DNA from: Hyaloraphidium curvatum SAG 235-1
Taxonomy: Eukaryota; Fungi; Monoblepharomycota
Length of the DNA: 64,000 nucleotides
Assembly (NCBI GenBank): GCA_025558095.1
Contig: JAIVFI010000027.1
Span: 544,177-608,176, forward strand
Reading direction: 5' to 3'
The notes beneath the pieces are model-generated. The model searched no databases. It saw only the letters and a program-made list of their open reading frames with translations, and had not been told where the DNA came from. The translations under genes and the position numbers were made by a program. Below, one piece after another: positions 1 to 64,000 of the stretch (position 1 is the first letter of the stretch; the number at the start of each line of letters is the position of its first letter).

Positions 1-859
1 GCGCAGCCACCCGCGCCCTCCAGCTCTCCAGGAGCTGGTCTTGGAGGCGCACCAGAAGCTCCAGCTTTGCTTGATACGAGTCCGGGGAGTCGAGGGAAGC
101 GAGGACGTCCGAGACCGCCAGAGCCAGGCGCGGCGTTGCAGCCGCAGGCTGATCTCGACGGCTTGCGGTACCGAGAAGGGTTGCGCTAGTATCGTGGCGA
201 GCGGGTAGAAGAGCACGACCATGGCGGCGTCCTCGGCGATGCCGACCACATCGCGGGGATCAGCATTCCCATTGTGCCCGGCAGCGCAGCGGTCGCTCGA
301 AGGGGAGATCCCCAGCATGTCTTCGCAGCGCCCGAGGAAGGACGACAGCGCGATTTGCATGGCATGATGCTGCAACCGCACTGCAAGATTAATGGATGCG
401 ACGTTGACTTCGATCCCACACCAGAAAAAAGGTGCGAAATTGGCCGTCGTGAGGCAGGGCGATCAGGAAGATCCCCCACGGCGCGGCGGCGAGCTGCGGG
501 CCGAAGTACACGAGCGGCGTCCATACGATCAGCACCTGCACCAGAGTGGTGACGACGGCGAGGGTGCCGCGGTACAAGACCTGGATCCAGGCGGCCCTGT
601 CGGGGAGGTTGCCGGCGCACGAAGGCAGGGGGCAAGGGCAGAGCGGGTCGTCGGGATCGTGCACAGTCAGAGGAGAGGGGGCGGACCCGCGTTCGCCGTC
701 CTCCTCTGAATGAGATGGAAGCAGCTGAGCCCAGCGCGCGAACCCTGACCAGGGGTGGAGATCAAGATTCGAAGAGTGCTCCTCGACCTCTTTGGGGCCT
801 CCCGCAGCCCCTATAATCAAAAGGGACGCAACGGCCCCAACAAGATAGCCGAACGCCAC
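1..859 (-). pseudogene. Fragmentary member of the multi-TM (gustatory-receptor-like/DUF3537-like) family, frameshifted
   Basis: ORF 389..859 has the family motifs FARWAQLL, HDPDDPLCPCPLPSCAG and WTPLVYFGPQL. The downstream part continues in another frame (AMVVLFYPLATILAQP), matching the paralog at 1400-2130. Confidence 0.55.
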
Positions 860-1399
860 GGCCGTCGTCGCTTTCGGGACACCGAATCAGACGTTGCTTT
901 GCTCTTGCGGGTACGGACTACGCACCGCCAAGCATCTGCCGCAGCCCGAACGCGGCCGCCCAGTCAAAGGCCCACATGCTGCCGAACAGGGCAAAGACGG
1001 CGGCTGTGTGAGCCGTCCCGCGCAGAAGGCCCTTTCGCGCCCACGGGTCTGTCAGCCGCTCGATGCGGAACACGGCGAGGGGGAGCGGGTGCCGCGCCAG
1101 GACGACGGCGAGCGCCGTTGCCGTCAACGGATCAGCTTCGCGGGCGGCGGCTGCGGGATCGGCTACGCGGCGCGCCGAGGGTGCCAGCGGGCGCGCCGTC
1201 TTTGCTTGGAAGGGGAGGATCGCGAGCCATTCCCGCGGGGCAAAGTCGCGGACCGGGGGGGCGATCGGCGCGAGTTCCGCGCCGAGGAGAGCGCCGTCCG
1301 CCATCGGAGTCACGCCGCGGCAAGGAGCGGCGCCTGCTGGCGCGAGGAGATCGCCGAGTGTCTCCCGGCCGAAACCAGCCCTTCTGAGAACGGTTCCTC

Positions 1400-2558
1400 C
1401 GCCGATTGCCCGCTGATACGGCGCCACCCGACTTTCAACGACCTCCGCGCCGCCGAGCCGCTGGACAAACGCCGGTTCCTCCGCGCTCTGGCGCCGTGGC
1501 CGTCGTTGAGGCGCCTGGTGGCCGTGCGTATCGCCGCGTTCCCCGCCGTGCGCGGGTCGTTGTCGGCGAGCTGCGTGCTAATCTGCACCGCGAACGCGGC
1601 CTGCGGGGCGTCCCTCTTCTACCTCAACGACGGCCGCTTCTCCACCGGCCGTGTGATCGGCGTCCTCGTTGCCCAGTGGACCTTCCTGCTGCTGACGATG
1701 GTGAGCGTCGTCCAGAGGGTGGACTCAGTCTACGACGGCTTCGCGCCGCTGGTCCTCGCCGGCGACGACAACACCTTCGCGGGCTTTGCGCGATGGAGCG
1801 AGCTGCTAGCTGCGGCCGACCGCAGCAAGGAGGGGGGCGCCCTGGTGGAACACGTGGCTGCGGATGGGCAATGCCCGTGCGCGCTACCCTCTTGCGCGGG
1901 GAACCTGCCCGGCAAAGCGACGAGGTTCGCCGTCGTCTCGCAAGGAATCATTTCCTTTGCCGGCGGGATGAATTGGGTTTTCTTGTGCTACACGGCGATC
2001 GTTACTTTCGGGCCGTCCCTGTGGACTTCCGCCTGGGCCGTCGCTGGCGCAGCCTACTGCGCAATGGTCGTGCTCTTCTACCCCCTATTCACGATGCAGG
2101 CACAGCCTGTGCTCCTCGCCCTCGAGCGCGGGCCGGCAAAGGGCATCCCGCTTGGCCTCGCGGTGGGCTTCAAGTCGCTCTTCACCAAGCCGTTCGCGGG
2201 CGCGCTGGACTGCGTGTACCAGCTCGCCAAGGGGTGCAAGCACGACATGCGGTACCTCTTTGCGCCGGCGTCGGAAAGGAGGAGGCGCGCGGCGGCGAAG
2301 GTGCCCGGGGGCGTCGGGGACGCGGCGGGCGAGGACGGCGCGGGGCTGACGCCCGAGGAGGAGGAAACCGTCGTGAGACGGTTTCTGGAGTTCAGGGACT
2401 CGGATACGTGGACGGTGGGCGAGGTCATCCGCGCCGAGGCGCAGGAGGAGGCGGAGGAGACGGCGGGATTCGAGGCCGGGAGGGAGGCCGGCAGAGCCGC
2501 GAGGAGCCTGGTCTGGGATGCCAAACTGGCGCAGAAGCAGTTCAAGAATGCAGCATAG
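1400..2558 (+). CDS. Chimeric ORF: N-terminal half of the multi-TM family fused to an unrelated tail resembling the VPS13/ATG2 C-terminal helix
   Basis: Family motifs LNDGRF, FARWSELL, CPCALPSCAG and YTAIVTFGPSLW run to about 2130, then KGIPLGLAVGFKSLFTKPFAGALDCVYQLAKG follows. The true start is uncertain; the ORF is open from 894. Confidence 0.5.
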
Positions 2559-2824
2559 CTAATTGTATCGTCCAGGGTCGATCACGCATCGCGAGATCCG
2601 CCAATCGAGGCCAACCTCTTAGGTGGCAAGACCGTGCAGTTGCCGCTCGTCTGCGTACGCTGGAACAGCGCACCCTAAAGCGAACGAGACCGCGCCATTA
2701 AGCAGGCGCAGGCCCCGGGCAACGCGCCCGATAGGAGATCCGCAAACTCCCACGTACCGTCGTCGCGTCGGCAGACCCGCGACCCGACAAGCAAACATCG
2801 GTTCGAGGGTTTCGTGCCAACTCG

Positions 2825-3955
2825 ATGGCATCCCAGCCCCTCCCCACGTCTGAGGCACCCCATTCCACCCCCCGAGAGGTCCTCTTCATCGGCACCGGCG
2901 GCACCCTTGCCTCCTTCGCCCCCTCTCCCCTCCAGCTCCACGACTACGAATCCTCCCTGCTCCCTTCGTCTGCGCTCGTCGCGCGCTTCACCTCGCTGTC
3001 CCTGCTCCCGGGCGTCGCGGTAGTGCCGATCGACGTGCCACCGCTGATTTCGGACGCGATTGGCCCGCGGGAATGGAGTTCCTTGTGCCGCAAACTGTCC
3101 GACGCGCGCGCGGGGCACCCCGACGCGGCGGGTATGGTCGTGGGGCACGGGACGGCGACGATGGAGGAAACCGCGTACCTCTTGGATCTCTTGGTGGACA
3201 ATGCCGGCTGGGGCACGGTGGTGCTGACGGGCGCGATGCTGCCGGCTTCGGCGGCGGGGGGCGACGCGGAGGGGAACATCCTTGCAGCGTGCACGGTGGC
3301 TGCCGACCCGCGATCCGAGGGCAGGGGGGTGTTGGTGGTCATGTACGGGGAGGTGCATGCCGCGCGGGACGTTTCGAAGACGTCGGCCGAGGGGAGGGGG
3401 GCGTTCAAGTCGCCCGGCAAGGGGCCTCTCGGCCTGGTCGACGCCAGGGGCGTCGATTACTTCCGACGAGCCGAGCCCAGGCCTTCCTTCGGATTCCTAC
3501 CAGCTCTGCTGGACAGCTGGCCGCGGGTCGACGTGAGCTACGCGTACGCGGGCTGCGACGGCACCGCCGTGCGCGCGTTCGTCGCCGCCGGGGCCAGGGG
3601 CATAGTGTCCGCGGGTTTCGCGCCGGGCGGCACGTCCCCCGCCGAGGAAGAAGCCCTGGACGAGGCTGCAAATGCGGGTGTTATCGTGGTGCAGTCCACA
3701 CGGACAGGCGGCGGACGGGTCGTCCCGACGAGGCGGATGGCAGAGCGAGGGTGGATCCCGGCGGGCGACCAGCCGCCATGCAAGGCGAGAGTGTTGTTGG
3801 CGATGGCGTTGGTGGCAGCAAAGTCGCACGACGAGGTATCGGGGATGTTCGCCACGGCAGGACGGGGACCGCGGATCGCGCGTGGCGACAATCCGGGCAG
3901 ACCGGCGGAGCAATGGGACGACGGCTTCCCCCGGAGCTCGGATGTCCCGCGATAG
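2825..3955 (+). CDS. L-asparaginase/glutaminase family enzyme, intronless
   Basis: Motifs FIGTGGTLAS, HGTATMEET (HGTDT variant), VLTGAM, SKT, PRVDVSYAYAG, GIVSAGFAPG and KARVLL. Confidence 0.93.
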   Translation: MASQPLPTSEAPHSTPREVLFIGTGGTLASFAPSPLQLHDYESSLLPSSALVARFTSLSLLPGVAVVPIDVPPLISDAIGPREWSSLCRKLSDARAGHPDAAGMVVGHGTATMEETAYLLDLLVDNAGWGTVVLTGAMLPASAAGGDAEGNILAACTVAADPRSEGRGVLVVMYGEVHAARDVSKTSAEGRGAFKSPGKGPLGLVDARGVDYFRRAEPRPSFGFLPALLDSWPRVDVSYAYAGCDGTAVRAFVAAGARGIVSAGFAPGGTSPAEEEALDEAANAGVIVVQSTRTGGGRVVPTRRMAERGWIPAGDQPPCKARVLLAMALVAAKSHDEVSGMFATAGRGPRIARGDNPGRPAEQWDDGFPRSSDVPR

Positions 3956-4631
3956 ACGACAGCAGAGCGCTCTCGTGCGCCCGCTCGAGACCAAATGAAT
4001 TTCATGCACGGCCGGTGCGCACTTGCGGCCGGGGAAGGCGGCGGGTGAGGGCGAACCGCGCGCTGGGTGCCAAGGTTTGGGTCTGGAATTCGATACGTGC
4101 GGGCGTGATGTCCGCCCGCGCGGAAGCCTTCGATTCGCCCCGCAAGGCCCGAAGTTGCACCGTCACCAGCCACGAACCTCTTGCTGCCGATCCTGCCGTC
4201 TCGTCCGCACGGGGCAGAGGTGATCCGGCCATTCGGTTGGTGAACAGACCGTGCGAGCTCGCCGGGACATTCGGCCGATGGCCGGCGGAGAGACCGCGGA
4301 GGCGTGGGCGGTTTTTCGCACGGGTGGAAACAATGGCGGCTGGGAAGGGACCACTTTGCCGCCGCGCCGACAAAATCGCATCCAGCGTCATGTGCGGTGC
4401 CTCCAGAGCGGCGACGAAGCTTGCGAGTCGAGGGTGCATGTGACTTGAGTGGCGGCGTACCACAGGTCAAGCAACTTCGCTGGCCGGATACGCATGGCAA
4501 TCGGGCCGCCGAGGCGGCATGCGGTGCGGCTCGTCAACCGCAAGGCCCTGAACCAATTGCGCCGCCATCAGCTTTCCGGGCCTCAACCGCCCCCGTCGCC
4601 CTCCCACGCCCGCCGAGCCAACACCGAGACA

Positions 4632-5321
4632 ATGAAGCCCGTCGCCTGCCTGATCGCATTCGTCCTGGCGGCGCTCGCCACGGCGTCGCCGGCCCTCGCG
4701 TGGGGACTGCGCCGCCGACGACCCTGCCCGCCGCGGCACTAATCCCTGTACCATCGCAGCGCCCCCGCCGCCGTGTCGTCCCCCGCGGGCAGTGACGTCG
4801 CCGTGGTGTTCAAGCGGAGCTGCGGGGAGTGCGCGGAGGACCTCTACTGGTATGTGGATCCTCCACGCCGCTCTCCCTCGTCCCCTCGTTGATGGACGAC
4901 CCTCCGACGGCAGCGAGTTCGCCTACCCCGGCGCCCCCGTCGAGCACGTCGCCTGCGTCTCCCACACGTCGCGCAAGGGGCTGTACCGCAGGGTGCGTTC
5001 ACCCTATGTTCACGCTGATCCGCAGCCCCACTCACGCCCGGGGACCCGCAGTACGCCGCCACCCTGTGCGACAACGACCTGAGCGCCACCAGGTGCGACG
5101 GCCAGGTACTCAGCTATGGTGTCCCCTCGTCGTACGACTTCTTCGGGAGCCAGTACGCCAGCCTCGACGCTTGTGAGGCGGCGTGCGTGGGAGCGGGCAA
5201 GACGAGCGACTCCTACATAGTGGGCCTGCCGTACTACTGCAAGTGCTTCACAGGGACGTGCACGCCGACGACGCAGTTCGCGTCCAACTATTTCGTCAGG
5301 CAGAAGGTCGATTGCAACTGA
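4632..5321 (+). CDS. Small secreted cysteine-rich protein, about 3 introns
   Basis: Signal peptide MKPVACLIAFVLAALATASP. GT..CTAA..CAG intron at about 4700-4759, with further GT-AG introns near 4850 and 4993. The last exon is Cys-rich (ASLDACEAACVG...YCKCFTGTC) and ends at TGA 5319-5321. Confidence 0.6.
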
Positions 5322-5627
5322 TCCTGGGCGGGTTCCGAGGTGCCGTGGGTACGGGTCCTAGCGACGGGTCGTTGCATGGCGATCTCAAGCGTACGTGCCG
5401 ACAAGTCCCGCAGGCGCGACGGATGGGGGCTATAGATGTGTTTTGGTCTCCGAGCGGCTATCACCAAGAGCGAATGCGCTCCAGGTCGCGCGCCGTTTTC
5501 CGCAAAGATCTTGATCCTGTTTGCTCGTGAGGATCGCCCACAACCTCCGTGGTCGGCATCCTGAGCATCGAACGTGCGGGCGGGCAGACGTAAACATGAC
5601 CACAAACACCGGCCCGTGGTGAACCCC

Positions 5628-7208
5628 ATGCGCCGCCTGAGGGGGCTGCTCGCGGCGATACTGGCAGGTGCCCCAATTATTGGAGCCGCAACGATCGTGC
5701 TGGGGCGGATGCGGGCGCCGGACGTCCCCCCGGGGGAGCCCGGCGGGGGGTCCGCCGGCCTGCCGATGCTGCGCGCGTGGGCGCCCCACCCGCCGTGCGT
5801 GCGGCCTATCGCGCTGGCGAACGTGTGCATAGGCGCGGCCGGCTCGGCATCGCGGCCGCGGACGGTGTTTCCGGCGGCCGGGTCGCCGCCGGCGTGGGCG
5901 GCCCCGGACGTACGCGCCGCGCTGGGCGGCCTGCGGAACCCGTCGTTCGCGCAGTTCTGCAGCGACCTGGGCGAGCACAACCCACTCGGCCTTTTCTTCG
6001 AGTTCGGCAGCCCGCCGCCGCCCGGCTCCTCCCCTCCGCCCGGGATCCTGCCGGCACTCGCCGTCGCCCAGGCCTCGGCGCTGCAGAACACGTTCCATGC
6101 GGTGCACGCCGCGATCGCACTGCACCGCACCGTGCGCAGCCATTTCCCCGAGGTGCGACTCCCCGCAGACCCCGCCGACCTGCGCGTGCATCTGCTGAAC
6201 CGCGCAGACCATTCCCTGCGGAACACCTGGTTCCGCCACATGAGCTTCCTATTTTCGGCCGTGGCCCGCGACCCCGGCAGGAACATCCTCGTCGACGAGG
6301 CTTCGCCGTTCAACAGGTCTGCGGGCATCGACCGGTACGTCCCGCCCGACGTGCCAGACGCCCCGGCCTGTTTCGCCCACTCCGTGTGGGGACTCTACCC
6401 GACCATGCGGCATCATAACCAATACTTTCCCTCCGACTTTGTCGCGTACCGCAACGCGATGCTGGTGGAGCACTACCGCGGGCTGGTCTTTGGCGAGGGA
6501 CCGTTCCCCGCGGAGCCATTCCCCGACGGCCGAGCCGTTCTGCACCCTTCCCTGCGCAGGCCCTTCCGCCCTCTCCCTGGACCCCCGCCCTCCCTCCCGT
6601 CAGGGACCGTTTTCGAACCGCCCCCCGGGTCCCCACTCTCCCCGCCCTTCCGATACCCGTGCCACCCGAGTCTGATACCCCTCACCCTCCTCCTCCGCAA
6701 CCCCCTCAACCCCGACCGCAACCTCACCAACCCGCACGACGCTCTGCGCTGGATCTCGGAGCTCAACCCGGCCCTTGAGCAGCGATACGGCGCCCGCGTC
6801 GTGCCCGCTCTTGCCTCGTTCGACCCCCCCTTCCCCCCGGACCGGCAGCTCCTCACCGCCTTCCGCTCGCGCATCTTCGCCGGTGTCCACGGCGCCGGCC
6901 TCTCCTGGGGCCTCTTCCTCCCGCCGGGCTCGGTGCTCCTCGAGATCACCGTGCCGTGGATGATGCGGCACCAGCTCCCCGGGTGGGAATTCGGCAAGCC
7001 GGTGGAGGGGTTCAGCGGCAACGGGAGCGAGGGGATGTGGTTCGCCCAGTTTGCCGCTGCGGTGGGGGCGGCGCATTACAGGACGAGGATGTACGCGGGG
7101 GCGGGCGGGAGCGTGACGCTGGAGAGGGCGGATTGGGAGGAGGCGGTGGACAAGGCGGTGGAGTACGTGGTGAGGGAGAGCAAGGGCACGTGTTCTCTGG
7201 ACCGTTGA
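5628..7208 (+). CDS. Glycosyltransferase family 61 (DUF563)-like type II membrane protein
   Basis: N-terminal TM anchor (LLAAILAGAPIIGAATIVL) and the GT61 signature AGVHGAGLSWGLFLPPGSVLLEI. Confidence 0.8.
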   Translation: MRRLRGLLAAILAGAPIIGAATIVLGRMRAPDVPPGEPGGGSAGLPMLRAWAPHPPCVRPIALANVCIGAAGSASRPRTVFPAAGSPPAWAAPDVRAALGGLRNPSFAQFCSDLGEHNPLGLFFEFGSPPPPGSSPPPGILPALAVAQASALQNTFHAVHAAIALHRTVRSHFPEVRLPADPADLRVHLLNRADHSLRNTWFRHMSFLFSAVARDPGRNILVDEASPFNRSAGIDRYVPPDVPDAPACFAHSVWGLYPTMRHHNQYFPSDFVAYRNAMLVEHYRGLVFGEGPFPAEPFPDGRAVLHPSLRRPFRPLPGPPPSLPSGTVFEPPPGSPLSPPFRYPCHPSLIPLTLLLRNPLNPDRNLTNPHDALRWISELNPALEQRYGARVVPALASFDPPFPPDRQLLTAFRSRIFAGVHGAGLSWGLFLPPGSVLLEITVPWMMRHQLPGWEFGKPVEGFSGNGSEGMWFAQFAAAVGAAHYRTRMYAGAGGSVTLERADWEEAVDKAVEYVVRESKGTCSLDR

Positions 7209-7875
7209 ACGTCACGGACTACATGCTCTTGGGGAGGGCTTTGTCGGCACAGCCTCCTCCCGGGACCGATGAGTGGGCGGTCGAACGACAATTCGAGCGC
7301 GAGCTGGAATCGGCCTGCGTCGTACCCGGGCACTCTTGGCTGTTGGTCAGACATGTGCCGGAGTGTGCTTGCCCCGGAGAGGTGCGATGCCCCGCCATCA
7401 CGCGACAACGCTGTTTGGCCTCCCTCCCCCCCCCCCGGATCACCGGCCCGCCGCACGCCCGCGCGCCCTCCCGCCCTCCGTTCCGCTCTCACTAGTTCAT
7501 TCTCCCCGCCCCGCGCGCGCGCGCCCGCCGCCCCGCCGCCTGTCGCCCTCCGTCGCCGCACCGGACTAAGCGCCCGTTGACTTCCGCACTCCGCGCGAAC
7601 CCACGGCGGGGACTGCGGGGCACGAGGAACCACACTCCAACCCGCTCCCTGCGTCCGCCACGCTCTCCCGGCCCGGACCCGCGGTCGGCGTGACGGATGC
7701 GCGAGCGGGACACCCGCGGGTTCTAGGTGGAGGCGCAACGAGTTGTGCGGGGTGGGAGCCGTGGGTGGGATACTGGCGAGGGACGGGGGTAGGACTGAAT
7801 CGAGTCAATATAGTCAACACCGTTCTGACTCCAACCGCCCCTCGATCCGCGTCCGCTCCGCTCTACGGAAACTTC

Positions 7876-9762
7876 TCATTCGTCCTGCTCCGTCTCGTCT
7901 CCCCCCAGCATCCCCTCCGCCGCTTCCGCCGCCTGCACCGCCGCGGGCAGCCCCAGCGGTGCCTGCGCGGCCTGCGCGGCCGCCTGCAGCCCGTGCAGCG
8001 CCTCCTGCAGCCCCTCCCCCCCTCCCAAATGCGGAAGCTCCAGCAGCTGCGCCACCAGCCCCACCAGTGCCTGCGTCGCGTTGCCGAGGGCCTGCACCGC
8101 CCCGCCGAGCGCGAGCACGCCCTCGGCGAGGCCGCCGTCGGACAGGTGCCATTCCTCGGGGAGATCGCCGGGCGGCGGGTCGGCGAGCGGCGGCCAGGGC
8201 TCGTCGTGGTCGTGGCGGACCGGGAGCCGGAGGACCTCGGCGGCCCCGCGGCGTTCCCGGCGGAAGGCGTCCCAGCGGTGGTCCCATGCGGCGAGCGCGA
8301 CGCGGGTGATGCGGGGGGTGGCGCGGAGCATGGCGCGGAGGTCGCGGCCGCGGAAGCGGGTGCCGGCGTGGAGGCCGAGGGAGGAGATGGTGGGGTGGGC
8401 GGAGAGGGCGACGAGGTCCGGGGCGAACAGCGTGGAGCCGGCGAGGTCTAGGCAGGCGAGGTCCGGGAGCTGGGCCAGGATGGGGGGCAGGAGGCCATCG
8501 GGGAGGGGGAGGCCGAGATAGAGAGAGGTGAGGGTGGGGGGCAGCGGCGGCACGTGGAACGGGACGAGCTGGCGGGGGGGCGCTGGGGGTCAGCACACCT
8601 GATCCGGACCGGGACGGAATAGACTACCCACCAACGGCTTGGTCCGGTGCAGACGGAGCTCAGTGAGCCTCGGGCACCGCACCAGCGCACGCCCTAGCGC
8701 GTTCGCGAGCTCTTCGTCCAGCGGAAAGTGCGTCACCGTCAGGCTCTCGAGCCGCGGCCCGCAGAGCGCCTCGAGGATCTCCTCGCGCGGCATCTCGGGC
8801 GCGTAGTCGTGTTGCACGATCATCACCAGCGAAAGGCTGCGCAGGCGGGCGGCGGCCTTGGCGACGGCGGCGCATGAGGCGGGCGTGACCCAGTCAGGCA
8901 CGCCGAGGGAGAGGTGGTCCAGCAGGGGGAGGCGGTCGATCAGCTTGGCGAGGTCCGACCCCGGGATCCGGCCGTCCAGTCGCAGGGACCGCAGCGAAGG
9001 GGGGGCGGCTGCCGCGAGCGCCTTGCCGAACCCCTGCTCGGGTACCAGCTGTGCCGGCACGCTGCCGTCGGGCAGGTGCAGCGCCTCGAGCTCGGGCCAC
9101 GACCGCAGGCCGCGGGCAAACACGGCGGCGGGCGGCAGCGCGGGGATTCGCACGCCCCTGAGGCCGGGCAGCGAGCGTGCGGCGACCCAGATTCGCTCCA
9201 GGTCCGGGTTGGCGCCCCACAGCGTGGCGGTCGACCTGACGGCCAGGAAGACGAGGAGGTGGGAGAGGTGCTGCATGTGCGGCAGGGCGACGGCCAGGCG
9301 GCGGGCGAGGATCGAGGCGCCCTCGGGCAGCTTGAGTGAGAGGCGACGCACCAAGCCGCCGTACGTGGCCCCCCTAGGCGACTCCAGAGCCCGCAGCACC
9401 ATCTCCCCGCGTTCCACCGTCCTCGCGTCTTCTTCAGAAATTGGCTCCGACAGGTTTTCCGCACTGTTCAGGGCGAGGTCCTCCAGCGCGAGATGGCCCC
9501 ACAGGCGTGCCGCGACGTGGCCAAACAGTGCGCTCGACGTCCGGAGCAGAGGCAGCAGCGCCGCACGACCGCCGCCGCACGAGCAGCCGCGCTCAGGGAA
9601 CCCGTCTGCTAAGGGGGCGCGGCCCGCGGCGCACGGCGGGGACAGGAAGTCGAGCACTCGCGAGAGGACTTCGGGAGGGAGGTCCGCCAGCCCGGGGCCA
9701 GCATCGGTCGGGGAGGCGCCCGATGCCCGCGAGCGGCGTTGGGCACGTTGTCCTCTGGCCAT
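7876..9762 (-). CDS. F-box / leucine-rich-repeat (RNI-like) protein, at least one intron near 8560-8620
   Basis: F-box-like LADLPPEVLSRVLDFL, and repeated LxxLxL units in ORF 8590..9762 that continue in ORF 7876..8553. Confidence 0.75.
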
Positions 9763-10016
9763 TTATGATACGGGAAAAGCGGGCGACGGCGGGAAATGGG
9801 GGTTGAGACGGAAGCAATGTGTGTTGTTTGCCGGGGCGAGCCCGCTGGCGGCGCGGCCGCCTACACCAAGCTCGGACCACCGGATTGACCTTCGTCCGAA
9901 AGGTCTTTGTCAATTAATCAAAGGTACGCCGAGGATACATGACGACGGATTCCATTAGGGCACCCCTACCCATCGTCAGCACAGCACCCCGGCCCCATTC
10001 GAGAAGCCTCCCAACG

Positions 10017-10800
10017 TCAAGCGGGAGGCGGACACACGCTTTGCAGGGTGAACACCACGCCTACTCCCCCGAGCACCCTCCACAGCGCCACCCCAAGAAT
10101 GACCAGCGTGACGACCAGCGAGACCACCAGCGTGACGACCAGCGTGACGACCAGCGTGACGACCAGCGTGACGACCAGCGTCTTGGCCAGTCACCACGTT
10201 ATCTGAACCCCCACGAAGGTCGCCCGCCACCCGCCGGCGCCAGAGAAGGTGGCCAGAAACGCGGCGTGCGCGTGGAGCTCGTCCTCGATCGCGTGGCGGG
10301 CGGGGATGCTGGTGGGGGCTCCTCGCAGCGTTAGAGCTTCGATCTGCGAATTGACCGAGGGCAGCACGGCGAGTCCACAACGAAAGCATCCACACACACG
10401 TAGAGCAGCACGGTCCCACATGCAGACGCAGCCGGTGGTGGCCAGGTTGGCGGCCAGGCCGACCAGACCGATGGCGGGAACGGGGAGGACGACAAGAGCG
10501 ATCCAGGTGTTGGCTGAGAATACACCGGCGCCTGTAAGATAGGTGGAGGGTGACGTAGAGCTCGGGGGCAGGGACGGGTTCCGCGACGGTGTCGGGCCCG
10601 CCGGGTCGGTGCGAGAGCCCTCGGTCGGGGCGGTTGCGGGCGCGGCGACTTTCCCGCGCTGCAGACGTCCGAATGAAGGGAATCCGATGGAGAAATTCTC
10701 CGGCAGCCCTACTTTTGCTAGCCCCATTCGGTCGGGCCGCGCTTTAGTCCCGCCCGAAAAAGCCGTCAGCACAGCCATCCGTTCGGAGCCGATCCCCCGC
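10017..10800 (-). pseudogene. C-terminal fragment of the multi-TM family (close paralog of 14549-16050) with a premature stop and a repeat expansion
   Basis: LVGLAANLATTGCVCMW, EDELHAHAAFLATFSGAGGWRATFVGVQITW*LAKT and FTLQSVCP closely match the 14549 copy. In-frame TGA at 10191-10193. Confidence 0.75.
10101..10181. repeat. 12-bp tandem repeat GACCAGCGTGAC, about 6.75 copies
   Basis: Read directly from the sequence; encodes (TLVV)n on the minus strand. Confidence 0.95.
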
Positions 10801-11181
10801 ACCGCGGAGGCCGAAATGAGGAGCGGATTGGGGTTAGCCGCGTGGAATCCGAAGCACGGACGCCCCTTGGAGGTCCAGTCGGCCGGCGCCTCCCGGAGGT
10901 TCGGATGGGGACGGCGATGGGGCCGACCCCAGATGACCCGCTTCCGCCGCTTTGCCGAAGGTCGGCTCTAATTGGAGTTGGAAGCTGCGGTTCCGGCGCA
11001 AGTGCCCATCGCACTGCAGGAAGCACCGTCTTCCGATCGTAAGCCGGACAGCCCGGCGCCGCTCCATGCACGCCAGTGCGTCCGATCCGTCGGGAAGTTT
11101 GCCGCACCCTTGGTTGAAGTCTTTCCGCCCCCGTCGATTCCCGCCTCCGGGTGGCGAATCGCCCCAACCCGCGACACAGCA

Positions 11182-12323
11182 ATGTGCCTCCGTGAAGGAA
11201 ACCGGGGCCCCGCAGACATGCACGGCGCTTCGGAGGGGTCCTGCTGCTGCGGGGACTGCGGCGCGTGCCGCTCGCTGGTGGTCGCCGAGGGCCGCGCTCG
11301 CCGGAAGGAGTTCACGCTGGTGCGCGCGCTGGGCGCCGGCGCGTCCGGCACCGTGCACGCCGCCGTGTGCAGGCGCACGGGCGCGGCCGTCGCCGTCAAG
11401 TCGTGCCGCAAAGCCGCGCCGGGGGTGTCGGCGGCCGGCTGCGACCGGGCGGCCCTCCGGCGCCGGCTGGCCGCCGTCGCCGCGCTCCGCCACCCCAACC
11501 TGCTCCGCGTGTACGATTTCTTCGAGACCAGCGGGACGTGCTACGCCGTCATGGAGCTCGCCGAGGGCGGCGACCTGGACGCGTACCTCTCGTCGGTGGG
11601 CAGGCTGCCGGAACGCGACATCCGCTCCGTGCTGCACGGACCGTGCTGCACGGAATCCTCTCGGGCCTGGCGCACCTCCACTCCCGCGGCATCGCCCACA
11701 GGGACGTGAAACCGGCCAACGTCCTGCTCCGAAGGAAGGACGATCCCTCGTCGGTGGTGCTGGCGGACTTTGACGGCTGCTTCGTTTCCAACCCCGGGGA
11801 GGACGCTCCCGGCATGAAGACCCTCGTCGGCACCCCGTACTTCCTGGCCCCCGAGCTGGTTTCCGGGAAGGGGTACGGCCCCGAGGTCGACGTCTACGCC
11901 GCAGGGTGCATCGCCTTCCTCCTGGCGTGCGGCCGCACCCCATTCGGAGACTCTTCCTCCTTTGGCGAGCTCTACTCCCGCATATCCAGCGGGGGCTGGC
12001 TGTTCCCCAGCAGCGCGCGCATCTCCCGCTCGCTCGAGGACCTCATATGCAGCATGCTCCGGACGGATCCCGCGGGGCGCCCTTCGGCCTCCGCGGCCCT
12101 CGCGCACCCCTTCGTCGCCCCCTGCGCCCGGCGCAGGTCGGCCAGCGGGGTCCGCGTGCGGTTCGACGAGATGACGGGGGAGCTGGTTCCCGAGGAGGGC
12201 GGGAGGCGCGGCACGGGGTGGGGGGAATCGGGGGCCGAGGCGGTGGAGCTGGCGTTGGGGGCAAGGGCGGCGATGCTCCGGGCGGGACGGGGGATCCACG
12301 TGGGGGAGGCGTCGTCAGTCTAG
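11182..12323 (+). pseudogene. CAMK-like Ser/Thr protein kinase split by a 14-bp tandem duplication
   Basis: LGAGASGTV, VAVK, HPNLL and MELAEGG lie in one frame; HRDVKPAN, DFD, GTPYFLAPE and DVYAAG lie in the next. CCGTGCTGCACGGA occurs at both 11627-11640 and 11641-11654. Confidence 0.85.
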
Positions 12324-12408
12324 TTCTGCACGGCAGCTGCCGTGCGATGCAATGCCAAATCGTACCCTGCAAAACTTTCGCCGGTCTCTTCATCCCGAGG
12401 GGATGGGC

Positions 12409-13501
12409 TCACATCCTGGCGGCCTGGACCGGAACCCTGCCCACCGCCGCCCTCGTCTGCCTCTCCACCAGCACGAGCGTCCCGTCCGGCGCCCACACCT
12501 CTGCCTCCATCCCGCCCACCGCGCCGCCTCGCGTGGCCCACGCGTGCTCCCTAAACCGCAGGTAGAGGTGCCGGCAGCCGGCGGGCACGGCGCCGTGGAA
12601 ATGCAGGGAGACGGAGGTGGTGGCGGTGAATAGGGCCGAGGCGGCGAGGAGGCGGCCCGAGTAGGAGGCCGGGCCGCGGTCGGATAGGTACGCTGCGTCC
12701 TGCGGGAGGGGGCGGGGATTGAAGGGTCAGGGGATGCGAGGTGGGGAGCAGGCGGGAGCGCACGATGGCGTCGAGGCCGCGGGAGGCGGAGATGGGCGGT
12801 TCTGTAGCCATGCGGGGTTCAGACCGATGCGCGGCGCAACGGTCGCTTTCGGTACCTGCGATCCACGGCGCCTCGTTCACCTCCTCCCACCTCTCCGCGC
12901 CGCACTCCCCCTTGACGATCTTTTCGGCCAGCCCGAGCGCCTCATCCGACATGGCCACGAAACCGTTGTAGTGCATCACCCCCGCCGCTACCCGCGGGAT
13001 CCCCTTGGCGTCCGCCAGGCGGTCGAGCCAGCCGCGCACGCCGGACCCGGGCCCCTTGGTGAGCGAAGGTGCGAGCTTCAGCGCGCTCTCGAGCGACAGG
13101 TCGCGGTCCAGCGCGAGGCCGCCGCGTGCCGGGGGCTCGCTCTGGCACAGGCCCTGGAACAGCGCCAACACCTTGCCCGTCCGCACCGACGCCATCGTCG
13201 CGCGCACGACGCACTGCTTTTTCGACCGGAACGCGACCTCCGCGGCGATCTCGCCCTCGTCGCCCGCCAGCGCCGCGCCCACGAGGTCCGCCTGCACCGC
13301 CACCGGATGCGCGAAGGCCGGCCCGGCGGCCGCCAGGATCGCGCGCAGACCCCACGCGACCGTCAGGCCGCCGTAGACCGGCTCGCCCGCGCGGCCGGTG
13401 CTCGCGAGCGCGGCGGGGAAGCGCGCGCGGAGGGCGGGACGGGCGCCGCCGGGGGAGGGCTCGAGCGCAAGGAGCGCGTCGAGCGTGGGTGCAAAGGCCA
13501 T
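12409..13501 (-). CDS. Acyl-CoA thioesterase-like (double hot-dog) protein, intron-containing
   Basis: VYGGL and HPVAVQADLVG near the N-terminus; a C-terminal exon with SVSLHFH and EAEVWAPDGTLV, typical of this family. Confidence 0.65.
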
Positions 13502-14304
13502 ACGTTTGTCGCAGGAGGGTCGTAAAGCGCGACAATGGAACGCGATGCGGTCGGGGGACACTGGAACCTTCTTCGTGGATCGAACCTTCGCCGGAAGTCT
13601 CGGCGAACAAAAGCCGCCCGCAGCGACAGGATGGGTGCCGGCGATCCCCGACAAAGTCCACCGCCAGGACAGGTTCCAATCATCTCTCAGTCTCAACGAG
13701 TCCTGTCCTCCCTCCGCTCCGCATCAGTACCCGTCCTCCCATATCGGCGCGCCGAACACACATCACCGCCCCATCCCCGCCCTCCTCTCCCTCTCCTCCT
13801 CCTCCCTCTCCCTCCTCGCCCCGTCCCTCGCCCGCATCCGCACCCAGCGTTTCCACCTCGCGTCGTTCCTCCGGAACGCCGGGCCGCGGCGGTGCAGCTT
13901 GGCGATCGTCTTCTTCAGCGGGCCGAGGATCGGCGAGCGGAGGGGGCGCGGGGCGTGCGGAAGACGAGGGGGGGTGCGGGGGCGGGAGGGGATGGGGCTG
14001 CTGGAAGGGTTGTCGGTGGTGGGGGATGCGACGAGGGGGTTGGCGGGCGTGGGAAGGTTGGTCAGAGGGCTTGGCGTGGTAGGCGGGATTGGCCGGGAGC
14101 TGCACGCCGCCGGCCCGGCCCAGGCGTCGTGCGAAACCGCCGCGGGACCCACTCCGTGCGCGCGCACACCGCGTTCTCCTTCCCAGCCCCCTCCACCTCA
14201 TTGTGCTTCCCGAAGTGACCGTACTGCTCGAGCAGGTCGCCGGTGGTGGGTTCCGCCCCCTGGGGGGTCCGCTCGCTGGCCGCCTTGGTCGCACCCAGCT
14301 TCCA

Positions 14305-14493
14305 CCAGCTCGAGTGCCCGGGCACGAAGCTGGCCGATTTCAGCTCCAGTTCGACCGCCCAGTCATCGGTCCGAGAGCAGGCTGTGCCGCAAAGCCCTCC
14401 CCAAGAGCAGGCCGTGACGCTCGACGGTCCAGAGAACACGTGCCCTTGCTCTCCCTCACCACGTACTCCACCGACTTGTCCACCGCCTCCTCC
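14305..14493 (-). repeat. Inverted dispersed copy of 7138-7335 (3' end of the GT61 gene plus downstream sequence)
   Basis: The reverse complement encodes EEAVDKSVEYVVRESKGTCSLDR versus EEAVDKAVEYVVRESKGTCSLDR, and similarity continues to CCCGGGCACTC. Confidence 0.9.
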
Positions 14494-14548
14494 ATTCCGC
14501 CCTCTCCGGCCTCCGCCCAAGCACTGTCCGGCTCCCAAACCCGGCAGA

Positions 14549-16050
14549 TCATCCCGGGCACACGCTCTCGATCGTGAACACAACCCCAACACCCCTCAGT
14601 ACGCTCCACAGCGCCACACCGAGGGTTATCAGCGTAACTCCCAGCGTCTTTGCCAGCCCCCACGTGATCGGCACCCCGACAAAGGTCGCCCGCAGCCCGC
14701 CGGCGTCCGAAAACGTAGCAAGCAGCGCCGCGTGCGCGCGAAGCTCATCCTCGGCCGCCAGACGGGCCGGAATGCGGGGGAGGGCAGCAGATTCGGCGAG
14801 CATCGCGCGCAGGGCGTACCGCGCCTCGGCATACAGCAGGGTGAGCGCGTCGATCTGGGTATTGACCGCCGGGAACACCACGAAGTCCGCGACGATGGCG
14901 TAGATGACCATCACGAACAGCATTACGGTCCACAGGCACACGCAGCCGCCGGTGGCGAGGTTGGCCAAGAGGCCTACCAGGCCGGCGGCGGGCATGGCCA
15001 GGCGGCGAGCGAGATGAAGGGGTTGGAGCCGAAAGCGAAGCGACGGTGGAGGATCCAACGGCGCTTGTAGGACAGGTGGAGGATGGCATACAGCTCGGGT
15101 GCGCCCACAGCAGGGCCAGAAGGGTCCGAGCTGGCGGGGATGGTGCCCGCGAGGAGGCGCCTCTGTGACCGCTGCAGAAAGTCGCGGAGGGCGCGCGAGC
15201 TGGCACGCAAGTAGATCCGTGTCGACAGAGAAGTCTCCGCTGGGCTGGGCCCCGCGCAGCGATAGAGCACCGAGCTCAGATTGTAGAGAACGCCGGCGAC
15301 CATCGCGACGGTGCCCACGAGGATGCCCCACCACGCTCCCCAGAACACGGGACCAAAGTGCACCACGGTGGTCCAAGTCATGGTGACGAAGAAGAAGGTG
15401 CCCAACATGTGCAAGGGCACAATGCGGAGAATGCGCTCCCAGAACATCCACGAAACAACACCGGAGCAGCACGAACGGCAAGGGCAGGCGGGGTCTCCGT
15501 CCACATGATCCAGCAAGGCCGAGCCGGCCTTGATTGCACGCGCCCAGTTGCGCGCGCCCGCCAGGTTTGCGGCCATCCCGTCGCCAGCGGTTCTTCTCCA
15601 CTTAGGAGGGGCGAAGGCGAGCAAGATTGCGATCTGAATAACCACTGTCACGACCCAGAAGACAGAGACGCCGCTGACCGAAGCCGCAATGTTGCGCTCG
15701 GGGAACGTTCCGTCATTGACCTTGAAGGCGAGCGCGGCAGCAGCGGTAATGGAAATGGAGGTCGCTAGGCTGAACATGGCGGCTGCCCGGAGGTCCGCGA
15801 GGTTCAAACGACCCGCTGTCCACGCCAACTGCACGAGCCCCGCCAGGTTTGGCGACAGCGGGGCCAGCGCCGCCACGACGGCATCGACGGAAGGCGGCGC
15901 TGTGTCGGGCTCGCTCGGTTCGCCCTTCTCGCCGGCGATGTCGTTGAGCCCGTGCGGGAACGCGGCGGGGCCGCTGGGCGCGCGCAGCGGGAAAAGCGCC
16001 GCTGTTTCGGCCTCCGTGAGGGACAATCGATTCGAGTTTGCTTCGTCCAT
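14549..16050 (-). pseudogene. Near full-length multi-TM family gene with a frameshift near 15000
   Basis: ORF 14974..16050 (NDGTF, GDPACPCRSC, WTTVVHFGPVFW) switches frame into the C-terminal part of ORF 14549..15601 (HAALLATF...ATFVGVPITWG...LWSVLRGVGV...CPG). Confidence 0.75.
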
Positions 16051-16254
16051 CGCGTTCCGTTTCCACGTCGACGGGAAGAGCGAGTGCGGCGGGGCTGGCC
16101 GTGTTCCCGCCCCTCTACGGTGGTCGGCTGCGGCTCCGCAGGGGCAGGATGTAGCTTAGTCGCGTTCCTTCCCAGGTCTAAAGGATCGTCAGTCCTCGGA
16201 CCGAATGCAGCAAGTGGCAAAGAGATCCAAGGGATTGGGCGGGATCCCGTCAAA

Positions 16255-17786
16255 ATGGCCCGCAACGCCGCCCTCTCCGAATGCATGGCTCGCCATTTTC
16301 CCGGCGCCGACGCCTCCGCTGCCGCCCGACGTGCCGGCGTGGCTCGCGTCGCCGGTGCAGTCGGCCGACGCGTCCGCCGCCCGCCATTCGGACCCGCTGT
16401 CTCCCCGGGCCATGCGGAACGCTTTGCGGGCGGCGCCGCCGCTCGACACGTTCATATTGATCGAGGGGCCGCTCCGCCGCGTGCTCTCGAGCGCGCTGCT
16501 GCGCGTGGTCGCGTTTGACCTGCCGCAGGTCGGCCTCATGGTGCTTTTTTGGTTGCTCAACGACGGGCGGTTCGGCACGCGCCAGCTGGCCGCAGCGACG
16601 GCACGATTGGGCCTGATCATGATCACTTGGACAGTTACGGTGACGAGGTGGCGCCTGTGGGTAGGGTTGGTAAGGACAGGAGGATCCCCGGAGCCCGAAC
16701 CACGGGGGAAGCCGGACAAGGCATTAGCGGAGCCCCAGGGGATGGATGGACACGTTTTTGCCGATGTTGCACGCTGGATTCAACTCCGCCAGGCATCTAG
16801 CGATGCCAAAGACTCGGAATCGGTCCGCGCTGTGCCTGGCCCTGGCGCTCTACTCGAGCACAGGGACGGAGACGACCTCTGCCCCTGTGCCCGGCGGTCC
16901 TGTGCCGGTGCGCTGCCGTCGCTCACCGGCATTTCCGTCGTGGTGCATTTGATTCTCGTGACGGTACTGCGGGCGGATCATTTTCCTCGTCTGGACGCCA
17001 GCGATCACGCTCGCCACCGAGACGTGGTCGCACACCTGGTCGGCCGTTTTGTGCGCCTTGTTCGTGGCCTCCGCCTTTGTCCACCTCCAGCTCAGCATTT
17101 TGATCGAGCCGGGTGTGTTTCAGAACGCCTTGGCCGTGATGCTGGAATTTCGCGGGCGGCACAGGGCCGCGGTTCTTTGTCTGGACGGCCTCCTGGCGCG
17201 GCTGTCCCGCGCGGCGGACGAAGGCTCCGCCGACGAGGACCCGGACCTCACCCGCCTGGAAGCCGAGCCGTACATCGCCCTCCACGGCGCCCTCCTGGCC
17301 GACTGGCGCGCCGTCGACGAGGGCTTCGACGCCGGCCGCGGCATTATGCTCACCGCCCTCATGGCCGAATGCATCGGCTTCGTCGCCAACGTCGCGGCCG
17401 GGTCGCGCATCCCCGCCGCCTACGTCGCCTCGCTGGTCGGAAACCTGTACATCCTCGTGGTCGCCGCCGCCGCCGTGGCCGCCAAGAACCTCCAGCCGGA
17501 CCGCGCCGCGGCGCGGTACCGCTCCGCCGCCGCCTCGCTGTCCCTCCTCGCCGCGCGCGTGCCGGCCTCCCGCACGAGGCTGCTCGCCGCCATCCGCGGG
17601 CACAGGGATCTCCTCCTCTCCTTCGCGGAGCTGGATCCGTACCGCGCGAGGATCTTTGGCGTGCCGGTGTCGTTCGGGTCCGTGAGGGGTGGGTTGGTAA
17701 CCGTGTTCACGGTGCTGGCGGGGTTGTGGACGGTGCTGCGGGCCACGGGGGTGGGGGTCACCGTCGACGTCGCGTGCCCAGGATGA
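16255..17786 (+). pseudogene. Multi-TM family gene with frameshift(s), one near 16975
   Basis: LNDGRFG, VARWIQL and HRDGDDLCPCARRSCAG in ORF 16205; the C-terminal half is in ORF 17049..17786 (YRARIFGVPVSFG...LWTVLRATGV...CPG). Confidence 0.72.
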
Positions 17787-18170
17787 CGTTGCCGTCCTTC
17801 ACGACCGCGGAGGCAAGGCCAAGGCGCCAGGAGTTCACCGAGGTGGTGGAACGCGAGTGAGTAGTCTAGGGTCCATCACAGTTCTGCACTGGAGAAACCC
17901 GCCTAATGACTAATGAATGGGTTGGGGAATCCAGGAATGGCGAGTCCCGTTCAACTGAAAAGAAGGGACGACGAAGGAGGCTCATATGAGCGCATCACGT
18001 GTAGTCGACGCGTGACCGACTCTTCGTCTCCGATGAGTGGATGAGTGACAGGCACAGCGAACTGTGACAGTGGAAGGGAGCCAAGGGACCGCCGATTGCA
18101 ATGGCCTACGTCAGCTGAGGGATCCTCTCACACCCGACCGCGACCGCTACGTCTTGTCGCGGAAAGCGAA

Positions 18171-19368
18171 CATGTCCTCCTTCAGCCGCTATCGCCCGCT
18201 GGGCGCGATGCTCGCGGCCTGCCTCGCGCTCATCTTGGTCGCTGTGGGGACGACCGCTGCCCCCACCGCTGCCCCCCGGCGGCGCGACCCCTCCGCCGCG
18301 GTCAACGTGACCGAAATCCTCCTCGCCATCGCCGCGTCTAAGCCCCCGTCTTCGCCCCGCACCGCGAGGCAGCGCGCCGTCGAACTAAGTCCGTTCGCCG
18401 AGCCGACAGACGGCGCCCTCCTGACGACAGATGCGCAGGTTACGAACTCAACCAAAACAACTTTGACAACATGGCCGCCCGCGCTAACCGGGACTTCGGC
18501 ACCGGGAGCCTCTCCTTCACCTTCGCCGCCTCCGACGGATCCTGCGGCACGGCCGAATTCCGCCGTGTCGCAGCCAACGACGAGGCGGCCGTGTACCGCT
18601 TCGACGATGCGCGCTGGCAGATGATCGTCTTCAAGGGCAGCGAGGACAGCGAGGATTGGGCTGATAACATTCTGGGCATCTTCAGGGCCGATTGCAACCT
18701 CGAAGGGCCGTGCGGCGGCGTGCACAGCGGGTGGCTCGACGAGCTGAAGGAGCGCTCGGCCATGCATGTGAACATGTTCATGGACTTCAGGACGCTCATA
18801 ACGGGATTCTCTCTCGGTAAGTATCCGTGGCGGTTTCCGTCGCTCTCGGCCGCTGATCTCTTCTACCTAACCCACCAGGTGGTGCAATCGCGACCCTGGA
18901 CGGCTACGTGCATGCCCGGTGGGGTGTTCCGGAGGTGCGCATTGTCACCTTCGGCGCGCCCCAGGTCGGCGACGACGACTGGGTAGCCGCCTTCGGCCGC
19001 GCCGGCGTCGCCTCGTACAACCGCTACGTCAACGTCCAGGGCGGGCGCGCCGACCCCGTCACCAACATGCCCGGCACTTTCGTGGGGTACCGTCACGTGG
19101 GCACCTACCGCGAAGTCGAGCAAGGTGCCTCCCACGACATGACGGCCTACGAGCGCGGCGTGGCCGGGAGGGACCCCAACTGCCGCTGGGGCGGGAGCGA
19201 CGACGACGGTTCCTCGAAGGGCAGCTCCGATGCGGCCATGTACGCAGGAGGTGGCTACCGATCGGGATGCCCTTCAGGTCCGCCGAGCTACTCGCGCGAG
19301 GCGGTCGATCGCACTCCGTACAGGACTTGCCAAGGTGGGTCGAGCCCGCCCGAACCACACAGGCTCTA
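18171..19368 (+). CDS. Secreted class-3 lipase, intron-containing
   Basis: Signal peptide; IVFKGS...DW; GVHSGW; nucleophile motif GFSLG|GAIA split by an intron (GTAAGT at about 18817 to CAG at about 18879); VTFGAPQVG; DPVTNMP. Confidence 0.85.
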
Positions 19369-19908
19369 ATCGAATATCCCGATCGGGACAGCTCCTAACA
19401 ACGGGCCATCCTACTCCGGCGGAAGCGGTTACATGTGTCTGCAGGACGAATCTGGTCGCGACTCGTGGGTCCCCGTACGGCGTACGGGGGCGGGGCAGAT
19501 CGGTTGCATGTCGACCAATTCCTGGGATTGGTGGGTTGCACCAATGCAACATGATGGTCACCAGCTCATTGCACCCGCAGCATCTGGGTGCCAAGGGCGT
19601 GTTGCGAGAGCCTGGCCGCCTCAGGAACGGACCGCTCCCCGTTCTTCGAGTGCGGCCCCCTGCACTTCACGATTTGGCAGACGAGCGGCTACATGGACCC
19701 GTAAGTGGATAACGAGGAACTAAGTTGCGTTGCTGATGCCCGGGCGCGCCCTGCAGGTCGCACTGGTGCTACAGGGGATGGCAGATCCTCAACCCGGGTC
19801 AGCAGGTGCCGTACCTGGGATGCTAAATAATATGGATCCGTCAAAACAGATTAAGACCTGGATCGGGGATGCATGGCAGTTGTGTCGCGTGACCGACGAT
19901 CACTGAGG

Positions 19909-21246
19909 CTACTCGTCGTTCTCCTCCTCTTCCCCTTCCTCCGACTCCGGGTCCTCCTCCCAGCACAACGCTTCCCACGTCGCCAGCGCGATCCTCTCCA
20001 CCAGCTCCTCCGGCATCCCCCGCAGGCTCCTCCGCTCGATCCACCTCGCCCAGCACCTAGCGTCCCTGACGTCGGCCGCGAACCCTTCATACTTCTCGCA
20101 CGCGCCGTGGCCGAGCACCGCCGCGCGGAGGAAAGGGTCCGCGGTGTCGGCGCCGTGGTGGAGCAGCAGGCGGACCACGCCCCGCAGGCCGGGGGCGGCC
20201 GCGATGTCCGAGGTGCCGGCGGCGAGGGCGACCGCGGAGGCGAGATGCGAGGCGGAGGGGGGATGCCCGAGGCGGGAGAGGACGAGGTGCAGGGAGCGGA
20301 AGATGCAGGGGCGTTGCACGGTGTCGGCGTCGTCGAGCTGGTCGGGCCAGAGGAGGAGCGCGTCGACGAGGGTGGGGCGGGGGTCGAGGTAGCCCCGGGA
20401 AAAGGAGGCGGAGAAGAAGAGGGGGCTCTTGAAGAGGCAGAGGGCCGCGGGGAGATGCTTGAGGGCGAAATCTCGCCGGCCTGGTGCGTCATCGGCCGCG
20501 GAGTCCACGATGGCGAAAAAGAGCTCGGCCGCGTTGGCAGGGTCGTAGCCCCCGTACTCGTCGAAGTTCGAGGTCAGCTCATCCATGAACTCCGACGCAG
20601 TGTCCGGCGCGGGGCCGAGTCCCATCTCTGCCGCCAAAGGGCGGCATCGAGCCGGGCAGGCAAGGAAGTGTGGGATCCGGCCGGGCAGCCCGAGGTCGAG
20701 CTGCACGGGTTGCGGGAATCCGGGGACCATGTGCAGCAGCCTGCCTACGAGGGGATATGTCCAGGGCATGTCCTCAAAAGTCCGCGCCGCCGGCCCTTCG
20801 TTGGCGTCGAACAGCATGTCGAGCAGCACGGACGGGTTGCGGCCGAGCAGCTCCACCAGCGCGCCCCGGTTCAAGTCGCTCTCCAGCAGCCAGCGCAGGC
20901 TGCGCTCCGATTGCCCGTGGAAGAACTGGGGGATCATCTCCTCCACGTCCTGGAAGGGGCCGAACTTTGCGCGGCTCCACTTCAGGAACTCGAGCGAGTC
21001 GTAGTAGGCCGCGAGCACCTCGGCCTTGCGGGTGTAGGCCCCGCTGCTCCGCTCCTTTCGTACCTCCTCCCGCGTGAGGAATCCGGGGGAGAGCGCGGCG
21101 AGGCGGTCCAGCCGCTCGGGCTCGTTGAGCACCGCGGCGGCGAGGACGGGGTCGTGCGGCGGCCGGAAGAGGATCTCGGCCGCGGCGTCGGACGCCATCA
21201 GCTTGCCCAGCCGTGCCAACGCGTGCTCCGGCGCGTCGGACGCCAT
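19909..21246 (-). CDS. Uncharacterised 'DPVLAAAxLNEPERL' family protein, intact copy, with an ankyrin-like VRLLLHHGAD motif
   Basis: 445-aa ORF with clear paralogs at 21800-22911, 36047-37850 and 48521-49140. Confidence 0.75.
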   Translation of the reverse strand: MASDAPEHALARLGKLMASDAAAEILFRPPHDPVLAAAVLNEPERLDRLAALSPGFLTREEVRKERSSGAYTRKAEVLAAYYDSLEFLKWSRAKFGPFQDVEEMIPQFFHGQSERSLRWLLESDLNRGALVELLGRNPSVLLDMLFDANEGPAARTFEDMPWTYPLVGRLLHMVPGFPQPVQLDLGLPGRIPHFLACPARCRPLAAEMGLGPAPDTASEFMDELTSNFDEYGGYDPANAAELFFAIVDSAADDAPGRRDFALKHLPAALCLFKSPLFFSASFSRGYLDPRPTLVDALLLWPDQLDDADTVQRPCIFRSLHLVLSRLGHPPSASHLASAVALAAGTSDIAAAPGLRGVVRLLLHHGADTADPFLRAAVLGHGACEKYEGFAADVRDARCWARWIERRSLRGMPEELVERIALATWEALCWEEDPESEEGEEEENDE

Positions 21247-21455
21247 GATGACGCGCTTAAGTGATTGGATGTGTGCTGTGTGTGTGGAGTTGCCTCCACC
21301 TGCTAACCCGAGCCCGACGAGGGTTCCCTCGGTTCACTCGCGCCGGGGAGACACGGAGGGAGGGCCCGGTTGCTAGGTAGCGACCGTGTAGGTCGAGGTG
21401 ATGGGGTCTGGCGTGATGCCAGCGGGGCGGAGTAGAGGTTGTCGCGCGCGCCGGC

Positions 21456-21800
21456 GCGCCCTTCCTGCATTCGGTGGCACGACAACCCCGTGGCGGCCGT
21501 CCTTTTCGACCACTACTTCCGCGACGCCATGGCCAACAACGAAACGATCAACCCTGCCCGGTGGCACGAGGAGCTATGGCAGACCTGCCTGGATCGGGCC
21601 CGCAAGATCTGGTAGCAGGAGGCGGATGCCAAGCTCGCCGCCGCCGCCGCCCCCGCCCCCAAGGCTACGGGGACGCCCAAACCCGAGACCCCCAAGAAGG
21701 AAGGCTGCTACCGCTGCGGCTCCGCCAGCCACTTTGTCAAGAAGTGCCCCGAACCCTGGCCTACCAAGCCCGGGCGCAGCACCTACTCCCCCTACCCCCC
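21456..21800 (+). mobile_element. Relic retroelement gag-like fragment with a CCHC zinc knuckle
   Basis: The plus frame reads KKEGCYRCGSASHFVKKCPEPW (CX2CX4HX4C at 21706-21747), with an in-frame stop upstream. Boundaries are approximate. Confidence 0.55.
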
Positions 21801-22911
21801 TCGCGGCGGAGGCGGCGGACGGGGCGAGCGGGGGTGGGACGGCGACCGGGATTGCCGGCCGCGATTTCGACGGCCGCGGCAACCTGGGCGGCCGACGGAG
21901 GGAGACCGATCCGGCCGAGCACCACGCGGAGCGAGCGGAAACGAAGTGCCCGATCCACCGCGTCGTCTTCATCCTCGTCCTCCGGCGGGATGGGAGCCAC
22001 GAGCAGGGCATCGACGAGGCCGGGGCGGGGATCCAGCAGGCCTTCCGCGAAGGCGACCTCGAAGAAGGTGGGGTGAATGAGCTTGCCGATGAGCTCGGGA
22101 AAGAGATTGGAGAACAAAGACCGCCTCGCTTGCGGATCCTCGGCGGCTGCGCGGATGACGGCCGGGAATAGCCTAGGTGCGTGGCCACGTTCCATGTGGT
22201 CGTAGTAGTCGAAATCATCCTTCAAGCGATCCACGAAAAGGGCCGCATTGTTCAGGGTGGGTCCCAATCCCATATCTACGGCTACCGATCGCAGCAGCTC
22301 GGAGCGGGTGAAAAAGTGCGGCGTCCAGTGCAGACCCAGGTCGGCGGGCCGGGGGAATCCGGGAATGCCGGCGAGCAGCTCCTTCACGGCTGGATAAACC
22401 CAAGGCATGGTGCGCAGGAGACTCCGCTCGCTGTAGTCCCCGAAAAGGGGACGGAGCGTCATACCCGCCCTCCCTGCCACCCCTCACATCTCCTGCGCCA
22501 GAAGAATGGCTCGGATCTCCGGAGCCTGCAGCATCCAGCGCACGACGCGCTCCGAACGATGGTTCAGCGTGTGGAAGACAGCAAGGACCACCGGATCATC
22601 GAAGGCCCCAAAGGTCGCGAAGCTCCACTCCAAGAACTCCTTGTCGACCTGGGCAACGAGCTCATCGGCCGCGAAAGCTTGCGTCCCGCTCAGCTTCCGC
22701 AGCTTCCGCACATCCGCGGGCTTGAACACGTCCGGCGCGATCCGCATCAGGCCTGCGAGCCTCTCGGGTTCGTTGAGCAGGGCCGCGGCCAGGACGGGGT
22801 CCTGCGGGTCCTTCGAAAGGACGACCATCGCCAGCGAATGCCCCTTCAACCTCTGCAGACGGGCCGCAGGGGCGTCTTTCCCCGGGAAGTCTCCGGCCTC
22901 CGCCGCCATCG
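21800..22911 (-). pseudogene. Second copy of the DPVLAAA family; frameshift near 22485, 3'-truncated
   Basis: DPQDPVLAAALLNEPERL in ORF 22484..23038; MPWVYP, MGLGPT and LDPRPGLVDALL in ORF 21761..22480. Confidence 0.78.
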
Positions 22912-23088
22912 CGGACCAGGAGGAGCCAAGTGGTCCGAGGTTGACCGATGAATCGGCGCGTCTCGCTTGCCGGAAGCCTCCACCAACCGTAACCCTCGAG
23001 GTGCCCAATGAGATGAGAACACGCGGATAAATCTGCAAGGCGAAGAGGCTTCATTTTCGTCCGCAGATACAGCTGCCGATCCCGCGCC

Positions 23089-24946
23089 TCAGGAGTACAT
23101 GCAGAGCGCGCACCGCATCGTGCCGTCGTCGCACGGGCTCGACCAACAGTTGGGCGCCGCGGCGCAGCCGTACTCGTTCCGCATCCACTCAAGCATCTCC
23201 CAGAGGTAGTACGACTGCGCCGATGGCGGGGTTAGCACGTGCGTCCCGTCCGGAGCGTGGGCAACGCACCTTGAGGTAGGCAATGGAGTAGCTCGGTTGG
23301 TACTTCCCGCCCGCCCTGAACATCCACGAGTTGGCCACCGCGCCGTCGGCCAGCACCGCGTCGGACGCGCCCAGCCCCCGCCCGTTGCCCACGTCGAAGC
23401 AGTACCGCCCGAACGTCCCCGCCGACAGCCATCCCTCCACGATCTCGATGTCGTCGGGGCGGCGGCCGACGTTCTTGCACGTGAGGGTGAAGTTGCCCGT
23501 CCCGAGGAGCTTGTCGTAGTACACCTGGTCGATCAGCAGGAGCTCCGCCGGGGGGACGATGTCCTGGAACCCCGTGAACTCGGCCGAGTAGGGGTCGTCC
23601 CCGTGGGAAAGGTACTGCCCCGTGTATGGAAAGAAGGGGAGCGTGTGCAGGCAGGTGCCGTGCTCGTCGTAGTGCGAGACCACGGGGACGTTGAGCTCGC
23701 GGAGGATCTGCATGAGGAAGGAGGTGGTGCCGATGCAGCCGTAGGTCCAGGAGAGGAGGGAGTCCTTCATCCAGGACATCTGGGGATCGGTGTTGTAGGT
23801 GCCCGTGATGTACTGGCCGGCGGAGGCGGTGCGTGGGCCCCAGTAGTACCGCGCGTTCTGCCACTCCATCCCGCCCGCGATGTGGGCCATGTGGTACCGC
23901 CCCCAGTCGATGACCGCCGCAATCGCCCCGCTCATTGCGTGCTTCGGGTTGGACCACCGCGCCTTGGCGGCATCCACGGAGCCGACCGTCCTGAGGAACG
24001 CCCATGCGACCCGCGGCCACGTCGGCGTCACCGAGGGGTATTCCTTCTCGCCCACCCAGAAGCCCTTGGGCCCGGCGCCCTGCTCCTGCCGCCCGTAGCC
24101 GACGAACTGGGTCGCGTCCAGCACCATCCTCATCTGGTACTCGGGCATCCCCCTCAGCGTCCACGGCACGAGCCCCTTGATCTCGACCGCGAGGGAGTGG
24201 GCGGCGTGCTGGGTGTACCACTCGAACGCCTGGTTGGGGAGGTCCCACAGCGTTGTGGCGAGCACGCCGACGTTGGGGTCGGCCAGGTTGCCGCCGACGG
24301 TCATGTTTATCCGCCGCGGGGTGCCGCCGGAGGACGGGGAGAGGTCGACCCAGGCGGCGGCGAAGCGGGCGCGCAGCTGCGCGGCGCGGGCGGCGGTCCA
24401 CCCGTCGACCGAAGGGGAGCGGCCGTAGTACCGGGCCTTGGTCGCGATGCCGGTGCCGGTGGGGAAGGGGAACGCCAGGGCCTTCTTGATTTTCGGGTGC
24501 GCGGCGAGCCAGCAGTCGAGGAGGCCGGGGTTCGCCTTGGGGTCCGCTGGGAGGCACGCCGGCGGCACGTAGCCCGGCACAGACTCGGTCCCGCGCCGCT
24601 GGAGCCCCCGTGCTTTCCTGGTCGCCCCCACGAGGGACTTGGTCCGCGTCGTGCGCGATGTGGTGGCCGTCGAGCGCGGGATCTTCCGCACGACCAACCA
24701 CGGCAGCGTCTTCGGCGAAAGGGGCGGCAGCCGCCTCAGCCCGGCGGGCAGCGGCACGTTCGCGAGGCGGTCGCCGCCGGCGCGCCCGGTGTCCTTGTGG
24801 GCATAGGCTCTCTGGAGGCCAGCGAACTGCTCCGGGGTGAGGAAGGAGGGGCGGCCGACTGCGGCTGCGGCGCGGCCCGCGGCGGCGAGGAGGATAAACC
24901 CGGGCAGCAGCGCCGCAAGAGAGGCCACCGAGATTGTCGAAGGCAT
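23089..24946 (-). CDS. Secreted protein with a putative transglutaminase-like Cys-His-Asp core
   Basis: Signal peptide from MPSTISVASL; GCIGTTSFLMQILRELNVP, then CLHTLPF, then SHGDDPY. A short 3' intron near 23218-23270 joins the terminal exon SYYLWEMLEW...CMYS. Confidence 0.6.
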
Positions 24947-26077
24947 TTCCGCTCTTCCGTGCCGCGATTCGGTAGGCATTCGCGGGTCCGGGAGCGGGTG
25001 ATTTTGAACGAGGCGGAAGATCCCCAGCGGGACGCCCGCAGCGGGTCCAGAGCACGTTTCTCCCGACGCTGTGCAGCCGGCGCCACAGACGGCCGACCGA
25101 ATCAGGAGAGGGAGGACATCGGTTGAATCGGCCGCCGCGAGATGCCATGAGATACAAGCGTGCACCTTGCGCAAGCGGGCCCGCTTGCGCTGTCGGGCAT
25201 TGCCATAGCATCGCAGCACGGACCGCCTCCGCTCCGACTTCATAGGGTGAAGATGGTCGCACAAGGCGATCATCTGGGCAAAGCGCGATAACTTTGTTCG
25301 ACGACGAGAATCCTAACATGATCGCGATGATCGAGGCGGCGTTCGCCGCCAAGCCTCCCCCACGCGACCAGCATGACTTGTCTCGTTGGCTCTCCGTGCC
25401 TCGAAGTCCCGCGATGCACGGCCCGACGTTCTGCGGCAGTCACCCCTCGCCGTGCTCACCCTTCCCGCGGTGAGGACTTCGCCGGAACACGGCTTGATCA
25501 GCATGATCCTGAGGTGTCCCGTTCCCCTCCTCGATGGGACGAACGAGGCATGGCTTCGTGTCGGCCCTTGCACGCCGTTCAGTCAGGCCTCGGAGAACGC
25601 CGGCGCTCCGGGTTTCTTGGCCTGGCCACTGCGATCACCTTCGCCGCGGCTGTGTATGGTTGCATCACCGTGTGGATCTCGCCGCCCTCTATGTGCGCAG
25701 AGTGGTGCTCGTACGCAACTCCGACGTTCCCTACCCGGGCTTCAGCGCCGATATCGAGTCGGTCCGGTACTGGAACCGCTGGATCAACCACGGCTACATC
25801 GGCGGCCTTCCGAAGGATTTCGGGGCATGGTGGCGCGGACGGTATGGGATGTGCTGGGACGAGTGACATCTTGGTTTGGAGGAGCGACGCCGCGGAGCGG
25901 GGCAAGATTGCTTGGACATCAGTGTTGCAGAACCCAAAAGGCGAAAACGTCCCGAAATTGGCCCCTCCAAGTGCTCCAGAAGCGCGTCCGCAAAGCAGCA
26001 AGCCTCCACGCTCCAGCCCTCGGCTGAGCCCGGCATCCCAAAAAGCCTCTCCTACCAAGCTGCCAGCTCCCCGAGTC

Positions 26078-26685
26078 CTCAGGATGGCCCCACGCGTCCC
26101 GAAGGCTTCGAGCTCCGGTTCATGTAGACGACGAACAGCTGGGCGAGCGTTTGGGAGATCAAAATCCCGAGCTGGCTCCCTCGCGGCCTGCAAAGACCCA
26201 CGGCGACGATCATCCCAAACCCAATGACGCCGTATCTGATCCTCGACGAGGCCACGACGGGGAACGGAACGGCAGCGGGAGTTGCGCCGCGTCAGCCCGC
26301 GCATCTCCCACGGAACGCGTCCGCAGCGCCACGCACCCGATGCTGAACGCCCTCCTGCTCCCCGAATCGATCTCTTTCTTTATCTTGTCGAGCTGCATGC
26401 CCGTCAGACCTCTTATCGCGCTCCCGGCTGGAAGGACGGGGGCGGGCGCACCTCCTCCTTGCTCAGCTTGAGCATCGGGTCCCTGTCGGCGGAGTACTGC
26501 CACGAGTCGGACTGCTTCTGCTCGTCGTAGAGCGGTTTTTCCTTCCCGGGGGTCGGTTTCGGGTCGGCGAGGCGGGAGGGGGTGGCGGAGAAGGCGCGCG
26601 CGCGGAGGGAGCGCGGCGCGGTGGGGGGCGCGGGCTGCGGGAGGCGGAGGGAGGGAGAAATGGAGATGGCGTGCCGGAGCATCGG
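26078..26685 (-). CDS. Small intron-containing protein with a mitochondrial-presequence-like N-terminus and one TM segment
   Basis: MLRHAISISPSLRLPQ...RARAFSATPSRLA; exons can be joined via GT-AG introns to YGVIGFGMIVAVG. The exon structure is tentative. Confidence 0.4.
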
Positions 26686-26911
26686 GACGCGGTGCGAGGG
26701 GATTGGCGGTCCGAAATGGGGAGGCGAACGAGTCACGCCCGGGCCCTGGGGGGCGCCGAAACTCTGGCGACGCGATCGACGATCTGTCTGCGCGGGAGAC
26801 TTCCAGGCCTGGGAACGCGTACGATCACATACGAAACACTTGCACCGACACGAGAGAAGCCGCCGATCCGCCCCGGCCGGCGCCGATCCGCCCCGGCCGG
26901 CACCGCCCCGC

Positions 26912-28116
26912 CTAGAGCTTGCTCGCCGCCTCCCTCCTCCCCGGCCCCACCTGCGCGCTCGTCCCCTCCCCGATCCCCATCCCCGGGTTGACCCCCGCCT
27001 GCTCCTTCCAGCTCCTCGGCCGCCTCCCCAGCGCCATCTCCGGGGCCAGGCAGTCCGTCCCGTAGGGCATTTCGTGGAGCAGGCCCTCCGAGGGGTCGGG
27101 GAGTTCGAAGGGGGGGAGGTGCCGTTCGGTCGGCGGGGAGAAGTAGCCGAGGGAACGGTCGACGAGGCCGTAGCCGACGAGTTCCTGGACCGCGGGGGGG
27201 AGTGTGCGGGCGATGTCGGGGGGCACTGTGGGCGGCAGGAGGGTCGTCATGCTCCGGCCAGGCTCCGGTCCGGCACGCTCGAAGTTCCCACCGGAAAGGT
27301 ACTGGTTCTCCTCGCTCCTCAGCCACCCCAAGCTGAACGACACGTGCATCCCCAAGCGCCACTGGTCCTCGGTCGTGTTGGCCCCGCCGCCGTGGATCGT
27401 CGACCCGAGGTACATGACGCAGGAGCCCTTGGGCATGGCGGCGTACCGCACGTCGCGGCCCTCGGGGTCGGGGATGAAGTCGAGGAGGGGGCGACGGTGC
27501 GACCGGGGGATGACGGCCGTGGCGCCGTTTTCCTTGCTGTCGCGAAGGGGGCGCGAATGAATCGGAGGCCGCCGCAGGCGAGGATGGCACCCACGTGAAG
27601 TCGCTCAAAGCCCACAACGTAGCCACCATGGGCTCTATCGATTCGGGGAGCCATTTGTTCCACGCGTTTCTGTCGCGGTGCAGCACCTGCGCAGGCGACT
27701 TGGGCTGGCGACACCCTGTTCAGCTTCCGACCCTGTTTCCCGCGCCCCGCGAAACGCACCCCGATCTTGATGACCTGCGTGTCGTGCAGCGCGTACCGCT
27801 TACAGTTGGGCAGCAGGTGCTCGTCCGCGGCGCCCAGCAGCACCTTGTTGACCAGCACGGAGCGGTTGAATGCCGGCGACCGCGCGGCGAGCGCCCCGCA
27901 CCGCACGGTGTTCCGCCCCGCGAACGCGTCGCCGCCACGCGATGCCCGCGCAATGTGCGGCGCCATCTCGGCGGCGATGGCGTCGGCGTCCTCGGGCGCT
28001 ATCGCGTGCTCGACAATCACGCAGCCGTCGTCGCGCAGCGCGGCAAGCACGGCGGACAGCGGCGCCGTGCGGCCGTCGAGCCGCTGCACGTCGGGGAACG
28101 AGGGCTGAGAGGACAT
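26912..28116 (-). CDS. Phytanoyl-CoA dioxygenase (PhyH) family 2OG-Fe(II) oxygenase, intron-containing
   Basis: DDGCVIVEH, LHRD (HxD), ENGAT, GSTIHGGGAN and LGWLRSEENQYL, spread over exons. Confidence 0.9.
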
Positions 28117-28290
28117 GGCGGAGGGCAGGGAAAGCGCCGGAGGCAGCCGGAGGGATCGGAAAGGGGCGTATCTGGGAGACGCGGGGCGGAGTGCTGCGCA
28201 ACGCCACCCACCCCGACCCCTTAGCGCACTGCGCGACAGCATGGCAAGCGCAAACGACGGATCACGCTTTGATATTCAAGTTCAGATCAG

Positions 28291-29506
28291 CTAACCCCAC
28301 GGGCAGTTGACGCCGTCCGGGCTCCAGTACGTCAGGATCGCGATGCCCGCGTTGCCGCCGACCACGGGGATGGTGTCGTCGTTCTTGTGCGATCCGGCCC
28401 CACCCTTGCCCGCCAGCGGCGGCGGGTCGCCGTTCCCAGGCGAGTCCCCCAGATCCTTGGACCCGAGCCCCGGGATCGAGACGGGCGAGTTCGTGGCGGC
28501 CGCGGCCCCCGTGTTCCCCCTGTCCCCGCCCTTGCCGCCCGTGTTGGCCCCCGGCTGCGCGCCGCCGCCGCCGCCCCCGCCGGATCCACCTCCCGAGCCG
28601 CCAGCTCCGACCGCCGGACCGCCGAAGATGCCGTAACCCCCCTGGCTGCCCTTCTTCTCGCCGTTGCCGCCGATCTGCACCGTGCCCGCCGTCCCGTCCC
28701 CGCCCGGCGCCCCCCCGATCCTCGGCCCCGCACTTTCCCCGCCCTGGCCGCCCGAGTCGTTGCTGCCGCCGCCTCCGCCCCCGCCGTAGCCTCCACTGCC
28801 CCCGGCGCCCGCGCCGATCGGGCAGCCGGGCTGGCTCGAGGCGCTTTCCGGTTGAGGAGAGCTCGGCGGGGGCTCCTTGCTCGTGCAGCCGACGCTCGCG
28901 GCGCCTCCTCCGCCTCCGACGTTTAGTGTGACCGTGTCCGACTGGCCAAAGCGGATGTTCTGCCGAACGGGGTCGTCGTTGTTACGGCGCGGCACGAGAA
29001 GCGACGAACGCAGGCAACGCACCGTCAGCCTGACAACCTCCCCATCCCACCCGTCGTACCTCGTCGTGTTCACCCCTTTCCAGTAACCCCCGTGTCCCCC
29101 CGCGGCGTACCAGTACGCGTACGTGTTCCCCATCGCCGAGGTCAGGTAGAAGTTGGTGCTCCCGCCGCCGCCCCCGCGGGCGTTGGGCGACGAGCCGCCG
29201 CCCCCGCCGCCGACGAGGGTGACGTTGAAGACGCGCTTCTCGGGCTGGTAGTATTCGGTGACCCAGAGCTGGGTGCGGGATCGGGCGTCAGCGCGTCGGG
29301 TCTGGGAAGGGGAGGGTGCCGCGCGTGCGCACCGTGACGTTCTTTTCCGAGTAGTATGTCTTGGAGCAGAAGAGCGGAGCGGTGGAGTTGGCGTCGTCGC
29401 GCGGTGCGAGGGAGACCGGCGCGGCGGTCGCGATCGTGGCCACGGCGGCGAGGGTCAGCGCCGCGCAGAGGATGAAGATGGCGGGATGGTTTTGCGAAGG
29501 AGTCAT
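28291..29506 (-). CDS. Secreted glycine-rich domain protein, about 2 introns
   Basis: Signal peptide; VTLVGGGGGGS, LNVGGGGGA, multiple GGxGG runs, and terminal GGNAGIAILTY. Confidence 0.7.
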
Positions 29507-29701
29507 GATTGGCGTTGGATTGCTGGTTGTCGGTGTGCTCCCCGTCGTTCTTTATACCAGAGCAGCTCGAGAACTTCGCCGGTCGAGCTTTTGGAGAGGG
29601 TTTCGAGAATGGGGCTTGGGCTGTGCACGGGTTTTCGCGCCGCGTGGGACCGAGGTCCCACCCGAGCCTCGATTTCTTTGGGCGTTACCCTTGCTGAACT
29701 A

Positions 29702-32205
29702 TTACACAGCAAGAAGGGCTCCAAAGGCGGCCACCACCATTCCACAATCCGCCCCACTCCTGCGCAGCGATGCACCGGAAGGCCTGCTCGCCGGCGCAGT
29801 TACCACCGCCGGACACGCCGTGAAGTTCCCCTTGAGGAACATCTTCGCACGCTGGCACCAGCTCCCCGCCGCACCCTCCTCCTCGTCCGTGCAGAGCTTG
29901 CCCACGTTCAACGCCAGATCAGGCTGCGGCTCCCCCGGGGCGAGCACGGTGCAGTTCGACGACTTTGCGAACCAGGAGCATCGCTGGTTGTCGGGCCCGA
30001 GGCACCGCGCGTGGGGTTGGTCCGCAAGGAAGTACACGAGCACCTCGTTCTCGCGGTCGAGGCAGCTCGGTACGCAGAAGAAGGTCGGCAAAGACCAGGA
30101 TGTTACGGTGGAAGTAGCGGTAGCGCTCGGTGATCCGCCGGGCGGGTGGCGGCCGACGTCGTGGTTTGCGCCGTGGTCGTACTGACGGACTCGGTCGATG
30201 TCGACTTCGGCCTCAGCTCCAGTGCTTCGGCCGCCAGCCGGCACCAGCCGCCTTCCTCCTGTCCGCAGGTGTAGCCGTCGAACCGGTCGTCCCACCCGGG
30301 GAAGGGCTCGTTCCTCGCCAAGGTCTTGCACTTAGCATCCGCAAACCACGAGCATTTCCTTTCGTCGGGCCCCAGGCACTGCGCTACCGCGGCCACCGTT
30401 CCGTCCCGCCGCGTGACGTTCACGGGCCGAACGTGCACATGGTTGCCCCCGTCGGCCGGGCTCGCGACGCAGGCCCAGGCAGGCGGCGACCTCGTCCAAA
30501 AGGCGCACCCCGGAAGCCGCTCGTTGTTGACGGCGGCGACGATCCTTGCGCACCACGGATCCCAGGGGTCGCCGGCCGAGTCGGCCGCGGGCCTCGAGCA
30601 CAGGCGCATGCCTATGTCGGTGGGGTCGGGCCTCGGGATCGGCTCGGTGCAGCTCGAGTTCGGGTAAAGTACCGGAGTTCCGTACGAGGACGGGAAGCCG
30701 GGGTTGCTCTCGCGGTACTGCGACACCAGCGCGAAGCTCCTCAGGCGCCGTCCTCGGATCCACTGGCCCGATCCGGGGCAGCCTTCGACGCACATCGGGA
30801 ATCCCTTGTGCAGGTCGCCGGAAACGCTTTCGAGCAGCGTCAGGTACTCGGACTCCGGTGCGGGTACCGAAGGTGCGTCCCGGGGCGCCGTACGGCTCGC
30901 CAAATCGGCGCAGCCGCCGCCGGCGAAGCGTATCGGGAGGCCATCCGCGGGGCTGCTCAAGACGGATACAGAGTCGTCGGCGTTGTGGCGCGCCGCGCGA
31001 AAGCTCGCGGTAAAGCCCAGGGAGGCCGTGTCCGAAAAGTGAGGATCCAGATACCAGGGGATGGCAACGATAGAGGTGGTGGGATCGACGAACGAAAAGA
31101 CGGTAGCCGCGATCCAGTTTGTGGGTCCAGTGATGTTGGCGGTGTAGTTGGGGTCGCCCACATACTTGCACCCAGGCCCCAGAACGTCTGGCGCCGGTCC
31201 CATCTTTGGCGGCCCGCGCTGGGCGAGCAGTGCCCGCCCACGGGCGCAGAAATGGTCCGGGCTTGCGCGGTCCCCGGCGGAAACGTCCGCGCAAGACAGG
31301 TACGGCAGCCCGCGGCGGCCGACAGAGGTCCCGTCCAGCTGCATGCAGCATGCTGGGGTCAACCGCCGGCACTCCCGGTCACCGCTCTTCGCCGTCAGGC
31401 AAGCGACATCCCTTTTGCCGTCCAGCTTGACAAGAACGCTCGCGTTTCCGCCCTCCCCGAGATGGCAAACGTACCGCGTACCCGCCGGGTCGGCAAATCG
31501 GTAGTCCGCATTCACGTCGTCGTCAAAGAGAGCGTCCTTGGCAAGGTCCGGAGGACATCCCATGGTAACGGCGCACCAGAGGAAGGGGTTGGCGATGTCT
31601 TCCGGCCACTGCGGGCGGATGGTGATGTTGGCGACGGTGATTCCGGACACTCCGGTCTCCATGAGGCTGACGTTCCCGGATCCGTAAGTCGTCCTAAGTT
31701 CTTCCCAAGGGCAGTCTGCGTCTACGCCGCACATGGTAGGTGCGATGCGCCCGCCGCGCGTGAGCGGCGCCATGCCCACGAGCCACTCGTGCTGCCGGAG
31801 GTCGCAGCGCCCGGGCCTGCCCTCCACCGTCAGTTTGGCCTCGTACACATATCGTGTGGGAGACAGCCAGTTGTTCGGCGCGCCGCAGGCGTACGGGAAG
31901 CCCGACGAAAAGGCGGAGGAACCGCAAGGCTCCGGGCAGATATAGTAGCTGGAACGGCACGGCTCGGCCCCGCCGCATTCCACGTGGGTAGTCTCCTTGC
32001 AGCCCGGAAGGAGCGCGGCCGGGTCCGTCACGTTCTCGTATGAGAAATGGGGAGGCGAGGAGCGCGATGCCGCGGAGACGGGCGCGGGGGAGGAGGCGAG
32101 AAGAGCCAGAAGGGGGAGGAGCGCCGCGCAACGGACAGCCGCGCGGGCACCCTGTGGTCCGGCGCAAGTCCGGAGTAAGCGCCGAAATGTCATTCGGGTG
32201 GCCAT
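29702..32205 (-). CDS. Secreted/GPI-like Cys-rich repeat protein (paralog of 33321-35777), frameshift near 30140
   Basis: Signal peptide; repeats CLGPDERKCSWF and CLGPDNQRCSWF...WC; hydrophobic C-terminus; split between ORFs 30103..32415 and 29702..30331. Confidence 0.75.
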
Positions 32206-33277
32206 GGAGCGATTCGAGAGATTCAAGTTGCGGTTTGGATGACTCCAACGGGTGTGGCGCAGAAGGGACGCCCAGCCACAGAAACAGATTTCCGCCAAAA
32301 TAAAACTGCGCTCGAGCATCCCCGCGGATCCCACTATACTTGGGCGCCACCATGATTTTCGGGTGCCGTGCTTCGTTGAGGAAGCGTCTGGGCCCCGGAT
32401 GAGGCACGGAAGCATTCGCCTTGACCTCGTGGCCGGCAGTCGGTCTTGTGTAGTGCGGTTGACTGTATCACCCGACCGCGCCGCTTACCGACGGCGAGTG
32501 ACGCGTATTTCACGCTGTTAAGTAACGAGAGGTTCTACGCGTAGGAGGAAGACGGGTATGTCGAAGGAACGCGGGCCGGGGATTGACTAGTTCAGACCCG
32601 CGTCCGCGGAAGGACTGGAGGGCACCCGGCCAGACTTTCGAGTATGCCAAACAGCGCTGCCAATAGATTCATTTTTCAGCCTTCACTTTGGACGAGCTTC
32701 GGCACTGATCCTAGTGACAGGAGGGGACCGAAGTCCCTGAACCTGCGCGTGGAGTGGGCTGGAAGCTCAGAGAGGCCACGGCATCTTCGAGCACATTGGC
32801 ACGCGTCAAATACTTATTTGCATCATTTGCGTTCGCTTCCGGCGTTACTCGCGGCGAGGAATGCCTCGCGCCGCCGCCGGCCCTTCGTTCCCCGCTACGA
32901 CTCAAGATCCCAAAAGCTCCCAAACAAGCTTTCCGACTCCATTGATACTATCTATGGAGGGCCCGGAGGGCAGGACGGCGGTCGAATCGTAGATAGGTCG
33001 CGGGTCACAGATGGGTTCCAGTGGTTCGCGACCCGGGAAAGCCGCCAATCGCCTCTACGAGGCGGAGCCAACCAAGGTGAAGGGCCGTCAGGCCACTGCC
33101 AGAAGCTCCTATGACTGATTCGGACTGAATCTCTATGTCCGAGTGTCCGAGTGTCGTTTATTTTGGCGAACTCTGTTTCCGTAGTTGCGCAATCGGACCA
33201 CACGAAACTCAGTGTTCGATGCTGGAGAAGAGAAGTCTCTCATGGCGGGTGATGACCCCTCTAAAAAAAGCTTGATG

Positions 33278-33319
33278 AAAAATGCGGGAATACGATTCAA
33301 AAATGCGGGAATACGATTC
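33278..33319. repeat. Perfect 21-bp tandem duplication AAAAATGCGGGAATACGATTC x2
   Basis: Copies at 33278-33298 and 33299-33319, read directly. Confidence 0.9.
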
Positions 33320-33320
33320 G

Positions 33321-35777
33321 CTACGGCGCCAACGCCAGCACAAGTGCCGCGACAGCTGGCAATGCGACGCACCAACCGGCCCCGTTCCGCCCCAGCCATG
33401 CCCCCGACGGCCTCGGAGTCGGAAGGACCCCGGCCGTGCCCGATGTCGTCGGGCATGGAACCGGTTCCGCGCCTCCAAGCGCCGCCTTCGCGGCCCCGCA
33501 CCAGCTCCCCGCCGCGCCCTCCTCCTCGTCCGTGCAGATCTTCCCCACGTCGAGCGACCCATCCGGGGCCGGCTCCCCCGGAGCGAGCACCCCGCACGCC
33601 GACGTGCCCGAGAACCACGAGCAGCGCCGGCCGTCCGGGCCGAGGCACTGCGGGCGGCCGTCCGCCGCGGGGCGGACCAGGACGGCGTTGCCCTTGTCGC
33701 GGCAGCTCTGCACGCAGGTCCACGGGCGGAGGGTAGCGGAGGGGAGGGGGGCGCTGGTCGTAGGGGAAGGGGGCGACGCCGTTGCGGGAGAGGGGTAGGG
33801 GGATGCCGTCGTCGGCACGGCGGCGCTGGTCGCCTGGGGAGCGGAGGAGCCGGTTGCCCCGTTCGAGGGTGTGGGAAGCGAAGTTGCGGCGAGAGGTGAG
33901 GTCGCCGACGGCCGCGCCTTGGGCCTCAGCCCCAGCGCCTCCGCCGCGACGCGGCACCAACCGCCCTCCTCCGGCCCGCACGTGTATCCCTCCTGTCGCA
34001 CCATGTCGACCGCGTACGAATCGTCCCACGGCAGCGCGGTGCAGTTCTCGGTGGCGAACTGGGCGCAAGACGTCGAGTTCCGTCCCCAGCACCGCGGCAC
34101 CGACGCCGTGGTCCCGTCGGGGAGCAGCGCCGCCGCCACGTACAGCCTGCGGTCCCCGCGCGCCGGGTCGGGGATGCACGCCCGCGGCGGCGGGGGCGAG
34201 GTCCAGTTGACGCACGGAGCGGGGGGTCCGCCCAGGACCGCGGCGAGCATGCGCGGGCAGACGATGCCCTTCGGGGCGGCGGTGGGGTTGCACGGGTGTA
34301 GGCCCGGCGCCTCGGGGTCGTACTCCCAGAGCGGGACGGTGCAGCCGGCATCGACGTACTGCACGCTCTCGAAGACGGCCATGCGCATCATGCGGCGGCC
34401 GCGCATCCACGGGCCGGACCCGGGGCAGAGATCCACGCAGATCCAGTCCCCCTTGTCGGATTCGGGAGTGAGGGCCTCGACGAGGGGCATGTTGCCGCCG
34501 AACGGCAGGTCCGCCCTCGAGGGCGCCCGGACCGGGGCCGTCGCCGCCGCGTTCGCGGCGCACGCCATGTTCGGGAAGAAGATCGTGGCGCCGTCGGCCG
34601 GGTCCGCCAGGATCAAGAAGGAGTAGCCGTCGGCGTGCCGGCGCGCCACCACGAAGGGGTCGGCCGAGACGTACTCCACGTAGACGGCCGTCCATGGCCC
34701 TGCGCCGGCGGGGTCGACCGAGGGGTCGGGCGCTCCAATATAGCTGCAGTTGAAGCCCAGCACGGCCGGAGCGGGGCCAACCTTAGGCAGGTTGGCCTCC
34801 GCGAGGAGAGCGCGGCCCCGCATGCAGAAGCCGTCGGGTTTCTCGCGGTCCTCGGCCGGCACGTCGGCGCATGAGAGATACGGCAGCCCGCGGGCTTTGG
34901 TGCGGTCGGACATCGAGCAGCACGTCGCGGTCAGCTGCAGGCACTCGCGGTCGCCCCACGACCTCGAGAGGCAGGCCACCTGGCCCATTCCGTCCAGCTT
35001 CACCAGCACGTTCGCGCTCCCCGCCGCCCCACGTAGGCACCGGTACGGCGTCGCGCCCGGGTCGACCACGGCGTCGGGAGAGGGCTTTGCATGGGCGGTG
35101 ATGTTGGGTGCGAGGTCCCACGGGCAGCCCATGCCCACGGCGCACCACCGCTCGCTGAATTCGACGTCGTCGCGCGGCCCCGGCCGCAGCGTGAGGTTGG
35201 CGTAGGTCGCGCCGGCCCGTTCCTCCACGACCAGCGCCGCACCGTAGGCGGATCTCAGCTCGGCCCACGGGCAGTCAGCGTCCGCGGCACAGCGGGGGTC
35301 GACGGGGGTGTCGGTCCAGGTCCCGCCCCGCATGCGGGGCGCCTCGACGGCGAGCCAGGCGGCGCCGGCCACCTCGCAGCGCCCCGGCCGGCCCACCATC
35401 GTCACGTTGACCTCGTAGCGCGCCGCGGTGGCCATCAAGCCGTTGCTGTGCACGCCGCAGGCGTACGGAAAGCCCGTCGACGTGTTCGCGGCCCCGCACG
35501 GCGCGGGGCACACCGAGTAGCCCTCGGCGCACGGCGCGGCGCAGCAGCAGTGCGAGGTAAGCGTCTCCTCGCAGCCGGGGAGCCCGGTGGCCGCGTCCGT
35601 CACGTTGCGGTAGCGGTACTGAGACGGCCCGGAGTACGACGCTGGGGACGCCGGGCGGGGAAAGGTGGCGAGGAGGGCGAGCACGGGGAGCAGCGCCGCG
35701 GCACGGACGACCGGGCGGGCGCCGCGGCGCCCGGGGCATGTCAAAGGCGTGTTCCGGAATGCTGTTGGGGTATTCAT
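33321..35777 (-). CDS. Secreted/GPI-like Cys-rich repeat protein, intact copy
   Basis: Starts MNTPTAF; hydrophobic AAALLPVLALLATF; Cys-rich repeats (CWGRNSTSCAQF, CLGPDGRRCSWF...GSWC); S/T/P linker; hydrophobic tail VALPAVAALVLALAP. Confidence 0.8.
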   Translation of the reverse strand: MNTPTAFRNTPLTCPGRRGARPVVRAAALLPVLALLATFPRPASPASYSGPSQYRYRNVTDAATGLPGCEETLTSHCCCAAPCAEGYSVCPAPCGAANTSTGFPYACGVHSNGLMATAARYEVNVTMVGRPGRCEVAGAAWLAVEAPRMRGGTWTDTPVDPRCAADADCPWAELRSAYGAALVVEERAGATYANLTLRPGPRDDVEFSERWCAVGMGCPWDLAPNITAHAKPSPDAVVDPGATPYRCLRGAAGSANVLVKLDGMGQVACLSRSWGDRECLQLTATCCSMSDRTKARGLPYLSCADVPAEDREKPDGFCMRGRALLAEANLPKVGPAPAVLGFNCSYIGAPDPSVDPAGAGPWTAVYVEYVSADPFVVARRHADGYSFLILADPADGATIFFPNMACAANAAATAPVRAPSRADLPFGGNMPLVEALTPESDKGDWICVDLCPGSGPWMRGRRMMRMAVFESVQYVDAGCTVPLWEYDPEAPGLHPCNPTAAPKGIVCPRMLAAVLGGPPAPCVNWTSPPPPRACIPDPARGDRRLYVAAALLPDGTTASVPRCWGRNSTSCAQFATENCTALPWDDSYAVDMVRQEGYTCGPEEGGWCRVAAEALGLRPKARPSATSPLAATSLPTPSNGATGSSAPQATSAAVPTTASPYPSPATASPPSPTTSAPLPSATLRPWTCVQSCRDKGNAVLVRPAADGRPQCLGPDGRRCSWFSGTSACGVLAPGEPAPDGSLDVGKICTDEEEGAAGSWCGAAKAALGGAEPVPCPTTSGTAGVLPTPRPSGAWLGRNGAGWCVALPAVAALVLALAP

Positions 35778-36046
35778 CGCGTTGCCAGGAGGAGATTCCT
35801 GTTTGCGGGTTGGATGACTCGCGGGGTGTGGCGCAGACTGAGTGAGGGGACGCACATCCTCAGCGTTCGACGGCGCCAAGATGAGAGCAAGAGGGCCGAA
35901 CGGAAGGAGACGGCATCGCATGTGGACCATGCCCATAGAGAGAGGAAGTGGGCTCGCGGCATGAACAGATCCGGTTTCGGTGTTGACTGCGAAGCCGCAT
36001 CCATGGCAACCTGGTGGCAACCCGGCGGGTGCCCCGGCGAACCGAA

Positions 36047-37850
36047 TTATTCGTCCCAGTACATCTGCTCCCACACCGTCAGCGCGTCCATCTCCACGAG
36101 CTCCGAAGGCAAGCCCCCAATCGATCCGCGGCGGATCCAGCCCTGCCAGTGCCGCACCTCCTCGACCGCGGCCCGGAACCCGGTTGAACTCGTCCGTGCT
36201 CCGCATCCCAACCGCAGCGCGCAGGTACGGATCGCCGGTGTCGGCTCCCTTGTAGATGAAGAGGCGGATGATGCCGCCATAGCCGGCAATGGCGTCGCCA
36301 TCCGGCTTGCCGGAGGCGAACTTGACGGCCGCGGCCACTTGGACGGCCAAGGGGGGGTCGAGGAGCAAGCCAAGCCAACGGAACCCCAACGCGCGGCACA
36401 AACTGACGCCCGCAAATTCGACTTCGTCGATCAGGGTCTGATTCGCGAGAAGTCCGTCCACGAGGCCGGGCCGCGGTTCCAAGAGAAACTGAGCTAAAGC
36501 TGTGTCGAAAACCGAGGGATGGCAGACCCGGCAGACATAATCCGGGAAGGACCCCGAGAACAGGCGGTGCTTCACTGTGGCATCGTTCGTGGCCGCACTG
36601 ATCACGGCGAAGAAGAGGCAGAGGCAGAGGGGGAGGTTGGACGAGGGGACTGTCCTCCGTCGCTTCGCTCCGTCGTCGGTCCCTCGTGGCCGGTTAGGCC
36701 TGGACCGCAGGTCCTTATGACGTCTCCCTGTGCGACAGCTCCCTTGGCTCTCGTTCCTCTCTCCCGTCTCCTGTTGCCGGATGGGGGGAGTGGGGGGTCT
36801 CCCCCCCAAAGGCTCCCGACCGTGCGAAGCACGGAACTGCTGCGCGGAGCGCCGGCCCTACAGCCTACATTCCCTACACTCCATTCTATGATGTGGACCT
36901 ACGGTCCAGGCCTAACCGGCCACGAGGGGCCGACGACGGAGCGCAGCGACGGAGGACAGTCCCCTCGTCCAACCTCCCCCTCTGCCTCTGCCTAGAAGAG
37001 CGGCCCGGTAATCCCAAGCTCGTTATGCTCATAAAACTCGAAGCTGTCTCGCAAGTCCTCAAGGAATAGGGGAGCGGTGGCCACGGTGGGTCCCAATCCC
37101 ATGTCAATGGCGGCCGATCGCAGCAGGGGGGACCGAGCGAGCACGCGCGGGATGAGGCCCGGGAAATCAAGCCCGAGGTCGCCGCAACGCCGGAAATATC
37201 CAGGAACCGCGACAAGCAACGACTTCAGCATCGGATAAGCCCAGGGTACCGAGGTTATCAACTTCTTGGCCGAGTCACGGTAGTCGTCGAAGAAGGCGGA
37301 GAGCAGCGAACCGGGCTCCTCTCCGCGGGTGAGGTATTCCAGCATGTCCGCGCGCATCTCCGGACCCTCCAAAAGCCACCGTAATACCCGCTTCGATGTG
37401 TTAACCATAGCGCTCTTCAGACGAAGCCGTTTTGCACACGAAAGAGAAGGAAATAGGGAAGCGCTCTGCAAATAATCTGCGGCGTCCTGCATCCGTCGTC
37501 GCGGAACGTTCAACGATCGCCAGGAATAGTCCTGCTCCGTGGCCCGGACGGCGTTCCTCCACCAGGAAGAACGTCTCGCGGAGATGCTGAGCGAATGCAT
37601 GCGCAGTATTTGGCGTCGGTCCCAAGCCAAATTCAATAGCGACGGGTGTCAGATTAGGTGGGCAGAGATTAAGAAGCGGCAGGCATCTCGCGAATGAAGG
37701 ATATCCAAGATCGATGGCACCCATCTTCGGATAAGCATCCCTGGGTCGACGATCTGCACGGCTTCGGCCGAGCTGCGGAGCTTCGCAAGGCGCGCTTCGG
37801 GGTCTTCCACCGGTAGCGAGGTCGTCGGCGCCGTCAGGAGGGGTTGGTGG
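36047..37850 (-). pseudogene. Degenerate composite of two DPVLAAA-family copies, interrupted by a MITE
   Basis: EDPEARLAKL, then FGLGPTP, then a second RVLRWLLE...PWAYP...MGLGPT. After the MITE: FFAVIS...EPRPGLVDGLL...IIRLFIYKGADTGDPYLRAAV. Confidence 0.75.
36616..36993. mobile_element. 378-bp non-autonomous TIR element (MITE) with 99-bp TIRs and 5-bp TSD AGAAG
   Basis: 36616-36714 is the reverse complement of 36895-36993 with 3 mismatches. AGAAG flanks it at 36611-36615 and 36994-36998. Removing it restores GPLFFAVI in the host gene. Confidence 0.93.
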
Positions 37851-37996
37851 GATGTTGTGGTCGTGACCGATGACTCGGCGTGCCGTGTGCCGGCCTGCCG
37901 TTGGAAGCCACAACGTCCGTCCATCACTTTCCTCCATTTCCTCCGTAACTACATTCACAGATCCATAACCATGCCTCTAGCCCCCAACCTTCCCCC

Positions 37997-39926
37997 CTAA
38001 ACATCGCCCCCGGCCCTCCCCTCCCGCCCGCTGATCCCGCTCCCCGTCTCCCTCAATTCGGTCCCCTCCTCGCTGTACGGCACCAGCAGCGCGCTCCCCG
38101 AATGGCTCGCGAACGAGGCGCGGGGTTCTTCCGAGAGAACGGAGGGGGAGAACGAAGGGCGGGGGTCGGAGGGTGCGGAGGAGGCGGCGGGGACGACGCC
38201 GGAGGGGGCGGCGGTGGTCCGGCGCCAGGGGAGCAGGCGCAGCCGGGGTGGGGAGGGCGCGGGAGCGGGGGGCGTCGGCGGGGTGGTGGGTGTCGGCGGG
38301 GTGGCGGGGCGTTCCGGGGTGGTCGGGGAAGGAGGCTCGGTGCCGACCGTTGCTTCGGCCGCCGCCGGCGCGGACGGTGCGGCCGTGGCACCGGCCGCCG
38401 CCGCCTCCGCTTCCCTCCGCCGCCGCCGCCGTCTCCTCCGCCTGCGCTCGCCCTCTTCGGGAGGTCCCTCGGTGACACCCCTCACGCAAAGGGGACACCT
38501 CCCCGCGACGCCGAGCCACTCGTCCACGCACGCGCGGTGGAAGTGGTGCCCGCACGGCAGGCGCCGCAGGACGTCGCCAGGCTCGTAGGACGACAGGCAG
38601 ATGACGCACGTGGCGTCTTCGGGTTCGAGCTCCAGGTCGGGTGGGGGTTTGGGGGCGCGGGAGGTGAGCGTGGGGAGGCGCAGGCGCCGGGTCGACGGGG
38701 TGGCGGGGGGTGTGGCTGCCGTTCCGCGCTCGAGGTCACGCTCGGCGGAGGACGAGTTCCGAGGGTTGGTGCCCGGCTTGGGCACGAACGTCCGCAGCTC
38801 CAGCGTCCGCAGCACGTCGTCCCCCACCCCCCTCCCGCCCTGCCCCGCCGCGTCCCCGACCCTGAGCCAGCGCATCCCCACGAGCACGCAGGGAAGGCAG
38901 AACACCACGGCGCCGCACAGCACCACGGGCACGGTGATTACCGCGTAGCCGAACACGACGAGGGCGAGGGACGTGTAGTAGACGGCGGGGGAGGTCTCGG
39001 AGCAGGTGGTGGAGGTGAAGAGCCACCAGTTGCCGATGACGAACCAGAGCGTGGCGAACAGGTCGAGCGCGGACTTGCCCCTGCGCGCGAGCGAAGCGAG
39101 GGAGTGCAACGGGGGGCGGAGAAAGGCAGGCGGCGACAAGTTAGCAAAGAAGGGCAGCCATCGGACTTGCAACGCCCCACCTATCGACCCAACCGCCGAT
39201 CCACCTCTCGCGCTCCCTGTCCGCCTCGCTCAGCCCCTCCCTCCCCCTCGCCGGATGGGTCATCCGCCACGCCACCAGCGGGCTCACCGCGGTGACCCTC
39301 ACGACGTGCAGCACGATGAACAGCCGCAAAGGGGAATCGCACTGCTGCCCGGCCGACACGGCGAGCACGGCCACGCAGGCGGCGAACTGCGCCACGGTGA
39401 GCGACATGGAGAGCACCAGGAGCGAGATGGAGGAGGGCGAGAGGCGCGCGGGGAAGAGGAAGCGGAAGAAGTTGAGGCGTGCGGTGCGGGCGGCGTGGGG
39501 CGGCAGGTGGGGTGCCGCAGCCGCGCCCTCGTCGTCGTCCTCCTCGTCCTCCGAGACGTCCGAATCGTCGGTGCCGGAGAATGTGTCGGTGTCGGAGGCG
39601 CCCCCGGCTTGGGGAGGGCTGCCCGGCGGCGGGGCGTCGGGGTCCGCCGCCGCTGTGCCCCCTTCCCAAGCCGCGGCCGCCGCGCTCCCCGCCCCCGCCG
39701 CCGCGTTCCCCGCGCTGTCCGCATTGTGCCCAGCCCCGGCCGCCCCGCCCGCGGCTTCCGCACGGTCCGCCGGCTTCCCCTCTTGCGTCGCCGCGCGCCC
39801 CGCTTCCCCCGCGCCCGCCAAACCTCCCCGCCCCGCCCCGCCGCCGCCGTCCATTCGCACGACCACCACATCGGCCGCATCGTCCGACGGCGCCGATGCG
39901 GACGCCGCGGGTGTGGGGGACGCCAT
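37997..39926 (-). CDS. Transmembrane RING-H2 E3 ubiquitin ligase, intron(s) near 39110-39250
   Basis: [32 protein letters not shown]...CPLC; TM region with [20 protein letters not shown] and FCLPC. Confidence 0.9.
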
Positions 39927-40003
39927 GCCGCCGCCTGGCCGACGCGGTGCCCTGTGCCGCAGGCTCTCTGAGACTGGAGCGGGGGCGCGAGAATTTACCC
40001 GGA

Positions 40004-42142
40004 ATGGACCCCCCTGACACAGGGCAGGGGCCCAATGATGCGGCCGCTCCCGTGGTCCTGCCTGATGGCAAGGTCTCCCCTGCGCTCGCCGCGGCCTCCT
40101 CGGAGGCGCTTGCGAATCCCGTCCACTCTTCCCACGCTCCCGGCGTCGCTGCCTCTCCTCGCCTCCCTGGCGCGGCAGAGGAGCCCGCGCCGGCCCCCGC
40201 TGGTGCTACGGCTCAGCTGACAGGTTCTAAGGAGGACGCTGCTGAATCGACCACTGAAATCCGCCCCGCGTCCGCCAACGGCGGCGCCCGGGAGGAGCCG
40301 GCTCCGCAGAATCGTCTCCCGAAAGCAACCGCCCCCGCCACGCGCCTGGGGTCTCGCTCTTTCGCCGCAGCAACGTCGCGCACCTCGCCCGACCGCCCGA
40401 TTGTTCGTGTCACGGACGGCGCGATGGCGGAGCATCTGGCTTCTGCCATGCCTTTCTCGGCGCCCACCAACTACGCCAAGCTCATCGATCGGGTGCAACC
40501 GCACGCCAACGGTCGGGGCTACACGCCGGCCTTCATTGGGCCTGTCCCCCACTGCCTCATCGACCTCAACGGTGTGCCAAAGGACCGACGGCGCGTCGTC
40601 GCCGAAGCCGTGGCGAAGGCGACCTTCCCCACCACCGTCTTCACGACCGAGACGCGAGGCTACAACCCGCGTTACTCGCGACTGGACCTCTTCTGTGTTG
40701 TTGGTGCTGTCGACGGGGCAGACGCTATCAACGCCTTGGTGGAGCAGGGGGTGCTGGAGGTCAAGTTCCCAAACGGCCCGACGCGTCGGCTGCGCATCCA
40801 CCCTGTCTTCAAGGACACGCACGCCGAGCTCAAGATCGGGCCCATGATCGTCCCTGGTTCGGTGCACGAGTGCCCGGACTGGTGGGCCCGCCTCTACGCG
40901 ACTTTCCAGAACCACTATGGGGCCCCTTGCCAAGTCATTGAAGCGGCTCCCATCTCGGGCACCGACAGCAACGCCTTCTGGCGGGTCACTTTCGACGTCT
41001 CGCAGTGCGGGGTTGATGCCTTCTTTGACCGTGCAGCACGCATTGGCCCACCCTCGTACTGCTTCCTTGACTCGTGGGGGACACTCCTCCAGCACAAGCT
41101 CCTTCGCCCAGCTGTCCGCTATGACAGTAGCAACGGACAGTGCGGCCACTGCAAGCGCACGGGCGGCCACGTCGGTGACGATGCCACGTGCACCAACTGT
41201 GCTTACTGCCCAGACGGTCTCAACCGCATGAATCCCGGCGCCTTTGCCAGCCCGCAAGCACGCCGTGCGCACGAGGCGGACTGCATTCACAACCCGGCCA
41301 ACGTACGGCTCTCTCCCCCAACGGTGGAGCCCGCCACGACCCCGCGGCTGCCCCCCCTGAGGGAAGAGGTCGTTCCTCCGCATCTGGCTTCCCCCACCGC
41401 CCCTGCGGCCAACGAGTGGCTTACAGCTGGGCCGTCCGGCAAGCGCGCAGGCTCTGCGCCCCCAGCTCTTGCCCAGCCAGTGGCCAAGGCGTCCCACAAC
41501 AGGTTTTCGGCACTCGGTGGTGGTGGTGCCGGTGCTTCGGTCGATTGGGGGGAGTCTGACGCCGCCGAAAAGATGGATTTCCATGGTCTTCCCATTTTAG
41601 AGCCGGCTGACAAGGATGGGGACGAGGACATGGGTGGTGCCGACCAGCTGGCCGCTGAGAACGCCATCAGCAGTGCTGCACAGCAGGTTGCAGCCAATAC
41701 CGCGCTGGAGGATCTGGAGCTTGCTGCTCCCGCAATGGAGGGCACGGAATCTGCGATGGAGGAGGATGCCACCGGCTCTGAGGCCTCGGGTGGAAACGAC
41801 GCCGCCTCCGAAGCCTCTGCTGAGGGCGATGGTTCGAACTCGGAGGCACCAAGCGAAGACATGCACACGGCCGATGAGGCCGCTGGGGCATCCGCGGTTG
41901 GTGATCCTACGATGGCCCCAGGCCCCAAGCACGCAGGCAAGGGCCGTCCCGTGGAGGATGTGGCAGGGACAAACCCGGACAAGGTTGCCAAGCCGTATCA
42001 GCAAATCGACGTCAAATCCGCCAAAGCGGAACGGAAGGCCAAGGCGGCCGTTCGCAAGCTCGGCTCCCCCCAGGCCAAGGCCGCCTCCACGTCAACCGGA
42101 TCCCTGCTGCCGGCTCCTGGCTCACCGTCCTTGAATGCCTAA
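40004..42142 (+). CDS. Retrotransposon ORF1, gag-like nucleic-acid-binding protein
   Basis: ATG 13 nt inside the element; SFAAA motif; globular core; CGHCKRTGGHVGDDATC and CAYC...HEADC; NRFSAL; acidic disordered tail. Confidence 0.75.
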   Translation: MDPPDTGQGPNDAAAPVVLPDGKVSPALAAASSEALANPVHSSHAPGVAASPRLPGAAEEPAPAPAGATAQLTGSKEDAAESTTEIRPASANGGAREEPAPQNRLPKATAPATRLGSRSFAAATSRTSPDRPIVRVTDGAMAEHLASAMPFSAPTNYAKLIDRVQPHANGRGYTPAFIGPVPHCLIDLNGVPKDRRRVVAEAVAKATFPTTVFTTETRGYNPRYSRLDLFCVVGAVDGADAINALVEQGVLEVKFPNGPTRRLRIHPVFKDTHAELKIGPMIVPGSVHECPDWWARLYATFQNHYGAPCQVIEAAPISGTDSNAFWRVTFDVSQCGVDAFFDRAARIGPPSYCFLDSWGTLLQHKLLRPAVRYDSSNGQCGHCKRTGGHVGDDATCTNCAYCPDGLNRMNPGAFASPQARRAHEADCIHNPANVRLSPPTVEPATTPRLPPLREEVVPPHLASPTAPAANEWLTAGPSGKRAGSAPPALAQPVAKASHNRFSALGGGGAGASVDWGESDAAEKMDFHGLPILEPADKDGDEDMGGADQLAAENAISSAAQQVAANTALEDLELAAPAMEGTESAMEEDATGSEASGGNDAASEASAEGDGSNSEAPSEDMHTADEAAGASAVGDPTMAPGPKHAGKGRPVEDVAGTNPDKVAKPYQQIDVKSAKAERKAKAAVRKLGSPQAKAASTSTGSLLPAPGSPSLNA

Positions 42143-42986
42143 AACACCACCAAGCAAGTGGCAACGCCGAGTAGTGGGCTGCTCTTCTCGGCGCCGAGCT
42201 CGTCCGGATACCTCCCGGGCGCGGTCAGCCCCTCCATCTTTTGCTGTTTTGCAGTCTTCACCGGTACGCCAACTACCACTATCTACAACGTCTCACCGAG
42301 TTCCGAGGCCGTTCGCGGCAGCAGGGGAGACTTCCGACATTGACCCCGCGTCCCCCGGGGCCCCTCGGCCAAATGCCGTGCCTAGCTTGGCCGAGGGTCA
42401 CACTCTGCCCACGCCGCCCCGCGGCTCCTCCCGCTTGCCGGCACCAGCGGGGGGGAAAGGGGCGGCATGCTCGGAAGTATCTCCCTCCTCGTCATCGCAG
42501 ATCTTGATCGCTGATGCCCCGGCTTCGGCCGCTTCCATGCTCTCGGCGCACCCAGGCCATCCTCCGTGGGAAACCCCAGCTGCAACCGCCGTGCCGAGCT
42601 TGCAGCTGCCGCCTGCGCCGCCCCGCACAACCCCCGGCACGCCGCCGGCACCAACGGCCGGGGGGGGGCAGAGCTCCTCGGAAGTATCCACTCCGACGCG
42701 CACCTTGCCTCCTTGGTATGCTCACACGGAGCCCGGTTCGCCGGCGCACCTCGAATGGCCAGGTTCCGAGCTCCTCGATGACGGCGGCAGTGATGCTATC
42801 GGTGACGCGTGGTCGGCGCTTGCGGCCTGGCACAGGGCGGGGGGCGACCTGACCGAGTCACAGGAGGTTTGGATGCGGACACATGCGCTCGACGATTGGG
42901 AGATCTCGTCGGACAAGGCACCGTCCGCGGTAGCTGATCCTGGCGGCGGGACACCGGCATCGCCGCCGCCACCGTATTCGCCATGA
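42135..42986 (+). CDS. Retrotransposon ORF2, Pro/Ser/Ala-rich orphan with a Trp-rich acidic C-terminal segment
   Basis: 283-aa ORF that exactly bridges ORF1 and ORF3, with overlaps ATGCCTAA (42135-42142) and ATGA (42983-42986). Confidence 0.6.
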   Translation: MPKTPPSKWQRRVVGCSSRRRARPDTSRARSAPPSFAVLQSSPVRQLPLSTTSHRVPRPFAAAGETSDIDPASPGAPRPNAVPSLAEGHTLPTPPRGSSRLPAPAGGKGAACSEVSPSSSSQILIADAPASAASMLSAHPGHPPWETPAATAVPSLQLPPAPPRTTPGTPPAPTAGGGQSSSEVSTPTRTLPPWYAHTEPGSPAHLEWPGSELLDDGGSDAIGDAWSALAAWHRAGGDLTESQEVWMRTHALDDWEISSDKAPSAVADPGGGTPASPPPPYSP

Positions 42987-45900
42987 GCTGCACGCCGCTC
43001 CTGCCTTACAGCTGCCACCGCTGCGCGGCAGCTTTCGCCAACATCGGAGCTCTATCTCATCATCACCAATCTTGCATCGACGGCGATGTGCCGATGGCGG
43101 AGGCGCCTGCTGAACCCGGCCTCCATGCGTGCCCGGTTGATGGTTGCCGCTTCCAGCCAACTCCAAACAAAAACAAACGGGACGGTCATCTTCGGGTCAC
43201 ACGGAGCCCGGAGCACTGGTTGGCGATGCAGCGCCTGTCTGCCGATGCGTTGCGCGCCATGGGGCTAGCGCGGTGCGGGGGTTGCCGGCGTCCCTACGCC
43301 GCAAACGCCTCTGGTGCCGGTGTTTCTGGACAGCACACCTCGTGCAACCCGGACGCAGCTAACCCGCCACTCGGCGTCTCTTTAGCTTCGCTTCCACCCG
43401 ATCTCGTCGAGTTCCTCGACCGCGTGCGTGCCGAGCGGGCGGCTGCCACGGGACGCGCGGAGGGACCGGCGTCACCAGCGGCATCGTCGGCATCTCCCCG
43501 TGCTTCGCCACCCGCGCCCGCGCTGATGGCGGCCCTTGCGGCCGCCCGGGTTGCGGCCGACGCCCCGCAGGACGGCCAGGCGCAACGGGCGGCGCTGGCG
43601 GCGGCGGCGGCGGCGGCGCGTGCCGCCCCGGACGGCGGTGATCCCCCAGGCGGCGACGGCGCGCCGGGCGGCAACGCTGCGGCTGGCGGGCACGGCAACG
43701 GCGGTGATCCGGGCGACCCGGGCGACGGTGGTCCACCCGGGGGTCCCGGGCCTGATCCGCCGCCGGGCGGGGGCGCGGGGGCGCCGCCGCCGGAGCCGCT
43801 GAAGCACCGCTACCGGACCACCACCTGGAGCACGCTCGCCTTCCGGGCCAGCGAGTCTTTCCAACGGGCCTACGAGGACCCGGCGGCACCGGAAACCGAC
43901 CTGCACCGCACTCTCACCGCCTACCTTGCGTTTGGCGGCTACGTCATGTCGGGGGACTACATGTACGAGCAGAACTACTTCGCCGCCCGTCAGGTCAACC
44001 GGGGCGCGCGGCGGGACGGGCTGCGGCCGCTCAACTACCAGCTCTTCAAGTCCATCGTGCTTGCCGCCTTGAAGGGCGCTCCTGGTGCTGCGTCCGCGGC
44101 CCTCTCGGGGGAGGCCGTTCCGGCTGGCTTCACGCCCACGCTTCAGGCGGAACTGGAGGAGCTGTACCCGGGGCCGCGGGAGGGAGAGCCGCTGTGTCGG
44201 CTGTCTCTGCCCCCCAACGCGCCCGCGCCCTGCCCTGCCTACACGGACGCGGCTTTCCTGGAGGACATCTGGGCCCGGTTGCGCCGGAAGAAGGACGGCG
44301 TGGGGGCCGGCATGTCGGGTTTCAGCATGGCCAAACTTTTCATCGTGCACAACTGCGAGAACGACGCGACGCGGCGGAAGCTCCGCCCGCTGGCGGCCAT
44401 GGTGCATGGCGTGTGCACTGGCCGACTCGACACCCCCATGCTCCGGCCGCTCCTCACGGATCAAATCCTCGTCCCTCTGCTCAAGCCGGAGGGGGGGCTC
44501 CGGCCGATTGGCATTATGGAGGGCATCACGCGGCTCGCGGGCTCGTACCTGGCCGTGCGGCACAAGGCTCTTCTGAGGAAGCTCCAACAGCAGGAGGACC
44601 TGGGTCACGGGGTGGACGGGGGCGCGGAGGCGACCGCCCACGCGGTGAACGCGTGGCTGGCGGCCTTCCCCGACCACGTCGTCATGAAGGTCGACTCTAG
44701 GAACGCCTTCAATACGCTGCGCCGCCTCTTCGCGCGCGAGGTGGTCCGCCAGGTGCCTCAGCTTATCCCGTACTACAACCTCGTTTACTCGCGCCCTTCC
44801 CACGCCTACTTCCGCGACCGGCGCTCGGCGGAGCTCCTTTTCCGGATCACCATGTACGAGGGCAACATCCAGGGCGACCCGCTGTCGTCTGCCATCTTCT
44901 CCTGCGCCATGAGCCGCATGCTGCGGCCCATCCGCTCTGGGCACCCCGACTGCCTCATCCTTGGGTACCTCGACGACCTCACCGTGGTCGGGCCGCTGGA
45001 CTCGGTCATGGCCGTCCTGGGAGAGGTGCGTGACGGCCTTTCTTCCCTCGGCATGACCCACCGCCCGGACAAGAGCTACCTGCTTTCGCTCTCGACGAAC
45101 CCGGCCGTGCTGGAGCGGGTGCGCGCGGCCGGTGCGGCCCACAACATCCGCGTCGCTGGCTTCCCGCCTCACGAGGCCGACCCCGAGGTGCATGCCACGG
45201 CGTCGGCCCCGGGCTCGCCTGACTTCGCTCGCTCGTGCGGCCTCAAGGTGGTAGGTGCCCCGGTCGGCACCCCTGCCTATGTGGAGTCGTTCCTCGCGGC
45301 CAAGATCGACTCCATTGCCGCTCTTCTCGATGAAATCGAGCGCGCCGCGCTCGGCTACGCCATGCCGGCCGACATCCCCTCCCTCCAGGGCCTGTACTCC
45401 CTCCTCCGTCTCTGTGTGACCCAGCTCTTCTCGTTTTGGCTCCGCATTCTCCCCCCCTCGGTTACCCAACCCTTTGCTCGACGTCTTGACAACGCGCTTT
45501 TCACCACCTTCTTGCGCTTGCTGGGAGATCGGGCCGAGGATCTGGATCCGCTGTCGGTGGAGGGTCGGACTGTGCGGGAGCAGGTATTCTTGGGTCTGCA
45601 CTACTCGGGGATGGGGCTTCTGTCATCGGAGAAGGTGGCCTCGGCGGCTTACCTGTCTTCACTCAACCTCACGGCGGGCCCCTTGGACGCCATGCTTGGT
45701 CTTCGAACCTCGGCCCGGGGTGTGGGCGTGGAGCACGTGCGGGAACTGGTTCCCGTCATCGAGGCCCTCCGCCCCGCCTTTGAGCGTGTCGAGGATGACA
45801 CGGCCGCAGCGTACGCCGAGGCTGCGCGTGCTGGGCAACCGGTGGGCGCCGCGCCCGCCCGCCGTACGCTCCCTGCGGACGCCAGTTTCTTCGCTCAGCC

Positions 45901-46894
45901 GGTCTGGCACGGCCTGCAGAGCGACCTTACGCGTCTCGAGGACCAGCGCCGCCTCGCGGCTCTGATTGCCTTGCAACCCGACACTTCCGCTGGTCTGGAG
46001 CGCCGCAAGCGGCTCGTCCAGGCGCAGGACGGCCTGTCGGCTTTCCTGACTGCCTCTCCCGCGCTGCTTGCCAACCACATTCGCAACAACTTTTTCCGCT
46101 TACTTGTACGCTTCCGGCTTTGCCTCCCGCTCCTGCACGAGGCCGACTACCCTGGTCTTTCCTTGCCCTGCCGGCGGGGCTGCAAGCGATCGGCCATGTC
46201 GCTGACGGGGGAGCACGCGTTCTCGGGCTGCTATGGCCGGGATCTCTTCAGTCCTGGTCACGACGACATTTGCGCGGCCATCCGCGCGGCGCTTCGCTCC
46301 ATCCCGCTCCTCCGCGTGCACCCCATGCCGCCAAACCTCCTTGCGCATGGCTACGAGACTGTCACCCCGCCCACGCCTGCGGATGCTGGCCGCCTTGGCG
46401 ACATTCTCATCACGCACCGCGAAACCCGGAAACGGTGGTTGCTCGAGATCAAGACCCTCACCTCTATGGCCCATTTGCACACGGGCCTGGTCTTCTCGGT
46501 CCCGGGCCACGCAGTCGAACGGCGGGTCGAGGCCGCCAGGAAGGACTACTCCCGTTTCGTCTTCAACGCCAACTTCTACCCTCTGATCGTGCTTGCTTTT
46601 GATTCGTACAGCGCTGTCTCTGCCACTTTCTCGCGCTTCTCCTCGGAGATGGGGCGCATCCAGTATCCCGGGATCGTCGGCCGCGATGGGCAGCCCGTGG
46701 ACCTCGATGGCCTTTACTCTCGTTTTGTGCGGCGCTTCCGCGAACGGATCGCGGTGGCCTGGGCTCTTGGCGTCGCGGCCCAACTCCAACACTGGCTTCA
46801 GCTGTGCACCGAAGCCGCCGCTGTCAACGCTCCGGCCCCCGCGCCGGTCGCTTTTGGTTTGAATGTAGATGAGGAGCTGATTCTTGGGGCGTAG
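42983..46894 (+). CDS. Retrotransposon ORF3: zinc fingers + reverse transcriptase + CCHC + restriction-like endonuclease
   Basis: N-terminal fingers CHRC..H, CPVDGC..H..H and CGGC..H..C. RT motifs LKPEGGLRPIGI, KVDSRNAFN, QGDPLS, YLDD and VVGAPVG. C-terminal CRRGC-x10-H-x4-C, GHDD, RLGDILI, LEIK and RKDY. Confidence 0.95.
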   Translation: MSCTPLLPYSCHRCAAAFANIGALSHHHQSCIDGDVPMAEAPAEPGLHACPVDGCRFQPTPNKNKRDGHLRVTRSPEHWLAMQRLSADALRAMGLARCGGCRRPYAANASGAGVSGQHTSCNPDAANPPLGVSLASLPPDLVEFLDRVRAERAAATGRAEGPASPAASSASPRASPPAPALMAALAAARVAADAPQDGQAQRAALAAAAAAARAAPDGGDPPGGDGAPGGNAAAGGHGNGGDPGDPGDGGPPGGPGPDPPPGGGAGAPPPEPLKHRYRTTTWSTLAFRASESFQRAYEDPAAPETDLHRTLTAYLAFGGYVMSGDYMYEQNYFAARQVNRGARRDGLRPLNYQLFKSIVLAALKGAPGAASAALSGEAVPAGFTPTLQAELEELYPGPREGEPLCRLSLPPNAPAPCPAYTDAAFLEDIWARLRRKKDGVGAGMSGFSMAKLFIVHNCENDATRRKLRPLAAMVHGVCTGRLDTPMLRPLLTDQILVPLLKPEGGLRPIGIMEGITRLAGSYLAVRHKALLRKLQQQEDLGHGVDGGAEATAHAVNAWLAAFPDHVVMKVDSRNAFNTLRRLFAREVVRQVPQLIPYYNLVYSRPSHAYFRDRRSAELLFRITMYEGNIQGDPLSSAIFSCAMSRMLRPIRSGHPDCLILGYLDDLTVVGPLDSVMAVLGEVRDGLSSLGMTHRPDKSYLLSLSTNPAVLERVRAAGAAHNIRVAGFPPHEADPEVHATASAPGSPDFARSCGLKVVGAPVGTPAYVESFLAAKIDSIAALLDEIERAALGYAMPADIPSLQGLYSLLRLCVTQLFSFWLRILPPSVTQPFARRLDNALFTTFLRLLGDRAEDLDPLSVEGRTVREQVFLGLHYSGMGLLSSEKVASAAYLSSLNLTAGPLDAMLGLRTSARGVGVEHVRELVPVIEALRPAFERVEDDTAAAYAEAARAGQPVGAAPARRTLPADASFFAQPVWHGLQSDLTRLEDQRRLAALIALQPDTSAGLERRKRLVQAQDGLSAFLTASPALLANHIRNNFFRLLVRFRLCLPLLHEADYPGLSLPCRRGCKRSAMSLTGEHAFSGCYGRDLFSPGHDDICAAIRAALRSIPLLRVHPMPPNLLAHGYETVTPPTPADAGRLGDILITHRETRKRWLLEIKTLTSMAHLHTGLVFSVPGHAVERRVEAARKDYSRFVFNANFYPLIVLAFDSYSAVSATFSRFSSEMGRIQYPGIVGRDGQPVDLDGLYSRFVRRFRERIAVAWALGVAAQLQHWLQLCTEAAAVNAPAPAPVAFGLNVDEELILGA

Positions 46895-47040
46895 GGGGAT
46901 TTCTAAGTGTACGGTGGGATTGCTAGCTCCTCATTACACACACGGGGCGCGACCAAGCCCAGTCGAATCGGGCGAGATCGGGCCATCGAAACGTCGAATT
47001 CAAGATCGCACCAGCGGATGGTATCGAACGCAGCTCCCAT

Positions 47041-48122
47041 TCAGGTCCCCGGGTCGCCGTTGGGCTCGGCGTCGGCCACCTCGGCCTCGCCCAGCTCCTC
47101 CATCAGCCCGTCCTCGTCCTCCATCCCCTCGTCGCCGTCTTCCTCCGACGACGCTTCCCCATCCCCATTGTCCCCCTCGGGGGCGCCGGGTCCCCGCTTG
47201 TACCCCGCCACCCCGTAGCATTCCGTCCCGCTCTTGGCATGCACCGCGCACCGGTCCTTCTTCCTCGCCACGCTGGAAAAGAACCTCCCCAGGGCCAGCC
47301 CGAGGTAGCCGTAGAACAGCACGCGGTTCTTGCCCCGCCGCTCGTTGGCGAGCCTGAGGGCGTCGGGGCCGCGGCGGGCGAACGCGGTTCGGGCCTGCGC
47401 AGGGGGGGGGCAACGTCGTCAGCTCCCCACTTCCATCCTTCCACGGCTCGCAGGCGACGCACCGGAAGCCAATGAACCTTGCCCACCGCCCTGAACTCCC
47501 CGTCCCCCTTGATGCAGGGCAGCTTTTCCCGCCCGTCCTCGCACCGCAGCAGCCACTCGGTCACCAGCTCGTCCGCCTTCCTCGCGTAGCCCGGGAACGG
47601 CCTGCCCGCGGCACGGCAGAGGTGCTTGGCCTCGTCGGAGGGGACGAGCGGGGGTAAGGAGGGGCGGGGGGGCACAACGGGCGGGGAGAGGGAGGTCAGC
47701 GGGTCGTCGTCCGAGTCGTCCGCAGCCGGGGGGGCAGGCGGTGGGTGAGCGGGGCTCGGAGACGGACCAGCAGTGCCGTGAAGCAGGTTGCGCAAGGATT
47801 CCAGCGCCCTCCTGTCCTCGCCCCTCGCGGCCCCCAGCTTGGCCATGCACGCGTCCAGCTCCCTCCCCGCCCTCCGCGCCTTCTCCTCCCAGCACCCTTC
47901 CCCTCCCTCCCCCACGCGACCCCCACCATTGCCCGCCGTCCGAGACGCGTCCCCTTCCCCATTCACGGACAGCCGTTCCGCGGGGTCACGCGCGGCGTGC
48001 AGCTCCGCCAGCTCGCGCGCTCGCGCCGCCAGGCTGTGGTAGAGCGCGGAGAGCGCGGAGGAGGCGGCGACGGAGGCCGAGCGCGCGGCGGAGAGGGCGT
48101 CGGGCGACGACGGGGCGGGCAT
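47041..48122 (-). CDS. Uncharacterised protein (coiled-coil N-terminus, acidic C-terminus), intron near 47340-47400
   Basis: ORF from MPAPSSPDAL, with a terminal exon in ORF 47041..47322. No family recognised. Confidence 0.55.
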
Positions 48123-48520
48123 CGCGGGTGTGCTGTGTGGGGAGATGGAGGGGGACGGCGGGACCGCGCGAGGGCGGGGACGTGAGGTGTACCCCGGCCG
48201 CGATTCAAATGGATCGAATGGTCCGGTCCTCACTTGCGTTGCAGCTCTTTCTTCTCTTATCTGCTTCCATCCGTCTTCCTCGTGTCGTCCTCTGCGATCT
48301 GTCGCGACTCTCTAACCGAGAATCAATACTGCGCCGACCGGGGCATCCGGGCGTCACGGTGATGCCGGCCCGGGCTGGCATCCTTCACAACTCGGCGTGA
48401 CAATGGCATGGGGATGGGGCGGTTGGGAAGGGCGAAAGGAGCCACATAGGCGGTTCCTGAGGCTTCCTTTAGCGCCAAATCATCGGTCCTCCGTGGACTT
48501 CCTACGACCAGCCTATCCCA

Positions 48521-49140
48521 ATGGCGGCTACCGCTTCCTTACCGACGACGGTCGACAATCCTGCTGCGCGCCTGGCAAATTTGAGGAGCTCGAAAATCGC
48601 CCTGGAGGTCTTGGCCGAGGATCCGCACGACCCGGTCCTTGCGGCCGCGCTCCGCAACGAGCCCGAGAGGCTGGAGAAGCTCATGGCAGTCGCGCCAGCC
48701 CAATTAAACCGCGAAGAGATCCGCAAGGGGAGGCTTGTGGGGCCCCGGAAAGGATCGACGGCTACATGAGCGACAAGTTTCACCGGGTTCGCGTGTTCCG
48801 TTCTCTGCGAAGCGTTGCTCTCCCGGCTCGGTCCGCGCCCTCCGCCCACCGCCGGGCTTGCTGCCGCTGTCGTCCTCGCAGACGGCCGCCCGGCCGGCTT
48901 CCGCGGCATCATCAGGCTCCTCCTGCACCACGGCGCCGATCCGAAATCGCCTTTCGTGAGGGCCGCGGTGCTGGGCGTCGAAGACGACAAGGATCCGTAC
49001 CGCGGTTTCGGACGGGACGTCGCCGACGTGCGCAGGTGGCACCGGTGGATCGAGCGCGGATGCTTCGATCGGAGAAATGATCGCGGTGGTCGTGTGGGAG
49101 CGGCTCTGCTGGAGCACCTCGTGATGATGGCCGGAGGAAT
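48521..49140 (+). pseudogene. Internally deleted copy of the DPVLAAA family
   Basis: DPHDPVLAAALRNEPERL (48521..48769), followed almost directly by the C-terminal IIRLLLHHGADPKSPFVRAAVLG...RRWHRWIER. Confidence 0.78.
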
Positions 49141-49192
49141 CGACTTCACTTGCCACCCACCGGCCGGAACTCCCCCATCCCAAGCCGACGAA

Positions 49193-50818
49193 ATGCCCCC
49201 CGTCCTCTTCTCCGGCGGCCGCATCTTCACCTCCGACCCCTCGTCCCCCTTCGCCGAGTCCCTCGTCGTCGATGGCGAGCGCATCGCGTTCGTCGGCACC
49301 CTCGCCGCGGCCCGCGAACGCGCCGGGCCCGGCGCGCGCCACGTCGACCTGAAGGGCGGCGTCGCCATGCCCGGCTTCGTCGACGGCCACGCGCACATCC
49401 TGGGAATGGGCGGTAGCCTGCTGATGGCGCAGCTGCGCGGGCTGGGCAGCCTGGAGGACATCCTCGCGGTGCTCGGAAAGTGGCACGCCGAGAACCAGGA
49501 CGAGGAGAGGGTGCTCGGGCTGGGGTGGCTATATACCGCCGTGCCGGGGGGGAAGCCGACGCGGCAGATGCTCGACGGACTGTTCCCGGACAAGCCGGTG
49601 TACCTGCTGGCGTCGGACCTGCACTCGAGCTGGCTCAACTCCAAGGCGCTGGAGGAGGTGGGGATCACGCGGGAGACCAAGGATCCCGTCGGCGGGTGCG
49701 TCGTGAGGGACGAGAACGGCGACGCGACGGGGCATCTGGTGGAGACGGCGCACTTTGAGAGCACGTTCCCGATCATCAACGGCGGCGCCGCGGAGCTCAG
49801 GGCCAAGCGGTTCGCCGCCGCGATGAAGGCGTACAACTCGACGGGGGTCACGGCGGCGGTCGAGATGGCGCTCGAGAAGCCGGCGCTCGAGACGATGCTG
49901 CGCGCCGAGAAGGAGGGCAAGCAGACGCTCAGGGTCGTGGCGCACTGCATCATCCACCGCAGGGACACGCCCGAGGAGGAGCTGGCGCAGGTCGCCGAGG
50001 CCGCCAGGTTTGCCAAGGAGACCGAGGGCAGCGACATGTTCCGCGTGGCGGGGATCAAGCTCGTCACGGACGGCGTGATTGACGCCTGCACGGCGACGCT
50101 GATCGAGCCGTACGCCAACGGGAGCAACGCTGAGCCCATCTGGGACCGCGAGAGCCTGGAGAGGGTGGTGCTGGCCGCCGACTCCGCGGGGATCCAGATC
50201 GCGCTGCACGCCATCGGCGACCAGGCAGTGCGCAACGCCGTCGACGCTCTCGAGAGGGCGCAAAAGGAGAACGGCACCTCGGGCCGGCGCCACCGGATCG
50301 AGCACCTCGAGTACACCGACGAGGCGGAGGTCGCTCGGCTCGCCCCGTTGGGCATCACCGCGAGCATGCAGCCGGTGCACTGCAACCCGGCCTACCTGTC
50401 CAACTGGATCGAGCAGCTCGGGCAGCCGCGCGCCGCCCGGGGGTTCGCCTGGCGCGAGTTCCTCGACGCGGGGGCGACCTTGGCGTTCGGCACCGACACC
50501 CCCACGGCGCCGCACATGCCGCTGCCCAACATTTACATCGCCGCGACGAGGAAGCACCCCGACGACCCCACGATCCCGCCGCTGGGACCGCACCACGCGC
50601 TACCTGTGGATGAGGCGGTCGTGCACGCGACCAAGGACTCTGCGTGGGCGAGTCATATGGATGGGAAGGTGGGGATGCTGAAGGAGGGGCTGCTGGCGGA
50701 CGTGGTGGTGCTGAACGGCGACCCGTTCGCGGAGGGTGCGGCGCCGGAGCAGCTTCTCAAGACAAGGGTGGTGATGACGATGCTGGGGGGCAAGGAGGTG
50801 TTCCGGGCCGACGAGTAG
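49193..50818 (+). CDS. Amidohydrolase family 3 (YtcJ-like) metallo-hydrolase, intronless
   Basis: GGRIFT, PGFVDGHAH, GIKLVTDG, HAIGD, RHRIEH, SMQP, FGTD and GLLADVVVL. Confidence 0.93.
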   Translation: MPPVLFSGGRIFTSDPSSPFAESLVVDGERIAFVGTLAAARERAGPGARHVDLKGGVAMPGFVDGHAHILGMGGSLLMAQLRGLGSLEDILAVLGKWHAENQDEERVLGLGWLYTAVPGGKPTRQMLDGLFPDKPVYLLASDLHSSWLNSKALEEVGITRETKDPVGGCVVRDENGDATGHLVETAHFESTFPIINGGAAELRAKRFAAAMKAYNSTGVTAAVEMALEKPALETMLRAEKEGKQTLRVVAHCIIHRRDTPEEELAQVAEAARFAKETEGSDMFRVAGIKLVTDGVIDACTATLIEPYANGSNAEPIWDRESLERVVLAADSAGIQIALHAIGDQAVRNAVDALERAQKENGTSGRRHRIEHLEYTDEAEVARLAPLGITASMQPVHCNPAYLSNWIEQLGQPRAARGFAWREFLDAGATLAFGTDTPTAPHMPLPNIYIAATRKHPDDPTIPPLGPHHALPVDEAVVHATKDSAWASHMDGKVGMLKEGLLADVVVLNGDPFAEGAAPEQLLKTRVVMTMLGGKEVFRADE

Positions 50819-50968
50819 ACGGTAGTATGGTGAGAGTGGTCATCACATTATTGGAGTGCCGGGTGTGTATGACCGAACGTCTCTGCCGCGGGTTTCCCCG
50901 CCGCCTCCGATCCCCTTCCGCAGAAGCTTCCAAGTTCCACCCCGACTCACCGGCCCCAAAGCACCAAC

Positions 50969-52735
50969 ATGAAGGCCGACGACCACGCGGCCGTGGACCC
51001 GAACGAGTTTTCCAGTCTCCCGCAGAAGCTCGCCGGGCCGCCGGACCAGTTCGGCGCGGCGGCGCTGCGGCACCGGCGGGGCGGCCCCACCGTTGACCCG
51101 CGGCACCTCTCGCTCGCGGACCCTCTCTCGCCGGGCGTGCCAATCCTGCCGCTGCCTACGGCCTCCGACAGGCCGCTCCTTGGCCGGTGTGCGCCGCCGC
51201 TGTCGGAGGCGGATGCCGCCCAAATCTTCGACGCCGCCGGGCTGCCCGCGCTCGCCTTCCTCTGCCGCGCCCGGCTCGCCATGACGGTCACCGAGAAGAA
51301 GGCGGCGCCGTTCATGCTCGGCTGTGTCGTGTTCCTCGCCACTTCTCCCGCCTTGCTCGCCGCAATCGGCCTGGCCCGCCCGCCCGGCCCCGCCGGCCCA
51401 TTCGCCACGGCCTGCGCGGGCATCCTCTTCGCGCTCTTCGTCAATTTCGGCACCGTGCCACTGGCGCACCACTTCGTACTCGCGGCCCCTCGGTTCGCAT
51501 CGCCCGCCGATCCCAATCTCGTGGGCGGCTACACTTCCCTGTTGGCCTGGTACTGCGCCCGCACCATCGGTGCCAAAGGTGGCCAGGACGGCCCATCGCC
51601 GCTGTTGCAACACCTCCCCCCGCCACAGGATTTTGCGTCGGTGGAACCGCTGCTGGTGCCCGAAGAAGTGCCGACGCGGCCCACGTCCGGCTCACCGTCC
51701 CGCTCCGCGGCGTGCCCCTGCCCCGCCTGCCTCGGCGTCTTTGCCGGCGGTGGCTGGCGCAGCGTCGCCGCCTTTTTCCTGCTCCACTACGTGTTGACCG
51801 CGGGTATCTTGTACGCGATGGTCTGCCTTTGCTTCTGGGATCTCTGGGCCGGGCCGGGGAGCCCGCTGTACGCCCATGCCTGGGTCGCGGCATGCTTCGC
51901 CGCCCATTGTTGCGCTCTGGCGGTCACCATTCCCGTTTCTCCCGGGAGAGACAGCTACGTGCTGCTCCAGGCGAACGTAAGACTGATCGCCAGGGTGCAG
52001 CTCCGCGCCGCCACGGCCGCGTGCGGAAGCTTCGTGCGGGAGTGCGCCGAAAGCCTGCGGAGGGGCCGCCAAACGGACGGCCTGCACGTCGTGATCGAGG
52101 TCGAAACTCGCGCTGCGGAGGATCCAACTGATAAGTCAGCGGCAAGGACGGTCGGGTCGATCCCTACAGCCGCCTCCGAAGGCCGCCTCCCCGAGCTCTA
52201 TGCCCGCGTGGGCTCCGACATTATCGAATATTCCCGCGACCAGATCGGGAACAAGGGCATCTACCTTAAGCTCCCCCTCGCGCTGTCGCTCGCCTCCCTC
52301 CTCGCCGCGCTGGTCTGCTCGTTCCCCTTCGGCAGGTCCTGCTTCCCTGCCTGGGGATTTGCTATCCCCCTGTACGGCCTGCACATGGCGCTGATCAACC
52401 TCGGATCCATGGCCATCGTCAACGCGTCCGCGGCGGACGTCGGGGGTGTCTACCGCGCGGCCGCAGAAGCGCTCGCATCCCTGCTCGCGGACCCGCGGCT
52501 CGACGACGCCCCTGGCACGTTATCCGCTGCGCTCGCGGCCCGCATGGAGCGGCACCGCGTCGCGCTCGGCAGCATTGCGGATGCTCTCTCCCGCGGGACG
52601 GCCAAGGGCAAGGTGCTGGGGTTTACCGTCACGGCGGCGTCGCTGGCCAACCTCGCGCTGGCGGGTTTGACGGTCGGTGCAACGCTGTTCCGCGCGTTCG
52701 GTCTGAGGCTGCAGCTGGGCACCTACTGCACGTGA
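50969..52735 (+). CDS. Multi-TM family protein, intact and divergent copy
   Basis: 588-aa ORF with about 7 hydrophobic segments, CPCPACLG, PELY, LGSMAIVN and C-terminal KVLGFTVT...TLFRAFGL...YCT. Confidence 0.75.
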   Translation: MKADDHAAVDPNEFSSLPQKLAGPPDQFGAAALRHRRGGPTVDPRHLSLADPLSPGVPILPLPTASDRPLLGRCAPPLSEADAAQIFDAAGLPALAFLCRARLAMTVTEKKAAPFMLGCVVFLATSPALLAAIGLARPPGPAGPFATACAGILFALFVNFGTVPLAHHFVLAAPRFASPADPNLVGGYTSLLAWYCARTIGAKGGQDGPSPLLQHLPPPQDFASVEPLLVPEEVPTRPTSGSPSRSAACPCPACLGVFAGGGWRSVAAFFLLHYVLTAGILYAMVCLCFWDLWAGPGSPLYAHAWVAACFAAHCCALAVTIPVSPGRDSYVLLQANVRLIARVQLRAATAACGSFVRECAESLRRGRQTDGLHVVIEVETRAAEDPTDKSAARTVGSIPTAASEGRLPELYARVGSDIIEYSRDQIGNKGIYLKLPLALSLASLLAALVCSFPFGRSCFPAWGFAIPLYGLHMALINLGSMAIVNASAADVGGVYRAAAEALASLLADPRLDDAPGTLSAALAARMERHRVALGSIADALSRGTAKGKVLGFTVTAASLANLALAGLTVGATLFRAFGLRLQLGTYCT

Positions 52736-52933
52736 TCGGACCTTCTGCGGAACGGGGTTTCAAATCGCCAGCAGGCGATCAGCTCAGCTGAAGATGCATG
52801 TGCAAGTCTACATGATTGGTGCTCCTTCGACTTCGGGTATCGTCTCCATGCTTTTCTGCCGTCTTTCTTTCCCACCGTGACTCTATGAACCGCGTCCATC
52901 CATTCCGAAGCGACCCCCGTGCCCAAAGATCCA

Positions 52934-55900
52934 TCACGACCCCCAGCGAGGCATCTGCTGCTGGTCACGCATCCCCATCCTGCCCCCCTCGTCCTCGTCG
53001 TCCGACCCCATCTTGGCCCTCTTGGTCACCTGCGCCACCCGCGGGCTCGACGGGCCCCGCATCCCCAGCAGCGGCCTCGACATGTCGTGCGCCTTGACGT
53101 GCTGCGCCACCGCGGCGAGGTCAAGCCGGGACATGGGCGCGCGCACGGCGCCGGCGGGGGGCGGGCGGTCGCGGCGGCGGTAGAAGAGGATGTAGGGCGT
53201 GTCGCTGCCCGAGGCCTCGGCGAGCACGTCGTCGAGGGTCATGCCGCGGCGCACCGACGAGTCGTTGAAGTTGGTCCAGGACAGGCGCGCCGTCTCGGCC
53301 TTGAGCCTCGTGCGCGCCGCCGCGGCGGGCGGCTCCTGGCCCTCCTGCACCGCGAACGCGTAGTAGTGCCCGTAGTCGGCCGAGTAGCCCGAGTGGAAGA
53401 CGACCGCGTAGAGGTCGTAGTCGACGGTGACGAACTCCAGCGGCGCCGCGGCGGGGGGCGCGTCGGCGACGGCGGCCTCGGCGCTCGGGGTCTCGGGCAC
53501 CACGTCCATGTCCGCGACCTGCCCGCCCTGCTCGCCGTTGGCCATCTCGACGTCCTCTGTCGTGAGGGCGACCGCGTTGGGCAGAGTGTCCGATGTGACC
53601 GCTGCCTTGCCGTCCGAGCCCGACTTGTCCTCCTCCCCGGCCTTGCCCGCCGCCTTGTCCGCCTCGGCCTGCTCCTTGACCACGTCCCGCGCCAGCACCG
53701 TCGCCGTGAGCACCGTCCAGTCCCCCTCGATCTCGCACGCGATCTTCTTCCGGCGCCCGATGGCGAGGTCGTACTCGAACCGGTTCGCGCTCACGATCAG
53801 CACGCTGGGCACCCGCTGCAGGTACGTCGTCCGCGTGGCGTCCGTCTTGCGCCCGCAGCGGTCGCACGAGTAGGCATTGCCCTCCTGCTCCGTCAGCCGC
53901 TCCGACGCCAGCACCGAGTCGAGCATCTCCTGGATCGGCGTCGGGTGGAAGGTGCGCTCCTTGCGCTTCCGCACCGGCGGCGCGACCATGGGCGCAGGTG
54001 CGGCGGCGGCGGCGGCCGCGGCGGGTTCGACGGCGGCCTCGAACCTGGCGCTCAGCGGGGGCGCGTCGCCGGCGGCGGCCTTGGCAAAGGAGAAGGGCTG
54101 CGGTGCCTCGAGCTGCGGCGTCTTGAACCTGCCCGGCACTCCGATCCCCGGCAGCGGCGGCACCTCGGGGTCCGGCGTCGCGAGCCCGATCCTGCCCAGC
54201 CCGGGCAGCCCGTCGTCCGCCGCCCCCAAGTCCTCATGGATGAACGCGGCCAGATCCTGGCTGTCGCGGATGAACCCGCCCGGCTCCTGGCTGTCGGGGA
54301 GCACGATGTCCTCGGCCGCGGGCTCCTCCGGTAGCGGCTGCGTTCCCATGCCCTTGTCCTCGGTCAGCGGAAACACGTCCCACTGCGGCCCGCCCTTGAG
54401 CCCCCGCTGCCCCTCGCCCGCCTCCGCGTCGTCCGCGTCTAGCTGCTCCACCGCGTCCTGGAAGTCAAAGTCCTGCGTCCTGGGCTCCCAGTTCTCCTCG
54501 CCCCCCTGCACGCCCGCGAGCTCGTCCTGTTCCTCGACCTCGGTCCTCGCGTCCCCGCCCGCGTCGCTCCCGTCCACCGCGGCGCCGCTCCCGTCCGACC
54601 CCTCCTTCGTCGTGTACCCTTCGCCCCCGTCCTCCTCAACCGGCCTGTTCCACGCCGCCTTGCCCTCCCCCTCCCCGGGCTGCGCGCCCTCGGGATCCAG
54701 CTCCGTCCCGTCGGCGTCGCTCTTCTCCCCGCCCTCGAGGTGGATCTCGTGCACCTCCCCCGGCGGGCTGGCGTCGGGCTCCCTCCCCCTCCCCGCGGGC
54801 GGCGACCCGCGCCTGGGCAGCTGCCGCGGGAGGAACCCCGTGCCCAGGACGCGCCCCGGGCCGGGGAACAGCGGCGCGGGCGGCGGCGTGCGCGGGCGCT
54901 CCTCGACCTCCCTCTCCTCGACCCGGAACGGCAGCGACAGGTCCGTGAACTCCTCCGCGCGGTACGACGTTCCTTCGCACCCGCCCTCGCAGCGCACCGC
55001 CGTCACCGTCTGCCCCTTGAAGTGCCGCAGCGGGTCCGGGTACCCCGCGCCGGCCGCCTTGGCGTCCGTCTCGACCTGGTCGAAGAGCAGCTTCATGAAC
55101 TCGGCCGCGTCCTGCTGCCGTCCGCTGCGGATCCACGCCGGCTGGGTTTCGAGGAACTCGCGCGGGGTGAGGACGGGGGAGGAGGAGAAGGCGAGGAGGG
55201 AAAAGAGCCGGCCGAGGGCCGCGAGGGGTGTGGGGTCGCCGGCGGGGAGGGGGCGCTCGCGGCGGAAGGCGCCGAACGCGAACGCCATGGCTTCCTCGCG
55301 GAGGAAGCTCTTGGTGGGCGACCCGTCGGCGGCCTGCTCGTAGAGGGGCACGCCGCCCGCGGCAAAGACGCTCTGCAGCAGCGAGTTCATGAAGCACGTG
55401 TTGCCGAGGTTCGAGAGGCCCTTGGGCTCGGGCGGCAGCGCGTCGAGCGCGTCCGAGTACTCCCGCGGCGAGCTCCCGGGTCCGATCGCGTGCCGGCCCC
55501 GCTGCGCCGCCCGGCCGCCGCCGCCGGGGATGCCCGCGAACGCGTCCCACCCGTCGCACCGGCGCTCCTCCTCCTCGGGCCCGTACGGGGGCCGGAACCC
55601 GGCGTCGAAGAGGGCGCGCAGCGCCGCGAGGCGGGCGTGCTCGACGCTGGGGTCGGCGTGCGCGTGGTTGCGGAGGAAGGCGAAGGCGGGGGCGAGCACG
55701 TGGCCGGCGTCGCCGCGGGCGGCGGCCCAGCGGGCGAGCTGCGCGAGGGCGTGCAGGAAGCCGAGGGCGAGGTGGGTGGAGGAGGAGGAGGGGGATGGGA
55801 GTGCGGGGTTGGCGGCCGTTCCCGGGTCCTCGGCCTCGGCCCCCTCGGGTTCCCCGCGAATGCGCCTCCATCCGGCCCCTCCGAGCATCCCCGCCACGCC

Positions 55901-57297
55901 GAGCTCCTTGAGCAGCACCGCCATCATCCTCCCGCACATCCTGGCCTGCGCCGTGCGCGGCCTCTGCTCCCCGCCGACCCCGGGCGCCCCCGACGAGACG
56001 CCTTCGAGGAGCACCCCCAGCGACTCCCCGTCCAGCGCGGGAGGGCACGCCGGCCCGCTCCCTAGCAGCTCGTCCAGCTTCCCTGCGCCCCCGGACTCGC
56101 CCTCGATGTCGCGCAGCAGCCTGCACGCCCACTCGGCCCACCCGTCCAGGTTCTGCCCTCCGACGAAGCCGTCCTTGTGCCTGTCCGATGCCATATACCG
56201 CGAAACGAACTCGCTCCCCCGCGCGGCTCCCACCAGACGGCGCAGGATGCCCCGCAGCCCCCCCGCGGGGTCCTCGAGGCGGCGCACGTAGTTGTCCGCC
56301 TTGCCCTCGACGTCGATGCGGTCCGCCAGCGCCAGGAGCAGCGCCACGCAGCCGGGGTTGGCCCCGCGGATGCGCGCCGTGGTGTGCGCGAGGTTCCAGC
56401 CCGGGGCGGGGTACGCGCCCTTGGCGAGGTGCTCGACGACGGCGCCGTACATGGCGTCGGCGGCCTGGGTGCGGGCGAGGCCGGTGCGGATGAGGTTGTC
56501 GACGGCGGCGGAGATGGCGGGGGGCGCGCGGGGGGGCAGCTGCGCGGGCGACAGGACGGGGTGAGCGAGGAGGAAGAGCGCCGTGGCCTGTTCGGGCATG
56601 GGTCAGCAGCAGGGGAGGGCCGCTCGGCGAGGCGACCCACCGCAGCGATCTCCCTCTCCGACGGCAGGCTGTCGTGCCTGCGGTCCCAGTCGCGGCCCCA
56701 GTCGCTGCGGTCGCCGCGCTCCCACGCCATGACGTGTTCGGGCTGGCCGCTCTTGAGCGCGTTGGGGAAAAAGTGCAGCGCGTGGAAGGCGTGCTCGAGC
56801 ATGCCGAATGCCTCTGCGACGGGCTCTTTCGAGCCGGCCGCGCTCTCGACGCCCCATTCCGCCAGCTCGCCCGCTTTCCCGAGGTCGTCCGTCGAGCGCG
56901 CCGCGTCCTCCAGCACCTCGAGCGCGCCGCGGAAGGCGTGGCCGGCCATCGCCCCGGCCGGCCGCGCCAGCTCCCTGCGCAGCTCGGCGACGGCGGCAGC
57001 CACTCCCTTGTCGTTGGCGAGCAGCCGCAGCACGTCCCCCGCGGCCGCGAGCAGCCCGAGCGCGCGCGGCACCGGCAGAGAGCGCAGCGCGTCGGGCGAC
57101 AGCGACCGCGCGAACTGCGAGAAGTCGGCGTCCGCGCGCCGCCGCAGCCGGTCCGCGAGCGCGCGCCGGTCGACCGCGTCGCGCGACTCGGCCAGCGAGA
57201 GCTCGTCGGCCGCCAATTCCTCCCCGCCCGCCCCGCCGTCCTCCCCGCCAGACGACGACCCGCCCGGCGACGGCGGCGGCGCCTGCCCCGTCCTCAT
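52934..57297 (-). CDS. Ubiquitin carboxyl-terminal hydrolase (USP / peptidase C19), intron near 56600-56720
   Basis: Cys box GLSNLGNTCFMNSLLQ, QQDAAEF, CDRC, His box HSGYSADYGHYY and WTNFNDSSV. A long helical N-terminus as in USP35/38-like enzymes. Confidence 0.93.
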
Positions 57298-57615
57298 CCC
57301 TTGAACGGCAGAGATCTACGCCGCAGGGCCTTTTCCGCCGCCGCAGCACGGCATGGGACGGGGGCGTCCGGGTCCGCAGAAAAGGGTCCGTGGAGGGAAA
57401 CCGTGCGGAACGGGCGAGCGGCCGTAATGCGGCGAGGCAGGCGTCGGTCAACTCGCAAGTTGAACAGCCCGGCAGCGCACCGCGAACTGATCCGCCACGC
57501 CGCATAACATAAAGTGGCGGACAAAGAGCGGCGAGTCGTGATGACACCGCATGCGTCGCACGCGTGGAACTGCCCTCTTCCCGCCGCCACGCGCGCCCCC
57601 TGCCCCCCCCCACCC

Positions 57616-58677
57616 ATGGCCCGGGAGGTCGACGACGATGGCGCCAGGGAGAGTGCTTGGGGAGATGCTCGGAACAAAGACGATGAACGGAGAGTGAGCG
57701 GCCAGGACAATGACGGCGACGGTGCAGCTGACGGCATCGGGGCCTCCGGTGGCGACGGCGTCGGAGTCACCGCCGAAGGTGACGGTGTGACGGGCGTGGG
57801 AGCCGCCGACTCTGCGGAAGGCCGTTCGACCACTGTGCACCACGCACGGCCGAAAGGAATGGCGGGATTCACCATCTCGGTGGGAAAGGACGGCCAGGAG
57901 GAGTACACGTGCACTGTGGAGGGCTGCAAGCGGAAGGGGCCGCACAACAAGCACGAGGCCGTCAGCCACAAGAAGCGGTTCCACGGGACGGCGGGCTTGA
58001 AGCTGCCCGGCTCTGTGGCACCGGTTCAGGCTCGGTTCGCCGACGGCGTCTACCACTGCCCGCGCTGCGGCAAAACCTCGAATGACACCACCCGGGCGCG
58101 GGAGCACGGGCGGAAGTGCAAAGGACCTCCTTCCGACCGGAACACGGAAACGGCCCCAGTCAAGTTCAAGGGTGACAGGGTTCCGTGGGAGGGGCCTGTA
58201 GGAGATCACCCCGACCTCGTTGGGGCCGGTACGTTTGGTGCTCGGGCTCGCCATCGGCTTCCCTGACAGTAGCATCCCCTCTAGACGATCCTGCTTTGAT
58301 GGAATGTCGTCTGTTCATTCACCAATGGGGGTTCCTCCTGTGCGACGACCATGGGGCCATCCTCCTTAAGGACATCGAGGGTCACCTGAAGGGTAACAAG
58401 CATCGCTTACCGAAGGCAGAACGGGCGGCGCTCCATGCGCGCGTCGAGGAGCGAGCCGCACAGGCCGGTATTTCGCTGTTGGACGACTGGCCCAATCGTG
58501 GCGCCCACACCCACTCGGGGACGGGCCTGGGCGTGTGCTGCTACGTGCAGGACAGCGGGATGATACTGCCCGCCGTTCTGGGACCTCCCGTGTTCCGCAT
58601 GTTTGGCTGCGCCGCCGTCCTGGGCTGCAGCTTTGTGGCCTACACCGACGCCGAGATCCGGAGCCACGCCAAGCTTG
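57616..58677 (+). pseudogene. 5' part of a zinc-finger/DUF3505(OrsD)-like gene (telomere-linked-helicase N-terminus-like), truncated by LTR insertion
   Basis: Exon 1 has CTVEGC..H..H and CPRC..H..C. Intron 58229-58272 (GTACGT..CTGAC..TAG). Exon 2 (FLLCDDHGAILLKDIEGHLKGNKH...PPVFRMFGC...GCSF...IRSH) stops at the TGT of LTR A. Confidence 0.55.
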
Positions 58678-58808
58678 TGTAACGCGCCGGCGTCGGGGCA
58701 AGGGGGACGGTGGTCCCCGGCGAGGGAAGACTAGGCGCAGTGCTGTGTAGTGACTCCTCAACGTCGTCAACACAGGTCTTTACGGGTCCCCCGCGCCCCG
58801 TCCTGACA
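58678..58808 (+). repeat. 5' LTR of element A
   Basis: TGTAAC...CTGACA termini. The adjacent 58811-58821 is complementary to 58760-58770. There is no second LTR to confirm the boundaries. Confidence 0.7.
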
Positions 58809-58873
58809 GTTTGACGACGTTCCAACCCTGAATCCACGTTTCCCGTTCCCCGTGACCTCACCCTCGGTGCAGC

Positions 58874-59518
58874 ATGGCTGGCGCCGACGCTCTCCGCGAT
58901 CTCCTCTCCGCGACCCCGGACCCCCAGACTCCCGTCGAAGTCCTTATCGAGCGCGAAAGGGTTTTCCTTGATACCCTCGAGCCGCAGGAGCGTGCTGCTT
59001 TCGTCAGCTTCTTGGACGCCCTCGGCGACGCTCAGCCCGAGTTCATCGCGCTCCCGATCCGTGCCCAAGTCGCCACCTACCGCGCTTCCCAAGCAACCCA
59101 CGTCGCGCAGCACGCTCCTCTGTCTGCTCCGATTTCGGTGTCCGCCGCTGCGCTCACGGACGCGTTTGTCGGCTCTGTCGCGCGCATGGGGTTCCTGCCC
59201 CAGCACGCCGCTGCTGCCCCAACCGCGAAACCGATCAACGTGCCTACCCCGGACAAGTTCGACGGGACCGATCACGCACGCACCCGTTACTTCATGATGC
59301 AGGTCGACAACGCGCTCGAGCTCAAGCCGGAGCTTGCCTCGGACGCCCAAAAGATCACGTTCTTCAGTCTGCTTCTCAAGGGCGATGCGCTCCGCTGGTT
59401 TGCTGCCCAGCAGAGCAGCTCCGGGACGATTGCGCCCTCGTGGATCTCGCTTCGCGAGGAGTTTCTCTCTACCTTTCAGATGCCACTTCGACACACTTCC
59501 GCCGTCAATGCGCTCCAT
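58874..59518 (+). pseudogene. gag: Gag of element A, interrupted by element B
   Basis: INVPTPDKFDGTD...KITFFSLLLKGDALRWF...WISLREEFLSTF, then the frame runs into LTR B. Confidence 0.85.
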
Positions 59519-59744
59519 TGTCAGGGACTACGCCACCCTGGAAGGTTCTGAGGCTTTCCCGGACTCTTCCTGGCTCCGCCACACGCACCTACGCCTCACG
59601 CTGGCGCGGACCGGACTATATAAACCGATAGATCTTTGCCTGTACAACCCGAACGTTCGGATAGAGTTACAAGCCCCCGTACCCCGTCTCCCCGTTCTCC
59701 CGATCCCGCAGGCCAGGACCGGCCTCCCACGGCCTCTCCTGACA
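59519..59744 (+). repeat. 5' LTR of element B (226 bp)
   Basis: Perfect 7-bp inverted termini TGTCAGG...CCTGACA; TATATAAA at 59617-59624. Confidence 0.88.
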
Positions 59745-59745
59745 T

Positions 59746-59758
59746 TATCCGAACGTTC
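59746..59758 (+). promoter_or_regulatory. Self-priming-type primer binding site of element B
   Basis: TATCCGAACGTTC is the exact reverse complement of GAACGTTCGGATA at 59651-59663, which lies about 27 nt after the TATA box. Confidence 0.8.
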
Positions 59759-59787
59759 ACCCCGACACCCGACATCCCGACCCGACC

Positions 59788-60759
59788 ATGGACCCCAACG
59801 AGATGCTCGCCCAGATGGCGACGCAGATCCAACAGCAGCACCAGTTCAACCAGCAGCTGCTCGCTGTCGTTCAACAACTCCAAGCCCAGCAGCAACCTGC
59901 AGCCCCGCAGATCCGGCTCAAGGTGGCAGCGCCCGACCGTTTCGACGGGAAGCGCACCCATCTCCGCGGGTTCCTCGCCCAAGTCCAGCTCAACTTCGAA
60001 GCCCACCCGACGGCGTTCGAGAACGATCGCCGCAAGACCACTTTCGTCGGCAGCTACCTCGGGGGCACCGCTCTCGAATGGTTCACGCCGCTGCTCGAGG
60101 GTGACGACGAGATCCTCGACGACTACGACGAGCTCGTCGAAAGACTCAAAGCCATGTTCGGCGACGCCGACGAAGCCCGCCGCGCCGAAGCCGCTATCAA
60201 GAAGCTCGCGCAAAAGGGCTCGGCCGCCGACTACGCCGCCAAGTTCCAGCTTCTCGCCGTCAAGACCCAGTGGGACGACCGCGCGCTCATGTCGCAGTTC
60301 CGCACCGGCCTCCGGGACGATGTGCTCGACCACCTCCTCAACCGCCTCGAGCCCGCGGACTTAACTGAGCTCATTCAGCAAGCAATCAACTCCGACGACC
60401 TGCTTTACCGCCGCCGGCAGGAGAAGCAGGATCGTGCAGCATCTCGGCCTCAAGCTGGGCCAAGCCGGCCTCTCAGCTACCCGAGGCCCTCAACAAACAA
60501 TGGTCCGGCGCCCATGGATCTCGGTGCAACAACATTCAAGAAGGGACCGCTCACTGCGGAGGAGCGCCAGCGCCGCATCGCCGCCGACTTGTGCCTCTAC
60601 TGCGGCAAGCCCGGACACCGGATTCGGGAGTGCAAGGCCCGCGAAGCTGGCGAGCACAAGCTCTCGGCGACCACGACCCAGACCCCCAACCCCGCCTCGT
60701 CGGACCCGAAGACCGGACCGGCGGGAAACGGACAGACCCTGCCTGCCTCTCGGGGGTAA
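59788..60759 (+). CDS. gag: Gag of element B
   Basis: PDRFDG, YLGGTALEWF, QKGSAADY, FRTGL, PAPMDLG, and the CCHC knuckle CLYCGKPGHRIREC. Confidence 0.95.
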   Translation: MDPNEMLAQMATQIQQQHQFNQQLLAVVQQLQAQQQPAAPQIRLKVAAPDRFDGKRTHLRGFLAQVQLNFEAHPTAFENDRRKTTFVGSYLGGTALEWFTPLLEGDDEILDDYDELVERLKAMFGDADEARRAEAAIKKLAQKGSAADYAAKFQLLAVKTQWDDRALMSQFRTGLRDDVLDHLLNRLEPADLTELIQQAINSDDLLYRRRQEKQDRAASRPQAGPSRPLSYPRPSTNNGPAPMDLGATTFKKGPLTAEERQRRIAADLCLYCGKPGHRIRECKAREAGEHKLSATTTQTPNPASSDPKTGPAGNGQTLPASRG

Positions 60760-60765
60760 GGCAGG
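60723..60765 (+). promoter_or_regulatory. -1 ribosomal frameshift signal (G GGA AAC plus predicted pseudoknot)
   Basis: The slippery heptamer 60723-60729 is in the gag frame and pol is in the -1 frame. Stems ACCCT/GGGGT and CCTGCCT/AGGCAGG follow a 6-nt spacer. Confidence 0.8.
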
Positions 60766-63700
60766 AGGACTTGGACACTCCCGAGCATGACGACAGCTCG
60801 TCGGACGAGCCGACCATCGGTCGCCATGAACCTCAGCGCGTATTCTCTGTTACCCTTGGCTTCAAACACCGGCAATTACCTGTTTCCGCTCTTCTGGACC
60901 CCGGAGCAACTGGACTTTTCATGGACATGGACTTTTGTCGGCGCGCTCAACTGCCCTTCCGCCGAGCCCCGACCTCTGGCACTGTACAAGCGGTGGACGG
61001 CCATGCCATCCACGACGGCACCGTCGAGACCCTTTACGAGACGGCTCCGCTCCCAGTTGCCATCGGACAACACACGGACCAGATCTGTTTCACCCTGATC
61101 CGCTCCCCCGAGCGCCCCGTCATTTTCGGCATGCCCTACTTCAAGACGAAGAGCGCTACGCCGTCTCCGGACTGGGATCAATTGCTGTTCCCCGACGGGA
61201 CCTCGGTGGACCTGATATCTACGACCCAGGCGGACTCTGATGCGCCTGTCAACGTTCAGCTTCTCTCGGCCATAGACTTCGCCCGGGAGGCTCAAGGTCA
61301 CTTCGTCTACGCTGCCATCGTACTCCCTGCCGACCTCAAGCCCCCGCCGAAAGCTACCGGCATCCTGCCCGACAAGTACGCCGATTACGCGGAGATCTTC
61401 AGCGAGCAAGAGGCTACAAAGCTCCCTCCGCACCGCCCGTACGACTGCGAGATCGACCTGCTTCCTGGGACAACACCGCCGTTCAAGTCGATCCACAACC
61501 TTTCCCCAAAGGAGCTCGAGGCCCTGCGCGAGTACCTGGCAACGCAGCTCGAGAAGGGATGGATTCGCCCGTCAACTAGTTCCGCCGGCGCGCCCGTCGT
61601 CTTCTTCAGGAATCCGGATGGATCTCTTCGGGTGGCCATCGACTACCGCGGCCTCAACTCGATCACGATCAAGAATCGGTACCCGCTGCCCCTGATTTCC
61701 GAGCTTCTCGACCGCCTCAAGGACGCCAAGATCTTCACCAAGCTCGACCTCCGTGTCGGCTACAACAACGTTCGAATCCGCGAGGGTGACGAGTGGAAAA
61801 CCGCCTTCCGGACCCGCTACGGCCTCTTCGAGTTCCTCGTCATGCCGCTCGGACTCACGAACGCCCCCGCGGCTTTTCAACACTTCATGAACGACGTCTT
61901 CCGCGACGTACTCGACAAGTTCGTGGTCATCTACCTCGACGACATCCTGATCTTCAGCAAGAACCCGCACGACCATGAGCAGCATGTTCGCCTCGTTCTC
62001 CAGCGCCTCCGTGAACAGACCTTGTTCTGCAAGCTCGAAAAGTGCTCATTCGAGCAGGACTCAGTCGTATTCCTCGGATTCGTTGTCTCGGAGACCGGCA
62101 TCGGCATGGACAGCTCCAAAATCCAGACGATCCTCGACTGGCAAGCCCCGGCATCCGTGCGCGACGTCCAGGTGTTCCTCGGCTTCGCGCAGTTCTACCG
62201 CCGCTTCATCAAGGACTTCGCCGCGATCGTCAGGCCCATCACCGACCTCACACGCAGCTCGTCTCGCTCCCCGTTCTCCTGGACGCCGGCCGCGGCCGCA
62301 GCCTTCGACCAGCTCAAGGTCGCCTTCTGTTCCGCCCCGGTGCTCGCCCACCCCGACTTTGACAAGCCGTTCGTCGTGGAGACGGACGCATCGGACTATG
62401 CCATCGGCATGATACTCTCGCAGCCCGGAATGGACCCCAAGAACTTGCACCCGGTCGCATTCCTTTCTCGGAAGCTCAACGACGCCGAGATCAACTACGA
62501 CACCTTCGACAAGGAAGCTCTTGCCGTCTACGAAGCCTTTGAAGGCTGGCGGCACTACCTGGAGGGCTCTCCACATCCCGTTACGGTCTTCACTGACCAC
62601 TCGAATCTGCAGTACCTGACCTCGACCCGTACCCTGTCTCGGCGCGAGGCCCGATGGGCCTTGTACCTTTCCCAGTTCCAGATCCAGCTTGTCGTGCGCC
62701 CAGGACGCAAGAACGGCAAGGCGGACGCCCTGTCTCGTCGGCCCGAGTTCCAACTCGGCCCGGACGACCCCCTGCGACTCGTCAACACCCGCCCCCTCGT
62801 GCACCCCGTTTCCGCCCAGGACGACGACGTTGAGCACGTCATTAGCTCCGTCTCCGTCGCCGCAGGCACCTCCGACTTTCTCGGCCGGCTCCGTTCAGCA
62901 CTCGACCTCGATCCCCTCGCGCGTTCCATTCGCGCCTCCCTTGCCTCGGATCCGACCCAAGGCCGTGAGGACACGGCCTCCTGGGAGGAGGAGGAGGGAC
63001 TTCTGACCCGCAATGGACTCCTGTACCTACCGAACCGCGAGCTCCAGCTAGAGGTTCTCCGCACCCGTCACGACTCCAAGATCGCTGGACATTTGGGCAC
63101 GGCGAAGACGCACGACCTAATTTCGAGGGACTTCTGGTGGCCTTCGATCTGGAAGGACGTCAAGACCTACATTCGGACGTGCGACTTGTGCGCGCGCTCG
63201 AAGGCACCCCGTCACGCCCCGTTCGGACACTTGTACCCGCTCCCGATCCCGACGCGCAACTGGAGCTCAATCTCCATGGACTTTATCACCAAGCTCCCGG
63301 AATCCCGGGGCTGGGACTCGATCCTCGTCGTCGTGGACAGACGATCTCGACAGACCCACTTGGAGGCCTGCCGCGAGGCTGTGACGGCGAAGGACGTGGC
63401 CGATCTCTACATTCGTTCCGTTTACCGGCATCACGGACTCCCCGATGTCCTTGTGTCGGACCGTGACCCCAAGTTCGTCGCCCACTTCTGGCAAGAGCTC
63501 CATAAGACCCTCGGAACCCGTCTCAACATGTCGACGTCTTTTCACCCGCAGACCGACGGCATGCCGGAGAACAAGAACCAGACAATCGAAGCCTACCTTA
63601 GGAACTTCATCTCGTATCACCAAGACGACTGGGCCGACCTCCTGCCGTTCTGCGAGGTCGCGATCAACAATTCGCGCTCGGTCGCCTCCGGATCCTCGCC

Positions 63701-63878
63701 CTACTTCCTCAACTACGGCTTCCACCCCCGTTTCGACTTCCTCCCGCGTCGAGAGCCCACCAAGGCACCCGCCGCCGAGGACTTTACCCGCCATCTCGCC
63801 GAGATCTCTGCGGAAGCGCAGATCGAGCTCGAGCACGCCCAAGAACTCCAAGTCAAGTACGCGAACAAGCACCGCCTC
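60729..63878 (+). CDS. pol: Pol polyprotein of element B (protease, RT, RNase H, integrase), C-terminally truncated
   Basis: LLDPGAT; IDYRGLN; YLDD; VETDASDYAIG; H-x6-H...CDLC; SMDFI, SDRD and GMPE. Reads YANKHRL directly into telomere repeats. Confidence 0.95.

Positions 63879-64000: not shown

Follow-up and report, generated by a model that had tools for sequence, protein, structure and literature searches.

The 6953-bp unit at 39991–46943 of the window (64,000 nucleotides of Hyaloraphidium curvatum DNA, analysed as a whole) raises the question of whether it is a real mobile element and, if so, how it chooses its sites and which of its three open reading frames are genes. The unit has the same 9-bp direct repeat, GGGGCGCGA, on either side, read in the sequence at 39982–39990 and 46944–46952 (all features described here lie on the forward strand). 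It begins with a 13-nt leader, GAATTTACCCGGA (39991–40003), ahead of the ORF1 ATG at 40004, and closes with a 49-nt 3' UTR (46895–46943) ending in (AC)4 at 46936–46943. Three tiled, stop-free ORFs occupy the interior: ORF1 (712 aa, 40004–42142), ORF2 (283 aa, 42135–42986) and ORF3 (1303 aa, 42983–46894). This layout, in its length, repeat, leader, (AC)n 3' UTR and three open frames, is the one given by the first-pass annotation, and all of it was found again on re-reading. The element contains no LTRs or terminal inverted repeats; no ribozyme or promoter was identified at its 5' end, and the 3' UTR showed no significant RNA structure (z 0.28) and no Rfam family.

The host genome (31.9 Mb, approximately 68% GC) holds a family of at least 55–70 copies with identities of 94–100%, many of them 5'-truncated. 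At least 25 long matches are 98.6–100% identical to the element, and its 3'-terminal 21-mer has 71 occurrences when two mismatches are allowed, 55 of them exact. We read 23 of the about 70 copies, and the insertion-site counts given below rest on 22 sites. Ten of 23 long copies from the DNA search begin at element positions 1846–3251 and reach the 3' end, while still shorter 3' pieces turn up in a protein search of the genome. Besides the copy at 39991–46943, ten others have TSDs of their own (7–13 bp) that differ in sequence. These individual TSDs, together with the many near-identical copies, show the unit to be a genuine mobile element rather than a chance repeat. The 5' junctions of the copies show extra nucleotides or microhomology, and the (AC)n tail is short, ranging from (AC)2 to (AC)4. 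Truncations, variable TSDs, variable 5' junctions and the (AC)n tail together bear the hallmarks of target-primed reverse transcription (TPRT).

All three ORFs are open in seven of the nine full-length copies in hand. The earlier description of the element as recently active is upheld by copies that are 99–100% identical, by these intact full-length members, by the 5' truncations and by the individual TSDs; as read from the copies, the family is young and probably still active. ORF1 and ORF2 always accompany the RT, and the genome search gave no ORF1 separate from it. The leader is not uniform, the family having at least four versions of it.

ORF3 is composed of Cys/His fingers, a low-complexity linker, an RT, a thumb/linker, a CCHC knuckle and a restriction-like endonuclease. 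Three finger-like Cys/His motifs can be read in the N-terminal translation (43013–43345; C11/C14/H27/C31, C50/C55/H69/H78 and C98/C101/H118/C121); they were not called by Pfam, where zf-C2H2_4 appeared only below threshold (E 0.29). The RT core (aa 501–718, 44483–45136) matches Pfam RVT_1 at 8e-10 and includes LRPIGI (aa 506), DSRNAFN (aa 571), QGDPL (aa 630) and YLDD (aa 662), with GAPVG following at aa 758. The knuckle (aa 1063–1083) and the PD-(D/E)XK nuclease, located together at 46169–46582 by motif reading and conservation in relatives, read C-x3-C-x10-H-x4-C and then GHD (1092), RLGD (1137), E-I-K (1155–1157) and a conserved K (1187), so that every ORF3 motif quoted in the first-pass annotation is present. 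Conservation over 59 relatives reaches 90% or more in the knuckle and nuclease columns C, C, H, C, H, D and K. Neither an Exo_endo_phos (APE) domain nor a Myb domain was found in ORF3 by Pfam.

A profile of the 59 relatives matched R2 proteins at 3.7e-46, compared with 6e-31 for LINE-1 ORF2p, and APE-bearing proteins reached E 1e-11 to 1e-22 under this family profile, as against values of 1e-100 or better. The AF2 model of ORF3 (pLDDT 83, pTM 0.87) retrieved R2 complexes (R2Tg, R2Bm, R2Pm TPRT) as its top six Foldseek matches in the PDB, with E 3e-17 to 7e-14 and TM 0.48–0.59 over 1021–1117 alignment columns at 11–15% identity; LINE-1 ORF2p came next, with TM 0.33–0.43. The predicted fold is R2-like overall. 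Domain matches and motifs identify ORF3 as a LINE-type RT with a C-terminal CCHC knuckle and PD-(D/E)XK nuclease, hence as a member of the RLE (R2-like) supergroup, and the earlier label of an RLE-type non-LTR element agrees with the RVT_1 match, the R2 profile matches and the resemblance of the model to R2 TPRT complexes. Shared substitutions in ORF3 (18 synonymous:9 non-synonymous, against 38:81 among singletons; Fisher p 0.0017) indicate that it is under purifying selection.

Among known systems, R2 (solved TPRT complexes 8GH6, 9DOU, 9NL2/3) provides both the best profile and the best fold matches for ORF3. The two share the domain order of the enzyme (N-terminal zinc fingers, RT, thumb/linker, CCHC, C-terminal PD-(D/E)XK) and a TPRT-like integration signature with variable 5' junctions. 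R2, however, is a single-ORF element with a Myb domain, and it inserts at one long target in 28S rDNA. In the Hyaloraphidium element, ORF1 and ORF2 add 3 kb of 5' coding sequence, no Myb domain was detected, and a 6–7-bp target word disperses the copies through unique sequence of many contigs. That a sequence-specific protein chooses the target has been shown for R2, while for the Hyaloraphidium element we infer it. Membership in the strict R2 clade is ruled out by the dispersed unrelated sites, the three ORFs and the Pfam result for Myb. NeSL/Utopia/Togen and HERO are RLE elements with one to three N-terminal zinc fingers and diverse, evolvable targets, some lineages being specific for microsatellites and others only weakly specific (Kojima and Jurka 2015, PMC4640811). 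They resemble our element in being RLE-type with N-terminal zinc fingers, but one protein is described for them and they insert into multicopy RNA genes or microsatellites (PMC4640811), whereas the Hyaloraphidium element would use a short word in unique sequence with a fixed cleavage offset.

Upstream of the enzyme, ORF1 encodes an orphan with Ala/Pro/acidic disordered ends and a folded-looking core at about aa 120–470. Its frame is uninterrupted in each of the 14 copies in hand that span it, and the genome search gave 19 full-length stop-free matches, 13 of them within the loci in hand. In each 100-codon window the in-frame codon model leads by 0.2–0.8 nat per codon, GC3 is 0.72 and GC2 0.57, and the shared substitutions (7 synonymous:8 non-synonymous) show no significant selection. 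Judged by its frame-specific codon statistics, ORF1 is clearly coding. Its translation contains a Cys/His cluster at aa 380–427 (41141–41284) that reads C-x2-C-x5-H-x6-C and then C-x2-C...H-x3-C, a non-canonical, zinc-knuckle-like spacing. Leads from a language-model atlas point to CCHC/ZCCHC3-type clusters (0.86–0.91); Pfam did not detect zf-CCHC in ORF1, and no RRM, coiled coil or canonical C-x2-C-x4-H-x4-C knuckle was recognisable. Pfam (even at E 10), two protein-database searches and the PDB returned no homologues, and no match to a LINE ORF1p. LINE-1 and I/Jockey elements also have a non-enzymatic protein ORF ahead of the RT gene, here one with a Cys/His cluster, but differ in their APE endonuclease and their poly(A) or simple tail. 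A gag-like ORF1 is an idea that comes solely from the language-model leads. As the single-sequence fold model is unusable (pLDDT 40), a lineage-specific accessory protein that binds nucleic acid, perhaps RNA, is a guess.

The insertion sites have a short word in common. Exact CTGAGA occurs within 70 nt upstream and in the same orientation in 15 of the 22 copies, and CTTAGA in two more; with a background of 1e-4 per nt, this enrichment has a binomial p of about 1e-27. At the copy under study the motif (39968–39973, context ctCTGAGAc) lies 8 nt upstream of the TSD and is a candidate recognition site of the ORF3 protein. The spacing between motif and TSD is 8–9 nt in nine of the ten copies having both a motif and a clear TSD, and 11 nt in the tenth, while a small 5'-truncated copy (in L012) has a CTGAGG site with 8-nt spacing. 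In its longer form the word is (Y)TCTGAGA, with the TSD beginning 8–9 nt downstream. Because five of the 22 copies lack the motif, the specificity is a strong preference and not absolute. Motif-directed insertion, which the first-pass annotation had missed, is a new finding for the element and its most distinctive property.

In our best explanation, to which we give a probability of about 0.8, the locus is an intact copy from an RLE (R2-like) non-LTR family that is young, probably still active and inserts in an orientation set by CTGAGA. Mechanistically, the three N-terminal Cys/His fingers of ORF3 would read CTGAGA, by analogy with the role of the fingers of R2 in target recognition (PMC12503042). 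The nuclease would then nick the bottom strand 8–9 nt 3' of the motif, cDNA synthesis, primed by the nick, would begin at the (AC)n end of the element RNA, and the top strand would be cut another 7–13 nt downstream.

The association with CTGAGA could instead have arisen from a repeated host sequence, or from a chromatin or promoter preference followed by post-insertion selection, with no recognition by ORF3. The copies lacking the motif are in keeping with such an origin, as is the placement of the copy at 39991–46943 upstream of a gene in the first-pass annotation. An all-against-all BLAST of the 1.5-kb flanks, however, found no similarity among them beyond the motif, and CTGAGA is neither unusually frequent nor rare relative to 6-mers of equal composition. 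Constant orientation and constant 8–9-nt spacing are, moreover, what is expected of a nuclease placed by a DNA-binding domain, and we regard an origin in host sequence or chromatin as very improbable. Less easily set aside, though unlikely, is that the element belongs to the CRE clade, comprising trypanosomatid (CRE1/2, SLACS, CZAR) and fungal (Cnl1, MoTeR, FoTeR) elements, and has exchanged spliced-leader genes or telomeres for a short motif as its target. A second ORF, placed upstream, is also present in SLACS and CZAR. The host is a fungus, and the RLE elements so far described from fungi (Cnl1, MoTeR, FoTeR) have been reported to group with CRE/SLACS (PMC12857005). The CRE group is likewise RLE-type, with a REL pattern of the same general form: the ORF3 motif, C-x3-C-x10-H-x4-C-x8-GHD-x30-E-x11-R(LG)D-x14-E, fits the general outline of the published pattern C[x1-3]C[x7-8]H[x3-4]C[x9-10]RHD/N..E..R/KPD..D/E (PMC12857005). 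That pattern, however, is common to all RLE clades and not CRE-specific, and ORF3 deviates from it in three details (GHD for RHD, R-LG-D for R/KPD, and a second Cys-His gap of 10 instead of 7–8). No third ORF has been described in the CRE group, and none of the 22 sites lies at a spliced-leader (mini-exon) gene or a telomere repeat (TTAGG in this genome), the targets of that group. The closest relatives of ORF3 are unnamed single-ORF elements of algae, protists and metagenomes at about 30% identity (24–33% for metagenome sequences and those of Cymbomonas, Closterium, Diplonema, a tardigrade and Pyropia), and a tree of 116 such unnamed relatives places it, without support, beside P0002, P0004 and P0006.

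A further alternative concerns ORF2, which might make the element truly tricistronic, with a functional protein needed for retrotransposition. This Pro/Ser/Ala/Arg-rich frame, which is +1 to both ORF1 and ORF3, exactly spans the interval that separates the two: its start overlaps the ORF1 stop (ATGCCTAA, 42135–42142), its stop overlaps the ORF3 start (ATGA, 42983–42986), and the codon ahead of its ATG is an in-frame TGA. It is open in all 18 copies covering it, a frame of this length being open in 1.2% of dinucleotide shuffles, and its last ~80 codons, less low-complexity in look, score best in their own frame. Against a functional protein, other frames score better under the codon model for the first ~200 codons, GC3 (0.65) is below GC2 (0.70), shared substitutions are 1 synonymous:4 non-synonymous, no homologues were found, and the nearest relatives of the element lack ORF2. 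Open frames also come cheap in this sequence, as the frame of ORF2 meets only seven stops over the 713 codons of ORF1, and 10.7% of real genome windows contain an open frame of its length. We consider a needed ORF2 protein possible, if rather questionable. The earlier count of three genes is supported for ORF1, by its codon statistics, but not for ORF2, which gave no coding signal from codon usage, GC3 or purifying selection; with only the open frame and the overlapping start and stop to mark it, its status as a protein gene is doubtful. In our best explanation, ORF2 would be an open bridge, whose ATGCCTAA and ATGA overlaps would hand ribosomes from ORF1 to ORF3 by termination-reinitiation.

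The motif-directed mechanism also bears on the re-use of sites. Because the motif would survive upstream of each insertion, the same site would stay open to a second one, giving head-to-tail pairs with the younger copy upstream. In one pair (L016/L025), with 9 bp between its members, identity to the element at 39991–46943 is 99.55% for the upstream copy and 97.8% for the downstream one; contig C1 carries a tandem pair with a spacing of 14–27 nt. The leaders vary among the copies as well. Three loci (L002, L003 and L010) have 10–11 nt of GAATTTACCCGGA in common, and the remaining types read ..GAGAGT, ..ACCTCA or ..ACGTCCCTGAGGC(T)A ahead of the ATG. This variation of the 5' leader by sublineage suggests that transcripts start in, or acquire, a few flanking nucleotides.

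The element is a 6953-bp unit (window positions 39991 to 46943) bracketed by the direct repeat GGGGCGCGA (39982–39990 and 46944–46952). A 13-nt leader, GAATTTACCCGGA, lies directly before the ATG of ORF1 (40004–42142, 712 aa), which is followed by ORF2 (42135–42986, 283 aa), ORF3 (42983–46894, 1303 aa) and a 3' UTR of 49 nt with (AC)4 at its end. The sequence matches the first-pass annotation in its boundaries, repeat, leader, three ORFs and (AC)n end, and the reverse transcriptase (RT) and nuclease motifs cited there are all found in ORF3. The unit has no LTRs or terminal inverted repeats, the ORFs flanking it gave no Pfam match, and this copy differs from the family majority at 5 positions only. 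The ORF1 frame is also open for 175 codons 5' of the element (39479–40003), as it is upstream of several further copies, giving a total open frame of up to 901 aa; given the 68% GC, this openness is probably due to chance, but it would permit read-through fusion with upstream transcripts.

Hyaloraphidium curvatum is a monoblepharid, an early-diverging fungus, and in its 31.9-Mb assembly (55 contigs, ~68% GC), where the window belongs to contig C27, the copies of the element form one young family. Searching the genome at the DNA level gave 25 long matches with 98.6–100% identity: 9 are essentially full-length, ten are truncated at the 5' end, and some are cut short on the 3' side by another insertion or by the end of a contig. 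The 3'-terminal 21-mer is present at 71 places when up to 2 mismatches are allowed (55 exact). The part of ORF3 spanning the RT and the restriction-like endonuclease (RLE) has 55 genome matches, all with 94–100% identity except for a single old copy (81% identity) that carries stops. Full ORF1 occurs 19 times, never with stops and never below 92% identity; it is found only within this element, so that the independent occurrence of ORF1 envisaged in the first-pass annotation is not seen. The three-ORF organization likewise extends to other copies, with all ORFs intact in 7 of the 9 full-length ones and ORF3 frameshifted in the other 2. For Hyaloraphidium, the family represents a live mutagen with about 60–70 near-identical copies, many of them adjoining genes.

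Two groups of sites stand apart. An identical variant of the 3'-terminal 21-mer, TGGATGGCTAGCTCCTCATTA (2 mismatches), is present at seven sites (C11:547625, C15:267379, C18:721867, C26:281382, C33:128072, C37:207839 and C38:465632, contig and position), which may represent a sister family or a non-autonomous element borrowing the 3' end. On contig C11, three identical 5'-truncated copies (ORF3 aa 481–864, 97% identity) at 513449, 524527 and 535606 are spaced by 11,078–11,079 bp, a regularity that indicates a three-unit tandem segmental duplication containing an old insertion.

ORF3 displays every feature that we tested for the RLE (R2-like) supergroup. Pfam recognizes RVT_1 alone, and a 232-aa gene-model fragment annotated in Hyaloraphidium curvatum is identical to the ORF3 C-terminus. 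An exhaustive HMMER search collected 5079 relatives of the RT, the best non-self match having 30% identity, while a word-indexed protein search with the RT-RLE part gave no match. The closest relatives are unnamed proteins on metagenome contigs of 3–4.5 kb, and the few named by host come from Cymbomonas, Closterium, Diplonema, a tardigrade, a nematomorph and Pyropia. Searched against the PDB, a profile of 59 relatives retrieved R2 proteins (3.7e-46 to 2.4e-31) and LINE-1 ORF2p (~1e-30). With the alignment of these 59 relatives as input, AlphaFold2 produced a confident model of residues 270–1303 with pLDDT 83 and pTM 0.87, whose six best structural neighbours are R2 complexes caught in target-primed reverse transcription (1021–1117 aligned columns, TM 0.48–0.59), followed by LINE-1 ORF2p at lower TM. 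The C-terminal series C-x3-C-x10-H-x4-C, GHD, E, R(LG)D, E-x-K conforms, with small deviations, to the general restriction-like-endonuclease pattern (PMC12857005), and across the relatives the C, C, H, C, H, D and K positions of this region reach a conservation of at least 90%. A substitution found in two or more copies must date from a lineage that was replicating. ORF3 has 18 synonymous and 9 non-synonymous changes of this kind, whereas its singletons stand at 38:81 (Fisher p 0.0017), so that ORF3 is a functional gene and under purifying selection.

In a FastTree phylogeny of 116 RT domains, ORF3 forms a branch of ordinary length beside three metagenomic proteins, without support. The CRE group, to which the first-pass annotation assigned the element, is a candidate placement; its named members target telomere or spliced-leader repeats (PMC12857005), neither of which was found at the insertion site among the readable sites of this family.

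Junctions were compared for 23 oriented copies out of about 70, with 22 evaluable for a motif. The insertions are associated with the word CTGAGA, a new result: it lies shortly upstream of the 5' junction in constant orientation, usually preceded by T or YT. In 15 of the 22 copies the 70 nt upstream include the exact word, and in 2 more CTTAGA, against a background of 1.0e-4 per nucleotide in the far flanks (binomial p ~1e-27). All-against-all BLAST found the 1.5-kb flanks of different copies mutually unrelated apart from the motif, ruling out insertion into a common repeat; what the sites have in common is therefore a short word rather than a piece of repeated host DNA. Some counts hinted that the genome is depleted of the target word: TCTGAGAC is counted 198 times against 476 for its reversed control, and the window has 9 instances of CTGAGA where 27 would be expected. 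Depletion was nevertheless rejected, since CTGAGA is mid-ranked among 180 permutations of the same composition and words containing a stop triplet are rare in general.

The distance from the word to the duplication is nearly constant. Where a copy has both the motif and a clear duplication of its own (n=10), the duplication starts 8–9 nt past the last A of the motif in nine cases and 11 nt past it in one, and a small 5'-truncated copy in locus L012 keeps the same spacing from a CTGAGG word. Because target-primed reverse transcription places the bottom-strand nick where the duplication will begin on its upstream side, the spacing indicates that this nick falls 8–9 nt 3' of the motif, with the second cut 7–13 nt beyond it. 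ORF3 has three Cys/His finger-like motifs at its N-terminus (aa 11–31, 50–78 and 98–121), all below Pfam thresholds, in a region with no match among 274 collected relatives or in the PDB. In R2, target recognition involves the nuclease domain as well as zinc fingers and Myb at the N-terminus (PMC12503042). By analogy, the three fingers of ORF3 would read the 6–7-bp word.

The (AC) tail recurs among copies with 2 to 4 units (one copy begins 11 nt inside the 3' end), and so do individual target-site duplications. A uniform 5' end is not observed: ahead of the ATG, at least four leader versions are found, each common to a subset of copies, namely GAATTTACCCGGA, ..GAGAGT (the older subfamily), ..ACCTCA and ..ACGTCCCTGAGGC(T)A. 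This partition suggests that source copies hand a few flanking nucleotides to their progeny. Between duplication and element, 5' junctions hold 0–31 extra nucleotides, and microhomology with the target is seen in L022 and the small L012 copy. Since the motif is left intact upstream of the insertion, the same site would be usable again. Contig C1 carries two full copies head to tail, 14–27 nt apart, and L016/L025 contains a pair separated by 9 bp, whose upstream member, judged by its identity (99.55% against 97.8%), is the younger. Searches for a 5' HDV-like ribozyme or another Rfam family returned nothing at E ≤1 except two sub-threshold chance matches, and RNA structure at the 3' end was not significant (z-score 0.28).

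Upstream of ORF3, neither ORF1 nor ORF2 has relatives in Pfam (even at E 10), in the PDB or among the 274 collected relatives, and a word-indexed protein search with the ORF1 core gave no match. Those of the closest relatives whose contigs were read consist of one ORF flanked by short untranslated stretches, and no relative has anything similar to ORF1 or ORF2, which makes the 3-kb upstream module lineage-specific. ORF1 is very probably translated, as a codon model trained on ORF3 prefers its frame to both shifted frames in every 100-codon window (0.2–0.8 nat per codon) and its GC3 (0.72) exceeds its GC2 (0.57); its substitutions common to at least two copies (7S:8N) do not make selection demonstrable. 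The ORF1 core (about aa 120–470) contains a non-canonical C-x2-C-x5-H-x6-C cluster at aa 380–427, for which a protein-language-model search suggested CCHC/ZCCHC3-type clusters (0.86–0.91) as a lead only. A single-sequence AF2 model of the core was unusable (pLDDT 40). ORF1 is putatively a gag-like or RNA-binding accessory protein.

For ORF2 as a real gene, the evidence points both ways. It exactly spans the gap between ORF1 and ORF3, its ATG, preceded by an in-frame TGA, overlaps the ORF1 stop (ATGCCTAA), and its own stop overlaps the ORF3 start (ATGA). The frame common to ORF1 and ORF3 holds 9 stops across this interval, ruling out read-through from one to the other, and no slippery heptamer for a frameshift is visible at the junctions. 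Only 1.2% of dinucleotide shuffles leave the ORF2 frame open; however, 10.7% of real 283-codon windows of the genome are open, and the same frame has just 7 stops over the whole of ORF1. Moreover, GC3 (0.65) is below GC2 (0.70), the codon model shows no preference for the frame except in the last ~80 codons, and the substitutions common to at least two copies are 1S:4N. Of the three genes initially proposed, ORF1 is supported by its codon statistics and ORF3 by purifying selection, and ORF2 is a doubtful third. Our reading is that ORF2 stays open and tiled to let ribosomes ending ORF1 reinitiate and travel on to the ORF3 start; its peptide may or may not matter in itself. ORF2 also contains an imperfect direct repeat of 45 nt (42437–42481 and 42644–42688, 73% identical), whose spacing of 207 nt, a multiple of three, indicates that part of ORF2 came from an in-frame duplication.

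RLE-type (R2-like) retrotransposons are usually single-gene and confined to long multicopy targets. In the literature searched, RLE elements are portrayed as having, for the most part, specific targets in repetitive sequences, and Utopia families as coding in general for a single protein (PMC4640811). A limited literature search turned up no published RLE element with three ORFs, and the papers searched contained no substantive link between Hyaloraphidium and retrotransposons. We regard the enzyme as an ordinary R2-like one and its packaging as unusual: ORF1 is an orphan, ORF2 is tiled, the target is a short word and the cleavage offset is fixed. Mechanistically, the lineage would have swapped the usual long multicopy target for a 6–7-bp word read by zinc fingers, with a nuclease cutting at a fixed 8–9-nt offset, as type IIS enzymes do, allowing spread through unique DNA and re-entry at the same site. 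Two orphan upstream ORFs would have been acquired, and all three ORFs would be translated from one RNA via two successive termination-reinitiation events. For the full combination of a finger-read word, a fixed cut offset and tricistronic reinitiation, we tentatively estimate a probability of about 0.3.

R2-like retrotransposons are now under development as gene-insertion tools. The present family is intact and naturally active, and appears to reach a 6–7-bp word and to cut at a fixed distance from it, offering a compact system to study the positioning of a nuclease by zinc fingers and the evolution of target specificity. It also indicates that the supergroup can carry an ORF1-type accessory gene, perhaps with a coupled third ORF, which bears on the origin of the two-gene LINE architecture.

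Other mobile DNA accompanies the family. A second element, with terminus TGCGAAGGTACAGGACGTCTGACATTCGG, is inserted in three copies at element positions 6112, 5960 and 2075 (L012:7601–9100, L013 downstream of element position 5960, and L016:1–1500); over 1500 bp these inserts share 100% identity, and the second element, ~7 kb by coordinates, is probably of the LTR type and very young. A relative of it, 72–83% similar, is the insertion site of copy L006. The TTAGG repeat type is best known from arthropods and is unexpected in a fungus, yet the window ends (63880–64000) in a telomere-like array of TTAGG pentamers after one TTAGGG unit, and a gypsy-like ORF reaches directly to this array.
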